NCBI GenBank assembly: GCA_951406725.2 | Contig: OX597819.1 | Coordinates: 56,482,001 to 56,546,000 of the forward strand | DNA length: 64,000 bases | Direction: 5' to 3' | Source of the DNA: Octopus vulgaris | Lineage: Eukaryota | Part shown: in pieces, positions 1 through 64,000 of the stretch | Layout: each line of letters begins with the position of its first letter | How positions within the stretch are numbered: position 1 is the first letter of the stretch | Translations under genes and position numbers: made by a program | The notes under the pieces: model-generated | What the model was told of the DNA's origin: nothing | Database searches by the model: none | The model's input: only the letters and a program-made list of their open reading frames with translations

Positions 1-544
1 CCAGAATGCATGCAATAGAGGCAACAACCCAGTCGTCTGCATAATCAGTCGTCCTATTGGTGAATAGTTACTACAATAAAACTATGATAAACCACCTCAC
101 ATAATACAGGTTAGTTAAGAGGCTCTGAATGTTTTGTAATTTTTATAGAAGTTTGTACTGATAGCAAACGGTAAATTCTATACAAGTTTGAAATGGTTAA
201 TGCTTCATAACATATTGCTTTTGTTCATGAGAGCCGTGTCATCTTTCGTTTCATTAAAGTTTCCACAGGAGACTTTTGTTATCATTTTCTATTTTCCATC
301 GTTTTACATTCATTTCCAACGAACATTTTGTCTAATCTTTCTTAGTTTCTGTTTTGTTTCTTTCAAATTTGTTTGTTTTTGTTCATATTTTTCATAAATA
401 TACATATTTCAAATAGACATATGCCGAATATATGCCATCCAGCTGAATAAACTTGTACTTAGTTTTTAATGTTTTTCGATTATATTTCTATAAATATCTA
501 TAGCTACACACATACATACAGACATTCATGCATAAGATATGTCT

Positions 545-557
545 ACATATATATATG

Positions 558-600
<43 letters not shown>

Positions 601-667
601 TGAAATATATATATATATTAGTATATATATATACTGAAATATATATATATGTTTATATATATATATG

Positions 668-731
<64 letters not shown>

Positions 732-896
732 CATACGCGTGTATATCCGCTTGTTGTTAATGTGCATCAGCATATAGACTCAGTAACTTCGATATATACG
801 TGTATGTGTGCAAATGGATGCATTCGTTTTTGCCCACATTATCAGTGGCAGTGAGATGTTTGTATACTTTTAATGCATATCGTTACAATATATATA

Positions 897-946
<50 letters not shown>

Positions 947-1155
947 CATATATATGTATATATAGAGAGATCACACATACATACTGATGTACGCATTTAT
1001 GTCTGCATGTATATATGTTTATGCATGTATATGTGTGTATGCGTGTATATATGTGTATGCGTGTAAATGTGTATCTGTATTTATGTATATTCGTGAGTAG
1101 CATTTAAGTCTGCATAGATTTGTGTATATATATATATATATATATACATATATAC

Positions 1156-1193
<38 letters not shown>

Positions 1194-1290
1194 GTGCATA
1201 GATATACATATATCACGATATATATATATATACGTGCATAGATATACATATATCACGATATATATATATATATATATGTGTGTGAACGTG
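545..1290. repeat. Compound (TA)n/(TATG)n/(TG)n microsatellite region
   Basis: Direct reading. It explains the YIYI-type ORFs at 528-1311 and includes a short duplicated unit TACGTGCATAGATATACATATATCACGATA. Confidence 0.95.
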
Positions 1291-1604
1291 CGTATGTGTG
1301 CAGGAGAGTGACGTTACATGTGTTTGTATTGCATGTGTGCATGGTGGATGTATTATTCATCATATCGTGCACGTTCGCAAGTGAGTTGCGCATTGAAATA
1401 TATTATATTGTTTTATACACTTAATGCAATTTTCCTCATATATCTTCTCTTGCTGTGATGTATAGGATTAGAAATTTGACTTAAAAAACATAGAACTCTC
1501 AATAGAAAAAGGAAAGAAAACAAGTACAAAATATTATTGGATTCAGCTATATAATGTTCATTTCCGATTCTTTATAAATGAAGCAATTTGTTTTTAGTTT
1601 TGTT

Positions 1605-1669
<65 letters not shown>

Positions 1670-2232
1670 GGTTATTTGATTTATAAAACAAATATATTCT
1701 GTTTTACTATAATCACAAAATTCGTTATTATTGATTTGTCAAGAAAATTTCTTAACATATTTCTGTTTTTTTTTTTATGTAAAGAAAGTTTACAACAGTT
1801 ATTCGTTCGAACAACTAGAAATTGTAAGAATCCAAACCTACAAAACTAATAACTAATATGATTCTAGATTTCAGCAGAAGTTTAAAGTGAATCTCTCATT
1901 GCTGAGAATTAATGCAAATACATTCTCCCCACTCTCTGTTTAATCTGCAATTTCATCGTACTTCTTCGTTTGCAAAAGTTTTAAGAATATTTATTTTAGA
2001 ATTATATTAACGGTTTTTAATTAATCGCTTCTATCGCTTATTATTTAATCATTAAGCAATAGTACACAGATATGCTATTCCGTTATCAAGCATTCTAAAA
2101 ATTCGTAGCTTAATACTATTTTCTTAGCTTAACACTGCTTTCTTAGCTAAATAATTCCAGTTCTACCCTTACTGGACACATCTAAGCTAGGAAAGATTCG
2201 TGTTGTCACTATCTCATTTTTCGTTTCAGTCA

Positions 2233-2572
2233 TATTCTTTTCTACTCAAGGCACAAGGTCCAAAATTTTGGGGGAGGGAGTAGTCGATTAGATCTACCCC
2301 AGTACACAACTGGTACTTAATTTATCGACCCCGAAAGGATGAAAGGCAAAGCCGACCTGGGTGGAATTTGAACTCAGAACGTAAAGACAGACGAAATACC
2401 TATTTCTTTACTACCAACAAGGGGCAAAACACAGAGAGGACAAACAAGGAGAGACAAACGGATTAAGTCGATTATATCGACCCCAGTGCATAACTGGTAC
2501 TTAATTCATCGACCCCGAAAGGATGAAAGGCAAAGTCGACCACGGCGGAATTTGAACTCAGAACGTAACGGC
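2233..2572 (-). mobile_element. tRNA-derived SINE family A, tandem dimer
   Basis: Core ATCGACCCCGAAAGGATGAAAGGCAAAG(T/C)CGACC...GGAATTTGAACTCAGAACGTAA occurs twice and matches many other copies in the window. GAGTTCAAATTCC on the minus strand is B-box-like. Confidence 0.85.
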
Positions 2573-3173
2573 CTCACAATATCTATGTATATATTAATAT
2601 TCAGTTTTATTTCAAGATTTCTTACTAATAGAGACAGAGCCGGTTTCTAACCTAAATATAAATCTCCTTCATTGGAATTTAAACAACATTAATATGGTAT
2701 TTTTGTATGTATGTATGTATGCATGCATGTATGTACGCAGATGTTTATGTCTTTTTTTACGTAGTATTCTCATGCATATAGTTGCATATCTAGACATGCA
2801 GATATATATTTGAATAATTTCTGGAAAGTTTTACAAATGTTAATATTTTCAGTGATGACTTGCATCTATAATCCTCAAATCTGCTTTCACCTTTCTGGTT
2901 TTGAGAAATCCAATTTCACAAGATTGGCATTTTGGCAGTATGTTATATATGCCAGTGCCCCAATAATTACAAATATAAACCTGAACTTGTATTTATGTAT
3001 GTATGTATGTATGTATGTATGTATGTATGTATGTATGTATGTATGTATACATTATGTATGTACATATGTATGTATTATGTATGAAGGAATGAATGCATGT
3101 TTGTATGAAAGACGTTATGTTTGTATTATGCATGTATGTATGCATCTATCTATCAATCTTTATAGCTCCCTCT

Positions 3174-3204
<31 letters not shown>

Positions 3205-3390
3205 TAATCTGTATATATAGTACTCTATGTATGCATGCTAATAAAATCAGTGATGCTCATGCAGGGACAGATCCAGTTGTCCTTTGGATATCCAATGTAT
3301 GACCAAGAATGCGGTATATTAGTGCACAATAAACTTTAGAAGAGGCCCCTACGTTTGTATCGAGGCATTGGCTGATTTTTCCAACAATCG

Positions 3391-3552
3391 TTATTGCAAC
3401 CACATGGCGAGCTTTCGAAATATCCTTAAGCGACACGTGATACCACTGGCTGATTGTATATGGAGGCTTAAGGAAACAAGGACAAAATAGATCATAACTT
3501 GTCCATACTTAGACATGCGAGTCTCTACAGCATTATATCCCAGAAATGCCAT
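3391..3552 (-). CDS. Candidate small ORF or pseudo-exon with signal-peptide-like N-terminus
   Basis: Manual translation: MAFLGYNAVETRMSKYGQVMIYFVLVSLSLHIQSASGITCRLRIFRKLAMWLQ*. It is preceded by an AG acceptor-like site. Unique, non-repeat sequence with no recognised homology. Confidence 0.2.
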   Translation of the reverse strand: MAFLGYNAVETRMSKYGQVMIYFVLVSLSLHIQSASGITCRLRIFRKLAMWLQ

Positions 3553-3584
3553 CTGTTTTGAAGTGTCACTGTGAATAATATTAA

Positions 3585-3810
3585 CGAGCTAGCAGAAACG
3601 TTAACACGCCGGGCGAAATGCGTAACCGTATTTCGTCTGCCGTTGCGTTCTGAGTTCAAATTCCGCCGAGGTCGACTTTGCCTTTCATTCATTCGGGGTC
3701 GATAAATTAAGTACCAGTTACGCACTGGAGTCGATGTAATCGACTTAATCCGTTTGTCTATCCTTGTTTATCCCCTCTGTGTTTAGCCCCTTGTGGGTAG
3801 TAAAGAAATA
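3585..3810 (+). mobile_element. SINE family A, near full length
   Basis: GAGCTAGCAGAAACGTTAACACGCCGGGCG...GAGTTCAAATTCCGCCGAGGTCGACTTTGCC...CCCCTTGTGGGTAGTAAAGAAATA. Confidence 0.9.
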
Positions 3811-4010
3811 TATAAATATATTCAATCAAGGACTATCCAGTTGCCTACGCGCAGCTAAACACATTCACATATTACGATCCTGACCATACATAACCAATGT
3901 AAATATAACACCCGCAACACTCATTAATCCAACTGAACTTAAGGAACAGTATTCAAACAACTTGTATTTGGACATCTAATTATAGAATCTATCTATCAAT
4001 CTCTCTATCC

Positions 4011-4014
<4 letters not shown>

Positions 4015-4084
<70 letters not shown>

Positions 4085-4122
4085 ATATATGTATGTATAT
4101 TGATATATATATATGTATATAA

Positions 4123-4160
<38 letters not shown>

Positions 4161-4250
4161 TAATATATATATGTATATATGTATATATATATATATGTAT
4201 TAATATATATATGTATGTGAGTATATGTGTATATGTGTGTACCTACATAA
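4015..4250. repeat. (TA)n microsatellite
   Basis: Direct reading. Confidence 0.95.
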
Positions 4251-4457
4251 ATATATATTTATTTATGTGTACATCTGAGTGAACAGCGGAAGTTGATTGC
4301 ATCATTTCATCTAACTGGAACGTATACTTTCCACGTTCATATTTGAATTTTTTGCGTTTGAATAACTTTTCTTTGCTTCAATTCACTCTCAAATTTTATG
4401 AACATATAGCAGTAAGCAAGCCGTCAAAAGAAATTTCTAGTACTACTTGTTGCTGAT

Positions 4458-4502
4458 GTACCCGAAGAGAGCCAGAACGACGAGTCGAAACATGTGTCGT
4501 AC
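4458..4502 (+). ncRNA. Hammerhead-like motif (type I, U4-to-C core variant) in a probable Penelope pLTR remnant
   Basis: GTAC-CCGAAGA-GA..TC-GAAA-CATGTG-TC-GTAC. Stem I is GTAC/GTAC and the cleavage triplet is GUC, followed by AATAAA. A partial second copy lies at about 7311-7387. Confidence 0.6.
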
Positions 4503-4668
4503 TCAATAAAGTCTACTACACATTCCATCTCATACTTTATTAATACTATTACCCCAACCATCACTGCGAAGTTCCTGGATTATATAAATGGATAACAACA
4601 GGTAACCTAAACTGTGCCGGTGATTTACTCATCATCTATTTATACATTGTGTATAATTTTTCCATTAT

Positions 4669-5783
4669 GAGCGAATGAGTACAAGCTGCCTCTATACGTT
4701 GCATTTGACGGCTATGAGAAAGCCTTCGACAGCGTCGAAACCAGCGCAGTGTTGAATTCGCTGCGGAGGCAAGGATTCGAGGCACAATATGTGCAACTGC
4801 TCAGAGAGGCAAATTCCGGATGCACCACCGACATAGCTCTGCTGTCATCACCCGTACGAGTGCCGGTCGAGAAGGGAGTGAAGCAAGGAGATGCGATCTC
4901 TCCAAAGCATTTCACCGCATGTCTCGAGCAGATCATCAGAGGCATCGACTGGCAAGGCGGTGTCAACATCAATGGCAAGCTACGCACCCACCTCTGTTTC
5001 GCTGATGACATCGAAATCATCGCTTAAACCACGGATTAGCTTCGGACCATGCTGACGGAGCTTCACATCAAAAGCTCTGCAGTAGGTCTCAAGATGAACC
5101 GCATGAAAACGAAGTTCATGCGGTCTGACAACGTACCAACAGGTCGAATGGTGGTCAGCAATGATGAAATAGAGGAGGTAAAGGAATATGTCTACCTGGG
5201 ACAGGAAGTGAATATGTGCCGAGATATCGAAAAGGAGATCTCGCGGAGAGTAAGGGCCGGATGGAAGGCGTTTAATGGCATAAGGGATGTACTCAAGGGA
5301 AGGTTGGACAGAACCACCCGCGCCAACCTCATCACTAGCACAGTTCTACCTGCAATGTTGTATGGTAGTGAAACAAGTGCTATAACAAAAAGAAGAGCAA
5401 AGATTGGTAACGGCTCAAAGAGCCATGGAGACGTCAATGCTTGGAATCTCGTTGAGAGAGCACATCAGTAGCGAGGTCATCAGACAGAAGTCCAGCGTGA
5501 GGGATATCATCGTAGAATATGCACGCAGCAAGTTTAGATGGGCTGGACACGTCTCCCGGTTCACCGGTAATCGGTGCACCCGCGCGGTTGTCGAGTGGTA
5601 CGCGCGCGAGCGGAAATGACCACTCGGAAGGTCTCAATGACAGTGGAGTTACGACTTTAGGAGGGCGATTGGCATCACGTAGATGAGGAAGGCGCTATCC
5701 AGAGAAGAGTGGACAGCGTGCTGTGACCAGCGGTGTCAAATGGACGCTCGACAAACTGGTCGGTCAAGGTGATCAAGGTGATA
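4669..5783 (+). mobile_element. 5'-truncated RTE-clade LINE (RT and C-terminus, disrupted)
   Basis: Motifs YEKAFDSVE, KGVKQGDAISP, HLCFADDI, EYVYLGQ, VLPAMLYGSET and KFRWAGHV. Contains stops and frameshifts. The 3' end is a short tandem repeat (CAAGGTGAT)x2, as is typical of RTE. Confidence 0.93.
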
Positions 5784-6044
5784 TAAATATTTCTTTAATA
5801 TATATATATATATATATATATACTTACGTACAAATTCAAACACATTTGAATTACTTACCATCACAAATGCCCATTTATAAATAAATGACATCACATATAA
5901 GTAAATTTGTGCACTAACGTGGTTACACCCTGGACATACATCCGTGTGTGTGTGCGCTCGTACAACACACACACAGACGCATGTATGCATACACACACTC
6001 ACACAATCACCCTCTCCCTATCTGTCTCTCACTCACACACAGAA

Positions 6045-6158
<114 letters not shown>

Positions 6159-6519
6159 ACATATACACGAACAGATACTGCATGTATGTGGGTGAAAATC
6201 CGTCTCCATTTTATGTATTTATTATCATAACGCTATATCCATTTCGAAACTTAAGAAATCATTTCTAACTTCATGTGGGGCGTTATAGTCAATTATCTTT
6301 AGGCGCCAACTTATCTGCACTATGACAGAAAAGTAAAAACTGATATATTAAAATTTTTGCAAAATAATGCAAAATAAAATTGCTGAGTTACTAAAGAGTT
6401 GAATAATTTGAAAATTATATGGTAATGTGTTTCTGTGAAAAAAACGGATAAAAAAGAATCTCAGCAAAGTATTACAAGGAGTATATGATAGTTAGGAGAA
6501 AGAAAACCTAAAATTACGT

Positions 6520-6521
<2 letters not shown>

Positions 6522-6602
<81 letters not shown>

Positions 6603-6692
6603 TATACACATATATATAATATATATAGATGTATATACATATATATATAATATATATAGATGTATATACATATATATATATATATATATATA

Positions 6693-6745
<53 letters not shown>
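6522..6745. repeat. (TA)n microsatellite
   Basis: Direct reading. Confidence 0.95.
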
Positions 6746-6934
6746 TTACATATATGTACATGTATGTTTGTATGTATCTATATCTATCTATCTTACCCGT
6801 TATTACTTTCGTTAGAATTTTCCGGGTTAAAATGCTTTTAGTTTATTCATAAAAAAATTGTCTGCGGTTATTTTCAAAATACTTTAATTTTTTAATGATA
6901 GAAATGACGACGAATATATTTAGTTCTTTACAAG

Positions 6935-7300
6935 CTATATTGTTTTTCATTGAATTTTTCCCGTGTGCAACTTAATATCATCAGCACACAAACTATGGAT
7001 TATAAATGTGTTTCTAAGTGTTGTAGATCACGCTATGTCACCGCTGGATATTTGTAAAAGATATGATAGTGAAGTAAGTGACAAAATAAATATAGGCAGC
7101 AACAGGCCCTCTCCTAGTTTTATTACTTTCAGTGGATATATAATTATTGCAATTTAAATTTATTCAATGAGCATAGCTGAGAATTTCTTCGGAAGATTTC
7201 CAATGGCAATAGTCCTAAGGTAGCAAGTGATTCTGCCCAATGCAATGCTTCCAGCAACTGTGAATGGAAATTAAAGTTAAACGTCTGTTTTGCAATCACA
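6935..7300 (-). pseudogene. Highly decayed non-LTR reverse transcriptase, R4/Dong-like
   Basis: Minus strand reads YVIAKQTFNFNFHSQLLEAL (cf. IDYKKAFDSVPHSWLLE), GEGLLLPIFILSLTSLSYLL (cf. GDSLSPLLFCLALNPLS) and IIHSLCADDIKLH (cf. HLLYMDDLKLY), in the correct order. Confidence 0.55.
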
Positions 7301-7387
7301 TACATACAGCATAGCAGTAAGCAAGCCGACAAAAGACATTTCTAGTACTACTTTTTTGCTGTTGTACCCGAAGAGACCCAGAACAAC

Positions 7388-7737
7388 GGATGAGACTTAA
7401 TGGTTCGATTCTAGAAGGAGATTTTTACGTTACCCTTCATGCTTATGTTTCAAAAAGTTTTTGAAGCTTCAATTTACATATCAGACTATCGTTCGATAGC
7501 ATAGTAAATATTATAGTTGATAATGTTAAAACTTGACAGAGAAATAAATGTGCACCTGTTTGTCAAACAATGCACATTTATTTCTCTGTCAAGTTTTAAC
7601 ATTATCAGCTATAATATTTACTATGCTATCGAACGATAGTCTGATATGTAAATTGAAGCTTCAAAAGCTTTTTGGAACATAAGCATGAAGGGTAACGTAA
7701 AAATCTCCTTCTAGAATCGAACCATTAAGTCTCATCC
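7388..7737. repeat. 350-bp near-perfect inverted repeat (fold-back)
   Basis: Arms 7388-7554 and 7571-7737 (167 bp each) are reverse complements with 3 mismatches. The 16-nt spacer contains TGTTTG-T-CAAACA. Confidence 0.97.
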
Positions 7738-9400
7738 TGAGCCTTCCCATTAAGAAGCTTTCCATCAGCCTTATTTAATTTTGGTGTCGATTCTGTATAT
7801 TGCTCTTGATACATTTTATTCCCTCGAGCAAAATAAATTACGCTTAAAATCGTTCTTTTAATTCCATACCTTAGTGTAAATCAATATAAAATCTTGAGAA
7901 CGGGATCTTTTTAGAGGGATATTATTTCTCACCTTCCAGTAGATAGATTGGTTATTAGAAGAAAACATGCACAATGATATTTTGTGATGTTATCGTTTTT
8001 AGCAGCGGTTCTTCATAATAAATGATTTTTGTTCATGGTTGAAGGTTATTTAATTGCCCCTATCCAGAATGTTAAATGTAGATTATGTTATTTCATATGA
8101 TATACTTAGAGTATGGCGGGCGGAGACTTACGATAGTGTATAAATGCCCGATTGTGAGGTGCAGGTTATCGACATTTTCACTTAGATTTGTTGAGGCGTA
8201 ATGTAGGTGTTGTTTTAGATTGAAAACGGATGTATACAAGTATGAGCACCGCAGCACATTACAATGCAGTAGATGTTTACATACCGTATTCAGCAATATC
8301 ATCAATCATTTTTTTTTTAAATAAGAGAGGTAATATCTTTTCCAGTTCTTCTCAAACATGGCCTAAGCGTAAAATACAGTTTGGTGAATTGAAAATTAAC
8401 ACCAAACTGAAACTGAATATTGTTTTAAACTTGTAAATGTTCGACAGTGATCCCTTTTGCATTGGTTTTAAACAGAAGTGTATGGATATTGAATAATTAT
8501 GATTTCGGCATTATGATTTCGTTTGTTTATCCTTCTGTTCTCCTACTATGTTTGCCTGAATTCGGGTGTCAACAGATAATTAGCTCATTTTTATGGGAGC
8601 CGGAATAGCAATTACTATATATGACAGCCACTTTTGATGTAAGGAACCCTATTGTCGAATCTATTGAACTGTGAAATTGGAACAAAGTTTGACGGATTTC
8701 GTCAGAATAATTCTTTATTAGCTTTAGGTCGCTGATCGAATATTTTCCGCAGATCTTGTGATGTTGAAGTCAATCGTCGATTTAAAGGTAAAGGCCAGTG
8801 AAATGAACGGAATAATTAAGCCGTCCTAGATATCTTACATATTTGGTAGTGCAGCTTGTTTCGTTCCCGGTAGTGTTTTTATGATGATAGTCGAAACCCC
8901 ATGTTGTCAAGAGCATATTATACCATCCAGTCTAGATAACACGAAATTATTTCGTAAATGCGAACTCGCACGTATATTTAAGTGAAAAGTCACTTAATAT
9001 AGGATCAAGGCTACGTTAGGTCAAAAAAGTTATTCATGAAAATTTTAAAATTTTGAACAGTTTCTACTGCTAAAATATCCATCCTAATGTTTATGCTTGT
9101 ATTATGTATGGATTGATACAATCTGTGTTGATTCTTTGCTTTGATTTGTTTTTCATTGATTTGATTTTAATATACATCTATCGATTGTGAATTTAGGATG
9201 AATTGTAATTCACTACTACTAGTTCAACCCGATTGTATATGCATATGATAGCAGTTTAATTAACCATTTCCTAGCATTAGAATAATTTTGAAATTACCAT
9301 TACCGGTGCGGTGACGATTTGCACCAATTCCAGTACTCCCCCGATGCATTAGAAGGATGTTTAAGCTACAATTCTGGTAATTTCATATCTAGTAGAACTA

Positions 9401-9625
9401 TTGGGTTGTCCGGAAAGTTCGTGCCGATTTTTAAAGGAAAGAAAATGTCAATAAATACTTGCCATTGCATTTTTAATCAACTAAATATAAACCGTTTTGT
9501 TGCACAATGCGTCTCCATCTTTCCTTTAACTTGAAAATACCCTCTTCCCAGAATTGAGGTGCCTGGGAGGGTAAGTCGAAAGGTAAGCTACTATAAAATC
9601 GGCATGAACTTTCTGGACAACCCAA
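9401..9625 (-). mobile_element. Mariner-derived MITE (internal deletion)
   Basis: TIRs TTGGGTTGTCCGGAAAGTTCGTGCCGATTT / AAATCGGCATGAACTTTCTGGACAACCCAA, flanked by TA on both sides. Retains the transposase tail FWEEGIFKLKERWRRIVQQNG. Confidence 0.93.
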
Positions 9626-9804
9626 TATAATGAATAAAATTGAATTGCAAATATTCATATATGTGTTTCACTCCAACTGCTCTTAAAATATTTATTGACA
9701 AATGTTGTTTCTAAGGTTCAAGTTAGCTGTAACTGAGAAGTTTGAGAACTAAAACCATTTAAATTGTGATAATTTTCTCATTTTGGGTAGAATGATATAA
9801 GCTT

Positions 9805-10317
9805 GTGGAGGCGCAATGGCCTAGTGGTTAGGGCAGCGGACTCACAGTCGTAGGATCGCGGTTTCGACTCCAAGACCGGGCATTGTGAGTGTTCATTGAA
9901 CGAAAACACCTAAAGCTCTACGAGACCCTGTCAGGGGGTGGTGTTGAATCCCGCTGTACTCTTTCATCAGAACTTTCACTTACTCTTTCTTCCTGTTTCT
10001 GTTGTACCTGTATTTCAAAGGGCCAGCATTGTCACACTCTGTGTCACGCTGAATCTTCCCGAGAATTACGTTAAGGGTAATGTAGAGTGCTCAGCCACTT
10101 GCACGTTAATAAATGAGCTGCGACGTCACTGGTGCCAAGCTGTATTGGCCTTTGCCTTTCCAATGGATAACATCGGTGGCGTGGAGAGGGGAGGCTGGTA
10201 TGCGTGGGCGACTGCTGGTCTTCCATAAACAACCTTGCCCAGACTTGTGCCTCGGAGGGTAACTTTCTAGGTGCAATTCCATGGTCACTTATGACCGAAG
10301 GGGTTCACAACACAACA
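9805..10317 (+). mobile_element. tRNA-derived SINE family C (composite) with TSD
   Basis: A-box TGGCCTAGTGG and B-box-like GTTTCGACTCC. TSD ATATAAGCTT at 9795-9804 and 10318-10327. The 3' half matches 13725-13915. Confidence 0.88.
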
Positions 10318-10379
10318 ATATAAGCTTACAATAATAATGCCTTCTCACTTTTGAAAATATTTTTAAGGTGTGTGTCTCT

Positions 10380-10761
10380 AAGGGAGAGGGACACTTTATT
10401 CCAAATATTATTGCTGTATAGTAATCGTGATGAAAGTAATTGTAGAATTGTATTCGTTGCCTATATTCCATAGTAATGAATAATAAAATTAAATAATTGC
10501 AACAGCAAATACTCATTTCAGCCACCAGAACTTCTCAGATAGAGTTAGGTTTTAATTGATTTAAGGTTGATGCTGTGTTGTATTTACTTAATTAGGAAAA
10601 TAGGGATGGGCAGATTAATTGTAAGAGTAGAGGATAATAATGACTATATTGTTTCTTTACTTCATGTCAAACGAGAGAGAAAGACAGGAGAGGGAGATAG
10701 AGTGAGAGAATGAGACTGAGAAGGAGAAAGAGAGTGAAAGAGAGAAAGAGAGAGTGAAAGG

Positions 10762-10798
<37 letters not shown>

Positions 10799-11175
10799 AT
10801 AAATGTTTTTCACACCACAGGCTTTAATTGTGATTTGATTTTGAAAGTAATTTAAATTCTAGATACACTTAAATTCGCGTTCAATTACGATATAAATCTA
10901 AAAAAAAAGAAAAATATTTAGCAAATTCATAGCAATTTATTATGTAAATATTTCTCCAGGTAGTTCATGCAAACTAGAGTAATTTGGTATGTTTAGGATA
11001 TATAATATTTAACCTCAGTTAGTCTTGAACTTTCACTCTGCTTTACATGGAAAATTTATACAGATGGGGGCGAAGAGAAAATCATTTGTATAAATGCATT
11101 CTAATTTAGGTACGCGGCAACAAATTTTTAAGGAATATGTAGTCATTACCTCGGACTGTAATACTTGTACTTTGG
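10380..11175 (+). repeat. Local direct duplication, copy 1 (copy 2 at about 15145-15865)
   Basis: Collinear similarity, including the internal (GA)n tract and a 46-bp identical block (10915-10960 = 15621-15666). Confidence 0.9.
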
Positions 11176-12276
11176 TTTTACAGAATAGCTGTTGATCTTT
11201 AACACGGTCACAAGCAACAAACTTGGGAGAAGACTTAGGCCAATTATCTCAACCACAGAACTTCACAAGAAGTATACGTTATCGATCCTAGGTGGATGGA
11301 AAGCAATAACATTTTGGGGGGAAAATTGGTTGCTATTTCTACAAGTCTATTCGTTGCTATTCCTAGAAGTCAATTAGTTGCTATTTCTTAATTGGATCAG
11401 ATGTCCACAATTATTTTATCCTAATACGATGTTTATTCATTTATCTCATTCTCTGTTTAATCAAGAGATAAGGGTCGCGCTCATGACTCTGTATTTTCTC
11501 AGGGCCCCTGCAACTGGTGGAAGAAACGATGAAATCATCCTTTAATTTGAAGTGCTGACCCGAATGCTTACGACCGAGTGAAAGCCATTAGAGTACCCAA
11601 CGATAATGTGGTGGCACTAAGTAGGTGAGGGACTAAGTCTAGCGCCCAAGAACATAGACTGATAAGGTACTAGGGACATTTTAGAACTAGCTTTTTAGCG
11701 TACTGCAAAATATCTTCTCCAAAGTGCTAAAATTTCCACCATGCTATTTTCCTTTGTCTGATACTCTTCATTAGGCCAGCTGAACCATCAGATTTTAGTT
11801 TATGTTTTAGTTTTCTCAATATTTATTTTTCTTGAAAACGATAAGGGTATTTATTTAAAAATCGATTTGACAATTTACGTAGCACTAAAACACCTGATAC
11901 TTCTGTAAATTCTCTCCTTGAAGTTATTTGCAAATACAATCCCAGTGTTTGTCAACCAACCAGACAGCTAATATGCATAAAGCATCATGGTATGTTAAAG
12001 TAATTTGTTAAGTCAGTTCTGAATACACGTACGGTAGCTCATGATTAGACTATATAAACATAAAACGAGGTTATCAGGACTGAAGAAAGTAATATATAGG
12101 GTGACAAGTATAGACGTTTGAATTAGAGTTAAAAGTTTAAGCAATGAACTGCCTCACTGTTCATGTTTACTTAGACTTGTTTACAAGTCTTGAATCGATC
12201 CAAGGCTATTTATGACAACAAATAAGAGCCAAGATACCACGTAATGGATTTAAACCCGAATAAACATTCGGATATA

Positions 12277-12844
12277 TTGGGTTGTCCGGAAAGTTCATGC
12301 CGATATTTAAAGGAAAGATAAAAGTCAATAGATACTTGCCATTACATTTTTAATCAACTAAATATGAACCATTTTGTTGCACAATGCGTCTCCATCTTTC
12401 CCTTAACTTGAAAATACCCTCTTCCCAGAATTGAGGTGGTTTCATGGCAAAGAATTCATCAAGGTATCTTTTTATGTCATCCAAGGAATTGAAATTTTTA
12501 CCATTAAGAATATTCTGCAGAGACCTGAATAAGTGGAAATCCGAAGGAGCAATATCTGGTGAATATGGAGAGTGGGGTAACACATCCCAGCCGAGCTGCA
12601 GCAATTTTTGTCTGGTTCCCAAAGCATCAAGTGCCTAAAATGAACTTTCATATCTTCTATTTTAAAGGATTACAGAATTAACACAGGTCATAGGAACATA
12701 AACCTTCTTCCACGAACAGATAACTTAAACCGTGCTCTCTAAATGGAGGTTTAGTCAATTCCTATTTTATGGACTCAACCATGTTCTAAAATAAGTCGAA
12801 AGGCAAGCTACTATAAATCGGCACAAACTTTCCAGACAACCCAA
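12277..12844 (-). mobile_element. Mariner deletion derivative with transposase C-terminus
   Basis: Same TIRs as the 9401-9625 element, with TA TSDs. ORF 12350-12622 contains WDVLPHSPYSPDIAPSDFHLFRSLQN, the mariner YSPDLAP motif. Confidence 0.95.
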
Positions 12845-13599
12845 TACATTTCTTGGCGCGCTTCAGAACTAGTCTAGGAGCTTTTTGATACCATGTCGTA
12901 TCTGTGTGTCTGTGTATGTACGGGTGTGCGCGTGTGTATTTGCATATAATGAATAATGTCTGCGAGAAAATACTTTGGGGTCGGATCTACATATAATAAG
13001 TAGAGCAAGGACACACGTATGCAAGATAATCCATTGAAAATGTTAGATTAACTAAGATTATCCAATGAAATTAGAATAAAATCACTCCTCTCCTCGAGAT
13101 TCTTTATATTGACTTTGTTTTTCGTCTCACCTCTCCCCTGCAGACACAAAACCTACTCACTCCCCGCCAACAAGTAAACAAAAAGTAGACACACAGAACA
13201 GCTTTCAAGGTAAATCCAACATTTCAAATAGCAACTCAGAACAGTGACATTTTCATATGACACCGCAAATGATTGTTGTTGACACACTACGGCAGAAATT
13301 GAATTCACCTCAATAGACGTCATTGATTGGTTGAAATTGCCGAAATGCAAGAAATTAAAGAAGAAATAGCTTACAAACTACATAAATATCTCAAGAAACC
13401 CAAGAGAAAAAGATGCTTTATGTAACACATTATACCAGTATACGAAGTTTAAAAGTGTTTATTTACAAAGAAATTATTTTAAAAATCTGCCGGTCAAAGT
13501 GAAAAGATCCAGTGAGATCACTTTAATAAAGAAATATATTGACGTTGTTTATCATAGAACACTTGCCAAACATCTGTCTTCTGAAAAGTACATCCCTTA

Positions 13600-13920
13600 T
13601 TGGTAGTTAGAGCGTCGATCTTACGATCCTGAGGTTGTGAGTTCCAATACCGGACCGGGCTGCGTGTTGTGTTCTTGAGCAAGACACTTTATTTCACGTT
13701 GCACCAGTTAACTCAACTGTAGAAATGAGTTGCGACGTCACTGGTGCCAAGCTGTATCGGTCTTTGCCTTTCCCTTGGATAACACTGATGGCGTGGAGAG
13801 GAGAGGCAGTATGCACGGGCGACTGCTGGTCTTCCATAAAACAACCTTGTCCGGACTTGTGCCTGGGAGGGTAACTTTCTAGGTGCAATCCCATGGTCAC
13901 TCATGACAGAAGGGGTTTTC
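13600..13920 (+). mobile_element. tRNA-derived SINE (C-related family)
   Basis: tRNA-like head (GTTAGAGCG...GAGTTCCAATACC), then GTGTTCTTGAGCAAGACACTT; tail shared with 10115-10305. Confidence 0.8.
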
Positions 13921-14112
13921 AGAAATATACACAAACAACAACTCAATTAACCAGTCCAGTCTAATTTGCACACACTGAGAACGAAGACAAGTTAATTCAT
14001 TCATAGCTCACCGCACAATTTATTTAGAGAATTTGGAATGCAAATATGTCATTTAAAATATATAATTTATAATATATAACTTACACCTCGCTGTGAAAGG
14101 AAAACAAAACTG

Positions 14113-14262
14113 AATGTGGCCATGCTGGAGCACCGCCTTTAGTCGAGCAAATCGATCCCAGGACTTATTCTTTGTAAGCCTAGTACTTATGTTACTTTGT
14201 AAACCTAGTAAGCACACCAGCATCTGTTGTCAAGCGACGTTAGGGGGACAAACACAGACATA

Positions 14263-14309
<47 letters not shown>

Positions 14310-14455
14310 GTATATATATACATATATACGACGGGCTTCTTTTAGTTTCCGTCTACCAAATCCACTCACAAGGCTTTGGTTGGCCCGTGTCTATAGTAGA
14401 AGACACTTTCCCAAGGTGCCATGCAGTGGGACTGAACCCAGAACCACACAGCCAG
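14113..14455 (-). mobile_element. SINE family B with internal (CA)n/(TA)n
   Basis: Reverse complement of the 57413-57891 copy (CCATGCTGGAGCACCGCC...CCAAGGTGCCATGCAGTGGGACTGAACC). Confidence 0.85.
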
Positions 14456-15144
14456 GTCATTCCTAACTGAAACGGGTCGTTACCCTTTACCGTTATGGGA
14501 AGGCTACCTAAATGGTGTAGATTCATAATCCTCTACATCTCGATGATTTTGCAGTCGCGGCTCACTTCACCTTCTGTCCTATATTTGACTAATTGTGATA
14601 TAACACATCAAAGGCGGCATGTTTGCAGAATATCCAACACATTGGACACAATATCAAGCAAAATTTTTCTCTAACTTATTGCGTTCTGCGTTGAAATTGC
14701 ACTGGGGTCAAATTTACTTTTTATCTTTCCTAGGTCGACAAAATAAAGTAGTCAAAAGCTGAAGTCAATATAATCGACCGTACTCTTCTCCCATATTTGA
14801 TTTCTTGTGTTTATGTTAGAAATTTATTCTAACGTTATAAATGTGAGAGGGCTTGACAAAATCTCTGAAGTTACGCACAAAAAGTTTTGCTTCTTTACCT
14901 CCTCATTTAGAATCCTTCTAAAATCATTATTTCTCTTTATCCATCCAGAATCGATAACAGAAACTAGTTGTGAAAAACTGTAGTTCAGATAATTGGCCAT
15001 AACCCTCTCTTGAGCCCGTGTTTAAGATCAATATTCATTATGTAAAGCCAAAACATAAATTATTAAATGAATCCAAAATATAAATTGTAATGTAAATGAA
15101 AATAGATTTTTATGTTAATGCGAAATGTATTTGTTTTATATTTC

Positions 15145-15865
15145 TGTGAGAGAGACACTTAAATTCCATGTACTGTTGCTTCATAATAATCGTGATTAAT
15201 GTAATTATAAATCGTATTTTTTTTGCTTTATTCCATAGTAATGAATGGTAAACTAATGTAATTTCAACAGCAAATACTGTCCGTGTAGTGTCGTGGTTTA
15301 ATTCAATCAGGGTTGAAACTGTGTTTTACTTAATTAGGAAAATAGGGATGGGCAAATTAATTGTAAGAGTAGAGGATAGTAATGATAATGACTATACTGT
15401 TTCTTTATTTCATTCCAAACGAGAGAAAGGGATGAGGCAGAGAGAGAGAGAGAGAGAGAGAGAGGTCGAAAAAAGAAATGAGAGAGGGTGGGGGAGAGAA
15501 ATAAATTGGTAAATGTTTGTTACGCCATAGCCTTTGACTGTGATTTGGTTTTGAAGATAATTTAAATTCTAGTTAAGCATTTAAATTTGCATTAAATTAT
15601 GATATAAATATCAAAGAAATTATTTAGCAAATTCATAGCAATTTATTATGTAAATATTTCTCCAGGGTAGTTCATGCAAGCTAGCGTGATTTCGTATGAA
15701 TCGGATTTGAATTTTTGCTCTTCGCTTTATACTGAAAATTTATACTGATAGTGGGGAGAGAAAATCATTTTTTACAAATGCTTCCCAATTTAGACACGCA
15801 GCTACTAATTTTTAAGGAATGCATAATCACTACTGAGAATTGCAATACTAGACTGGTACGTTATT
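15145..15865 (+). repeat. Local direct duplication, copy 2
   Basis: See 10380-11175. Confidence 0.9.
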
Positions 15866-15944
15866 TCATCGACCGCAGAGGAATGGAAGGTAAAGTTGAC
15901 ATCGGTGACATTTGAACGTAGAATGTAATGAGAAGGAAGGAATA

Positions 15945-16201
15945 AAAGTAAATGCGCCCTTTTTAAAGCCTAGCCAGGCTCATGGGCCCGGTTTCCCGGT
16001 TTCTACGGTGTATGTGTTCCTCAGCTGGACGGGACGCCAGTCCATCGCAGCGTTACTCATTTTTGCCAGCTGGGTGGGCTGGAGAAACGTGAAATGAAGT
16101 GTTTTGCTCAAGAACACAACGCGTCGCCCGGTCCAGGAATCGAAACCACAATCCTACGATCATGGTTCTGACACCCTAACCACTAAGCCACGCGCCTCCA
16201 C
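15945..16201 (-). mobile_element. tRNA-derived SINE (C-related head)
   Basis: Minus strand GTGGAGGCGCGTGGCTTAGTGGTTAGG...GGTTTCGATTCC...CTGCGATGGACTGGCGTCCCGTCCAG. GAAGGAAG(G/A)AATA lies on both flanks as a probable TSD. Confidence 0.85.
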
Positions 16202-16289
16202 GAAGGAAGAAATACTGCACGTCATCTCTTCCGACGCTTCAACGATTTTGCCGATTGTGCTACACTTTCCGTTTATTAAATGGTTTCAG

Positions 16290-16930
16290 ATTTAGACACA
16301 AGACCGGCAGTTTTGGGAGAATTGGATCAGTGTATAACATAACTCCAATTGCTTGAGTGATGCTTTCAGCTATGGACTTCAAAAGTATGAAAGATAAAGT
16401 TGAATAGACGAGATTTGAACTCAGAACGTAAAAAGACGAATGAATTGCCGCATTGAATTTCTTCCAGCTGTCCTGATTTATCATTTTTCGTAAATGGTTT
16501 CGTGTTTTGGCACATAAACAGTTTTGAGGAAGGGCAGTCGATTACATTGGTCGCAGTGTTCAACTGGTATTTACTTTTATCAAAATCCGAAAGGGTGAAT
16601 GTCAAAGTCAGCCTCAATGGAATTTGAGTACAGAAGGAAATGTGCCGCCGGAAGAAACGCATTTTGTCCGACGAGCTAACCATTCTACCAGCTTACCGCT
16701 TAATAGTTTTATAGTTACGAATATTGATTTCAAATTTTGGCACAAGGTCAGCGATATCGGTGAAGGGAGATAGGCGATTACATCACCCTAGTTTACAACT
16801 GGTACTTATTTTGTCGGATTTAAGGCAAAGTCGACCTCGGTGGAATTTGAACACAGAAGCTATTAGAGGGATGAAATGCCGCTAAGCATTTTTTCCGGTG
16901 TGCTAACGATTCTGCTAGCTCACTGCCTAA
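16290..16930 (-). mobile_element. Three diverged tandem SINE family A copies
   Basis: Repeated AAAGT(C/T)..CC..GGAATTTGA..CAGAA and GCTAAC.ATTCT.C.AGCT motifs. Confidence 0.7.
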
Positions 16931-18141
16931 TAGCTTTTAGAAATAACGATCGAGAATATTAAATTTAACTTGATTTAAGCATTCACTTTATGCGTTGTAT
17001 TCAATGCTAAATATTTATTCAACCCCACAAAATAAGAGATAAAAAAAAACTATGGAATAATCCACTGAATGGAATGGAGAACCATAGAGAACATGATACG
17101 ACTTGATATTTTAAATGATATAGCTTAATACGATATTAATGAATATCTATGCAAATCAAAAATATTAAATTGTTATGGAATAGAGAATGACAAAAAATAT
17201 TTTGTTAATCCAAAATATTAATTATTTTGTGTGCAAAGTTAGCATGTGTTGTTTTCTACTATAATATCATTATCCCAACATAAAAGTTGCCATAAAGCGA
17301 GATTTCCCCAGCGAGAAATGCAGTTTTAATATAGAAACACGATAAAAGCTAAGGATTGGCAGAGTCGATGAAGTAGCAGAGAAGGTCCAATTGCCAATTG
17401 CATTATAATTAGTTTACAAAAATGTTGGTTAGCTGAGCGTGTTGGACACAATACTTAGCAGCATAACTTCCGACTCATTACGGTCTGAGTTCAAATTCCA
17501 TAGAGGTCGGCTTTGCCTTTCTTCCTCTACAAGGTAAATGGGTACAATAAACCATTAATGGTCAACGGCACCGTCACTCTGTGTACAACCGTAGATTAAA
17601 AATGGAGCTAGCCGAAACTTATGTTTTAATTTTCGCACGTTGAGCGCATAAAATCATTGTTATATGTTATATGTACATAGTGTGCATATGTGCGTAGCTA
17701 TATATATATATATATATTTATATATTATATATATATTTATATATATATAACATAACTATGGCACCAGTTTCTATAGAAATAGGAATCAAAGGAACCACTA
17801 GAAATAGGAATCAAAGGAACATAGAGCTCACTTAAAAACAAACATAGTGAATGACGGGCGGCCAATAAAGATTATGGGACTTACCTCCTCGAAAATCGCA
17901 AAAGGAATGGTAGATAACTTAGAATCGATTTCTGGATTTGCGCCAAGGGGCGCTTCTCTCTCGTCGGTCAAGCCTATTGCAAACAAACCCAAAATTTAAA
18001 CGATATTCACCTCATCATACTTGCTTGATCGTGCGAAGGCTCAAACCCCATTCCGAAAGGAACTACGTGAATAGTTTATGTAGAAATATTACTGGTAACG
18101 TCAGTTGCGATCGAACGCATGACCCGTACAGGCAGTTTAGT

Positions 18142-18186
<45 letters not shown>

Positions 18187-18289
18187 TATTCGATCTCCAG
18201 CTTTCCCCATACTTGTTTTAAATGAGGTCTATGTGCTTTAGGGGTTCACGTGACTCATATTTCTAGCGAAGCTGGTGCTTTACAGCATC

Positions 18290-18294
18290 ATAAG

Positions 18295-18348
<54 letters not shown>

Positions 18349-18418
18349 TGCATTTATTCCACGTCCTCGCGTTGTTGTCTGTTCTTGCTTGTTAATGTTT
18401 GGATTGACTATATATCTG

Positions 18419-18480
<62 letters not shown>

Positions 18481-18488
18481 CTTATATC

Positions 18489-18525
<37 letters not shown>

Positions 18526-18568
18526 TACAAAACTTGCTTGCATGGTTCATGTTTTCGAGTAGTTACTA

Positions 18569-18610
<42 letters not shown>
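18290..18610. repeat. (TA)n, (CTAT)n and (CA)n microsatellites
   Basis: Direct reading. Confidence 0.95.
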
Positions 18611-19357
18611 CATACATACTGTGTCTGGGGAGAGTCATATTGTCTTAATGTTCCAATACACGAGTTCACATAAAGTCTTGCAAACCAGATACAAAACCGA
18701 AGTTTATATATATATACACCTAGATATACTCACGCATGCACACGAGCACAGGCATATAATCAGTTAATCAAACGGCGTGGTATTAACAACACCCTTGATA
18801 ATGTAACCGTAGGGAAATTCTGTTTGAGATATTTTATGCCCAGAGAAATGTACGCAATTATAAAGATTATATACACAGACTGTAAAAATGTAGCAATTGT
18901 TCTGCTAGCTGTAAATGAGAATAATGTCAGCCATGTTCTGTTTTGAACATACCTATATTGCTTGCTGAATCAATAGGGTATCGCATTATTGATCAAATAT
19001 TCTAAAATTAGTAAGGTCAGAAGGAACTATCATGATTTTATGGAAACTATTATAAATATTTTGAAGGTGGTGCAATTTAGAAATGTAGGAGATGTGACGT
19101 AAGGGTCCATTACCAATAGTTGTATGGGAGATAAATATTTCACTATCTTTCATTTCTTCGACAAGTTTAAGTGAAATCACCGCCATTATTAAACATTGCG
19201 TTTTATATATTTCTTCATCTACTTTACCTTGTGCAATAATGCTTGCCTAGTTAAGAAGATCTCGAGTTCGAAAAGTTACGAGCTAACATCTTCTGGCATT
19301 GATGTGTCTTAAAGATTTGTTACACGAAAATTGTGCAGACAAAATAATTGTCCCTTC

Positions 19358-20580
<1,223 letters not shown>

Positions 20581-20581
20581 A

Positions 20582-21078
20582 ATAATATCACATGTAACTG
20601 TAGACGTAAAGCTGAATGCAGGTTTAATAACTGCATGATAAAGAATGTAGCTTACAAATGTGAGAAGTCAGGTTCGCAGAAATACGTGTTCATTTGTACC
20701 ACCGGAGGCGCCATGAAAAATCGTCTGCGTAACTATCTTGCATATTTTTCCAAAATAAACAAAAGGCATTCCCCATCACTATGGAACCTAGTCTGGAGGT
20801 TCAATGAGAATGGAGTGGAGCATACGATTCACTGGTCTATTATAAAACATGCTGCACTATACAACCGAACATCACGGGTAAGCAACTTATGTCTAGAAGA
20901 GACTCTGGAAATCATCACAGCCAGGGAAAACGTAATAAATACACACACCGAGGTTATTATATCATGTAAGCATGAGAGCAAAAGATCGTTTCTGGAATTT
21001 GAAAAATACATTTTGAAACGGAATAACATCAAACACCCTTACCGTATTAAAGTCCAAGGAAAGAATACAAACAAATAA
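20582..21078 (+). pseudogene. Penelope-like element GIY-YIG endonuclease C-terminus
   Basis: CNCRRKAEC..CMIKNVAYKC..YVFICTT..MKNRLRNY..F..SLWNLVW..IHWSII..NLCLEETLEII..INTHTEVIISCKH is the degenerate Zn-linker plus GIY-YIG pattern of Penelope-like elements. Confidence 0.88.
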
Positions 21079-21491
21079 ACAAACAAATCAACCAATGTTT
21101 AGGACGTCATACAGTATTCCATGGTACTACCAGAATCAATTAAAAGGTCACCCTAAAAAAGTATCATTTCACAGTGCAGACAATGAACTTCAACAGCTGA
21201 TGCCTGTAATAGCTGTAACGGCTGACTTGTTTATTTTAGACTTCATTGAAGATAGTCATACCTTAGATGAGATCGTACAAAGGAATATACTACCCATTCT
21301 TGACATCTGCAGACTGAATAGCAAAATAAGTCCAATATCACCACACACGGCTCCATCCCCATATAACTACCAATCCTTCCTCTCTTTCCATCACCTTCCC
21401 CTCCTCCCCACCAAATACACACATAAATGCCCGCATAATTCAATCTTAGCACTGGTCAAACGAGGTAAAACAACACTGTGTTAAACAGCCA

Positions 21492-21638
21492 TTAATGCTA
21501 TATCGCCTGAAGAAATGAATCTATGTAGATGATCAAACCGATGCGGATACTACAGACGACACTACAAGCATCCCAGGAATACGGACTGTGATCATAAAAC
21601 ACCTGTAACTTGTGGAAACGTGCGTAGCGATGCATTAA
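21492..21638 (+). ncRNA. Hammerhead motif in PLE 3' pLTR with about 100-nt stem II region
   Basis: ATCGC(21502-06), CTGAAGA(21507-13), GAAA(21615-18), CGTGCG, TA, GCGAT(21627-31). Distal stem I is TTAATGC/GCATTAA. It lies downstream of the GIY-YIG ORF and upstream of a (TA)n tract. Confidence 0.65.
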
Positions 21639-21714
21639 ATGTTTATAAATTCTATGAAAGGATTATTGTTATTATTACTATATATATATATATAATGTGT
21701 GTGTGTGTGTGTGT

Positions 21715-21900
21715 GTGTCCTATCCCACCGCTTAACATCGGTGTTGTTGTGTTTAAATCAACGAACTTAGTGGTTCGGCAAAAGCGAAATTAGAAAGGGT
21801 ACTAGGCTTAAAAACCGTAATGGGGTCCTTTCGGTCGACTAAAGATTGCTCGAGGCGGTGCCCCGCAATGACCGCAGTCTACTGACTGAAACAATGAAAG
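21715..21900 (+). mobile_element. SINE family B, 3' half
   Basis: TTAGTGGTTCGGCAAAAG...GGCGGTGCCCC..ATGACCGCAGTC..TGACTGAAAC. Confidence 0.75.
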
Positions 21901-22385
21901 TGGAACTTGCTTCCTTGGGGTTTGGAAGGAGTGTGATTTGAGGGTGGTTATTTGAGATGTTCTTTGTCATTTCGAATCTAAACGTGTGTGTATATTTGTG
22001 TATGTATGTGTGTGCGTTGTAAGTTTTGAATCAAAGAAAAAGAAAGGAAGAGTGGATAGAATAGAGAAAGTATTAAAGAAAGAGAAGGAACGAAAGTGGG
22101 ATGGTTGGATTGTTGACAGAAAACCATTGCAGGAAATACCTATTTCTTTCTTTCTTGCTTTTCCCTTTGTTTAAAAATCACAACACATACATACAAACAT
22201 ACACACGTATGCACGCACACACACACAAACATACACGTACACACAAACACATATGTGTACATATATATATATATCACCGTGATCACTGTGAGCGACCAGG
22301 CTATCAGATGTTGCTACACATCGCTGGTCACAATGCTTCGAATTACTATATCACCTGAAGAAATGAATGTATAAAGCAAGCAGGC

Positions 22386-22452
<67 letters not shown>

Positions 22453-22479
22453 GGTATGAATTTTCTATAGAAAAGAATC

Positions 22480-22519
22480 ATTCATGATGAATCTCCAGAA
22501 GGGCCGAAAGCGCTAAATA
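22480..22519 (+). ncRNA. Degenerate minimal hammerhead-like motif
   Basis: ATT-CATGATGA-ATCTCCAGAAGGGCC-GAAA-GCGC-TA-AAT. Stem III is the palindrome AGCGCT; the core and stem II are imperfect. It sits next to a (TA)n tract. Confidence 0.4.
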
Positions 22520-22619
22520 AATATCTAAATCCTGACTACATCCTCTTTCTTAATATATAAACGCATGGCCACAGCTCGTGAGTTGAAACTAGATAAAATA
22601 AAAAACATAAAATAATTTC

Positions 22620-23020
22620 ATATTCTTTTCTATACTAGGAAGAATGCCCAAAATTTTGAGGGAGTGGGGAGCCAGTCAATTAGATCGACCCCAGTATGCA
22701 ACTGCCACTTAATTTATCGACCCCGAAAGGATGAAAGGCAAAGTTGATCTCAGCGGAATTTGAACTCAAAACGTAAACGGACGAAATACCTATTTCTTTG
22801 TTACCCACAAGGGGCTAAACGCAGAGAGGACAAACAAGGACAGGCAAACGGATTGAGTCGATTATATCGACCCCAGTGCATAACAGGTAATTAGTTAATC
22901 GACCCCGAAAAGATGAAAGGCAAAGTCGACCTCGGCAGAATTTGAACTCAGAACGTAGAGGCAAACGAAATAATGCTAAGCATTTCGCCAGGCGGGCTAA
23001 CGATTCTGCCAGCTCGCCAC
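22620..23020 (-). mobile_element. SINE family A tandem dimer
   Basis: Same organisation as 2233-2572 and 58632-59041. Confidence 0.88.
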
Positions 23021-23194
23021 TTTAATATGTATTCTATATTGAGTTACAGGAAGACTTTCCTCAGTTTCTCGGTCAGTGAATCTGTGAGTTTTCACACTCG
23101 CCCATTCTATCGCTCTGCAACATGCGGTATAACATAAGAAAATGATGACAAATATTAACTTGAATTAAAACACACAAGTATATACCTATATAGT

Positions 23195-23440
23195 GTGGAG
23201 GCACATGGCCTTGTGGTTAGAGCAGCGGACTCGCGGTCGAGAGATCGCGTGTTCGAATCTCAGACCGGGCGATGTATGTGTTTATGAGCAAAGCACCACG
23301 CGACTCTTTCGCTACAAATTTCTCTCACTCTATCCTCCTGCATCTTGCTTCCCGTCCAGGTGGGAAACATATACGCCAAGGAAACCGAGAAACCGGCCCT
23401 TATGAGCCAGACATGGCTCGAGAAGGAACAAACAAACAGG
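23195..23440 (+). mobile_element. SINE family C
   Basis: GTGGAGGCACATGGCCTTGTGGTTAGAGCAGCGG...GTTCGAATCTC; similar copy at 26717-26985. Confidence 0.85.
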
Positions 23441-23628
23441 CATACCTATATACCCGAACCACACTGCGCGACAGCCAGGTTTGGTTTGCTTACGTCCTCT
23501 TAAATACCAGATTTTAAATATATCAGTGTTAGTGTCCATTTGTTCCACTAAAACTTTCAAGGGCGATGCCCCAGCATGGCCGCAGTCCAGTGACTAAAGC
23601 AAGTAAACATGAAAAAATATCTAATATG

Positions 23629-24119
<491 letters not shown>

Positions 24120-24286
24120 GTGTCTGTATGAGTCAGTTGAAAAGAATTCTTGTGTTGAATAAGCGTTCATGAGTTTTGGAAAGAGGGCGTTTTCGGAGTG
24201 GCTATTTTTTGAGATGGTCTAAAGTATACTGAGTAGGCTTATGTCCAGTGAATCTACTTGTAGAATATTATGGTCAGTTAATTCAC

Positions 24287-24328
<42 letters not shown>

Positions 24329-24741
24329 TAGAAAAAGCTATTTAGAATTCACAATAAATTATAAGTACAAAACCTTCGTAACATTTACAATGTGTCACTG
24401 GGAATATATCTATCTGTACGTAATGCCGTATGTTAGTATTTTCATTTGCCTTCGGTCCTTCTATAGTAACGAATGTACCAATTGTATTCTAAAATCGAAT
24501 GAATGGTTAAGACTGGGTGGTTAGGTACGGTACGATGTAGTATACCACTGTGGTTACAATTTTTAAAAAACAACAAACACCAAGCGGGTTTGGCTTCGAG
24601 CCCAACACCTCACACCTTGGGGAAGCGGTTTTTCTTTCTTCTATAGCGTATTGTTGAACTTGTCGGAATTTGATTAACGAAATGCGTGAAAATAGTCTGT
24701 TAGTGTGGCGCGTAGAATATATTCATAAATTAGCCCACGCG

Positions 24742-24778
<37 letters not shown>

Positions 24779-24789
24779 AAACACATACT

Positions 24790-25185
24790 ATTTTACTCTT
24801 TTACTCTTTTCCTTGTTTCAGTCATTTGCTGGAGCACCGGCTTTAGTCGAGCAAATCGACCCCGGGACTTATACTTTGTAAGCCTAGTACTTATTCTATC
24901 GGTCTCTTTTGCCGAACTGCTAAGTTACGGGGACGTAAACACACCAGCATCGATTGTCAAGCGATGTTGGGGGACAAACACAGACACACAAGTACATACA
25001 CACACACACACATATATATACATATACATATATACGACGGGTTACTTTCAGCTTTCGTCTACCAAATCCACTGACAAGGCTTTGGTCGGCCCGAGGCTAT
25101 AGTAGAAGACACTTGCCCAAGGTGCCATGCAGTGGCACTGAACTCGGAACCATGTGGTTGGTAAGCAAGCGACTTACCACACAGC
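24790..25185 (-). mobile_element. SINE family B, near full length
   Basis: Matches the reverse complement of 57413-57891. An older diverged copy follows at about 25205-25595. Confidence 0.9.
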
Positions 25186-25635
25186 GACCCATCTGTTTAT
25201 TTGTTTTATTCATTGGACTGCGGCCATGCTGGGGCACAGCTTCTGGAGGTTTTAGTCGAACAGATGGACACCGGCACTGATCTTTTAAAGTCTGGTATTT
25301 AAGGGGACGTAATCAAACCAAAACTGGGTGCCGAGTAGTGTGGTTCGGGACAAACACAACAGAATCATGAAGACGCAAGCATGGACACACACACAACACA
25401 CAAATACACATGCGTGCGCACACAAGTACACACATACGACGCAAGGATGGGCTTCCTCAACGTTTCTCTCTACTAAATTCAATGTCAACAGATTGGGCGG
25501 GACGACAGACTCAAGACACATCTAAGGTGTGATGCAGTTGAACTGAATTCGGAAATACATAGTTGCAAAGGCGAGCTTCTCCAGCACTCAATCATGCTTG
25601 GATACTATATATGTGTGTGCGTGCGTGCGTGTGTA

Positions 25636-25674
<39 letters not shown>

Positions 25675-26155
25675 AAGAGAGAGAATATGTATGTATGTGT
25701 GTGTGTGAATGTGTTTGTGTTTGTGTTTATGTGTGTGTGTGTGTGCGTATGCGTACTTGTGTGTGCGTATATGTGTGTGTGCGTGTGTGTGTGTCTTAGT
25801 GTAGTGCGGCTGTTTTCATGTTTACACTAATCCAAAATGTTTACACTAAACGCATCATGAAGAGACACTGTTTTATGCTTTGTTTGTTTATGTCTCGTAA
25901 CCAGGAAATTCCAAGAGTGAAAACTCGATGAAATAAGATACCAAACTGCTTGTCAATATGATCGACCCAAAATTCGAAGTTGGTTGTTGGTGCACCAGCT
26001 TGGCCGTGGTACAGTAAAATATATCAGTGAAAGAAACACCTCAGATTTTTTTTAAAAGGTGGAAAAGTGACAAACAGGTAATTTTTAATGACTTTATAAG
26101 AAATCCAATAACTCTTCAATATCCATGATTGATGCTTGCTGAATTAACCACTTAC

Positions 26156-26280
26156 TGCATTTGATGTAAATATTACACCGAAATCTATGTTCTAGGATAG
26201 AAAACGGACATTGCATCTTCACCCTCCGCTCATTAGCCATGAATTCCATTGAATTCTGTTCAGCGACTCTCGATTCTTTG
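26156..26280 (-). CDS. Candidate internal exon
   Basis: Acceptor TTTTTTATTTTCCAG and donor GTAAGT bracket 125 nt with a single open frame: KESRVAEQNSMEFMANERRVKMQCPFSILEHRFRCNIYIKC. Confidence 0.3.
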
Positions 26281-26584
26281 CTGGAAAATAAAAAATCTTA
26301 ACAAGCCACTGCCATTTTTTTTTTCATGGTGATTGTAGTGCTATGTTCACGCTGGTCAATCATGATTTGGGTGGAGTACGCCATCAAAGTGACAGTTAGC
26401 ACTGATCATGAATACCTGAATAAATTTGAATTTAAAACACAAAAAAGATTCAGAATATACATCACAAATCATCTCAGCTTACTCTGTTAAAACTCCATCA
26501 TTCCATTCTATCGGGATAGGCACGTTATTTATCGAACCCGAAAAACGAAAGACGAAGGCGAAGTTCAGCCTGATTAATTTGTGT

Positions 26585-26672
<88 letters not shown>

Positions 26673-26716
26673 CGTAAGGAGTAGACAACCACCATAAACA
26701 TATATATATATACATT

Positions 26717-26985
26717 GTGGAGGTACTTAGCCTAGTGGTTAGAGCAGCGGGGTCAATGTCAAGGGATCGTAGGTTCGAATCTCTTACCAGGTGATGTGTA
26801 TGTTTATGACAGAAACACCTAAGCTCCACGCGGCTCCGGCTGAAGTTGGTGGCGAACCTCTGCTGACTTCTTCGCCACAACTTTCTCTCACTATTTCCTC
26901 CTGCATTAACGGACCGGTGACCCGTCAAATATGGCAATGAAACCGGGAAACCGGCCCTTATGAGCCAGGCATGGCTCCAAAAGTA
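26717..26985 (+). mobile_element. SINE family C
   Basis: TAGCCTAGTGGTTAGAGCAGCGG...GGTTCGAATC; tail AACCGGCCCTTATGAGCCAG shared with 23390-23410. Confidence 0.85.
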
Positions 26986-27654
26986 ACAGACACACATATA
27001 CACATATATGTGTATAATCCGTTACAATGCCTTACGGTTTGACCTTACTAACTTAACACATTCTTAACAGTTTAACAAATATCTATTCATACACTTTACT
27101 GTATCAGCTACTACATTCAATATCACTAAGCTGCTACTTATATCAATAATAAACACACATATATGAAATATAATGTAGAAGGTACAATATTGAAATATAC
27201 TGTGCATTATATCAACTAATACACACATTGAAAACTCTGTTCATACTTTATTTCCAGTTAGCCGTTATAAGCATTATATTCGCTCTTACCCATCCTCAAC
27301 TTATCTATTCCCAAATCAATATCACCTGTTTCTCCTTAATATATCGACTAATTGAACTGATACATAATATAATATATGCAGCGAACTATATAAATTAACT
27401 TCTGTGGTGTATATGAAGAAATATAAATACGCATTAGTAAACATTGAACTCGTTGCTTACTGGATCAATTTATTTGTCCTCTGTTGCCTCAACTAATAAT
27501 AATAATTACGCCTCTAGGAAGTTTCCAGTTTTGGAGAATGATTCGTTAATGAAATTTATATTTAGTCATCCCACAAATAATGCGGTTTTTTCAATTGCAT
27601 GAACTAAAAGTCGGAGGGGATAAACTATCGGAATCAATTAGTTATAGAAACAGG

Positions 27655-28812
27655 TAGGAAGGCTGCGTTGTCAGAGCGATGGCACGTTCACTAAGCGGAG
27701 AGGAAACGAAAGCGTCGCGATGGGCCCACGTGGTGTAGGCGAAAAGTGGCAATAAAGCCACAATTCGGTCTTTGGTTGACCAGAGCGGATGAGTGGTGTT
27801 CGAGCCGAAAAAAATGTGTGCGGCTTTACAGGGGCACTTTGCTCGACTGTTCGGGACGAATGGTAGGACGGATAACAGGGCAGACTTCGGTGTCTACATA
27901 GATGGCCTGCCATGACTCTCCGCGAGCAAGGTGGAGTGCTGCGAAAGGTCGATAACAGCCGAGGAGATACAGGAACCGATGAAGAGTTGACGAGAAGTAG
28001 ATCGCCGGGTTTGGATAGTCTGCCCTACAAGCTTTATACTTCGATGCCAGACTTGTTTGCAGGCCTCTTAGCAAAGGTCTACTGCAACTGACACTGCTGA
28101 GAAAGGACTACTCAATGCAGAGTTGAAATTTTGGTCAAGCTGTCAGGCACGAAGTTGGTGCTTGTCGTGGACAAGCTGGTTGACGAGGCGCAAACGAGTG
28201 CCATCCCAATCAGGACTATTCACGATAACCTCCATCGTATGCGCTACATCATAGAGAGGGTGGGTAACGAAGCTAGCATATGTGGGGCTCTGATTAATTT
28301 AGATTAATCCAAAACCTTTGATAGGGTCGACCATCAATACTTGGCAGCTGTCCTGAAAGCAGCCGGTTTCACTCCAGTTTTCCACTTTTGGATCACTGCT
28401 TTATACAGCGGCATCTGCTCGGTTGTTCGGGTAAATGGTCACCTGTCGGAGCCATTCAGCATCTTGCGTTCGCTCCGTCAAGGGTGCCCTCTTTCCTCCT
28501 TTCTGTATGTACTGACTCTTGAGCCATTACTGCGGAATTTGAAGGCTTTGAGGGATGTCCCGCGTGATCTAGGATGTAGGAGAAGTGTGTCTGCTTACGG
28601 TGATGATGTCACCGTCATAGTGTCGAGCCACAAGCATATAGACCTGATTGGCGAAACACTACAAGAATATAAAGTTGTGACAGGAGCAAAAATGAACGCA
28701 GAAATGTCAGTGGGCTTGCAACTAGGCATCTGGAGAGGCAAGTCCATGCCATCCAACAGCGTCGTGGGGCACTGGACAGAGGGTCTCGTTAAATTGCTCG
28801 GAATCTGGTGCA
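27655..28812 (+). mobile_element. Tx1/L1-clade LINE ORF2 (RT) fragment, disrupted
   Basis: AQTSAIPIRTIHDNL, ALINLD*SKTFDRVDHQYL, VNGHLSEPFSILRSLRQGCPLS and VSAYGDDVTVIV. Confidence 0.92.
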
Positions 28813-28905
28813 GCAGCAGCAACAACGGCAGTAGAAACCAACCCCGTCACCGCCAGCAACAGTGACGTCGCCTTCAGCTGTAGCTAGGTCACCAGCAACA
28901 CCACG

Positions 28906-28937
<32 letters not shown>

Positions 28938-30755
28938 AAACACCAGTCGAAGTGCTAACAACAACAACTACTGTAGAAGTAGCAGCAGGAACAAATGAAC
29001 TCCAGCAGCAAAGCGAAGGGTCAGCGAAAATCCCATTTCCTGACCAAACAACTCGGACTGTTCGAGTGCTGAGGTCGAGAAGGGGAAATGGCAAACAGTT
29101 CCCCCCTAGAAAAAAGACAGTAGAAGAAAAGAGGGGGAGGTGCAAACAGCAGGAACTTCGCAACAGCAGCAACAGGCAAACACAGCAACCACCACCAACA
29201 ATAACAACACTACCACCAGCACTACCACCTCAAATGCCGACACAGACTGCACAAACACCACCAGCCTCACAATCATCGACACCGACAATACACCACATGT
29301 TACATAGATTAGAGAAAACACAGACAACACAATGAAAGACTTTGTCTTCCCAACACACAACACACCACCAGCACCACCACAACACAATGAAAGACTTTGT
29401 CTTCCCAACACACAACACACCACCAGCACCACCACAACACAATGAAAGACTTTGTCTTCCCAACACACAACACACCACCAGCACCACCACAACACAATGA
29501 AAGACTTTGTATTCCCAACACACAACACACCACCAGCACCACCACAACACAATGAAAGACTTTGTCTTCCCAACACACAATACACCACCAGCACCACCAC
29601 AACACAATGAAAGACTTTGTATTCCCAACACACAACACACCACCAGCACCACCACAACACAATGAAAGACTTTGTCTTCCCAACACACAACACACCACCA
29701 GCACCACCACAACACAATGAAAGACTTTGTCTTCCCAACACACAACACACCACCAGCACCACCACAACACAATGAAAGACTTTGTCTTCCCAACACACAA
29801 TACACCACCAGCACCACCACAACACAATGAAAGACTTTGTCTTCCCAACACACAACACACCACCAGCACCACCACAACACAATGAAAGACTTTGTCTTCC
29901 CAACACACAATACACCACCAGCACCACCACAAAACAATGAAAGACTTTGTCTTCCCAACACACAACACACCACCAGCACCACCACAACACAATGAAAGAC
30001 TTTGTCTTCCCAACACACAATACACCACCAGCACCACCACAACACAATGAAAGACTTTGTCTTCCCAACACACAATACACCACCAGCACCACCACAACAC
30101 AATGAAAGACTTTGTATTCCCAACACACAATACACCACCAGCACCACCACAACACAATGAAAGACTTTGTCTTCCCAACACACAATACACCACCAGCACC
30201 ACCACAACACAATGAAAGACTTTGTATTCCCAACACACAACACACCACCAGCACCACCACAACACAATGAAAGACTTTGTATTCCCAACACACAACACAC
30301 CACCAGCACCACCACAACACAATGAAAGACTTTGTCTTCCCAACACACAACACACCACCAGCACCACCACAACACATACCAATTTTAAAACTAAAACAGG
30401 ACATGTTTAAGACATTAAAAATAAATTTTCCAAATGCTGGTGTCACATTTAAAAATACATTCTTTAAGAGACTATAAAGACCTCGTGGAAACGCCCGCAG
30501 CAAAAACCAGGGTGGCACCCCTGCCAGACAACTATGGTAACTAGAGCTATTCTTCGGATGGTGGTGGTGGGGGGGGGGGGGTTCCACGAGGTCATTAACG
30601 CGCCTCCCCTATTGGGAGTATTAATTTGTTTCATTTTGTATTGTTATTTATATTGTTTACAAGTGGAAAACCTTTTGTATCGTTCTGTTTTTGTCCTTTA
30701 TGTTGTTTGTCATTTAATGTTTTTGTATGTGAGCCCTTGTGGCGAATAAAATAAA
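28813..30755 (+). mobile_element. 3' part of a probable ORF1-only Tx1-type element containing a 55-bp array
   Basis: Pro/Thr/Gln-rich ORF with VEKGKWQTVPPRKK across a frameshift. No endonuclease or RT sequence follows before a T-rich 3' UTR ending GAGCCCTTGTGGCGAATAAAATAAA. Confidence 0.5.
29325..30376. repeat. 55-bp minisatellite, 19 copies
   Basis: Unit CAACACAATGAAAGACTTTGT(C/A)TTCCCAACACACAA(C/T)ACACCACCAGCACCACCA; period 55 (AATGA at 29331, 29386, 29441 and onward). Confidence 0.98.
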
Positions 30756-30779
30756 TTATGATTATTGTTATTATTAAAG

Positions 30780-31345
30780 CTAAATCTAGTAGAATCGCTA
30801 GCACGCCGGGAAAATGCTTAGTGGCATTTCCTCCGTCGCTACGTTCGGAGTTCAAATACCGCCGAGGTCGACTTTGCCTTTATCCTTTCGGGGACGATAA
30901 ATTAATTACCAGAGAAACACTGGTATCGATGTAGTCGACTGGTCCGCTTCCCCACCGAAATTTCAGGCTTTTTACTTATAGTAGAAAGGATTATTATTAT
31001 CGTTAAAGCAGCGAAGGCGGTGAGCTGAGTTCAATTCCTACTGAGGTCGACTTTGCCTTTCATTCTTTCAGGATCGATGAAATAAGTACAAGATTCGCAC
31101 TTGGATCGATGTAATAGTCTAGCTTCCTTACCCAAAGTTTAAGGCGATGTGCCTATAGTAGAAAATATTATTGTTAAGGTGGGAGCTGGCAGAATCGTTA
31201 CAACGCCAGACAAAATATTCAACTGAATTTCTTACGTCTTTACTTTTCAAGTTCAAATCTCGGCAAGGTGACCTTTGCTTCTAATCTTTTCAGGAACGGC
31301 AAAATAAAGTACAACTGATAGAAGTGGACGGGTTGATGTAATCGA
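30780..31345 (+). mobile_element. Three tandem SINE family A copies
   Basis: Repeated GAGTTCAA...GAGGTCGACTTTGCCTTT core, separated by (ATT)n tails. Confidence 0.8.
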
Positions 31346-31349
31346 CTAG

Positions 31350-31631
31350 CCCCCACCCACATCCACCCTATTCACTGGATTTAGCACGTGTGGACTTCCA
31401 TCCCTTTCCCAAGATGTAAAATGCAGCTCAAAGGTCGTCGTTTTAACGCCGTTGTCGAGATCAAGAGTGAATTGTAGGTCCTTGACTCGCTTATGAACTC
31501 GCAGGAACGCTAGGACCGGTGTAGTGCTGCGCAAGGTGACAATTTCGAAAGAGATGATGTTAAAACTTAGGTAAATAAGATATTTTTTATTAAACATAAC
31601 TAGTCCTGGAACTTTGTGATACCACCTCGTA
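31350..31631 (+). mobile_element. Mariner 3' end fragment
   Basis: PHPPYSLDLARVDFHPFPK, LKGRRFN, QGDNFE; TIR ending GATACCACCTCGTA. Confidence 0.85.
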
Positions 31632-31724
31632 CAGTAATGGTATGTGTGGATGCGGAACACCCAGCCACTTGCACATTATTTTAGGAGCAGGTAATTCAGT
31701 TGATCAATCAAATTAGTCCTGGTC

Positions 31725-32070
31725 TCGCCTTGGTGAATGCTATTACCTTTCCATATGAAAAGGAAGGCGGGGCTGGAGAGAAGGTGTCTGCCAGAATGTA
31801 CGTAGAAAGAAAGATGGATGCGTGTTGCACGGATGAAAGGACCTGCGTGAACGCGCTCTAAGGGTTTCCAAAAGGTGTCGGTTAAAAAGACAAGGCTCGT
31901 GGGGTCAGAGCACACTTGTTTTTTAAACATCATATTGTTTGTTTTGTAATTTGTGTTTCATCCGTTTTCATTTTTATAAAATATTTTATAATCCATTCGA
32001 TGTACATGACCCCCATATCATGTTGTATTGTCCCCCTCTATGTTGGCCCTTTGTGGGCAATAAAGAAAAG
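31725..32070 (+). mobile_element. Severely 5'-truncated Tx1-type LINE with 19-bp TSD, inserted in a SINE tail
   Basis: Perfect direct repeat AATCAAATTAGTCCTGGTC at 31706-31724 and 32071-32089. Reads FHMKRKAGLERRCL..ERWMRVARM, and the 3' end is GGCCCTTTGTGGGCAATAAAGAAA. Confidence 0.8.
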
Positions 32071-33733
32071 AATCAAATTAGTCCTGGTCGTAGAACGACG
32101 GAGAACCACTAGTCAGACCACCAACACCACATAGCTTACATTTCATTCGTACACTTGTAAGCTGCAAATTCTAAAATGTACGCAATTATACATCTTGCAT
32201 TTCTCACTCTATGAACCGTAAAACATCTATTATATTTCCGTTGAATACACAGACATCCAAATATTTCCTGTGGTTCTCAGAAATATACACTCTAACGTTA
32301 CACATTGTCACACAAGCACATACACACTTACATGCAGACATATATGCACACACAACACACACATTCATACACACTCACACATACACAAAATCATATACAA
32401 TCTCGCACACACACACACAAACATATACGTACAAACAAATACCGTGAACTTACTTATTTTTTTATTCGATTTACGCAGAAACGCATTTTTATCAGTTCTT
32501 TAAGTAGAACCAAGATTCGAATTCATGCACACAAAGTTTGATACAACGAAACACAGACACACACACAGATACAAATTTACGTACACATCATCGACTAACA
32601 AACATAGTCTTCATTTTTACTTCAGTTTGTAGTGCTACTTATTTCAATTTTACATTTGACTAGCAACGTTCCCGTTTGAGACGTACAATTTTGTCAGTTT
32701 TCTGAAGCTCCTTCACTCTATTCAACTAAAATCTGTCTTTCTCACTGAAAAAAAAGAAAGAAGTCCTTCATCCATTTATACCTCCCTCTTCTCCTCACAG
32801 ATACAATCTCTCTCTGTTATTAAGTTCTTCAGTTATGTTTTCTTTTCTTATATTTCTTTTGGTTGTTTATTTATTAATGGCATTTATTTTCTGTCAGTTA
32901 TATTACGTTTATATTTTTTTTCTTTTATTTCATGCAATTGTATCAATCTTGTTTTCATTCGATTTATCATAATTTTTGTTATTGTAATTTGGTAAATTCT
33001 ATGGTTATTCAGTTCATTTCAATTATGATTTTCAGGGCTGTTCTTTTCTTTCTTCTGTTCCATTTTCGTATTCGACTAATTACTGTGCTTTTGTGTTTAT
33101 TTTCTATTGCTACTTTACAATACTGGTTTAATATTTTCGCCCATCATTGTACTACCCCATTTTACTGTCGACTTTTCACAACGAAATAATACATTTTTAT
33201 ATATTTCACCCTTTTGTATTGAACGCTCATTTTCTTTTTTCAGTTATTTCATTCATTCTCCTCTTGAAATTCACTGGTTATTATTTTTTTTTAGCTAGAA
33301 AATGAATGGCTTCTATCTGTTTCCAAATCTAAGATTTGTTGAAATAGAAAATTTTTTTTAAATGCGTTAAAACAGCCACAAATAAAGACTCTCCCCGCTC
33401 CCCCACAAAGAAAACTAAGAGTAGAAAGCTTTCAAATACACTTAAAATTGCGGTGGTAGTGTTCTTTCACGATTTAGCTCCGCGGTGGAAAGCTGTTGCA
33501 TTCTGGTAATAAGTTAATTGCTAGGCTTCCAAGAAGCGAAAACAAGTTTCTACTATAAAGCTGAATCAAATGGCGGCTAAATTCCATTAGTTACGGTCCC
33601 TTATTTAGTTATTTTTATAGCAGCAATTATAATAACCAGTATTGCCAATGTTGTATTTTATTTTTGAATTAAAAAAAAAAAAACGAAACAAAAATACAAA
33701 TAAAAAACAAATAATGACGGGAATAAGAAACGT

Positions 33734-33734
<1 letters not shown>

Positions 33735-33764
<30 letters not shown>

Positions 33765-33765
33765 C

Positions 33766-33861
<96 letters not shown>

Positions 33862-33893
33862 ATGTGTGTGTATGTATGTATGTGTGTATGTAT
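33735..33893. repeat. (CTAT)n/(TATG)n microsatellite
   Basis: Direct reading. Confidence 0.95.
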
Positions 33894-33896
33894 GAA

Positions 33897-35183
33897 CAGG
33901 GGTTGGACAAAATAATGGAAATGCCTTAAAATTTCAACCAAATTTACTTTAATACGGGGTAGGATCACTTTTGGCAGTAATTGCAACTTGAATTTTACGA
34001 GGTAGGGACTCGTACAAAGTTTGAATTGTTTCCAAAGGAATTTTCGTCCATTCTTCAGCTAAAACAGTCTCCAGTTCAAGTAGTGATGATGGTGGAGGAT
34101 ATCGACTCCTTACTTGATTTTCTGAAATGCACCATAAATGTTCAGTGATACTGAGTTCTGGGGACTTTGGTGGCCAGATAAGATGTTCAGCTTCTCTAGA
34201 ATGTTCCTTGTACCATTCAGTAATAAATTTAGCTGTGTGAATTGGTGCATTATCATCCTGAAAGATTGCGTTTCACTCCGGAAACAGTTCACAAACATAG
34301 GATGAATTTGATCAGATAAAATGCTTAAATAGCCTTGACTATTAATTCTGCTATGAAAGGAAACCATTTCGTCGGCGGATTTCCAAGATATAGCCCCCAC
34401 CCCACCAGGTCATTACTAATCTTCCTCGATGTTTAACAGTTGGAAGAAGGCGGTCTGGGTTAAATGCTTGTTTAACACCTATACTTCACACCTATACGCA
34501 GCCGGTGGTCGGAAATAAGGTAAAGGAAGACTTGTCTGAGGAAATACCATTCTTCCACTGCCCTAGGGACTAATTCTGTAGGTTTTTACTCCACTCTAAA
34601 CGCATTGCAACGATTGTCTTTGAAAGTAGTATTTTTGTTATTGCAGCCCTCCCGTGGAATCCCGCTTTATGCAGCTCTCGGTGAACAGGTTTTGTGAAAA
34701 CTGGATTCTCGAAGTGGCCATTAAGCTCTGCAGTAATTTTGGGAGCTGTCCTTTTGTTATCCTTTCTAACAATTCGCTTAAGAATCTGACTGTCCGTATT
34801 TGAAAGTTTTGGTTTTCTTCCGGAGTTTTGTTTCGACGAGGAGGTTTTCCCTCTTTCTCAAAGGATGTCATTACTTTGGAGACTGTACTTCTTGATACAC
34901 CAAACATCAAACATTTCAGCGTTTTCGTTACGCTTGCGCCTGCCATATGAGTATCAACAATTTGGCTTCTTTGAAAGTCCGATAGATCTGTCATTTTCAT
35001 GAATTTTAATTACCTTTTTCTGATGATATCTGAAAAGAAACAGCAATTTTAGCAAAACATATTAAGCGACACTAGTAATAAATTTTAAAAAAGCACAAAA
35101 AACAAGCTTATGATAGTTTTATAGATATATCAAAATTATGATGCTATGATGCTAGGTGTTTCCATTATTTTGTCCAACCCCTA
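33897..35183 (-). mobile_element. Tc1-like DNA transposon, near full length, transposase frameshifted
   Basis: TIRs CAGGGGTTGGACAAAATAATGGAAA / TTTCCATTATTTTGTCCAACCCCT. N-terminus MTDLSDFQRSQIV..GVSRSTVSKV (paired-like HTH), then IFQDDNAPIHTAK and WPPKSPELSITEHLW. Confidence 0.95.
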
Positions 35184-35184
35184 G

Positions 35185-35365
35185 ATCGCTATCCACTAAA
35201 CCCTTTTGTATTTTCTCTCCCTTTTTATTTCTGTGTTCCTTTCTGTCGAAGAGCGTAGGCTCGAAACGTAAAAGACTTTCACACTTCCCGAGCATTAAAC
35301 TAATACATCTGTTTGTTGTTTACACACTCGTCTTCGTCTTTTGTTTTTTGTAAACTCTCACTATA
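35185..35365 (+). mobile_element. Short non-autonomous element with minimal hammerhead-like motif (35239-35274)
   Basis: CTTT-CTGTCGA-A-GAGC-GTAG-GCTC-GAAA-CG-TA-AAAG. An inverted homolog lies at about 41098-41296. Confidence 0.65.
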
Positions 35366-35514
35366 TTTTTAGAATACGGTTTTGACCAATCCGCATGTAG
35401 CTTAAACATCACGGTTTGCCAGTCGTACCTATATTCTGTAATTTGTTTATAATCATATATAGAGATATTTTTTAATCCACATCATTAACTGGTTGTTATA
35501 TTATTGTTATTTCT

Positions 35515-35980
35515 GTTCAGAACAGGTTTGAACATTTTAATAAACCGTTTTCCTTTTATCTTTCTTCCAATCTCACTTATGTTATGTAGTTTGTGGAAAG
35601 GAAAAATTAGAAACATTTTCTGTCCACATGTCTCTATATGTTCGCTCAATGGAATTTGTCGAACATTTGTTTTCCGGATTCGTTGTCTATGGACTCGTGA
35701 GCGTTCCGGTAATGCATTCCCTGTCTCGCTTATTTATAGTTCCTCACAATTCAGGTATTTAATGCTGTAGATCAAATTTCTGCTTTTGCTGTTCACATCT
35801 GCATTTGCAAAAATCCGTTCATTTTTTTGTTCTAATGGATCAACCAGTATGTACGTATTGTTATCATTACACTTGGGTATTATGAATGTTTTTCCGTTTG
35901 TTCATGTTGAATTTTGCCTTTGTTAATGGTTTCTTTACACATTTAAATCAGTTCATTGGCATCCTCTCCAGTTTTCCACT
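35515..35980 (-). pseudogene. Penelope-like GIY-YIG endonuclease (inverted fragment)
   Basis: Minus strand SRNLIYSIKYLNCEEL*ISETGNALPERSRVHRQRIR..IPLSEHIETCG..FLIFPFHKL..RFIKMFKPVLN. Confidence 0.85.
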
Positions 35981-35984
35981 GAGG

Positions 35985-36170
35985 CATAATATCAACATCA
36001 AACGAAGCATTTCAAAACTAGAAAAGTTTGCTCTTATACGTCTTAAAAATGATAACACAATTGTCATCAAACAAGCGGATGAAGCGGGTGCAATTATTAT
36101 TATGGATACAGAATATTACTGGGATCTAGCTGAAGATGATTTTAGCGTTACAACGTTCTACCCGCGAAAA
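35985..36170 (+). pseudogene. Penelope-like pre-RT segment
   Basis: LEKFALIRLKNDNTIVIKQADEAGAIIIMDTEYY matches the PLE motif ALxxLxxdxxIVIKPADKGxxxVIMD. Confidence 0.85.
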
Positions 36171-36384
36171 TTGACCAACGCATGTAAGTGGGTGTGCGGG
36201 CGTGCATGTATATGTATAGGCATGTGCCCTTACGCGATTACTATGAACATTTTTACACCCTTACCTTTATCCCTCCCCTTACTTAGCAGTCATTCTAATA
36301 GCTCTTTTGTCTTAATAACGGTCAATCACACAGAAATTTCCCTTTGTTTAACGGTAATTTTCATAGCATTTTTTTCGATGACCC

Positions 36385-36439
36385 GATAACTGAAGAGGTG
36401 CCATCGTGGATTTCTGGCCTGACATCTCGGAGTTTTATC
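36385..36439 (+). ncRNA. Degenerate hammerhead motif in PLE pLTR
   Basis: GATAA-CTGAAGA-GGTG...CATCTC-GGAG-TT-TTATC. Stem I is intact but the GAAA box and stem III are damaged. Confidence 0.45.
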
Positions 36440-36539
36440 ATGGCTACCGAATAATTGACACATATTTACAGATAAAATCCTCTATTTACATAATATCGAG
36501 ATCTCTTTCATTCATTTGTTGTCCTACCATTTCTATCAA

Positions 36540-36608
<69 letters not shown>

Positions 36609-36678
36609 ACAACTTACAAATAAGGGCAAACGAAAAAAATTTCTAATGCCAAATATGCCGAAATTGGACATATTGTCC

Positions 36679-36710
<32 letters not shown>

Positions 36711-36715
<5 letters not shown>

Positions 36716-36770
36716 CTAATGTAGGATAAAATTTTTTTCTCGAAAAATTTTTTATCCTACATTAGTTATA
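36711..36770. repeat. 60-bp hairpin
   Basis: TATAACTAATGTAGGATAAAA ... TTTTATCCTACATTAGTTATA, with 21-bp perfect arms. Confidence 0.9.
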
Positions 36771-36955
36771 AATTGAATAGTGTTCACTTCCGGATTCTCT
36801 CACTCTGTGAAAGTTTCTAGTTCGAATCACACGTGTCTCGAGATGTGCCGAAGATTTTCTATTTTGGATATATTTGGGGTACTTAGGTCTGCTCGGGACT
36901 TAGTGCTTGCTTTTTCCATGGGTATGAATAAGTATTTCACTTATATCTCACGTAT

Positions 36956-37015
36956 TTGCCGCTGAAGAGGGGAAAATTCTTATGAATTAACCCCGAAATT
37001 GGACCAATACGGTAA
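36956..37015 (+). ncRNA. Type I hammerhead ribozyme, intact core
   Basis: Stem I TTGCCG/CGGTAA; CTGAAGA 36962-68; stem II GGGG/CCCC with inner AATTC/GAATT; GAAA 36995-98; stem III ATTG-GAC-CAAT; AUA triplet with predicted cleavage after 37009. Confidence 0.85.
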
Positions 37016-37161
37016 TAACGAATTTTTTAGAAATTTCTATCGGTTTGTTTCGAGACGCATAAATTATAATGGTTATTGACAATTTTTGTCGTTTTTTTGG
37101 CATATTTGGCATTAGAATTTTTCTTTTGCCCTTATCTTGTAAATTATATATATATATATAT

Positions 37162-37224
<63 letters not shown>

Positions 37225-39265
37225 GAGGCATACACATTCGTGCGTCTTTAGGAGTTGCCATCTGTGTATGTATTTATCACTTGCAGTATTTCATTCGACG
37301 GATTCACGCATTTAGTTTGTAGCCATAAATTTGGAGGTAATCATTTTCAATCGACCTCTGACGTAGTTACTGAAGCAAAAAGTATATTTGGAAAATAGAG
37401 CATTCTATTAAAATTCCTTGATATTGGCGTGAAACTGTGGTTCGCAAGTTCAGACGTCACTGGAGAATATAAAATAATTATCCAATCTGCGGGATATGCT
37501 GTTTTATCGAACACTTTAAACTAGTATATGGGTTCAGCAATGTCAAACCACCCAAGAGCCGCCAGTTACACAGCAATTTCATGTAGCTTACATCCATTAG
37601 CATAGCAGGTCCATCATACGTTTTGACACTGTCATTTCGGAGCCAATTATTTGGCGTCGCTTGTTGGACTCTGGCAAATTTGACATCAGGCGTTTAATGG
37701 TTCTCTCGTTTTTTCTCCCTCTCCTTCTCTCCTTGTTTATGTGGATATCCATATTTCTCTTCATCTACATGAGGAGATGGAATTGTTTATGTTAGTCGCG
37801 TTCAATAAATAAACTGGGTTATCTCTTCCACACTCTCTCCTCTCTCTCCTTTTCTATCTGCATGTGCATATTTTTGTGTATTTGTGTGTGTGTATATTTG
37901 CTTCCAGCAACAGAAAAACAATTGTCACCAAAAGAGGTTAAATATCTTGTCAGCCAAGTCAAATAATCTAAACAGTTGCGCCGAATCGTCTCATTCTGCT
38001 TATACCAAAGCAATCTGATATTTTAGAAGTGATAACTAAACGTCTGTCATAGACATCGAGTAACGTCGTGGAAGAAGATAAGAATTACAAGAAGCATGGA
38101 ATCTATTTATCAAATATTACACTCATTATAGCGTTCTAGAATATGATGAGTGTTTACTGTAGAAGATATCCTAATTGCTTTCCTAATGGATTACATTCAC
38201 AAAGTCTGGGAATTTACGCTATAATGTTACATTTGCATGTTTCGCTCTATTTTGCCTTAATCCATTTGAAATTTGCTTGTTTTCTGTCTAAAACATATTA
38301 AGCAGGAAGCAAAAATATTATTCTGATTAACTTAATGAAATCAAATTGCATATTATATATTCCATGTTTTAAAATTAGCAATTGGTTTTGCCTTCCTAAT
38401 ATTCAATATGATTGCTTCTGTTAATCAAATCAACCCACGTGTAAAAAAATATAATCATATTTAGCTTGAAATTATGAGCTGAAAAATCTAATTAGATACC
38501 TTTTCCAGAGAAGTATATACCCGTTAATTTTATTTAGTTTTCACTAAGCTGCTATTTTGTTCGTTGAGTTATACTGTTTGTCAAAATAAAAGTTTTATTG
38601 TAAATTAAGGTAATTATCAAAATTAAAGATTTGTTCAAAAAGCATAGCAAAGACACGAGTAATTTTTTACTGGATTTGTCCCCTGAAGACTTGCCAGTTA
38701 ATGGAAAATTCTGCACATCACTATCCATCTTTCTCCTTCAAGGTAATGGTGAGAACATATAGGTTTTAAGATTCATAGTGAGAGAATTTTACTAGCATGG
38801 CGCAAAGCTGAAGTGCATATAACCCAGTCTCTACTGATTGTTAGATGATCTTATAAAAGTTTTAGAAGTTATTTTATACGTACCACTGCATTGATTATAA
38901 GGACGCAACTGCAAAGTGCTTGGTTATGAAAACCAGAATACCTCTTTGGTAGAATATAAGTTTGCACTCGGTAGACCGAGTGTAGGCATACACACTCTCA
39001 GTTTTTATTATCGCTTTTACAAAATATCTGATAATATCCGAGTGGATGCGCGTTCACTTGTTCCTCTCAAGTTCGACTTTACTGGAAATAAAGCGAAACG
39101 CTCCTCAAGTTATACACTAACTTATTATCAAAAGAGAATGACACTTTATTTAACGTTCTAGATAATTCGAAAAGACGAGATGATTTCAGCGGGAATACTT
39201 CTGACTATACATCTGTTTAGTTAGATATCGACAACAAAGATAAGAAATTATCCTTTCCCTCTCTT

Positions 39266-39333
<68 letters not shown>

Positions 39334-39769
39334 TTACGATTCCTAATATTTGCACTCGATCACTTATTGTTGTGAAGATGTACTGCTGATTCAATTGAGC
39401 CTAATCACTCGACTGTTAATTACTTTAGCAAGTCCAGAATGATTCAAAACAAAAACATTTCGATAACTGAAATCAAATCATAAAACAATGAAATTAAATA
39501 CCAAATGACTGTTTTTCCCTGTCGATGTAACTGTTTTCTCATAAGGAATATGAAAGATGAAGTAACCGGGCACTTGAAAACACTTTGATTTAAATTTGAA
39601 GCCCATTTGATTCAATCATAAACAATACATGACTGTTATACAGTCTCATTTTAACTACTCTGGACGTAGACTGTGTACGGTCATACTTAAGCATTCAGCA
39701 AGTCGAATATTGAAACCCGTTTGTATTCCTTACGGAGGCCGATTCAGAAAATTATTTATATGAATTTAT

Positions 39770-40140
39770 ACCATAGGATACTTGAGGCCTCTGGAGCGTA
39801 AAGGACTAGAAAGAAGGAAAATAAATTTCTTATAAATTCAGAAGATATTGATTGACAGAGAGCTTAAATGACTGAATGCCATAGATCAAGGGAAAAGAAA
39901 GACGGTGATAGTAAGTTCCAGAAATTAGTACTTCGAGAAATGAGCTATTCGAATAGAAAAGACTAATAATTAACAGGAAGCTCAAGAAGGAAACAATGCA
40001 CGTGGGGAGAGAACTAGCTAGCACTCTTTAAGGTCTTGGAGGGGTTTTAAGACCAGAAAGATCACCAGAACAATAACTATAGAAATACTTATAGCACTTT
40101 TAAAGAACACAAAAGCTATTCAGAAAGTTTTCACATTATA
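39770..40140 (-). pseudogene. Decayed CR1/Jockey-group LINE ORF2 C-terminus
   Basis: CYKYFYSYCSGDLSGL..FYSNSSF..TNFWNLL..YGIQSFKLSVNQYLL resembles FYKYxxGxCSxELS..SFFPRTxxLWNSLP..YNLQSFKSxVN. Confidence 0.55.
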
Positions 40141-40954
40141 AAGCTATTCTCGACGACAGAATCCATCTGAAGTTATATTCCCTGAAGAATCAATACGAAG
40201 TTCTTTTTTTCTTACTTTTATAGGACATCACATTGTTCGTTGTACTAATTTTAGTTCCAATAGATCAATGATTTATTGCTTTCTTATTTGTTTAGTTATT
40301 TGTTACATATTACAATTTGTGAACTGTTGCATCATTGATTCAAAGCTTACAACATGTCAATCATTGTTTTACTAGATTTCCGACGGCGTATGTGTCAAAG
40401 CAACGTCATTAGTTTTTCGATTTCTTAACAATCTTTATATCGACATTCGTTCATCGCTTGTGTTCAGTGGAAAAACCTGAATATTCTTCGTGTTCCTTCT
40501 ATTGTCCAGCTCCTTGATACTCTATGTGCAAACCCTGCTTTTTTTTTTGTTACATTCCTTCGTGTGTCTTTTTATAAAGTTTAATCGTTGCTACCTCATT
40601 CCCTTTGAACAATTCGCCTGTGGCACATATATGGGCGTGGTCGCATGGTAAAAAGCTTGCTTCCCAAACACATGCTTCCAAGTTCAGTCCTAATGCTTGG
40701 GGAAACTGGCCTTATGTTAACCAAAGCCTCCTGGGTGGATTTGGTAGCCGGAAACTGAAAAAAGCCAGTCGTATTCATATATATATTTGTTTTCGCATTT
40801 GGTTTCCAAGATTTTGTATGTGAGTTCGTGTGTTGAATCATGTTCTGTTGTGTCTGGGGAGAGTCATTCTCTTTTAGTGCCTTATAATTTAACACATGCA
40901 CCGCTAAAATTTCCACTTATTTTCGTTGCGTCTTATATATATATATATTATATT

Positions 40955-41095
40955 AAATTAGAGACAAAACCACTATTAGGCAAATCAAACAATGAAAAGC
41001 TTATAATATAATATTTTACTATAAAATTGGATTCAATCCTAAATCTGATTTTTCCCTGTAAGTTTGGATTTATTCCCTAATATTTATTATATATA
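40955..41095 (-). mobile_element. Short (TA)n-flanked element sharing the PLE-like 3' terminus TAGTGGTTTTGTCTCTAAT
   Basis: Inverted copy at about 41590-41666; the same terminus occurs at 52951-52969, downstream of a hammerhead. Confidence 0.7.
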
Positions 41096-41097
41096 TA

Positions 41098-41296
41098 TGT
41101 AGTTGAAATTGACAGAAAAAAAAAAAAAAAAAATACAGGTGTATATACAACAAGCAAGTATATTAGCTAGACATTCGGAAATGTGAGAAAGTATTTTACG
41201 TTTCGAGCCTACGCTCTTCAACAGAAAGGAACGCGATGAAATAAACAGAGAGAGAATAAAAAAACTTTTGTAGTTAACAGTCGATCATGGCGACTA
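41098..41296 (-). mobile_element. Second copy of the short hammerhead-like element (motif at 41193-41228)
   Basis: Minus strand CTTT-CTGTTGA-A-GAGC-GTAG-GCTC-GAAA-CG-TA-AAAT. Confidence 0.65.
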
Positions 41297-41321
41297 TATA
41301 TACACACATACACACATACAT

Positions 41322-41377
<56 letters not shown>

Positions 41378-41386
41378 GTGTGTGTG

Positions 41387-41951
41387 TGCAGGAGGTGGGG
41401 TGTGGTAATTAGCTTGCTTACTCACCACATGGTTCCGGGTTTAATCCTACTGTATGATACTTTGGGCAAATATCTTGTACTATAGCGTCGGGCTGACTGA
41501 AGCCTTGTGAGTGTATTTATTGGACGGAAATTAAAAGAAGCCCGTCGTATATTTATATATATATATATATAATATTATATATATATATAATAAATATTAG
41601 GGAATAAATCCAAACTTGGCTTAAGTTTTTCATTGTATGATTTGCCTAATAGTGGTTTTATCTAATGTATTTTGCTTGAAAATCTATATATGAATATCCT
41701 GCAGAGTGAGAATTCATCGAGGAAGCGGAAGCCTACCACACGCCGACGATAGGCAATACACCTTGAAACCATGGTCCGTGTGTGGTTTCCGCTTCATCGG
41801 GGAATTACCTCCCTTTGCAGGTTAAGGACACCGTGACGGTGTCGGGCCTTTCTGGTGACGTCGATGTTCGCCTGGGGCTAAATGCAACAGTAACACCCCC
41901 ACCACCCTGCCCTGTCCCTAGCCATATTCAGATGGCTTTAGTCCCTTATGT

Positions 41952-42009
<58 letters not shown>

Positions 42010-42200
42010 TAGTTGTGTCGTCCCACCATCCCTTGATAACCGATGTTTTCGTCTCCATAAACTAGCGGTTCGGTAAAAGGACCCAATAGAATAACTACTA
42101 GGCTTACAAAGAATAAGTCCTGCGTTCGATATGTTCGACTAAGGGCGCTGCTCCAGCGTGACTACTGTCAAATGACTGGAACAATAAAAGAATGAAAGAA
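41387..42200 (+). mobile_element. SINE family B split by insertions into its internal (TA)n
   Basis: The 5' half (41387-41550) and 3' half (42010-42200) are separated by (TA)n-bounded foreign sequence. Confidence 0.8.
41698..41821 (+). ncRNA. Type I hammerhead-like motif (U4-to-C) in a long extended stem I
   Basis: CACACG(41737-42), CCGACGA, TAGG-CAATACA-CCTT, GAAA, CCATGG, TC, CGTGTG(41777-82). Stem III is the palindrome ACCATGGT. Outer pairings are GAAGCGGAA/TTCCGCTTC, AATTC/GAATT and CCTGCAGAG/CTTTGCAGG. Confidence 0.75.
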
Positions 42201-42349
42201 TATATATATAATCAGCAGTTTTCAATGTCTCACTAAATGTACCTTGGGTGTTAAGAAGCATCTACATTGATAGAAATAAGAGCTACACCGCTCTAATGCG
42301 ACCATAATTCTTCGAAAAATGCCGATCGAGAATTCTTAATGCCGACGTT

Positions 42350-42503
42350 ACTTGTTCCAGGCATTTGATTGCGGCCGTGCTATCGACCCAGAACTTATTC
42401 TTCATAAGCCTAGTAATTATTCCACAGTGCCTTTTGCCGAACCGCTAAGTTAACGTGTCGTAAACCCCAGCATCCGTTGTCAAGCGATGGTAATGAGACA
42501 AGG

Positions 42504-42562
<59 letters not shown>

Positions 42563-42725
42563 TTATATGTACAACATGGCTTCTTTCTGTTTTCGTCTGC
42601 CTCATCCACTTACAAAGCTTCCGTCGGCCCAAGGCTATAGAAGACACTTGCTCAAGATGCCACACAGTGGGATTGAACCATGGGGATGGGAAGCAAGCTT
42701 CTTATTACACACTCACACCTGCACC
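42350..42725 (-). mobile_element. SINE family B
   Basis: TTTTGCCGAACCGCTAAGTT...GGCTATAGAAGACACTTGC. Confidence 0.8.
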
Positions 42726-43994
42726 TATATATATATATATGCACACACACACACACACATGAAAAATGTTAACACAGTTTCCATATTCTATTCAAAATGT
42801 TTTGTTCGATCGTAGGCAATGTTGAAAGAGACATGTCAAAAAAAAATATGGAAAAAGATGAATAAAAAAACGTACAGCAGAGAAAGCGAGTCACGTTTTT
42901 GAAAAACGCCATTATTGATAGCCTAGCCGTCTCTGCACTTATATTATGGAGTGTGATGTAACTAACTCGCATTTGAGGTTACTTTCAATACTAATCTAAA
43001 CCGACCATATTTGCCTACATAATGTGAAAATGTCATTAGAATAAATAAATGAAATCAATAGCCATTCGCGTAATTATTTTCTTTAAACTTGTTTCGTGAC
43101 TTAATCAGCGAAAGTAAGCTAGGGAGAGGTTAATATCTTTGAACTTGAACTTATTAATACTACAAAGAAACAGAAATATGTATATGAAAGTTTTGTAAAA
43201 CCAGATACTATTTCTTTGCCATAGGAGATACTTCAGGGAAAAGTGAAAAGAAACATTTAGTAGAGATCTGTCAGAAAATAGACTGAAGCTGTTTCAACAT
43301 CCCTCTATATCAGGTAATTTCAACCAGCCCCCAAAACATAACGGGAAACATAAAAAATGCTGTGTCATCACGCAGATATGAATCTAGAAGGGTTAATAGA
43401 TTCCTAACATGTTTCCAGTACTATTACTTTAAGTAATAAAACCATCTTAAATTATCAAAAAATTGTGGGATACAGGTGGCTGCTTCCGGTCATAAAAAAT
43501 TTAGAATTGAGAATTCTTTCTCTTCGTCGACCTATGTGAAGTTGCATGGTCTAGTGCTTAGAGTGTTGCATTCGTGCCTGTAAGATCATGGCTTTGATTC
43601 TCGATTAGAGTGGTGCCTCGTGTTCTCGAGCAAAACATTTTAATATCATTTCATTTCCATTCAGCTGTAAATGATTTCTAACAATGTATGGGAAATTAAC
43701 CCTCTTCAAGCGGTAATCTGGTTAATCTTCGTCCTTAAGACTTCTCTGGATCATAACAGAGCTAAGTAAGTTCGGCCTATACATCTCATATAAGTCGACC
43801 TCTAAATATTCAGTACGTTCTTTTGTGTCCGTTCTTACTGGTGGCTGTCCTAGGGCTATAACTGAAGACTATAATATACATTCCGCATATTATAGTGAAA
43901 CATATAGTAGACCTCTTTTCCAAATACTTAGGTAAACTGTGCTCATTAATGACAGGGTAGTTTTAACTGAAGACTATAATATGCATGTCATATA

Positions 43995-44212
43995 TTGATT
44001 TCAAATTTTAGCACAAAGCCAGCAATTTCGATTGAGTGGGCAAGTCGATTACATCGATCCCGGTGTTCAATTGCTACTTAATTTATCGATCTCGAAAAGA
44101 TGATATGCAAAGTTAACCTCGGTGGAATTTAAGCACGGAACGTAAATACGAACGAAATGCTGCTAAAAAATTTTTCCTCGACGGGCTAACAATTCTGTAG
44201 CTCACTGCTTTA
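43995..44212 (-). mobile_element. SINE family A (diverged)
   Basis: Core motif match; another copy at 45885-46098. Confidence 0.75.
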
Positions 44213-44310
44213 TGCTTGCACTATATTAAACCAAACACAGCAATGATGGTAGTCGCAGTTTAACATTCTTATATATTGATATATTCGGACAAATGTTCTT
44301 ATATTCAGTT

Positions 44311-44348
44311 ATATCGACTGTTGTGTATTCCAGCCGTCTTCAGGTGAC
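44311..44348 (-). ncRNA. Truncated hammerhead remnant
   Basis: Minus strand GTCAC-CTGAAGA-C-GGCTG-loop-CAGTC-GATA. Stem III and the 3' strand of stem I are missing. Confidence 0.4.
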
Positions 44349-44499
44349 TGCAGTACTCGGTAATAATGTTTTCAGTTATTTCCCTGCTTGTGATACCGCT
44401 ACTTTGCTATTTTTTAATCAAAGCTAATTGACCAAGGAGCGTAACCCAAGACTCATAGCTAAACTAATATTCTGAGACATTCATTATATTTTAAGAGTA

Positions 44500-44700
44500 C
44501 GAGAGGGTGCTGAAAATTTCTTGGATTAAAGGGTATCACAAAAGGCCTTCCTAGTTCTTTTACAGGGCTTAGAAAAACTGAATGACCGCTGCAATGCGTG
44601 TGTGAATCTTAGAGGGGAATATGTTGAATAAAATCATAATTAACTGATCCTCCTGTACTTTCTTTTACCCAAAGCCAAGGATTTCTCATACGCCCTCCCA
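44500..44700 (+). mobile_element. Mariner MITE (third family)
   Basis: Begins TA-CGAGAGGGTGCTGAAAATTTCTTGG and ends CCAAGGATTTCTCATACGCCCTC. Encodes the remnant GLEKLNDRCNACVNLRGEYVE*. Confidence 0.75.
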
Positions 44701-44829
44701 AGTGTTTATCTAATGGTTGTGAAATACGACGCAATGGTATCGAACACTTAGGCAAATATTGCAAAGGGAAAAGCTTTTAATGTCATAGCTATGCAACACT
44801 CATCTTGGTCACCACTGTTACCGTAGCTG

Positions 44830-45305
44830 CTGTTGTTCTTCTTCTTGCCACAAAGAATAATCTCTAATTCGAGTCTACTCTAAGCTACTAAGAATGCGTG
44901 TGGCAACTTGAAGATCCACCAACCACACACGATACACTGGCGGTTGCACGGGCGCGAAAGCTACGTTGTTATCCTCATTCCGTAAACGGTGGCTTTTAAC
45001 GGGTGGAGAGCTGAACCATCCTGGGGTACAGAGGATTCGCAATCTAGACTAGGGTCTGAAAGTTTACCACACCATAGTGGGTTACATCATGGTTCCTCTG
45101 CTTTGTGGAAGAAGTAGGAAGAAAGAGTGAGAGAAAGGTGTGGTGAAAGAGTACAGCGGGATTCATCGCTAACCCCCGCCGGAGCCTCGTAGAGCTTAGG
45201 TGTTTTTGCTCAATAAACACTCACAATGCCCGGTCTGGGAATCGAAACCGGGGTTCTTACGACCTCGAGTCCGCAGCCCTGACCACTGGGCCATTGCGCC
45301 TCCTC
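44830..45305 (-). mobile_element. SINE family C
   Basis: Minus-strand head GGAGGCGCAATGGCCCAGTGGTCAGGG...GGTTTCGATTCCCAGACCGGGC; related copy at about 55100-55385. Confidence 0.82.
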
Positions 45306-48300
45306 CGTAGCTGTTGTTGCTGCTGTTCAGCTCTCATCAATCCTATTTAACATCAACTATATTCCTTTTCATAATATCCAATACTTTGTCTAATATGTAA
45401 CAACACTTTCTCCAGTGTATGAATTAAGAAAGAAAATCCATTAAGATGGTATGGTGGAATTTGAGAAATTTTTGTCTCGTCTTCGCTTCTGTTTAATTGG
45501 TAGTGTTTCAGTCTGTTGTGATCCTCCCAGTTTAACGATATTGTAAAGGATAAAAATCTATCTAAATAATCCTCTCTCAGTAATAGAATTATATTAAATT
45601 GATGAATATTTCATTGGTTTTGTTGTAGATTGTAAACAATGATGTAAGATGTACTATCTGCAGTAGGCCATATGGAAACATTGATCTAACATCCGCGTAG
45701 TCTATGGTAAATTCGACATATACAACACTTCTATATTATCATGTAACTGAGCATAACTATTATGCCTAATTCAGCTTTTATTCGCAGAGATCTGAAGCAC
45801 AGCACTTTAAGTTAACCAGCTATTCATAAATTAAAATCTGCGCTTTATCTATTTCTTTCAATCATTGCACATATCGATCCAAGTTCTTTTCTACTCTAGG
45901 CACCAGGCCCGAAATTTTGGAAGAAGGAGCAGTCAATTAGATCGACCCCAGTACGTAACTGGTACTTAATTTATCGACCCCAAAAGGATGAAAGGCAAAG
46001 CCGACCTCGGCGGAATTTCAGCTCAGAACGTAGTGGCAGACGAAATACCGCCTATTATTTAGCCCGGCGTGCTAACGTTTCTGCCAGCTCGCCGCCTTTC
46101 GACACAAGTTCTTATTATAAACCTGGTATTTATTCTCCCGGCTTATTTGGCCGAACTTAAGTTATGATCCATGAAGAAGCATCTCTATTTAGCAAGCAGT
46201 GTAGTGGGGGTATAGACAGAAAGACACACACATATACATACATACATGTGTATATACAACGGGCTTCAACACAATTTCTCTCTAAGAAATTTACTCACAA
46301 GGCATTGGTCATCTTATGGTTGCAAAGAAACTATCTTAAATACACAGCTAAGCCTGCGTCTTTGTAAATTACCTATTGAAATGAGATCCTACGTAATCAT
46401 ATATTCTCTTCCATTGAGAGTCATATTGTTTTGCCACTGAGACGTTGGCTTTGACACTTTTTGCTTTTTGTAGTAGGAAAGTAATTCTAACGGTAGAATA
46501 AAACAAACAGTTGTAGGCCCTATAAATTCGCTCTGGAAGATTATAGTTAACAGTTTTAGGTCATATAAATTGACTCCGGAAGATTGAACTGGGTATTTTG
46601 AACTCAGAACGCATTGCGAGACCTTGTCAACACCATTGTCCAATACGATATTTTATTTGTAAAATGGTGACTTGTAAACTGGAATGTTTGTCGATAGGGA
46701 ATAATATAAGTTGAATCGACGAAACATATGTTCCAGAATACCGGAAATTTTAAAAGAAAAATCAGTCCTGATGTGATTCGAACTCAGAAAGTTGAAAGAC
46801 AAAGTAAACACTCAACATTAATTTAGACGAGTGTTTCTATCTCTTCGCTCTTTTCCACGAAAGGAAAAAAAATGTTTCATTCAACAAATTATCATGTAAC
46901 CCATGAAATTGTTCAGACTCACCCGAAGACACACTTTTCAGTTAGAGATTAATAGCTTCCGATCACCTTCGCTATGACGAGATATGCTGCTAGCAGGATT
47001 AATCCAGCGAATGTTAAGTGTCTTCACTATCCGTAATGAATGATACTTGGCAACGTGTCGATAAAATATGTAATTTAAATTGCATTTGGTGTTCGATTAA
47101 AAATTCTATTTTTAGAGCACTCCAAGTGTTTCATTATATCTGTGTCAACAGAATTGTTTAAGCATAATTTCAAAGAATCCCAATTTACATAAATGATTAT
47201 TGCAAATGGAATGAAAAACTGATATAACGTAATTTCGAAAATCCTGTAAAACGTTTTGCTGTATCACAAGATTAATGAATGAATGAACATAGTTGGCATT
47301 CATTCTATCTGTTATATTGTCATTGTTATCTATTTAGTGATATTTGTTAAATGTGGAATGTTAATAATATTCTATAATTGCTATGCTAATGTGTTTTAGA
47401 ATTTGCTGGAAAGAACGATGTAAGAGCGCAAACTCCAGTTTATGATCGAAGCGATTTCACTGAATTACATTGCTTAAATCTTACGACTCTCTGGTACAAC
47501 TGTTAGCAATGGTAACGATTTAGTATACTTTTCCAATCAGGCAATTATTAAGAACTAGGAAGTAAGTTCTCATCCAATCCAATATTAAGTTCGAATTTGA
47601 GTCACTGTTGAAGCCACGTTATTTCTCTCCATACCATTAATGTTCTAGAGAAAGACATTAAGCTGTTAATATCGCTTTCTTCCCAATAAGTCTGTGGTTT
47701 TACGTTTAGTCAATACAAGTAATTATGTTTTTAGTTCATATGAGTGAATGCATACATGGTCGAGTCTATATTGTTGCGGAAAACAAGCCATAGTTCGGAT
47801 GATGTCACCTGTATCACCACAAATATATTATATCATAACAAGGATTATTATCGTATAATATACTAGCTTCTCCGTGATACAATTTGAAATTTTTTGAAGA
47901 ACAATCGCTGTATTTCTGGTACAGTACTTTATACTACATTCTATTATTTTAGATAAAATCCCAATAGATAATGGTTTATATCAGAATGTTAACAGCGCGC
48001 TTTAAAGCTGAGGAAAATTTCATAGATTTACTTCACGAATGATACTCATTACATATATGAACCAATTAGTACAAATTAATTTATGTATTTATGAATGCAT
48101 GTCTTACAACGATGGTTTTGTGAACAGTACCAAAATAGAGAAATCCACCATCTTCCTCATCTGCTTTTCAACCAACTCCACAATACATACACTTAACAAA
48201 TTTCTTTCAATCTTACTATTTTCTACCCCTCCTGGTCTACCACATGCATAAACACACACCGAATACCAAAGTATCTTGAGAGAAACAAAACCTCCAGCCA

Positions 48301-48499
48301 TGACTGTGTCTCTATTGCCCTCATATATTGTACCCTGGAGCTATCCTATACCCTTTAAAACTTACAGATTCTCACTCTCTGTATTGTATCTAACCTAATA
48401 TTTAGAAACACTCAATAATGAGTATCAACCTCAACAAATTCCACTTCTCCGATCGTGCGAACTATCGTCCAAATGCACTTATTTGTAACATGTAAAGTA

Positions 48500-48900
48500 A
48501 AGATGTAAATTATCTAATCAAGTTATATACAATGTTTTCCAACTCCTTAAAATCCTTTTGGTGACCTCCAATATATTTTTCTCAAAACCAGATCCATGCC
48601 TAGCCTATTCTTTCTTGTCAGTTACCAGTGACTTGTTACACTGAAGAAACTTCGCAAAGGAATATTATCGCCCTTCACGTTGGCGGAGCAGTTTACCGTG
48701 TCTGTGTGCAAATCTCCGATCGAGATTTCCTCTATAGGATCAATCCATCTTTCATGTATTCAATCAGTTGCTTCCTATCAGACCGTATTATTGATGTCTA
48801 ATGACAGCTCTTTCTGTCTGTCGTTCTGGCGTTGTGCTCAAAGGATGGGTTTCGTCTCTCACTCTCTTCTTTCTATACTCCAATTATTTACTTTTCCCCA
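48500..48900 (+). pseudogene. Ancient CR1/Jockey-group RT remnant
   Basis: FLKTRSM..LHVGGAVYRV..SISCFLSDRIIDV..SGVVLKGWVSSLTLFFLY parallels FRxxRST..LDISKAFDRV..ISSFLSDRxIxV..SGVPQGSVLSPTLFLL. Confidence 0.5.
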
Positions 48901-49563
48901 CATTAAGTGAAATCTAGTCTTAGGAAGATAATATTAATTTCAACATCTGGCAATTTTGGAGCAGTCGGTAATTCGATTACAGCAACCCTAATGTTTAAAT
49001 GGTACTTGGACAAAGTCGACCTGCTGCTACTCTATGCATATACATTCTAGAACACATCCGGGAAAGGGGCACCCCACTGACTCACTCCACTGACAAATAA
49101 CTCACAGAGACATGGTAATATTAGTCTCAAAAGCAGCCTGCCTCTTCTCTGTCCTTGCCTTTTGTATCGATTCAATACTGGATTCTTCTCCTTGTAGCTC
49201 TCTCATACCACTTCTACTCAGGCATTCTCGCACTTCAGTCAAACGATTACTCTTAGTAATCGCAGTTCTGTCTAACGTCTCATGCCTCACACAAGCTAAT
49301 GCACCTAGTACGTACTTCCTTCCTTCTTTCCTTGCTTGCTTGCTTCCTTCCTTTCTTCTTTCCCATGACGTCAGCCATCCGCAATTCGTGTTCGTTTAGA
49401 AACTTTAAGAAATCTCACTGATGTCGGAGGAACTGCAAAAGTAATGGACAATGTCCATGGGCAATACCTCATCTTCCACAGCCAAAATGTTGCTTATATG
49501 CATGTATGTATGTATGTATAAACATATATACATATTTATACGATCCTATCAACATATAATCAT

Positions 49564-49658
<95 letters not shown>

Positions 49659-50414
49659 ATGTATATATAATACACACGCACGTACACATAAACACGCATA
49701 CCCAAATATACACATGTACGAGTTAGCCTGACTAAGAGTGGAAACTGACTTTCTCGCACGCTTCGAGATGTTTACGATATCACGTTTTGAAGCTGTGAAT
49801 GCTTAATACAGAGATGACAGAGAGCAAATTGTTCACGTAAGCCACAAACGCATTACAGTTCCTTTATATGGTGTACATACAAAGCGATATATCGACATGT
49901 TGTAAAATATATATAAAAAAAAATCAAACGGCGTTTCTTTATTTAGCATTGTTTACTTGTAAGTTTGAAGTACAAAAATCTTGCTGAATATAATGGCCAT
50001 CAATTTTCTGAAACCAATTTGCTTTTCATGAATGTTGAAATCGAATCATACATCAAAAGATATTATAAACAAGGAATGAAATTGTTCAATTATTCTTGTA
50101 GATTTTTATTTTTATTTTTATTTTTGGTTTTGTTATTTATTTTCATTTATCAGCGCGTCAATTTTTTTTTTTTTTATCTTTGGACACGTTGTACAAGGAA
50201 AAAAATGATAATACGTTTATGAGAGATGCGTGATACAGCACAAACACATGTCGAAAGTCATTAACTGAGCAATGTTTTATAACTGACGTTTCACAACAAT
50301 GATTTACATTGGAGTCAATTTGCTTGTCATTTTATAGCAATATATTTCCAGATGGGACACAAAGTAAAAAAAAAACAAACAAAAAAACAATTCATCAAAT
50401 ATATTATCCACTTT

Positions 50415-50453
50415 AAAATGGCGGCTACGTTGTTTGACGTCATTCGAGTCAGT
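50415..50453 (+). promoter_or_regulatory. Candidate cis-regulatory cluster (YY1-like + CRE)
   Basis: AAAATGGCGGC at 50415-25 and TGACGTCA at 50435-42, in unique sequence. Motif match only. Confidence 0.3.
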
Positions 50454-50641
50454 CTATGTCTGTTTTGAGATTTGTTATTTTTATACATATACATGAATAA
50501 TACATAATGTATAATTTTAAAAAAAGAACAAAACGCGCACATATACATATAAAGACATACATTTGTCTATAAATACAATATATGTGTAAATATATTTATA
50601 CATGCATATGCATAAAACATACAACACACAAACACACACAC

Positions 50642-50700
<59 letters not shown>

Positions 50701-50828
50701 TATAATACATATATATATAATATATATGCATATATATATATAATACATATATGTAATATATATTATGTATATGTATATTGCATATATATAATATATATAT
50801 ACATACATACATATAATATATATATGTA

Positions 50829-50887
<59 letters not shown>

Positions 50888-51208
50888 CTAATCGAACATT
50901 TCAGTTTATCTGTTTTAATCTGTTGATAAGATAAGATGTGACATGAAGTTGATGAGATTAAATTCTACTTTCGTCAGCTTTTTGTCATACTTTAAATATC
51001 CAAAGAGAATTTACAAGATGGTAGACATGTGATTTACAACATACTTACATACCTTATTGATTCTTTTAATTAGAGAATTCTGCTGTAGTATTTATCAAAA
51101 ATTCTTGTTGATAAGGTACATGAAACGAATAAAAAAGAATAGAAACAATCATATAAGAACGTAGTATATGGGTCAATGAACATTCTATTAAGATGCCTAC
51201 ATGTATGT

Positions 51209-51259
<51 letters not shown>

Positions 51260-51260
<1 letters not shown>

Positions 51261-52971
51261 TTTGCCTGTGTGTGTGTTTGTGTGTGAATGTGTATATGGG
51301 TTTGTTATTTAGGTTTTGGGATGTATGTGTTAATTTGTCTGTGTGTGGAGGGAGTGGATTTTGGTGTATATTGAGGTTTATAAGTTAGTATAGGTATGTG
51401 TATAAGTCGTGGGTCTGTGGTTTACGTGTGTGTATTTGTGTGTGAATGTTTAGGTTAGGGGGATTGCTATATAGGTTTGTTATAGAGTTTAGCAAAGGGA
51501 GATTTTATCGTTATATGTTTTTAAGAGTTTTGGTTTATCATGGTTTTTTTAGGGAATTCGTGGTAATTTGTCTATTTTCGATGTTGGTTGTTTTATTGCA
51601 TTGTTTCATTCATAATTTTTGAGTGGTGTTCGTTTTGCCACGTGAATATTATTTTTAATTCCATTTATTCCATTTCTCCATTCATTAATTTAGAGATGTT
51701 CGTTTCCGGAGCGGTTATACTTTTTATACATATGTTAAGTTCCTTGGTAAAGTAATTTTGTTTGGTGTATATGTTGAGGCTTATATGTACTTGTGGGTGT
51801 GTGTGAGTGGGGTGGGTGTTTGTATTTGTTATGGGTGTGTGGTTTACATGTGTGTTTTTGTGTGTGAATGTATAGGTTAAAGGGATTGCTATATAAGTAT
51901 GTTATAGTGTTTAGTAAAGGGAGGTTTTATCATTTCTGTTTTGTGAGTTTTAGCTTATCATGGTAGTTTTATAAAAGAATCCATTCATAATTTTTGTGTT
52001 TATTTGTCTGTGTGGGGTTGAGTGGGTTTTTGGAGTATATGTTGAGGTTTATATGTATGTATTGGTATGTGTAAGTGGTGTGGGTATTTGTATATGTCGT
52101 GGGTGTGTGGTTTACGTGTGTGTATTTGTGTGTGAATGTTTAGGTTAGGGGGATTGCTATATAGGTATGTTATAGAGTTTAGTAAAGGGAGATTTTATCA
52201 TTATATGTTTTTGTGAGTTTTGGTTTATCATGGTAGGTTTGTTAAGGAATTCGTAGTAATTTGTGTATATTTGCGATGTCTGTTGTTTTATTGCATTGTT
52301 TCATTCATAATTTTTAAGTAGTGTTCGTTTTACCAAGTGAATATAATTTTTAATTCCATTTATTCCATTTCTCCGTTCATAATTTTGAGTGATGTCCGTT
52401 TTCTAGAGCGTGAATGTGGGTTGTATGTGTGTGTGTGTGGGAGTATGAATAAGTATTGTGTTGAAGTATTTAGCTATTTTATTTATTTATAGTTGCCTAG
52501 ACGTTTTTATGTGTATGTATAGGGATATATATATAGGTGTGTGGTTTAGTGTATGTAGTTAGATATGGTTATATATAATTAGGTATATGTGTATGGGTGT
52601 ATATATAGTTTATTATTATATTATTATTATTTTTTTGTTTTGTTTTATATTTTATATTTTATATTTTATATTTAATTGTTGATAGGTTTATTTTAGTTTA
52701 TATATTGTTTATATATTGATTATATATGGATTATATATAGGTTATATATGGATTATATATTTATATTTTTTCATTCATACTTTAATTATTTTAAAATTAT
52801 TATTTGTATATTTTAAAATATTGATATTTTAGATTGAAGTCCACCTGAAGATTGTCGATCAAGACAAGAAACGATTGTAGTGGCGGTTTTTTTGACTATT
52901 TATTAAAATTTTATGTATTGATTAAGTCTTTCCTTGTTTGTTTTGCAAAATAGTGGTTTTGTCTCTAATAA

Positions 52972-52975
<4 letters not shown>
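51260..52975 (+). mobile_element. G/T-skewed non-coding element with internal repeats and 3' hammerhead, bounded by (TA)n
   Basis: Block A occurs three times (about 51360, 51760, 52028) and block B twice (about 51552, 52247). No ORF. It ends hammerhead, then TAGTGGTTTTGTCTCTAAT, then (TA)n. Confidence 0.7.
52841..52883 (+). ncRNA. Minimal type I hammerhead ribozyme, intact core
   Basis: CCAC-CTGAAGA-TTGTC-GATCAA-GACAA-GAAA-CGATTG-TA-GTGG. GUA triplet with predicted cleavage after 52879. ACGATTGT is self-complementary with G.U pairs. Confidence 0.88.
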
Positions 52976-53008
<33 letters not shown>

Positions 53009-54373
53009 AGGAACACACAGATACACACATACATGCAAACATAGAAAATCTCACACATATATGTTGATTCAAAAGAGTATAGGAGTGTGGTTAAAATGTT
53101 CGTTTTGCAATCTTTTATTTCTGGTTTCAATTCCAGATTTTAGTAATTTGGATTAGTGTTTTCCTTATAGCATCGGATTGTCCAATAGGTTTTGAGTAGT
53201 ATTTTGAATATGGAAACCATTCTGAACGCGTCGTATGAGTGTATCCAGGCACTCGCGAGACTATAGAACTGCAATGGAAATATTCTCTTAAACGCACAGC
53301 CCTAGGAAACGTATGTTGTAATGGAAGGCCAACAGTTCCTCGTATATAAGAGTCTTCGTTCTATTCGACAAAATGGTTGTCCAACAGAAAAAAATAAAAG
53401 AACATTTCCCATACACCTTAGCAGTAGTTTTGTCGCAAGTTGTTTTGCTTCAGAATACAAAAAAAGTGGTGCATGACATCTTGTTTAACGCTGTAACTGT
53501 TACTCTCTCCTTAAAGACGAAAGCAATGTTGATTCGGGCAGGATCTGAATAGTGGATCAGTGCTCAAATACATAAAGCATCTTATTCAAAGTTTTAGCGA
53601 TTCCACCAATGTACAAAACGTTCTGCCATGTACATCGGAGGAAGATATAAGTATCAAGGATAAAACTATTATAACACAAACTCAGTTGTAATAAAATTTT
53701 ATCAGAGATTCTTGTCACTCTCTCCATAGTAAACTCAGTGATCCAGCGGTTAGCATACTGAACTTATATACAGATAATATTCACAAAGGACAAAAAGAAT
53801 ATATAATTACTAAATGTTTATTGTTAAGTTTTCGGAGCAATATTTCATTCACTTGAAACAATAATTTCACATTCGCGCCTTATTCATATTCTTTTACAGT
53901 GAATAATTCCAGCAATTTTTTGTTTGATAGGCAGCTAATTGACTTGCATATCGGTGACATACAGACACCGATTCAATCGACTTTAAACCCACAAGAGTAA
54001 ACAGATAAATTCAATACGGTATGTGACTTAAAAGGACAATATATTTCCAATAATTATCGCAAGATTTGATCAATATTGCTTGTATGTGTTCACAAAAAGC
54101 CACGCTGGTTTACAGTAATTAGATCCACCATCGTAAACAGTTCAAAGTTGAGGGCAACTTTGGCTCCCTTTCTTACGAGGTCACTAAAACACCAGTCAAA
54201 TACAGTGAAAATATTAAATCGATTCTTCTCTCTTCCCAAATATATATACTTGTGTCGTTGTTCATAAAAAAATCAGTTTTACATGTTTACGTAAGTTTAG
54301 TTTTCTGATAGACATTTATACAAAATTATATAGGAAGATATGTATATATACCAATGCCTGTGTCTCTATCTCG

Positions 54374-54426
<53 letters not shown>

Positions 54427-54983
54427 TATGTATAGTTAGGTTATACTTTTGTTAAGTACGTAGTAAAGCACAGTCTAAAGCTCGTCCACCTTCAAATTTC
54501 ACCCGGTGCTATCCAGCTGTGGTACTATACGTACTGCCAGATCTGCGTTGAAGTTTCTGTAGTGTGTGAATGGATAATTGAATAAGTTGGGTTCAACAAG
54601 AAGGAGTACAGTTGGACGAATGAATGTCGGTAGTTAGGTAAGTATATACAAATACATATAGATACACACACATACACACACACACAAACATATACTCACG
54701 TGAAGACGTGGTAACGTCATGCCTAGTGCTTAGGCTATTATTCTCGAACCGGGTAATGCATTGCTCTTCATTTCATGTTGCACTGTGACTAGGTCGATAT
54801 CTAACGTAGTGCACACTCGTGCACCTGTACAGGTAAAGTCGATTTGATAGTGGAAGTGAACTAATGTACAGTGTATAACATTTCATAACTGTAAACGAAT
54901 CACTTGTGTAGGTTCTTCAACAAGAATTTGCTGAGCGCCCTCATCTGCTGTTTATGACCGGAGAATTCACCACATATACCTAC

Positions 54984-55034
<51 letters not shown>

Positions 55035-55972
55035 TATACATACAAATACACACAGAGATACACGCATACACGCGCGCAAATACACGTAAAATGCTCAGTA
55101 TCACCGTAAACACTGTGACCGACCAGGCTCTCAGATGTTGCTACACATCGCTTTTCACAATGCGCTTCGCATTGTTTTAGCCTTTAAATGACCAACAGAA
55201 GAAAGAATGAGAGAAAGTTGTGGCGAAAGAGTACAGCAGGGATCGCCACACCCCATTGCCGGAGCCTCGTTGTGCTTTAGGCGTTTTCGCTCAATATACA
55301 CTCACAACGCTCGGTCTGGGAATCGAAACCACGATCCTACAACCGCGTTTCCGCTTCCCTAACAACTGGGCCATTGCATCTCCAAAATGCTCAATATAAG
55401 TATGTATAAATGAATGAACATTGACTGAGTTGAAGACACGCACTGTGCCGTGCGGCGGGACTGAACCTGCAACTATTGGATGCAAAGCGAGTATCTTTAC
55501 CACAGTACTGCACCTGCACCTATAACATAATATAATGTAGTATAGTAAACTATACTATAATATAATGTAACATAATACAATATAATGTAATATAATATCA
55601 ACAATTGAAAAAAAAATATAAGCAAAGTAGCAATTCTCCGAACCTTGTCAACACGACCTCGATTCAAATACAACTTAAAGCACATCACAAGTTATATGTC
55701 ATCGAATTACGTAATTTCAGTAAATTATATGGTACGCGCAATAACTGGCTTGTTAGCCTCTTGTTGTAGAAGATTGCACATAATTTCAATTTCCAGTTTC
55801 TATTTTGTCACCATTTGCATTCAGTGAAGCTTATGCGCATCTCATTTTGTTTTTGCAGTTTCACTTTGTTATCTGAATTAACTGAAAAAAAAATACAAAG
55901 ATAATATAAATAATTCATAGAAATCATTACATACTTGCAGACGGTTATACAGCCACTTGTACATATGCATAA

Positions 55973-56022
<50 letters not shown>

Positions 56023-56212
56023 TATACTTACATACATGTGTATGTGTACATATAGGCAATATATATAAGTATGCATTCGTACATACATGCATACATAGAT
56101 ACACACAGATATAGACACATAAATATGTATATATGTATGCATATCTCCATAAATATATACGTACAATAATTTATTTGCAAACAAGTGCCAGGCATTTATA
56201 TCCGCGCGTGCC

Positions 56213-56830
<618 letters not shown>

Positions 56831-56971
56831 TGTAGAAGTGCCGTTTACAAACGCGTTTTTGAATGTGGTATTCTACAATGATGTGGACTTCACCAGCCTA
56901 AATTAGTAACTGTCACCGAGGGATAGCAAATTTGAAAGCAATATAACGTTTTGAAGTGGCAGCTCCTAATA

Positions 56972-57006
<35 letters not shown>

Positions 57007-57412
57007 TTCGTATGTATACGTACACAGATGTGCTTTCATATATACACACAAGCGCGCACACGCATGCTCACAGAAACACACATACACACGCGCGCGCGCG
57101 CACACACACATACACGCGCCTCGCCCCACACATATTGATTTCGCCTAGGCAGAGTGATATTAATAATCTGGTGACACAAGTCAATATACATTACATCGTA
57201 TTTCAGAAACAGTTATAAGCTAATGAAGTTGGTTATGTAACTTCTGTTCCTGTGTCATTTATTAAATTCCATATATATATACGTGTACATACATACATAC
57301 ATACACATACACACACATACATACGTACGTGTGTACGTGCATGTGTGTGTGTGAGTGTGTGTGCGAGTGTGTGTGCTTGCGTTAGTATATATATATAAAA
57401 AAAATATGTGTA

Positions 57413-57590
57413 TGGCGCAGGAGTGGCGCTGTGTTAAGTAGCTTGCTTACGAACCACATGGTTCCGGGTTCAGTCCCACTGCGTGGCACCTTGGGCAAGT
57501 GTCTTATACTATAGCCGACAAAAGCCTTTTGAGCCGACAAAAGCCTTTTGAGTGGATTTGGTAGACGGAAACTGAAAGAACCCCGTCGTA

Positions 57591-57630
<40 letters not shown>

Positions 57631-57891
57631 GTGTGTGTGTGTGTGTGTGTATGTGTGTGTGTGCGTGTGCGTGTGTTTGTGTGTCTGTGTTTGTTCCCCC
57701 AACATCACTGACAACCGATGCTGGTGTGTTTGCATCCTCGCAACTTAGCGGATCGGCAAAAGAGGCCGATAACATAAGTACTAGGCTTACAAAGAATAAG
57801 TCCTGGGGTCGATTTGCTCGACTAAAGACAGTGCTCTAGCATGGCCGCAGTCAAATGACTGAAACAAGTAAAAGAGTAAAAGAATAAAAGA
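57413..57891 (+). mobile_element. SINE family B, full length (used as reference copy)
   Basis: GGCGCAGGAGTGG...AAGTAGCTTGCTTACGAACCACATGGTTCCGGGTTCAGTCCC head, internal (TA)(TG) tract and (TAAAAGAG)n tail. Confidence 0.92.
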
Positions 57892-57995
57892 GCGTGTATA
57901 CATACACATATTGTAAAGTGAAACCAAACATGAAAACACAATCTATATATACACACTATTTATCATTTATCACACTCTTTCTTACACTCTCTGCG

Positions 57996-59300
57996 TAGGG
58001 TGTCATATAAACATATTGAATTACTATAAAATCATTGTTTATGAAATTCCATTTCATTCTAAAATTTAACAGAATCTATAGACAGAATTAATTTTTTAAT
58101 GAGCATCATTTTTATCAAATTGATGACCGTTCCCATTAAGATACTAGTGATAACTCGAAGTAATGGAATCACAAACATCAAGAATCAACTATTTCAATAT
58201 GTGTGTATATTCTCGTTTAATGGCCATCTTCAATTCGTGGACTGTTGCCAGTTTTGTAACGTTAATGTTATGCTTTGTGTAACTCCATTATAATAAGCTG
58301 TACCATGCGGCAACTCTTGTTAAATTAATATGATGTTTCTTCGCCATATACAGGATTTCTTCCCAGTATGTGCAGTTATAGCAGTTAATAAAACCATTTA
58401 ATTTAATTACCTATAAAAGTATTGTCGGAACGTGTGTATCTTCTATACGTCTTGTCAAGTGCCACTCGCAAATCATTTACATTTCGGTGTATATCAGGTC
58501 GTTGATAACTATTCCTAGAATGTAACATTGTCAATGAAAGCGCTTCAGAAGTCAATGGATGCTTGTTTTCCACATTTGCTTTCCAAGCGAATTTTCTTGA
58601 AAGCTGTCAATAGATTTCTTTTACACATTCTTATTTCTTTATTGCTCATAAAGGGGCTAAATATAGAGTGAACAAACAAGGACAGACAAAGGCATTAAAT
58701 CGATTACATCGACCCCAGTGTGCAACTTGTAGTTAATTTATCGACCCCGAAAGGATGAAAGGCAAAGTCGACCTCGGCGGAATTTGAACTCAGAACGTAA
58801 CGGCAGAAGAAATACCTATTTCTTTACTACCCACAAGGGGCTAAACACAGAGGAGACAAACAAGGAGAGACAGACGGATTGAGTCGATTATATCGACCCC
58901 AGTGCGTAACTGGTACTTAATTTATCGACACCGAAAGGATGAAAGGCAAAGTCGACCTCAGCGAAATTTGAACTCAGAACGTAACGGCAGACGAAATACC
59001 GCAAAGCATTTCGCTCGGCGTGCTGACGTTTCTGCCAGCTCGTATTCTTGTTTAGTGAGCCTTGTCGATGTCCGCGGTCTAACTGGAGTTTTTTTTTATC
59101 TTTCCATGGATATTCTGAAAATTTCCATTTGCTTCATATTTATCTTCACTTCGAGTGGTGTATATCGCGTATGTGAATCGTTTGGGAACTTCCTTATAAT
59201 CACGACTTCGACAGCGTCCTCAAACTTTCAGCGACTCTTCTGGAAAAGTTTCCTTCGTTCAACGGTTAATCTGACTTTCTTCCTTAATTATTTCTAAAGG
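57996..59300 (-). mobile_element. Decayed Tc1/mariner-superfamily transposon interrupted by a SINE dimer
   Basis: N-terminus RLTVERRKL..KFEDAVEV..DKYEANG..VRPRTST and C-terminus TKLATVHELKMAIKRE..VCDSI..NGHQF; TAGGGTGTC TIR-like end. Confidence 0.6.
58632..59041 (-). mobile_element. SINE family A tandem dimer
   Basis: Two cores; ATTCTT(A/G)TTT on both flanks as a probable TSD. Confidence 0.9.
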
Positions 59301-59389
59301 GTTAAATCTAAAATGAACTTTAAGTAATTTGTCAGCTGATACATCTGTGTCAGAAAGCGTATGCGCGATGGTGCGCGTGTGCGCATGTG

Positions 59390-59437
59390 TGTATGTATAC
59401 ATATATGTATATTTATATATATATATATGTAGATATG

Positions 59438-59514
<77 letters not shown>

Positions 59515-59706
59515 AATCAAAATAAGCAACAAGGATATCCAAGATAGAGTAGTACAATTGTTTCATGCTACTTCAGTTTATTAAACTCTGTAATCACCCC
59601 ATTTGATTTATATGGATAATACCATACAAAATTCTGGTGCCTTTAACTTAAGTACCATATTCATCTGAATCTAAATTTTGCTGAACTTATATATATATAT
59701 ACATAA

Positions 59707-59752
<46 letters not shown>

Positions 59753-59978
59753 CATATATACACATGCATATATGTATATACATGTATATATATATATACA
59801 TGTATATATATATATATACATGTATATACATATATGTATGTGTATATATGTATGTATATATATATATACATATATATATATACACACACATAATATATAC
59901 ATATATACACATACATATATATATACATACATATATATACATGGATATATATATATACATATATATACATAGATAGAT

Positions 59979-60039
<61 letters not shown>
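59390..60039. repeat. (TA)n/(TACA)n/(CA)n microsatellite region
   Basis: Direct reading. Confidence 0.95.
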
Positions 60040-60041
<2 letters not shown>

Positions 60042-60078
60042 TGCAAGTGTGGCTGTGTGGAAAGTAGCTCCCTAACCA
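60040..60078 (+). mobile_element. Interrupted SINE family B head (insertion target)
   Basis: GGTGCAAGTGTGGCTGTGTGGAAAGTAGCTCCCTAACCA aligns with the first ~40 nt of the 57413 copy and then stops. Confidence 0.75.
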
Positions 60079-60119
60079 CTGAACTGTTCAGACGTGTTTT
60101 TTTGCTGCTCCAGATGCCA

Positions 60120-60510
60120 CGTGTTTCAGCGTGAATTGTTGAACTTTTGACTCGACTAAAGGTAGGAATTTTGTATTCTTGTGGGCGAAGTGAAGTTTTA
60201 TTACTTGCATTAATGTTTTTTAGCATTAAATATTTTTTAGCAAATAATAAGGCTCCACTTTGCTCCAGATATAATTTTTCTGCCTGTGTCGAGCGGAAAG
60301 AAAATTGTATTGATGTCGCGTTGTTTCAACGTGAAATATTGAACGTTCGAATCGACTAAAGGTGGGAATTTTGTATTTTTGCGAGCGGAGTGAAGTTTTA
60401 TTACTTGCATGAATGTTTTTTTAGCATTTAATATTTTTAGCAGATAATAAGGCTCCACTTTGCTCCGGATATAATTTTTCTGCCTGTGTCGAGTGAAAAG
60501 AAATTGTATT
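60120..60510 (+). repeat. Two ~200-bp 5' UTR monomers
   Basis: CGACTAAAGGT at 60153 and 60353; AATAATAAGGCTCCACTTTGCTCC block duplicated. Confidence 0.92.
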
Positions 60511-60836
60511 TTTGAAGCGGCATAGTCCGTCTGAAAAAATTATTGTTGAAATTGTCGTTGTGTTGTCCACGGATTACCAAGGATTATTTACCAAGGGTTT
60601 TACCAACAGTGCATTTGGCCTGGATTACAATTTTTGGCCGAAGAAGTGGAAAAAAAAAAAAAAAGAACTGAATTCCTTTGTCTGAATTGAACTCTCTTTC
60701 TCTGTCTACTATTTATTTGTAAAAACTTTTTTGAACTGCCATTTTCAATTTTATTTCTTCCCTTCTGTTGCATTTTTTCATTCTCCTTTCTGTGGCTAAT
60801 TTTAGTTTATCATTTTGAACTGTTGTATTTTACGTT

Positions 60837-62089
60837 ATGGCACAGGCAAAGAAATTCAATGTGTGGGAGTTAACACCTCCCAAAAAATATTTGCACGAAC
60901 TCGAGGAAAGAACCGTGGTGCTGAGGACATATTCAAAGTCACTCGACACCATAATGGTTTTTCCGAGAGACACCATTGTGAACGAGCTGGCAGACTATAT
61001 GCCAGCCGTTAAACATATTCAACGGGGAGTCAAATACGCAACGGTATGGTTGCTATTTGACTCCGCTGAAGCAGCTTGCAAATTTGCAAGCCAGCCCATT
61101 GAGGGCGATGAGATTCTGTTTCTCCCCAGTTACAAGGGGGAAAAATTGTTACGTTTGTGGGTCTGTGGCCTGCCGCCCGGCTTTGAGCCCGAGTGGGTGG
61201 AAGATTCCATCCGCCGGGGTCTGAGCGGTGGTGGCGCCAAGGTCCTGAATGTGAAAATGCAGCCTGCGGCTAACTGGGAAGCAGGAAAGGCTACTTTGAC
61301 TCTGTGGACCCAGCAGCCAAGAGTCTGGTTTTGCCGGACTTCCTGAAGATGGCCGGGTCCAAGTATCCGGTGATGCTGAGGGACGCGCCCCCAAGTGTCA
61401 CCTGTGTTCGGAGCCTGGACATATTAAGAAGAAGTGTCCCGGGGGCCGTGGTGCCGCCCCGGAACATGAAAAGGAAAAGGTGCCCGCCGTCCCCTCATTG
61501 GAGGGGGAGACGTGAAAGTCGTGGAGGAGGTTGCCTCCACGAAAAGAAAGAGGCTGGCGAGCAACAACGGTTGCCCACCAAAGAACGCTCAGGGGGCGGA
61601 GGGGGATAGCATTCCCCCGTGTCTGGTGACGGAGTCCCCTGGGTTAGCAGTCTCCCCCAAAAGAAGGAGGAGAAAAAGGAGAGGTCGGACGTCTGACGTT
61701 TCTGTGTCTCCGACGGAACCGCGGGTGGGATGTGTGCCACCCGCGGACAAGGCTCCGTCAGTAGGAAGTGTGCTACTGACGGATCAGTGTGAGGTCCCTT
61801 CCTGTGAAGAGGAGTTATTTCTCCTCCTTTACCACAAGGGAGGGAAGGTGGAAAAGTTTTTAAATGGCTTGGGTGACCGAGAACGCAAGGACACGGTCGG
61901 CTCAAGGAGTCCGTTATGGCCTCCGCGGGTAGCTGCGGAGGTAGTAACGGAAGATATTTGACAAGGGTCGCAGAGACCTTTCAGAGGAAAGATTTTACTT
62001 TTCTCTTTGCAGGCCTCGACTTGTCGTCGCAGAGTTGTCTGCAGGCGGCAAGACAATTTGCTTCGGGGACCTGACGGGGAGAATTGTTA
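60837..62089 (+). pseudogene. Gag-like ORF1 with CCHC zinc knuckle, several frameshifts
   Basis: RRM-like N-terminus (RTVVLRTY..VWLLFDSAEAA..LWVCGLPP), KCHLCSEPGHIKKKC, and a basic KRRRRKRR stretch. Confidence 0.85.
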
Positions 62090-62374
62090 AACACTTTTTG
62101 AACATTTTGAACATTTTTAAACATGTTGAAGAGGAGGTTTATTACCTCCTCTGAAAAAATGTAATTTGAACATTCTGAACATTTTTGAACATTTACTAAA
62201 TGTATTCATTGAACATTGTCTTAGAGAAGCGGGGGTCGGCGGGCGCTTTCGTCTTCTCCCATCACCATCTTCATTCCATCACCATCATTCATTAATGTCT
62301 ATGTCCAGCCCGTAGCTACTATCTGTGTACTGCCCTTGTGGCAAATTAAATGAAATAAAGTAGCTTGCTAACCA

Positions 62375-64000
62375 GACATGCGCAGTTAGTCGGTTGCTTC
62401 TTGTTGAGCTCGAGCGGACGTGAGTAACAAGCTCTGTCCAACTAAAGAAAAAAGACCAAAAACGGAAAGTTGTCGAGGTAAGTGATTTTGTTTATTGTGA
62501 GTTGGGCATAATTTATTGCGTGCCAATTATTATTTCAGTAGGTTGTGTCCAACTCTGAGACAATTTCGCCTTCGCTGGGCGGCTGCCGTTTTTGTGTTCA
62601 TTGAAAAAAAAGAAAAAACAGTGGAGGGGCGTATACTCAGGATTCAATACAGTTACTGTTAAAATTACCGTTGGCAGTAACCAGTGCTGTGTTTGAGTTT
62701 GCTGAATTTATTCCCTTGTCAGAGTACTTCGCAAGAAAAGTATAAAAATAAGCCACTATTGGATTACCTTTCGGACCCATTTTTGTGGAGGTTGTGTTGC
62801 AGTTGCGGCGTTCCAGGTTCAACCCAGGCCGGGAGTACCGCAGAATATTTTTGCTGTGTTTTTTCTGTTTATTAACTTTCTTTTGAACTTCATTTACCCC
62901 CCCCCTTTTGTTTTTTCTTTATTGCGACTTTCCGTTAATTTCTTCCCTTCTGTTGTGCTTTCTCCTTTTTGTTTTTTCAAAAATCTATCAAATTTATTTA
63001 GACTTTTGAACTTTTTTCTTCCTGCTTTTGAGTCTAATTTGAATATATTTTTTAAAAAACATGGCAATGAAAAATAACAAAGTTTTGGAGTGGGAAATCA
63101 TACCACCCAAAAAGTGGTTGAAGGACCGTGAAGATAGGACGGTGGTGTTGAGAACCTACTCCAAGGCACTTGACACCATCGCCCTATTCGAAAAGACGGC
63201 AATTGAGGAGGAGTTGGAGGAGTATTTGCCAACAATTAAATTCATTTCCAGGGGTGTCAAATATGGAACGGTGTGGTTGCTGTTTGACACACCTGAAGAG
63301 GCTTGCAAATTTGCTAGCGAACCCTTGGAGGGTAAGGAAATCTTATTCCTGCCCACTTACAAAAAAAGAAATTAATGAAAGCTTGGATCTGCGGACTGCC
63401 ACCCGACATAGAACCCGAGTGGATAGAGGAGACTATCCGCCGGGGTCTGGGTGACAGCGAAACTAAGCTCCTCAATGTAAAAGTTCTTCCTGCGGCTGCT
63501 TGGGTTGGCTCGAAAGCAGTTTTGACCCTGTGGACCCAATCAGCCAATCTGGTTTTTCCAGATTTTTTGAAAATGGCCGGGTGCAGGTACCCGGTGATGC
63601 TTGAGGGTCGCCCCCCTAAGTGTCATCGGTGCTTGGAGTCCGGCCACATAAAGAAGAACTGTCCTCGGGAACAAAATAGGATCCCGGAACAGTTAAGTAA
63701 AACCCCTCTAGAAGAGGGAACGATAACGGCCGAGAAAGCAGAGGATTCCTCAAGCAGAGGCCGAAAGAGGAAGGTGAGCAACAATGGGTGCTCACCAAAG
63801 GATAATAGGGATGAGGAGAGGAGGGCGAATCTTCCAGCCACGGAGGAGACGCACCCTCCCTCAGTTGAAAAGGGAAAAAAAAAGAAAAAGAGGAAGAAAA
63901 ACGGGACGTTGCCGGCTGTCAGTGTGGCACCGGAATGTCGCGGAACTACGTCGGTTGGGGTTGTGCCACCGACAAGAGAAGGAATACCGTTGGCGGAAAC
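62375..64000 (+). mobile_element. Second related Tx1/L1-type element, truncated by window end
   Basis: Begins immediately after the duplicated target. Its 5' UTR differs from element 1, starting CATGCGCAGTTAGTC...CGGACGTG (Inr/DPE-like). ORF1 is homologous to element 1. Confidence 0.82.
63061..64000 (+). CDS. ORF1 zinc-knuckle nucleic-acid-binding protein; one frameshift in the A-run near 63361-63372
   Basis: MAMKNNKVLEWEIIPPKK..RTVVLRTYSK..RGVKYGTVWLLFD, then in another frame AWICGLPPDIEPEW..LEGRPPKCHRCLESGHIKKNC, open to the window end. Confidence 0.8.

What the first reader, a model, noticed from the sequence alone, without database searches (positions are those of the whole stretch)
41690..41955. 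Highly structured ~260-nt GC-rich RNA-like module nested in a SINE's (TA)n tract
Seen: a hammerhead fold caps an interrupted ~40-bp rod (41698-41821). It is followed by GACACCGT-G-ACGGTGTC and by GGGGCTAAA...TTTAGTCCC enclosing GCCAT/ATGGC. There is no credible ORF, and the module splits a family B SINE. Known: animal retrozymes are small non-coding hammerhead elements of a few hundred nt with circular RNA intermediates. Inference: a retrozyme monomer or an integrated viroid-like RNA.
Basis: partly seen in the sequence, partly recalled or inferred. Interest (0 to 1): 0.75.

Follow-up and report, generated by a model that had tools for sequence, protein, structure and literature searches.

The report
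Truncated 360-base retrozyme with C4 hammerhead
This is a cut-off copy (290 of 360 bases) of an abundant non-coding repeat whose head-to-tail unit carries a predicted self-cutting RNA motif with an unusual core letter in nearly all copies read; it likely spreads as a small RNA copied by Penelope-type enzymes, a kind of element already known from corals, mussels and salamanders.

Summary
Largely confirmed, with corrected limits. The element runs 41664-41953 (290 nt), not from 41690. Contigs from 3 of 4 RNA-guess runs join 41953 back to 41664 across 70 further letters, so the unit is a 360-nt head-to-tail monomer and this copy is a sub-monomer fragment. It is high-copy. It holds a type I hammerhead on the + strand: 6-bp proximal stem I, palindromic 2-bp helix III, predicted cut after C41776; 0 of 20,000 shuffles match. 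Two departures from the usual hammerhead, C at core position 4 and a U-U pair closing helix II, show no listed variant in 8 runs, so they are family traits. The rod is real (z -8.2); the 3' part is not above chance, and the proposed 9-bp helix is not predicted. All six frames carry stops. It sits in a SINE's central microsatellite: (AT)26 on the right, another repeat on the left. Verdict: new member of the animal non-LTR retrozymes, probably octopus. Cleavage, circularity, genomic tandems and Penelope mobilisation are untested. This scan noted similar retrozymes and C4 cores on other DNA before.

The parts
41388..41547 (+).
   Evidence: BLAST to 57417-57627, 25182-25012, 14446-14300 at 77-81%; alignment A1
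41548..41597 (.). imperfect (TA)n tract, part of the SINE's central microsatellite
   Evidence: TRF; alignment
41576..41663 (+). internally deleted copy of a separate AT-rich repeat that also lies between TA tracts elsewhere; abuts the element, sharing about 3 letters at the junction
   Evidence: copies at about 40940-41101 reverse and 52922-52964; loose ends at 41616 and 41663 in all four runs
41664..41953 (+). 290-nt fragment of a 360-nt retrozyme-type monomer; 70 nt of the unit are absent from the window
   Evidence: joint 41953 to 41664 with 70 letters between in X9, X12, X14; single contigs covering exactly 41664-41953 in X2 and X8
41698..41821 (+). interrupted rod that extends hammerhead stem I
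   Evidence: z -8.19; basal and distal pairs mostly above 0.97, the three distal pairs nearest the core 0.42-0.55
41725..41792 (+). type I hammerhead: distal stem I, 3x1 internal loop, proximal stem I 41737-42/41777-82, core 41743-49 with C4, helix II with U-U base and 7-nt loop, GAAA 41765-68, palindromic helix III 41768-75, predicted cut after C41776
   Evidence: constrained fold; descriptor and shuffles; activity untested
41827..41843 (+). 7-bp hairpin with 3-nt loop, kept in related families
   Evidence: probabilities 0.87-1.0; loose ends of related contigs show one compensatory pair change (X14) and one broken pair (X2), read by eye
41921..41936 (+). short hairpin
   Evidence: probabilities 0.86-0.93
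41955..42006 (.). perfect (AT)26 tract abutting the element's 3' end; likely insertion target
   Evidence: TRF
42007..42202 (+). 3' half of the host SINE
   Evidence: BLAST to 24971-24794, 57746-57886, 14190-14121; alignment

Best explanation
The stretch is a 290-nt fragment of a high-copy, non-coding 360-nt head-to-tail unit with a predicted type I hammerhead, that is an animal non-LTR retrozyme, likely transcribed as multimers that would self-cut slowly as ribozyme dimers, likely closed into 360-nt circles, and likely copied into (TA)n tracts by a Penelope-type reverse transcriptase and endonuclease. Shown: unit length and head-to-tail joint in assembled contigs, many diverged copies, hammerhead geometry, no ORF, place in a microsatellite. 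Inferred from known families: dimeric cleavage (2-bp helix III with palindromic loop), ligation by an RtcB-type ligase, Penelope mobilisation. Inferred from this copy: its ends lie 113 nt before and 177 nt after the predicted cut, so its template was not a linear cut monomer but a circle or an uncut multimer, unless later deletion trimmed a longer insertion. With one ribozyme and 70 nt missing, this copy could not make a monomer and is likely inert.
For: Joint 41953 to 41664 with 70 letters between in 3 of 4 RNA-guess runs of three studies; the X9 contig is 390 nt, the unit plus a 30-letter overlap. In one search (no joint listed in 4 of 4 runs) X8 and X2 have contigs of 390 and 391 nt with 100 letters outside 41664-41953 in different phase, which fits the same loop. 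20 of 24 listed runs, 11 studies, 4 organism labels hold half the words or more. DNA runs lay 1668 and 624 contigs of 80-100% likeness, a count that includes the neighbouring repeat. Hammerhead matches the 'canonical metazoan type I' description: helix I about 6 bp, helix III of 1-2 bp with palindromic loop (PMC4209133). The U-U base of helix II with a 2-bp helix III is described for axolotl HHR_Amex2, which cuts better as a dimer; mussel units are 350-390 bp (PMC7229834). The polymorphic core site is 41747, the free position 7 (60% and 71% of depth in X1, X3). One X12 contig of 549 nt begins the unit at 41775, 2 nt before the predicted 3' product, after 83 foreign letters; one case, weak. Listed differences are 12 A>G and 0 T>C of 21, which points to the + strand as the RNA strand. 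PLEs favour (TA)n targets (PMC8557442), and a GIY-YIG-like remnant lies at 20533-21078.
Against: No cleavage or circle is shown. A loop in contigs cannot tell a circle from a tandem transcript or from DNA, and the RNA label of the runs is a guess. No tandem was seen in DNA: the two DNA runs list no joint and only short pieces, and no genome was held. C4 considerably lowers activity in vitro (PMC3088659), and here it is combined with a U-U pair and a fold 8.8 kcal/mol above the minimum (helix II probability 0.05, helix III 0). 8 of 9 predicted Xenopus retrozyme dimers did not cut in vitro (10.64898/2026.07.22.740005). No sequence link to any PLE was found in the window. X16 shows no joint. No target-site duplication can be read in the microsatellite.
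Confidence: 0.63

Rival explanations
1. Same family, but the ribozyme is effectively silent. The C4 core with a U-U helix II does not cut usefully, and the family spreads from uncut multimeric transcripts of tandem arrays, or grows as satellite DNA, with no circle.
For: C4 lowers activity in vitro; the active fold is not the predicted minimum; this copy spans the cut site intact; most predicted frog retrozymes did not cut; contig loops fit linear multimers equally well.
Against: All other core letters and stems show no listed variant while position 7 varies freely, as expected if the core is under selection, though a young family would look alike. A C4 viroid variant stays infectious. U10.1-U11.1 is the best-tolerated mismatch. 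One contig starts the unit within 2 nt of the cut.
Confidence: 0.2
2. The fragment is the 5'-truncated terminal repeat (pLTR) of an autonomous Penelope-like element; the 360-nt loop reflects short partial tandems of that repeat.
For: PLE insertions are mostly 5'-truncated, form partial tandems and favour (TA)n; retrozymes and pLTRs are related; summed DNA depth is higher over the 3' part; related contigs share only parts of the unit and run on into other sequence.
Against: Where the continuation of this family was read it returns to the unit after 70 nt (3 joints; matching loose ends behind 41953 in X8, X16 and, with one differing letter, X14). The hammerhead is of the canonical kind (6-bp stem I with internal loop, short helix II), not the minimal PLE kind with 7-8 bp helix II.
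Confidence: 0.12
3. An exogenous viroid-like or zeta-virus-like circular RNA, reverse-transcribed into the genome.
For: Rod-like fold, 360-nt loop, length divisible by three.
Against: Stops in all six frames; no hammerhead on the minus strand of the 290 nt seen; hundreds of diverged contigs in DNA runs; the 3' part is not rod-like.
Confidence: 0.03

Closest known systems
Metazoan non-LTR retrozymes (Cervera and de la Pena 2020, PMC7229834; parts 2-4 of 6 read, supplement not readable), closest the mussel 350-390 bp family and axolotl Rtz_353 / HHR_Amex2
   Same: Non-coding unit of 170-400 nt, head to tail, one type I hammerhead, GC about 50% or below; 2-bp helix III with tetraloop and U-U base of helix II as in HHR_Amex2.
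   Different: Core reads C at position 4 throughout the copies read; the ribozyme is predicted to be partly locked in an alternative rod register, which that paper reports only for some mussel circles; cleavage and circles untested; host lineage not covered in the text read.
Vertebrate retrozymes as PLE derivatives (Li, Clavereau and Pollet 2026, bioRxiv 10.64898/2026.07.22.740005; parts 1-3 of 5 read, supplements closed)
   Same: Dispersed monomers and fragments beside multimers; proposed PLE mobilisation.
   Different: No homology to a pLTR could be tested here; that survey covers vertebrates, three insects and a coral.
Hammerheads in PLE terminal repeats (Cervera and de la Pena 2014, PMC4209133, part 1 of 4; Craig et al. 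2021, PMC8557442, passages)
   Same: Type I topology, palindromic helix III, truncated copies, (TA)n targets.
   Different: No ORF and no minimal-type long helix II; the unit closes on itself after 360 nt.
Natural U4C hammerhead variant of a viroid (cited in Perreault et al. 2011, PMC3088659; passages and section 8 read)
   Same: Same core change.
   Different: There a rare variant; here the family norm, combined with a U-U pair.

Membership tests
animal non-LTR retrozyme | unit of about 150-450 nt repeated head to tail | tested here: met
   360-nt joint in 3 of 4 runs; contig lengths fit in 2 more
animal non-LTR retrozyme | tandem copies in genomic DNA | tested here: inconclusive
   none in the window; no joint in 2 DNA runs with short contigs; no genome held
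animal non-LTR retrozyme | one type I hammerhead per unit | tested here: met
   geometry met, with C4 and U10.1-U11.1 departures
animal non-LTR retrozyme | non-coding | tested here: met
   stops in all six frames of the 290 nt; 70 nt not examined
animal non-LTR retrozyme | many genomic copies | tested here: met
   hundreds of diverged contigs in two DNA runs; no copy number derived
animal non-LTR retrozyme | self-cleavage at the predicted site | not testable with these tools
   needs transcription assay; one contig junction 2 nt from the site is a weak hint
animal non-LTR retrozyme | expressed as linear and circular monomers | tested here: inconclusive
   loops in runs only guessed to be RNA; contigs cannot separate circle from multimer
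animal non-LTR retrozyme | target-site duplication when present | tested here: inconclusive
   flanks are a repeat fragment and (AT)26; none readable
type I hammerhead ribozyme | canonical core with U at position 4 | tested here: not met
   C at 41744, no variant listed in 8 runs; a known tolerated variant; Rfam no hit
type I hammerhead ribozyme | three helices around the core, A15.1-U16.1, NUH cut site | tested here: met
   GUC at 41774-41776
autonomous Penelope-like element (pLTR) | repeat flanks an RT plus GIY-YIG ORF | tested here: not met
   no ORF adjacent; continuation loops back after 70 nt; other genomic copies not examined
viroid-like / zeta-virus-like RNA | ribozymes in both polarities or an endless ORF; no genomic family | tested here: not met
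   70 nt not examined

The most novel reading that the evidence does not exclude
A retrozyme family that has fixed a deliberately slow ribozyme (C4 core, U-U helix II, alternative rod register): cutting happens only co-transcriptionally in dimers, so finished 360-nt circles stay closed and serve as templates for Penelope enzymes, and the circles are A-to-I edited on their + strand. This would give a sequence-encoded answer to the open question, posed in PMC7229834, of how animal retrozyme circles avoid reopening.
Probability: 0.2. Interest if true: 0.6.

Novelty: new member of a known kind. Interest (0 to 1): 0.35.

Why it matters
The kind is known. The value is a new family in a lineage not covered by the papers found (searches; an Octopus vulgaris repeat annotation, PMC13282606, has no mention of ribozymes in its main text), and a natural test case: a successful family whose ribozyme core departs from the canonical one in nearly all copies read. 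Comparing native and canonical-core dimers, and looking for circles, would show whether retrozymes need fast cutting, slow cutting or none. This particular copy is a likely inert fragment.

Tried and rejected
Own-genome search: no genome held, so no copy count, array structure or insertion ends. Rfam: nothing at gathering score in the window; only (TA)n-driven and weak chance hits near the element. Metagenome scan with the ribozyme core: 0 matches. Run search: no RNA holder listed on record; RNA labels are guesses. Contig ends at 41777 in X14 and X16 looked like cleavage ends but equal the variant at 41747 plus 30 letters, an assembly effect; rejected. Strict hammerhead descriptor missed the motif. 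Short pieces of the missing 70 nt were not found in the window. Summed depth was not turned into a copy number. The complete circle was not folded, because the 70 nt are only partly visible. A-to-I editing is not claimed: of 12 A>G sites 2 are also in DNA runs and about 5 come from one contig of depth 2.7; the remaining 5 against 0 give p = 0.024, thresholds differed (5% DNA, 2% RNA), no matched DNA, and selection for G-U pairs gives the same skew. PLE-like fragments: Pfam nothing for 20533-21075 and 35886-36386; no longer homologues for the first; the second has only a weak Atlas hit. Lunse et al. on dimeric PLE hammerheads is not held (title seen only). Look-ups of earlier findings by sequence and by relatives gave nothing. 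The supplement of PMC7229834 and bioRxiv supplements could not be seen and may list cephalopod or C4 families.

Full report
Setting. The window is AT-rich animal DNA full of microsatellites and SINEs. The SINEs look octopus-like to me; that is recalled, and earlier scan notes on this genome say the same, but no call of mine names the organism. No whole genome was held, so relatives came from public sequencing runs.

Limits and unit. The 266-mer is single in the window, but 20 of 24 listed runs, from 11 studies and four organism labels, hold half its words or more. Two DNA runs laid 1668 and 624 contigs at 80-100% likeness on 41600-41962, a count that includes the neighbouring repeat; summed depth over the element is about 0.05-1.25 million, which the tool warns is no copy number. 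In two RNA-guess runs a single contig covered exactly 41664-41953: 390 nt with 82 letters before and 18 after, and 391 nt (one inserted base) with 99 and 1. Equal outside totals in different phase suggested a loop of 360 nt. One search tested this on four more RNA-guess runs: X9, X12 and X14 show the joint '41953 to 41664, goes back 290, 70 letters between'; X16 does not, but has the same loose end behind 41953 as X8. So of six RNA-guess runs, three show the joint, two fit by length and one is silent; the two DNA runs list no joint. The element is therefore 290 nt of a 360-nt head-to-tail unit. A contig loop does not separate a circle from a tandem transcript or from DNA.

Structure. The 266-mer folds at z -4.39. 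The signal comes from the rod 41698-41821 (z -8.19); 41822-41953 is at chance (z -0.71). Loose ends of related contigs keep the first hairpin with one compensatory change in one case and a broken pair in another (read by eye). All six frames hold 3-5 stops, which also excludes an endless ORF in a unit whose length is divisible by three.

Ribozyme. The rod tip can fold as a type I hammerhead: distal stem I, 3x1 internal loop, 6-bp proximal stem, core 41743-41749, 3-bp helix II with a 7-nt loop, GAAA, a 2-bp helix III inside an 8-nt palindrome, and GUC with the cut after 41776. A relaxed descriptor, set after I had seen the motif, matches 0 of 20,000 shuffles and 0.05 times per shuffled window. 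Rfam does not score it. Two departures: C at position 4, and U-U at the base of helix II. Neither site has a listed variant in the eight runs (thresholds 5% and 2%), whereas position 7, three bases away and free in hammerheads, varies in 60-71% of DNA depth. So C4 is the family norm, not decay of this copy. U4C lowers activity in vitro yet allows viroid infectivity (PMC3088659), and U10.1-U11.1 is the best-tolerated mismatch and occurs in axolotl HHR_Amex2 (PMC7229834). The active fold lies 8.8 kcal/mol above a mispaired register; energy models do not credit the tertiary contacts, so this suggests a lock but does not show one. One search for 'hammerhead' with 'U4C' returned one paper, a narrow search that misses other notations.

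Insertion site. The SINE's two halves are collinear with three other copies, which have only a microsatellite between them. Here that gap holds a TA tract, an internally deleted copy of a second AT-rich repeat ending at 41663, the element, and (AT)26. So nesting in the SINE is right, but only the 3' end touches (TA)n. The order of the insertions and any target duplication cannot be read.

Mechanism. By the model of PMC7229834, arrays give multimeric RNA, hammerheads cut, a host ligase closes circles, and PLE enzymes are the likely copiers; the 2026 preprint links retrozymes to PLE terminal repeats. The short palindromic helix III implies dimeric cutting (PMC4209133). PLEs favour microsatellite targets (PMC8557442). 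This copy spans the cut site (113 nt before, 177 nt after), so its template was a circle or an uncut multimer, or it was trimmed later. One X12 contig starts the unit at 41775 after 83 foreign letters, 2 nt from the predicted 3' product and running 1.3 units; it is one of 16 loose ends listed and was picked after the fact, so it is a hint only. Differences are 12 A>G and no T>C among 21 (nominal p 1.2e-4; 0.024 after removing two sites seen in DNA and five tied to one shallow contig). Editing or selection for G-U pairs would both give this, and both point to the + strand. A GIY-YIG-like remnant at 20533-21078 (Pfam and a homologue search blank) suggests PLE-type elements in the genome but has no sequence link to the unit.

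Against. Nothing here shows cutting, circles, genomic arrays or the helper. Eight of nine predicted frog retrozymes did not cut in vitro. A silent-ribozyme version of the same family is the main rival, a PLE terminal repeat the second.

Novelty. Searches for retrozymes or hammerheads with octopus or cephalopod listed no paper whose title or abstract start describes one; I read passages only of PMC8557442 among those, and supplements that I could not see may list such families. An octopus repeat annotation has no 'ribozyme', 'hammerhead' or 'retrozyme' in its main text. This scan has 52 notes holding all my search words, including 360-nt units and C4 cores in this genome; these are unchecked AI notes, and sequence look-ups did not link them to this family. 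Verdict: a real, likely inert fragment of a new retrozyme family with a variant core; new member of a known kind; interest 0.35.

Noticed in passing
window 36956-37015 (+): A second type I hammerhead-like motif with a canonical core (6-bp stem I, 4-bp helix II, near-palindromic helix III, predicted cut after 37009); the only other descriptor hit in the window. It lies between TA tracts, about 570 nt downstream of the ORF fragment at 35886-36389.
   Followed up: partly
window 20533-21078 (+): 181-codon open frame resembling a PLE GIY-YIG endonuclease: Atlas score 0.97 to eukaryotic GIY-YIG clusters, Pfam blank. Its cysteine-rich start resembles the Neptune/Naiad-type motif (recalled).
   Followed up: partly
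window 35886-36389 (+): Open frame with a stretch that I recall as like the region upstream of PLE reverse transcriptases; only a weak Atlas hit (DUF8422, 0.90, low recognition).
   Followed up: partly
window about 40940-41101 (-), 41576-41663 (+), 52922-52964 (+): AT-rich repeat of about 160 nt flanked by TA tracts; two copies 500 nt apart in inverted orientation, the second lacking about 54 nt in the middle. Unclassified.
   Followed up: partly
runs X2, X12, X14, X16, X3 laid on 41664-41953: Related families share the 41850-41937 part and the hairpins but differ elsewhere (loose ends at 41846-41868, 41899, 41937). Loose ends from two different runs are complementary by eye, suggesting a sister rod with changed sequence.
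   Followed up: no
run X14, contig on 41851-41953: One shallow contig (depth 2.7) carries A>G at 5-6 of the 11 A's in 41880-41905, a pattern like hyper-editing; assignment to one contig is by equal depth.
   Followed up: partly
window 42381-42491 and 42570-42724 (-): Another copy of the same SINE in opposite orientation directly downstream of the host SINE, split by a (CA)n tract.
   Followed up: no
window 29324-30376; 28308-28865: Near-perfect 55-bp tandem array of 19 copies, shortly after a reverse-transcriptase fragment (PF00078, E 4e-13).
   Followed up: no

What the first reader, a model, noticed from the sequence alone, without database searches (positions are those of the whole stretch)
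51260..52975. 1.7-kb strand-skewed non-coding element terminated by a perfect minimal hammerhead
Seen: the plus strand is strongly G/T-rich and C-poor, built as A-B-A-A-B diverged blocks of roughly 160-200 nt, followed by an AT-rich stretch, an intact hammerhead (52841-83), the shared terminus and (TA)n. No ORF on either strand. Inference: a large non-autonomous PLE-dependent element or an unusually long pLTR, with internal duplications from RT slippage. I do not recognise this architecture.
Basis: partly seen in the sequence, partly recalled or inferred. Interest (0 to 1): 0.75.

Follow-up and report, generated by a model that had tools for sequence, protein, structure and literature searches.

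The report
Penelope retroelement end with long intron
This 1.7-kb stretch is one copy of an abundant non-coding repeat that ends in a hammerhead ribozyme motif; it is likely the broken-off end of a Penelope-like jumping gene, and its G/T-rich part is likely a kept intron of at least 1.6 kb, longer than the Penelope leader introns I found in print.

Summary
The + strand is strongly G/T-skewed, has no ORF, is built A-B-A-A-B, carries a minimal type I hammerhead at 52841-52883 and lies between (TA)n tracts. Public contigs cover the whole stretch at great depth, and this copy differs from the family majority at about 8-13 of 1,726 places, so the block duplications (84-85% alike) predate this insertion.

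New here: a 90-nt AG-free, T-rich tract ends in TTTTAG at 52832, 8 nt before helix I. In one run guessed to be RNA (1 of 4 such runs laid), contigs switch to a foreign leader exactly after that AG, with both alleles of a nearby +G variant; DNA contigs carry both alleles with the window-type upstream sequence.

Best reading: a 5'-truncated terminal repeat of a Penelope-like element whose G/T-rich part is a retained intron of at least 1.58 kb. Drosophila virilis Penelope has this intron-then-hammerhead layout with a 75-bp intron. The splice donor, any linked RT and cleavage were not seen.

The scan earlier reported a 1.1-kb intron and spliced retrocopies for a Penelope-like family elsewhere in this genome (e1-10342667, e1-10340866; unchecked). 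Verdict: new variant of a known kind.

The parts
51204..51248 (.). (TA)n tract, left flank (likely insertion target)
51249..52832 (+). G/T-rich non-coding segment, likely the 3' part of a retained spliceosomal intron, cut short at its 5' end; no leader exon or donor in this copy
51249..51325 (+). partial A-type block where this copy begins
   Evidence: 51268-51316 matches 51426-51478 at 81%
51326..51568 (+). block A1
   Evidence: alignment
51569..51744 (+). block B1 and spacer
51745..51994 (+). block A2
51995..52263 (+). block A3
52264..52410 (+). block B2
52604..52761 (+). AT-rich stretch with a 7-nt array (52604-52673) and an 11-nt array (52698-52761)
52741..52832 (+). 90-nt AG-free, T-rich tract ending in TTTTAG: likely 3' splice site
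   Evidence: longest AG-free run of the element; 78 AGs in 51260-52840; contigs change partner at 52833
52833..52975 (+). likely second exon: hammerhead plus terminus
52841..52883 (+). minimal type I hammerhead motif, predicted cut after 52879, predicted to need a dimer
   Evidence: layout like Hydra-clade motifs (by eye)
52901..52975 (+). terminus shared at about 80% with two other short repeats in the window; the family's 3' end lies near 52969-52975
   Evidence: X1 contigs leave the stretch behind 52969 into TA-rich letters
52978..53005 (.). (TA)14, right flank

Best explanation
The stretch is a non-coding, high-copy repeat ending in a hammerhead motif between two TA tracts, and it is likely a 5'-truncated terminal repeat (pLTR) of a Penelope-like retrotransposon whose G/T-rich part is likely a retained spliceosomal intron of at least 1.58 kb. 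Shown: skew, no ORF, hammerhead motif, acceptor-shaped site 8 nt before helix I, abundance, TA flanks, and contigs in one run that join another sequence exactly at that site. Inferred: in a whole element a promoter and a short leader exon (at least 21 nt seen) lie upstream of the intron. Splicing would join the leader to the hammerhead exon and give the RNA that runs on into the next unit's ORF. An unspliced (or antisense) RNA would serve as template for reverse transcription from the 3' terminus at a (TA)n nick, and here synthesis would have stopped inside the intron after about 1.7 kb. The hammerhead would cut only as a dimer of two units, so this lone copy is predicted to be inactive. The A/B duplications arose in the master element, where an intron would tolerate them.
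For: (1) The longest AG-free run of the element (90 nt) ends at the AG at 52831-32, one of 78 AGs. (2) In run X12, 5 of the 6 loose ends shown carry one foreign 13-21-nt leader joined at 52833: three directly and two as reverse complements in fold-back contigs. (3) All four combinations occur. Window-type upstream without +G: the window, and a 219-nt X12 contig laid on 52678-52862 with 0 differences. Window-type upstream with +G at 52835: 1 contig in X1 and 6 in X8. Leader without and with +G: X12. (4) X12 depth is 19.5 up to 52827 and 464-525 in 52838-52867, while DNA run X1 goes from 27-30 thousand to 9-70 thousand with no step at the AG (the tool warns that contig depth is a poor measure). 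(5) All 30 bins are covered in both DNA-guessed runs; 20 listed runs of 9 studies hold half or more of the words. (6) Precedent: the D. virilis intron ends at the 5' end of helix I (PMC4209133) and is 75 bp, 46 bp after the start site, with most transcripts spliced (PMC2377424 passages); Chlamys-3 has a 398/751-bp intron at the same kind of place (PMC8557442). (7) The hammerhead layout and its distance from the end resemble Hydra-clade motifs, and Hydra elements target (TA)n.
Against: The junction was seen in 1 of 4 RNA-guessed runs laid: X11 covered only 52864 onward, X4 laid nothing, X3 had no depth at 52835 and showed no such end. 'RNA' is the tool's guess for X12. The loose-end tables were cut (308 and 34 rows not shown), so intron-less DNA copies cannot be excluded; the fold-back contigs may be such copies or library artefacts. 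No donor GT and no leader were seen in DNA (0 window matches at up to 3 mismatches). No RT or endonuclease was found in 2.4 kb on either side. The 219-nt contig has only 30 letters past the AG, one short of the tool's bridging rule, and the link across 52605-52677 is inferred from unlaid letters because the tool skips that repeat. Published Hydra consensus elements are mostly under 3 kb, and in the two I read to the end the ORF stops a few hundred bases before the hammerhead, unlike this layout.
Confidence: 0.62

Rival explanations
1. The intron is real, but the family is non-autonomous: a leader-intron-hammerhead-terminus unit with no ORF of its own, copied in trans by another Penelope-like enzyme.
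For: No ORF in or beside this copy. Depth over the G/T-rich part does not fall toward the 5' end in X8. The terminus is shared with other short repeats. Non-autonomous derivatives of pLTRs are described (bioRxiv 10.64898/2026.07.22.740005, parts 1-3 of 5 read).
Against: This copy starts inside a partial A block and lacks the leader, so it is not a whole unit and its lack of an ORF says little. Most PLE insertions are 5'-truncated.
Confidence: 0.18
2. There is no splicing: the G/T-rich part is a long 3' UTR, and the X12 contigs come from a sister subfamily or recombinant whose sequence happens to diverge at 52833.
For: Only one run shows the junction. A long G/T-rich non-coding 3' end is visible in one published Naiad consensus (excerpt). 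X1 depth does rise 2-4 fold over the hammerhead and beyond, so shorter or other-headed copies exist in DNA.
Against: The switch falls exactly behind the AG that closes the longest AG-free tract, and both +G alleles occur with both upstream forms. A separate subfamily would have to share that polymorphism.
Confidence: 0.15
3. The G/T-rich part is unrelated to the hammerhead end: a decayed antisense ORF or a separate TG-derived repeat lying next to a short PLE stump.
For: The minus strand is A/C-rich like many PLE ORFs (by eye). No single contig spans the whole stretch.
Against: The copy is about 99% like the family majority yet has 24-48 stops per frame and no Pfam hit. There is no TA tract between the parts. 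Contigs run from the AT-rich part up to or across the acceptor, one at depth 1,287 in X8.
Confidence: 0.05

Closest known systems
Drosophila virilis Penelope pLTR (PMC4209133 parts 1-2 of 4 read; PMC2377424 passages)
   Same: Short leader, intron, then a hammerhead whose helix I begins at the intron's 3' end; small palindromic helix III; spliced and unspliced forms; intron kept in genomic copies.
   Different: Intron 75 bp there, at least 1.58 kb and built of duplicated blocks here. Splicing was shown by RT-PCR there and only by contigs of one run here. No ORF is linked here.
Hydra clade of Penelope-like elements, incl. Hydra-1_Obim (PMC8557442 section 11, passages, supplement parts 2 and 52)
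   Same: (TA)n target; hammerhead near the 3' end with an extra letter on each side of helix II, a helix II that often starts U-A, and a 4-bp palindromic helix III (compared by eye).
   Different: Hydra-1_Obim has a different hammerhead sequence. The window motifs searched were not found in that supplement, which is held cut. Published consensus lengths are 1.1-3.0 kb, and the clade is defined by protein motifs I could not test.
Chlamys-3_cRei (PMC8557442 passages, section 15)
   Same: Start site in the pLTR and a several-hundred-base 5'-UTR intron (398 or 751 bp).
   Different: Green-algal, N-terminal endonuclease, most Chlamys lack a canonical hammerhead; intron at most half as long.
Animal non-LTR retrozymes (bioRxiv 10.64898/2026.07.22.740005 parts 1-3; PMC7229834 search listing only)
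   Same: Non-coding, type I hammerhead, related to pLTRs.
   Different: They are tandem units of 51-972 bp each with a hammerhead; here one hammerhead in 1.7 kb, and the duplicated blocks hold none.

Membership tests
EN+ Penelope-like element | ORF with PLE reverse transcriptase and GIY-YIG endonuclease | not testable with these tools
   None in this copy or in 2.4 kb of each flank; whole elements could not be fetched (scans 23, 24, 41 empty).
EN+ Penelope-like element | Minimal type I hammerhead near the 3' end | tested here: met
   52841-52883, cut site 96 nt from the end.
EN+ Penelope-like element | Tandem or inverted pLTR arrangement | tested here: inconclusive
   Single copy here; fold-back contigs in X12 and X11 may be genomic inverted junctions or artefacts.
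EN+ Penelope-like element | Insertion into (TA)n (Naiad, Hydra) | tested here: met
   TA tracts on both sides; 25 X1 contigs end into TA-rich letters behind 52969.
Spliceosomal intron | 3' splice site: YAG after an AG-free pyrimidine-rich tract | tested here: met
Spliceosomal intron | 5' splice site GT after the leader exon | not testable with these tools
   Leader absent from the window; no GT..AG joint among the 9 joints listed.
Spliceosomal intron | Spliced form in RNA, unspliced in DNA | tested here: inconclusive
   Junction in 1 of 4 RNA-guessed runs and in 0 of 2 DNA-guessed runs among the rows shown; tables cut.
Hydra clade | RWK and DKT motifs, CxCX5C linker, no CCHH | not testable with these tools
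   No protein is linked to this family.
Hydra clade | Hammerhead layout as in File S2 | tested here: met
   By eye; not exclusive to the clade.
Minimal hammerhead (Cervera and de la Pena 2014) | Intact core, helix I 4-5 bp, palindromic helix III | tested here: met
   in X1 only 52873 varies at 4% or more within the motif.
Minimal hammerhead (Cervera and de la Pena 2014) | G10.1-C11.1 pair | tested here: not met
   U-A here; many Hydra-clade motifs also start helix II with U-A.
Minimal hammerhead (Cervera and de la Pena 2014) | Self-cleavage | not testable with these tools
   Only contigs available; no ends listed (table 6).
Non-LTR retrozyme | Tandem units, each with a hammerhead, 51-972 bp | tested here: not met
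   One hammerhead in 1.7 kb; none in the A/B blocks (range).

The most novel reading that the evidence does not exclude
A Penelope-like family carries a kilobase-scale, repeat-expanded intron right in front of its ribozyme, and splicing gates the ribozyme: the leader exon would extend helix I by about 7 base pairs, so spliced and unspliced RNAs would differ in cutting. One form would serve as message and the other as the transposition template, with spliced RNA also copied back as head-to-head mini-elements. The pairing is only a lead (-5.8 kcal/mol; 162 of 2000 shuffled leaders do as well).
Probability: 0.13. Interest if true: 0.72.

Novelty: new variant of a known kind. Interest (0 to 1): 0.42.

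Why it matters
Why Penelope-like elements keep introns, and what their hammerheads do, are open questions (PMC8557442 section 15; PMC3846280 passages). A young, abundant family with a 1.6-kb intron just before the hammerhead makes both testable. Intron-bearing and intron-less copies are easy to tell apart and count in a genome, and the two RNA forms can be compared in a cleavage assay. It also suggests that some skewed 'unknown' repeats in this genome may be retroelement introns. The layout itself is known from Drosophila, so the surprise is in scale, not kind.

Tried and rejected
No whole genome is held, so copies, ends and a linked RT could not be retrieved. Pattern scans of metagenome, viral and prokaryote collections found 0 matches each. 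Rfam: 0 hits at gathering score, and only microsatellite-type matches at E up to 10. Decayed ORF on either strand: 0 Pfam hits in six read-through frames; the one flank hit (MENTAL, E 0.0016, below cut-off) lies on low-complexity sequence. No RNA holder is on record in the run search; X4 laid nothing; neither is evidence. Sequence look-ups in earlier findings gave nothing, or two unrelated bacterial notes. Window motifs were not found in the supplements of PMC8557442 (file held cut) or PMC13282606 (that file holds no library). I wondered whether the B blocks are decayed hammerhead copies; neither scan finds a core there. Leader pairing with the strand after helix I is not significant (162 of 2000). 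The spliced form was not folded as one chain, so the gating idea rests on a two-strand estimate only. Copy number was not estimated: contig depth does not give it. Literature searches showed no paper on a kilobase intron in a cephalopod Penelope element; the library lacks most subscription papers, Repbase and Dfam, and bioRxiv supplements are closed.

Full report
Setting. No genome is held for this window. The window is AT-rich and full of microsatellites and retroelement remnants. Earlier scan notes call the genome an octopus; I did not test that.

Observation. The element is T 827, G 405, A 387, C 97. GC skew is 0.64 over 51260-52600, the highest in the window; the best of 589 non-overlapping 1.7-kb windows reaches 0.50. 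Each frame has 24-48 stops and the longest open run is 78 codons. Six read-through frames of the G/T-rich part give no Pfam hit. Self-comparison gives 51326-51705 against 51995-52401 at 84.6% and 51761-52006 against 52029-52273 at 84.7%. That is a partial A, then A-B-A-A-B, with A about 245-270 nt and B about 150-175 nt. TA tracts flank both ends. The last 75 nt match two other short repeats of the window at 80% and 84%.

Hammerhead. The motif at 52841-52883 has a 4-bp helix I, an intact core, a 5-bp helix II and a palindromic helix III, with the predicted cut after 52879. A strict descriptor, set after seeing the hit, matched 0 of 200 window shuffles and 0 of 5000 element shuffles. Rfam misses it. 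It is not the favoured monomer fold (-6.7 against -11.9 kcal/mol), which fits the report that such motifs cut only weakly and as dimers (PMC4209133, parts 1-2 of 4 read). In DNA run X1 the only variant at 4% or more inside the motif is A for G at 52873 (83% of depth), which makes the helix III palindrome fully Watson-Crick. Helix II closes with U-A, not the usual G-C, but many Hydra-clade motifs do the same, and the whole layout resembles them (PMC8557442 File S2, by eye).

Family. Twenty of 24 listed runs, from 9 studies and two organism labels, hold half or more of the element's words; none is on record as RNA. Both DNA-guessed runs cover all 30 bins, at summed depths of about 2,000 to 1.2 million; this is no copy number but points to many copies. 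Of the 40 difference rows, the window differs from the majority at 8 places in both DNA runs and at 5 more in X1 alone, of 1,726. One 688-nt contig differs at 3 letters and 1 gap. The copy is thus about 99% like its family while its blocks are 85% alike, so the duplications are old features of the master element, and the family itself is non-coding over this stretch. Twenty-five X1 contigs leave the stretch behind 52969 into TA-rich letters, marking the 3' end. The 5' end falls in a TG run that the tool skips. The copy begins in a partial A block, so I infer truncation.

Are the parts linked in other copies? A 219-nt X12 contig lies on 52678-52862 with no difference, and X8 has a contig on 52747-52833 at depth 1,287. 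Across the skipped repeat 52605-52677 the link is inferred: two X12 contigs have 68 and 34 unlaid letters that would overlap there by about 29. No listed piece spans the whole stretch.

The acceptor. PMC4209133 says that in D. virilis Penelope the intron's end maps to the 5' end of helix I. Here TTTTAG ends at 52832, 8 nt before helix I, and closes the longest AG-free run of the element, 90 nt and T-rich; the region has 78 AGs. I noted this idea and then laid 52678-52975 on three RNA-guessed runs and one DNA-guessed run. In X12, 5 of the 6 loose ends shown carry one foreign leader of 13-21 nt joined at 52833: three directly, two as the reverse strand of fold-back contigs. The leader occurs with and without an extra G at 52835. 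The window-type upstream sequence also occurs both ways: without it in the window, with it in 1 X1 contig and 6 X8 contigs. Splicing explains all four forms; a sister subfamily would have to share the polymorphism. X12 depth steps from 19.5 to 464-525 across the site, while X1 shows no step there (27-30 thousand before; 25, 9, 37 and 70 thousand in the next four bins).

Limits of that evidence. X11 covered only 52864 onward, X4 laid nothing, and X3 had no depth at 52835, so the junction stands in 1 of 4 RNA-guessed runs. Loose-end tables were cut (308 and 34 rows hidden), so intron-less DNA copies may exist. The fold-back contigs may be transcribed intron-less retrocopies or library artefacts; either way a leader joined at the AG would record use of that site. 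The leader is not in the window, so the donor is unseen. No RT or endonuclease lies within 2.4 kb on either side.

Mechanism. Shown: anatomy, abundance, acceptor shape, junction contigs in one run. Inferred from D. virilis Penelope (75-bp intron 46 bp after the start site, most transcripts spliced; PMC2377424 passages) and Chlamys-3 (398/751-bp intron; PMC8557442): the terminal repeat holds promoter, leader, intron, hammerhead and terminus. Spliced RNA would lead into the next unit's ORF. Unspliced or antisense RNA (PMC3846280 passages) would be copied from the 3' end into a (TA)n target, and this copy stopped inside the intron. That introns lean to G and T on the sense strand is recalled, not tested, and the skew here is far stronger than I recall for ordinary introns. 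Whether the duplications came from RT slippage or unequal exchange is open. Other copies have a different block order with an extra 32-nt segment (joint 52251 to 51764 in X12). A leader pairing that would lengthen helix I is possible but not significant (162 of 2000 shuffles).

Comparison. It works like the intron-then-hammerhead pLTR of Penelope. Membership in Penelope-like elements is likely but not proven without an ORF, and the clade cannot be fixed. It is not a non-LTR retrozyme by the tandem-unit test. Eight searches showed no paper on a kilobase intron in a cephalopod Penelope element. The recent octopus repeat annotation counts 190 Penelope-like families and 6.83% of the genome but mentions neither intron nor hammerhead (PMC13282606 passages and supplement). 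Repeat libraries and subscription papers were not searchable. Two unchecked scan notes describe a 1.1-kb intron and spliced head-to-head retrocopies for a Penelope-like family in this genome. My sequence look-ups did not return them, so it may be another family; they are not independent support.

Verdict. Real feature, new variant of a known kind, interest 0.42.

Noticed in passing
window 36600-37150 and 35886-36130: A second hammerhead motif at about 36955-37015 (+) sits in a TA-flanked unit with inverted arms (about 36610-36670 and 37090-37145, by eye); a fragment resembling a PLE RT start lies upstream (motif recalled; no Pfam hit).
   Followed up: partly
window 20533-21078 (+): Decayed GIY-YIG-like frame with a CxCX5C motif as described for Hydra-clade PLEs (no Pfam hit); not linked to the finding.
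   Followed up: partly
window 41090-40934 (-) and 41590-41690 (+): Two short TA-flanked repeats that start at the same point and share the finding's terminus; X1 depth jumps about sevenfold over that terminus, so it belongs to more abundant families too.
   Followed up: partly
window 41300-41100 (-): Short TA-flanked repeat with hammerhead-like core words that my scans did not accept; perhaps the rewired hammerhead of earlier notes such as e1-8670101 (by eye).
   Followed up: no
window 52559-52696: The acceptor region seems duplicated (52559-52658 against 52731-52835, 71%), with a second TTTAG at 52696 soon after a 75-nt AG-free run: a possible alternative acceptor.
   Followed up: partly
window 51607, 51679, 51982, 52302, 52374, 52772: A 12-nt motif recurs six times in the element (up to 2 mismatches); all 3 exact copies in the window lie here, and the leader's 5' end shares 10 of its letters. 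It contains an initiator-like word (consensus recalled). Possibly duplicated start-site sequence.
   Followed up: partly
runs X12, X3, X11 at window 52251 and 52864: Other copies hold a 32-nt segment absent here, joining the end of one A block to the start of another; X11 has it in a fold-back contig.
   Followed up: no
window 29324-30376: 55-nt unit repeated 19 times at 98%, open in several frames, at the end of a LINE-like remnant.
   Followed up: no
window 60819-61346 and 63043-63375 (+): Two similar frames that look like retrotransposon ORF1 pieces (by eye).
   Followed up: no

What the first reader, a model, noticed from the sequence alone, without database searches (positions are those of the whole stretch)
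60040..64000. Zinc-knuckle retroelements stacked at one site inside a SINE head; the complete one has ORF1 only
Seen: a family B SINE stops after AAAGTAGCTCCCTAACCA (60061-78). A 2.28-kb element follows (UTR, ORF1, tail, no endonuclease or RT), then the target recurs as AAAGTAGCTTGCTAACCA (62357-74, 16/18 match), and a second, diverged relative starts immediately. Known: Tx1-clade LINEs are often sequence-specific for multicopy targets such as tRNA, snRNA and other transposons, and HAL1 elements encode only ORF1. Inference: a SINE-targeting, site-specific non-autonomous family that re-uses its duplicated target to build tandem arrays, in effect a parasite of a parasite.
Basis: partly seen in the sequence, partly recalled or inferred. 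Interest (0 to 1): 0.8.

Follow-up and report, generated by a model that had tools for sequence, protein, structure and literature searches.

The report
ORF1-only retroelements stacked in SINE head
In an octopus-type genome, two related jumping genes sit head-to-tail at one spot inside another, very common short repeat; the complete one carries only an RNA-packaging gene and so must borrow a partner's enzymes, a new combination of two habits already known separately.

Summary
A SINE head (60040-60078) stops after an 18-nt motif. A 2,278-bp element follows, the motif recurs (16/18), and a sister element begins. Element 1 holds only an RRM-RRM-CCHC ORF1 and a 280-nt tail, with no endonuclease or RT. 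This copy's ORF1 has four one-base gaps, which public contigs lack. Both families are multicopy, and the ORF1-to-tail junction recurs in other contigs in long-tail and short-tail forms, so a unique deletion is unlikely. Both motif copies share two changes absent from four other SINE copies, as a target-site duplication predicts. Two displayed contigs from other copies also start right after SINE letters. Genome-wide flank enrichment, the rest of element 2 and the autonomous partner could not be read. One contig leaves element 1's end without aligning to the target, and Tx1 membership is only inferred. Best reading: a non-autonomous ORF1-only LINE (like HAL1, HeT-A or Ag-Sponge), moved in trans by a sequence-specific, probably Tx1-type LINE that targets this SINE head. 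It is a new variant that combines known features.

The parts
60040..60078 (+). 5' head of the family B SINE, truncated; preceded by a (TA)n run
   Evidence: 31/39 to the consensus of four other window heads, 6/17 beyond; (TA)n seen
60061..60078 (+). Upstream copy of the 18-nt target (target-site duplication)
   Evidence: 4 differences from the SINE consensus, 2 of them shared with the internal copy
60079..62356 (+). Element 1: ORF1-only non-LTR retroelement, 2,278 bp
   Evidence: the 3' limit 62356 is also where contig X2 record 20 stops aligning
60079..60836 (+). Element 1 5' UTR with a 199-bp tandem duplication (60113-60311 / 60312-60510, 88.6%)
   Evidence: contigs with a 201-nt skip here exist in X1 and X18
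60837..62076 (+). Element 1 ORF1 (about 410 codons; RRM-RRM-CCHC-basic disordered tail), broken in this copy by four one-base gaps near 61313, 61376, 61512 and 61956
   Evidence: frames against P0001, pieces, contigs with one extra base at each site (table 4), fold
61396..61437 (+). CCHC zinc knuckle of element 1 ORF1
   Evidence: translation; core profile hit E 2.9e-6
62077..62356 (+). Element 1 3' tail, 280 nt, no poly(A); local hairpin 62130-62152
   Evidence: whole tail z -0.34, not more structured than shuffles
62332..62351 (+). 3' terminal motif shared with a second ORF1-type element (30733-52) and, more loosely, with family A SINE tails
   Evidence: 2 matches, 0.01 expected
62357..62374 (+). 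Internal copy of the 18-nt target between the two elements
   Evidence: flanks unlike the SINE (2/21 upstream, 4/17 downstream)
62375..64000 (+). Element 2: sister family, cut by the window end; own 5' UTR 62375-63060
63061..64000 (+). Element 2 ORF1 (open at the window end; one-base gap near 63360; CCHC at 63621-63662)
   Evidence: (zf-CCHC E 0.003, below the curated cut-off)

Best explanation
Element 1 is a copy of a multicopy, non-autonomous non-LTR retrotransposon family that keeps only ORF1 (a type I RNA-binding protein: two RRMs and one CCHC knuckle) and a short 3' tail. Shown: the anatomy, the multicopy state, the recurrence of the ORF1-tail junction, and purifying selection on ORF1 between the two families. 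Inferred: the element's RNA, coated by its own ORF1p, is reverse-transcribed in trans by the ORF2p of an autonomous LINE (probably Tx1 clade) that recognises the shared 3' end. That ORF2p's endonuclease cuts the SINE head just behind the A-box-like stretch with an 18-nt stagger, giving an 18-nt duplication. The duplicated target is used again by a sister family (element 2, autonomous or not unknown), giving head-target-element 1-target-element 2. The order of the two insertions cannot be told. Separate odds: multicopy ORF1-only family about 0.9, sequence-specific insertion at this SINE site about 0.75, Tx1 partner about 0.65.
For: No EN or RT in element 1 and only 280 nt after the ORF1 stop. 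Contigs of two RNA-guessed runs from different studies cross the ORF1 stop into the tail with 4-7 other letters in about 780 (X1 record 5, X2 record 19). Two DNA runs show a second form that skips 62086-62327 and joins the ORF1 end to the last 30 nt (depth 525 and 603). Summed DNA depth is 828-28,077 over element 1 bins and 19,293-155,106 over element 2 bins in X8, against 36-87 for the thinnest listed DNA contigs (not a copy number, but multicopy). Both target copies carry A at positions 1 and 14, where 4 of 4 other window heads carry T. Displayed loose ends from other copies show SINE-consensus letters directly before element 2 (place 62358) and before an element 1 relative (place 60098); that relative and element 2 both start GACA right after ..ACCA. 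In X8, depth at 62373 (6,142) equals depth at 62411 (6,119), and single contigs with a gap at 62373 have depth 2,275 (X8) and 1,360 (X18). dN/dS is 0.20 (bootstrap 0.11-0.31, 194 codons). A second, distant ORF1-type element in the window also has a stop, about 280 nt, and the same end motif. Precedent for Tx1 families targeting other TEs and for tandem insertion around a TSD: PMC4494074. Thirteen recently active L1-Tx1 families exist in O. vulgaris (PMC13282606).
Against: The duplication is imperfect (2 adjacent mismatches). No third target copy or SINE remainder is visible, because the window ends inside element 2. Only 24 of 858 loose ends were displayed, so flank enrichment was not counted. 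X2 record 20 stops aligning at 62356 and, as I read the minus-strand coordinates, runs on for 94 letters that do not align to the target. Those letters were not shown; they could be a different site or a divergent SINE variant. The shared variants were compared with only four SINE copies and could mark a SINE subfamily. The RNA-guessed contigs could be alleles of this same locus. Type I ORF1s occur in the I, Jockey, R1, Tad1, plant L1, L2 and CR1 clades (PMC4120745), so the protein does not fix the clade. No autonomous partner was identified.
Confidence: 0.68

Rival explanations
1. The SINE head is the elements' own 5' end (a captured head, like the U1/U2 heads of Tx1-Mar, or a template-switch chimera). 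The 18-nt internal copy is then a 5'-truncated head, not a duplicated target.
For: Other copies also begin after SINE letters. The SINE remainder is not seen. One contig leaves the 3' end without aligning to the motif. Precedent for RNA-derived heads on Tx1 elements: PMC4494074.
Against: The two motif copies share two letters that differ from 4 of 4 window SINE heads. The displayed loose ends of other copies show the consensus letter at these positions (T before the motif..TACCA), so the variants look private to this locus, as a duplication predicts. Two families with unrelated 5' UTRs would each need the same head.
Confidence: 0.12
2. The elements are ORF1-only, but the preference is loose or aimed at a similar tRNA-gene sequence; the SINE is a frequent bycatch because it is so abundant.
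For: SINEs make up 11.6% of the O. vulgaris genome (PMC13282606). X2 record 20 may have another flank. A distant ORF1-type element with the same end motif sits in an ATT-rich flank, not at this site. DNA transposons that target tRNA anticodon and A-box regions are known (PMC8869645).
Against: Two different families sit at the identical nucleotide here, and two displayed contigs from other copies show the same junction. Depth inside the target matches depth inside element 2 in X8.
Confidence: 0.13
3. Element 1 is a one-off internal deletion of an autonomous LINE at this locus.
For: This copy's ORF1 is broken in four places. Element 2's coding capacity beyond 64000 is unknown.
Against: The proximal tail has high depth in two DNA runs (6,786 and 3,087 at 62035-62167). 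A second ORF1-tail form exists at depth 525-603. Contigs from two further studies carry the junction with the reading-frame bases present.
Confidence: 0.04
4. The tandem arrangement is a segmental duplication or an assembly artefact.
For: Five one-base gaps in about 2 kb of coding sequence suggest uncorrected sequence errors. No listed contig spans the whole stretch.
Against: The two elements are only 72% alike in ORF1 and have unrelated 5' UTRs. The junctions fall exactly on the motif.
Confidence: 0.03

Closest known systems
ORF1-present non-autonomous LINEs: HAL1 (from L1), HeT-A (from Jockey), Ag-Sponge (from CR1), as grouped in PMC5786205 (passages read); HAL1 also in PMC5753468 (passages read)
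   Same: 5' UTR, ORF1 only, 3' tail, no EN or RT; multicopy; depends on a partner's ORF2p (inferred here).
   Different: The ORF1 is type I with one CCHC knuckle (HAL1 derives from L1, whose ORF1 is type II; Jockey ORF1s have three knuckles). The host is an octopod. It inserts at a fixed site in a SINE head, whereas HeT-A is telomeric and no fixed target was stated for HAL1 in the passages read.
Tx1-Mar LINEs with SINEU-3 in crocodilians; Tx1L in the Tx1D transposon of Xenopus (PMC4494074, passages and part 3 of 5 read)
   Same: A target inside another transposable element; a non-autonomous passenger sharing the target; tandem insertions sandwiching a TSD of similar length (16 nt there, 18 here).
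   Different: The target here is a SINE head, not a DNA transposon. The passenger encodes ORF1p rather than being a non-coding SINE. The partner and clade were not identified here.
ORF1-only telomeric Jockey elements of Drosophila (PMC13534243, passages read)
   Same: Repeated ORF2 loss in site-restricted LINEs; ORF1-only lineages that give rise to further ORF1-only families; head-to-tail arrays.
   Different: Those attach to chromosome ends and serve the host; here the site is interstitial and there is a target duplication.

Membership tests
ORF1-present non-autonomous LINE (HAL1/HeT-A/Ag-Sponge type) | Encodes ORF1p only, no endonuclease or RT | tested here: met
   280 nt between the ORF1 stop and the end, no EN or RT hit in any forward frame
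ORF1-present non-autonomous LINE (HAL1/HeT-A/Ag-Sponge type) | Amplified as a unit (many copies with the same ORF1-to-tail junction) | tested here: met
   high depth over the proximal tail in two DNA runs, bridging contigs in two further runs, a second short-tail form; copy number not counted
ORF1-present non-autonomous LINE (HAL1/HeT-A/Ag-Sponge type) | Retrotransposition hallmark (target-site duplication) | tested here: met
   16/18 repeat with two shared variants
ORF1-present non-autonomous LINE (HAL1/HeT-A/Ag-Sponge type) | 5' and 3' parts traceable to an autonomous LINE | not testable with these tools
   no genome held; no ORF1-ORF2 fusion found
HAL1 in the strict sense | L1 type II ORF1 (coiled coil, one RRM, CTD; Transposase_22) | tested here: not met
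   the model shows two RRMs and a CCHC knuckle, which is type I by PMC4120745
Tx1 clade | RT phylogeny and APE endonuclease place the autonomous element in Tx1 | not testable with these tools
   element 1 has no ORF2; element 2 is cut at 64000; no reference Tx1 sequences on hand
Tx1 clade | ORF1 type compatible with Tx1 | tested here: inconclusive
   RRM-RRM-CCHC; Atlas lead to ZCCHC3-RBD clusters at 0.90; that such domains are typical of Tx1 ORF1 is recalled, not shown by a call; type I is shared by many clades
Target-specific LINE (criterion of PMC4494074) | More than 20% of flanks carry the same target | tested here: inconclusive
   two families at this locus plus two displayed contigs and the depth pattern support it; one contig may not; 24 of 858 loose ends shown
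HeT-A group | Jockey-type ORF1 with three CCHC knuckles, telomeric arrays | tested here: not met
   one knuckle in each element; among the 93 proteins then held, 30 had one exact CCHC pattern, 2 distant hits had several and the rest (many partial) none; the site is interstitial
tRNA-derived SINE (the target) | tRNA-like head with A and B boxes | tested here: inconclusive
   A- and B-box-like words seen by eye against recalled consensus; ARAGORN and Rfam found nothing in the window; octopus tRNA-derived SINEs known to me only through a citation

The most novel reading that the evidence does not exclude
Octopods host a long-lived guild of ORF1-only retroelements (elements 1 and 2 both lacking ORF2, plus distant lineages such as the one ending at 30755). 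They share one 3' signature with a SINE family and diversify under purifying selection. At least one lineage is strictly bound to a single nucleotide of the dominant SINE, possibly with its own ORF1p helping target choice or using the SINE's promoter. This would be an ORF1-only, site-specific hyperparasite system in a fourth LINE lineage, beside those of HAL1, HeT-A and Ag-Sponge.
Probability: 0.25. Interest if true: 0.68.

Novelty: new variant of a known kind. Interest (0 to 1): 0.45.

Why it matters
If confirmed, it adds a lineage of ORF1-only LINEs beyond the three listed in PMC5786205, and a SINE head as a landing pad for a sequence-specific LINE system. It gives a natural test of why a non-autonomous element keeps ORF1 under selection, and of whether target choice comes wholly from the borrowed ORF2p. 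The partner's endonuclease would be a new 18-nt-stagger, site-specific enzyme, of interest for targeted-integration work. For octopus genomics it means some SINE heads and 'uncharacterised CCHC proteins' in gene sets are parts of retroelement stacks. The principle itself (TE-targeting LINEs, ORF1-only passengers, stacking at a TSD) is known.

Tried and rejected
No whole genome is held, so flanks could not be counted. No RNA holder on record was listed; the RNA label of X1 and X2 is a guess, so expression is not claimed. Collection scans found nothing. DNA patterns gave 0 in metagenome contigs, 0 in genome contigs and 0 in viral contigs. Protein scans gave 78 pattern hits with 0 confirmed and 601 with 0 confirmed. 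Alignments A2 and A3 were too variable to scan with. A near-length protein search gave 0 of 29 candidates. A search for long ORF1-ORF2 fusions (1,508-4,305 aa only) gave 0 of 7,479, which is weak evidence. Of 28 proteins scanned (P0001 and 27 of the other 86 hits), none carried EN or RT domains. No Pfam ZCCHC3-RBD or Transposase_22 row appeared among the 25 of 28 families shown for the 26 alignment members. By eye, element 1's C-terminus resembled the C-terminal motif of octopod homologs, but 33 of 500 shuffles scored as well, so this was rejected. Tail structure is not above shuffles. The RT piece at 28308-28811 scores equally against R2 and L1 structures, so its clade is not fixed. Earlier-findings look-ups by place and by sequence were empty. 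Bao and Jurka 2010 is not held. Passages of PMC10351740, PMC9004415, PMC11203168, PMC3747384 and PMC8967140 gave no link between ZCCHC3-type domains and Tx1, and no octopus SINE-targeting element.
Full report
Observation. The sequence is as described. After a (TA)n run, 60040-60078 is the head of a SINE that has four other copies with heads in the window. It matches their column consensus at 31 of 39 positions, and at only 6 of the next 17. The last 18 nt recur at 62357-62374 with 2 mismatches. The scan found 4 matches at up to 3 mismatches against 0.05 expected, and the other two are SINE heads. Around the internal copy the SINE is absent (2 of 21 upstream, 4 of 17 downstream), and two probes for the SINE body found nothing in 60079-64000. 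Element 1 is therefore 2,278 bp. Element 2 starts at 62375 and runs off the window. The two are 72% alike over 593 columns of ORF1 but share almost none of their 5' UTRs, so they are sister families, not a duplication.

Host. The only full-length protein hit of the first search is an Octopus sinensis gene model, 66% identical (P0001, 1 of 646 candidates). A profile search gave 87 hits. Twenty were looked up: 11 carry octopod names (O. sinensis, O. vulgaris, O. bimaculoides, Argonauta hians), 1 has a label without a species, and 8 are unnamed. The window is thus octopod DNA (inference).

ORF1. Against P0001, element 1's ORF1 shifts frame three times. Public contigs carry one extra base near 61313, 61376, 61512 and 61956, and near 63360 for element 2 (table 4). 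Read across these gaps, ORF1 spans 60837-62076, about 410 codons. Whether the gaps are decay or sequence error is open. The AlphaFold model of P0001 (mean pLDDT 81) matches tandem-RRM proteins (121 Foldseek matches at E up to 0.001; single RRM matches, best Z 9.4 with rmsd 2.5 over 82 residues, over model residues 14-102 and 100-186). The RRMs are followed by one CCHC knuckle and a disordered basic tail. That is a type I ORF1, which occurs in many LINE clades (PMC4120745, passages). The Atlas gives a 0.90 lead to ZCCHC3-RBD clusters. Between elements 1 and 2, 194 aligned codons give dN/dS 0.20 (0.11-0.31), with 96 of 176 differences at third positions. This shows selection on ORF1 between the families, not necessarily during a non-autonomous phase.

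No ORF2, and not a one-off. Only 280 nt lie between the ORF1 stop and the end, with no EN or RT hit in three frames. No genome is held, so I laid contigs of 4 of the 24 listed runs on 60040-64000 at 85% likeness. In the two DNA-guessed runs all 30 bins are covered. X8 has summed depth 828-28,077 over element 1 and 19,293-155,106 over element 2, while the thinnest listed DNA contigs have 36-87. The tool warns that this is no copy number, but both families are clearly multicopy. The proximal tail (62035-62167) has 6,786 and 3,087. Contigs of two RNA-guessed runs from different studies bridge the ORF1 stop into the tail (61408-62193/4, 4 and 7 other letters). Both DNA runs also hold a form that skips 62086-62327, joining the ORF1 end to the last 30 nt (depth 525, 603). 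Depth rises about fourfold from 62168, with loose ends at 62211, so the distal tail is shared with further families.

Target. Both motif copies have A at positions 1 and 14, where 4 of 4 other window heads have T. This is what a duplication of one SINE copy's sequence predicts; the upstream copy has two further changes. Among the 24 loose ends shown (of 858), two lie at the element starts. One X8 contig has SINE-head letters directly before the motif and element 2. Another shows an element 1 relative starting right after ..TACCA, with the same first four letters as element 2 (table 7). In X8 the depth at 62373, inside the motif, is 6,142, and at 62411, 37 nt inside element 2, it is 6,119. In X18 the figures are 15,146 and 3,937 (tables 3, 4). 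An isolated 18-nt SINE match is probably too short to be laid, so many copies seem to join the motif to an element end (inference). Against this, X2 record 20 aligns without mismatch up to 62356 and then stops. Its 30-nt overlap with record 19 suggests that its 94 unaligned letters lie beyond the 3' end, and they did not align to the motif. This fixes the 3' boundary and shows there is no poly(A), but that copy may sit at another site or in a divergent SINE. Flank enrichment remains uncounted.

A second case in the window. At about 27650-28810 lies a degraded RT piece (RVT_1 E 4e-13; clade not fixed). It is joined to a low-complexity ORF1-type end with a 55-bp array. The last residues of that end match a C-terminal motif of four octopod ORF1 homologs (best of 2,128 six-frame pieces, E 4.5e-4; a modest hit from a four-sequence profile). 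Its stop at 30475-77 is followed by about 280 nt and the same terminal motif as element 1 (2 matches, 0.01 expected). Family A SINE tails end similarly. This suggests several ORF1-only lineages and a SINE using one 3' signature. Its flank is ATT-rich, so not all of them use the family B target.

Mechanism. Shown: an ORF1-only multicopy element between two copies of an 18-nt SINE-head sequence, with a sister family at the same nucleotide. Inferred from established LINE biology: target-primed reverse transcription by a borrowed ORF2p whose endonuclease sets the site (PMC4494074). The target duplication recreates the site, so a second insertion stacks in tandem. The partner is probably a Tx1-clade LINE, because that clade is known for TE targets (PMC4494074) and O. 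vulgaris has 13 recently active L1-Tx1 families with 421 insertions (PMC13282606, parts 1-2 of 3 read; supplement searched). This is not tested. Element 2 could itself be the partner.

Comparison and novelty. ORF1-only LINEs are known from L1 (HAL1), Jockey (HeT-A) and CR1 (Ag-Sponge) (PMC5786205, passages; PMC5753468, passages). They arise repeatedly among site-restricted telomeric elements (PMC13534243, passages). Tandem insertion of a non-autonomous passenger around a TSD inside another TE is described for SINEU-3. Eight full-text searches showed no ORF1-only, SINE-head-targeted element and nothing of the kind in octopus. However, Repbase, the O. vulgaris repeat library on Zenodo, Bao and Jurka 2010 and Kojima and Fujiwara 2004 were not visible to me (the last two are known only through citations) and may already hold such families. 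Unchecked notes of this scan report Tx1-like LINEs at SINE sites in other genomes, which suggests that SINE targets are not rare. Verdict: a real, new variant of known kinds; interest 0.45.

Noticed in passing
window 27650-30755 (+): A degraded LINE RT piece ends abruptly near 28810 and is joined to a 5'-truncated ORF1-type end with a 55-bp x19 array, a stop at 30475-77, a tail of about 280 nt and the same terminal motif as element 1. It may be a second ORF1-only lineage, and the join may be a template jump between an autonomous LINE RNA and a passenger RNA.
   Followed up: partly
window 3755-3835 (+), 22765-22845 (-), 58790-58870 (-): Family A SINE tails end in CCCTTGTGG followed by an A-rich stretch, like element 1's end, suggesting the same mobilising LINE group.
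   Followed up: partly
window 60079-60091: Element 1 begins with a 13-nt fold-back whose first 10 letters are absent from a relative's 5' end shown; possibly a 5' addition made during insertion (fold).
   Followed up: no
window 60113-60510: A 199-bp tandem duplication in element 1's 5' UTR; contigs in two runs have only one unit, so it varies between subfamilies.
   Followed up: partly
P0009 (O. sinensis gene model), residues 83-129: A stretch nearly identical to element 2's ORF1 start is fused into a gene model with an integrase domain: a likely mis-annotation of nested elements.
   Followed up: no
P0037, P0041, P0064, P0068, P0070 clusters: Distant relatives of this ORF1 type lie on unnamed ENA and JGI contigs, some over 100 kb; their neighbourhood could reveal the ORF2 clade.
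   Followed up: no
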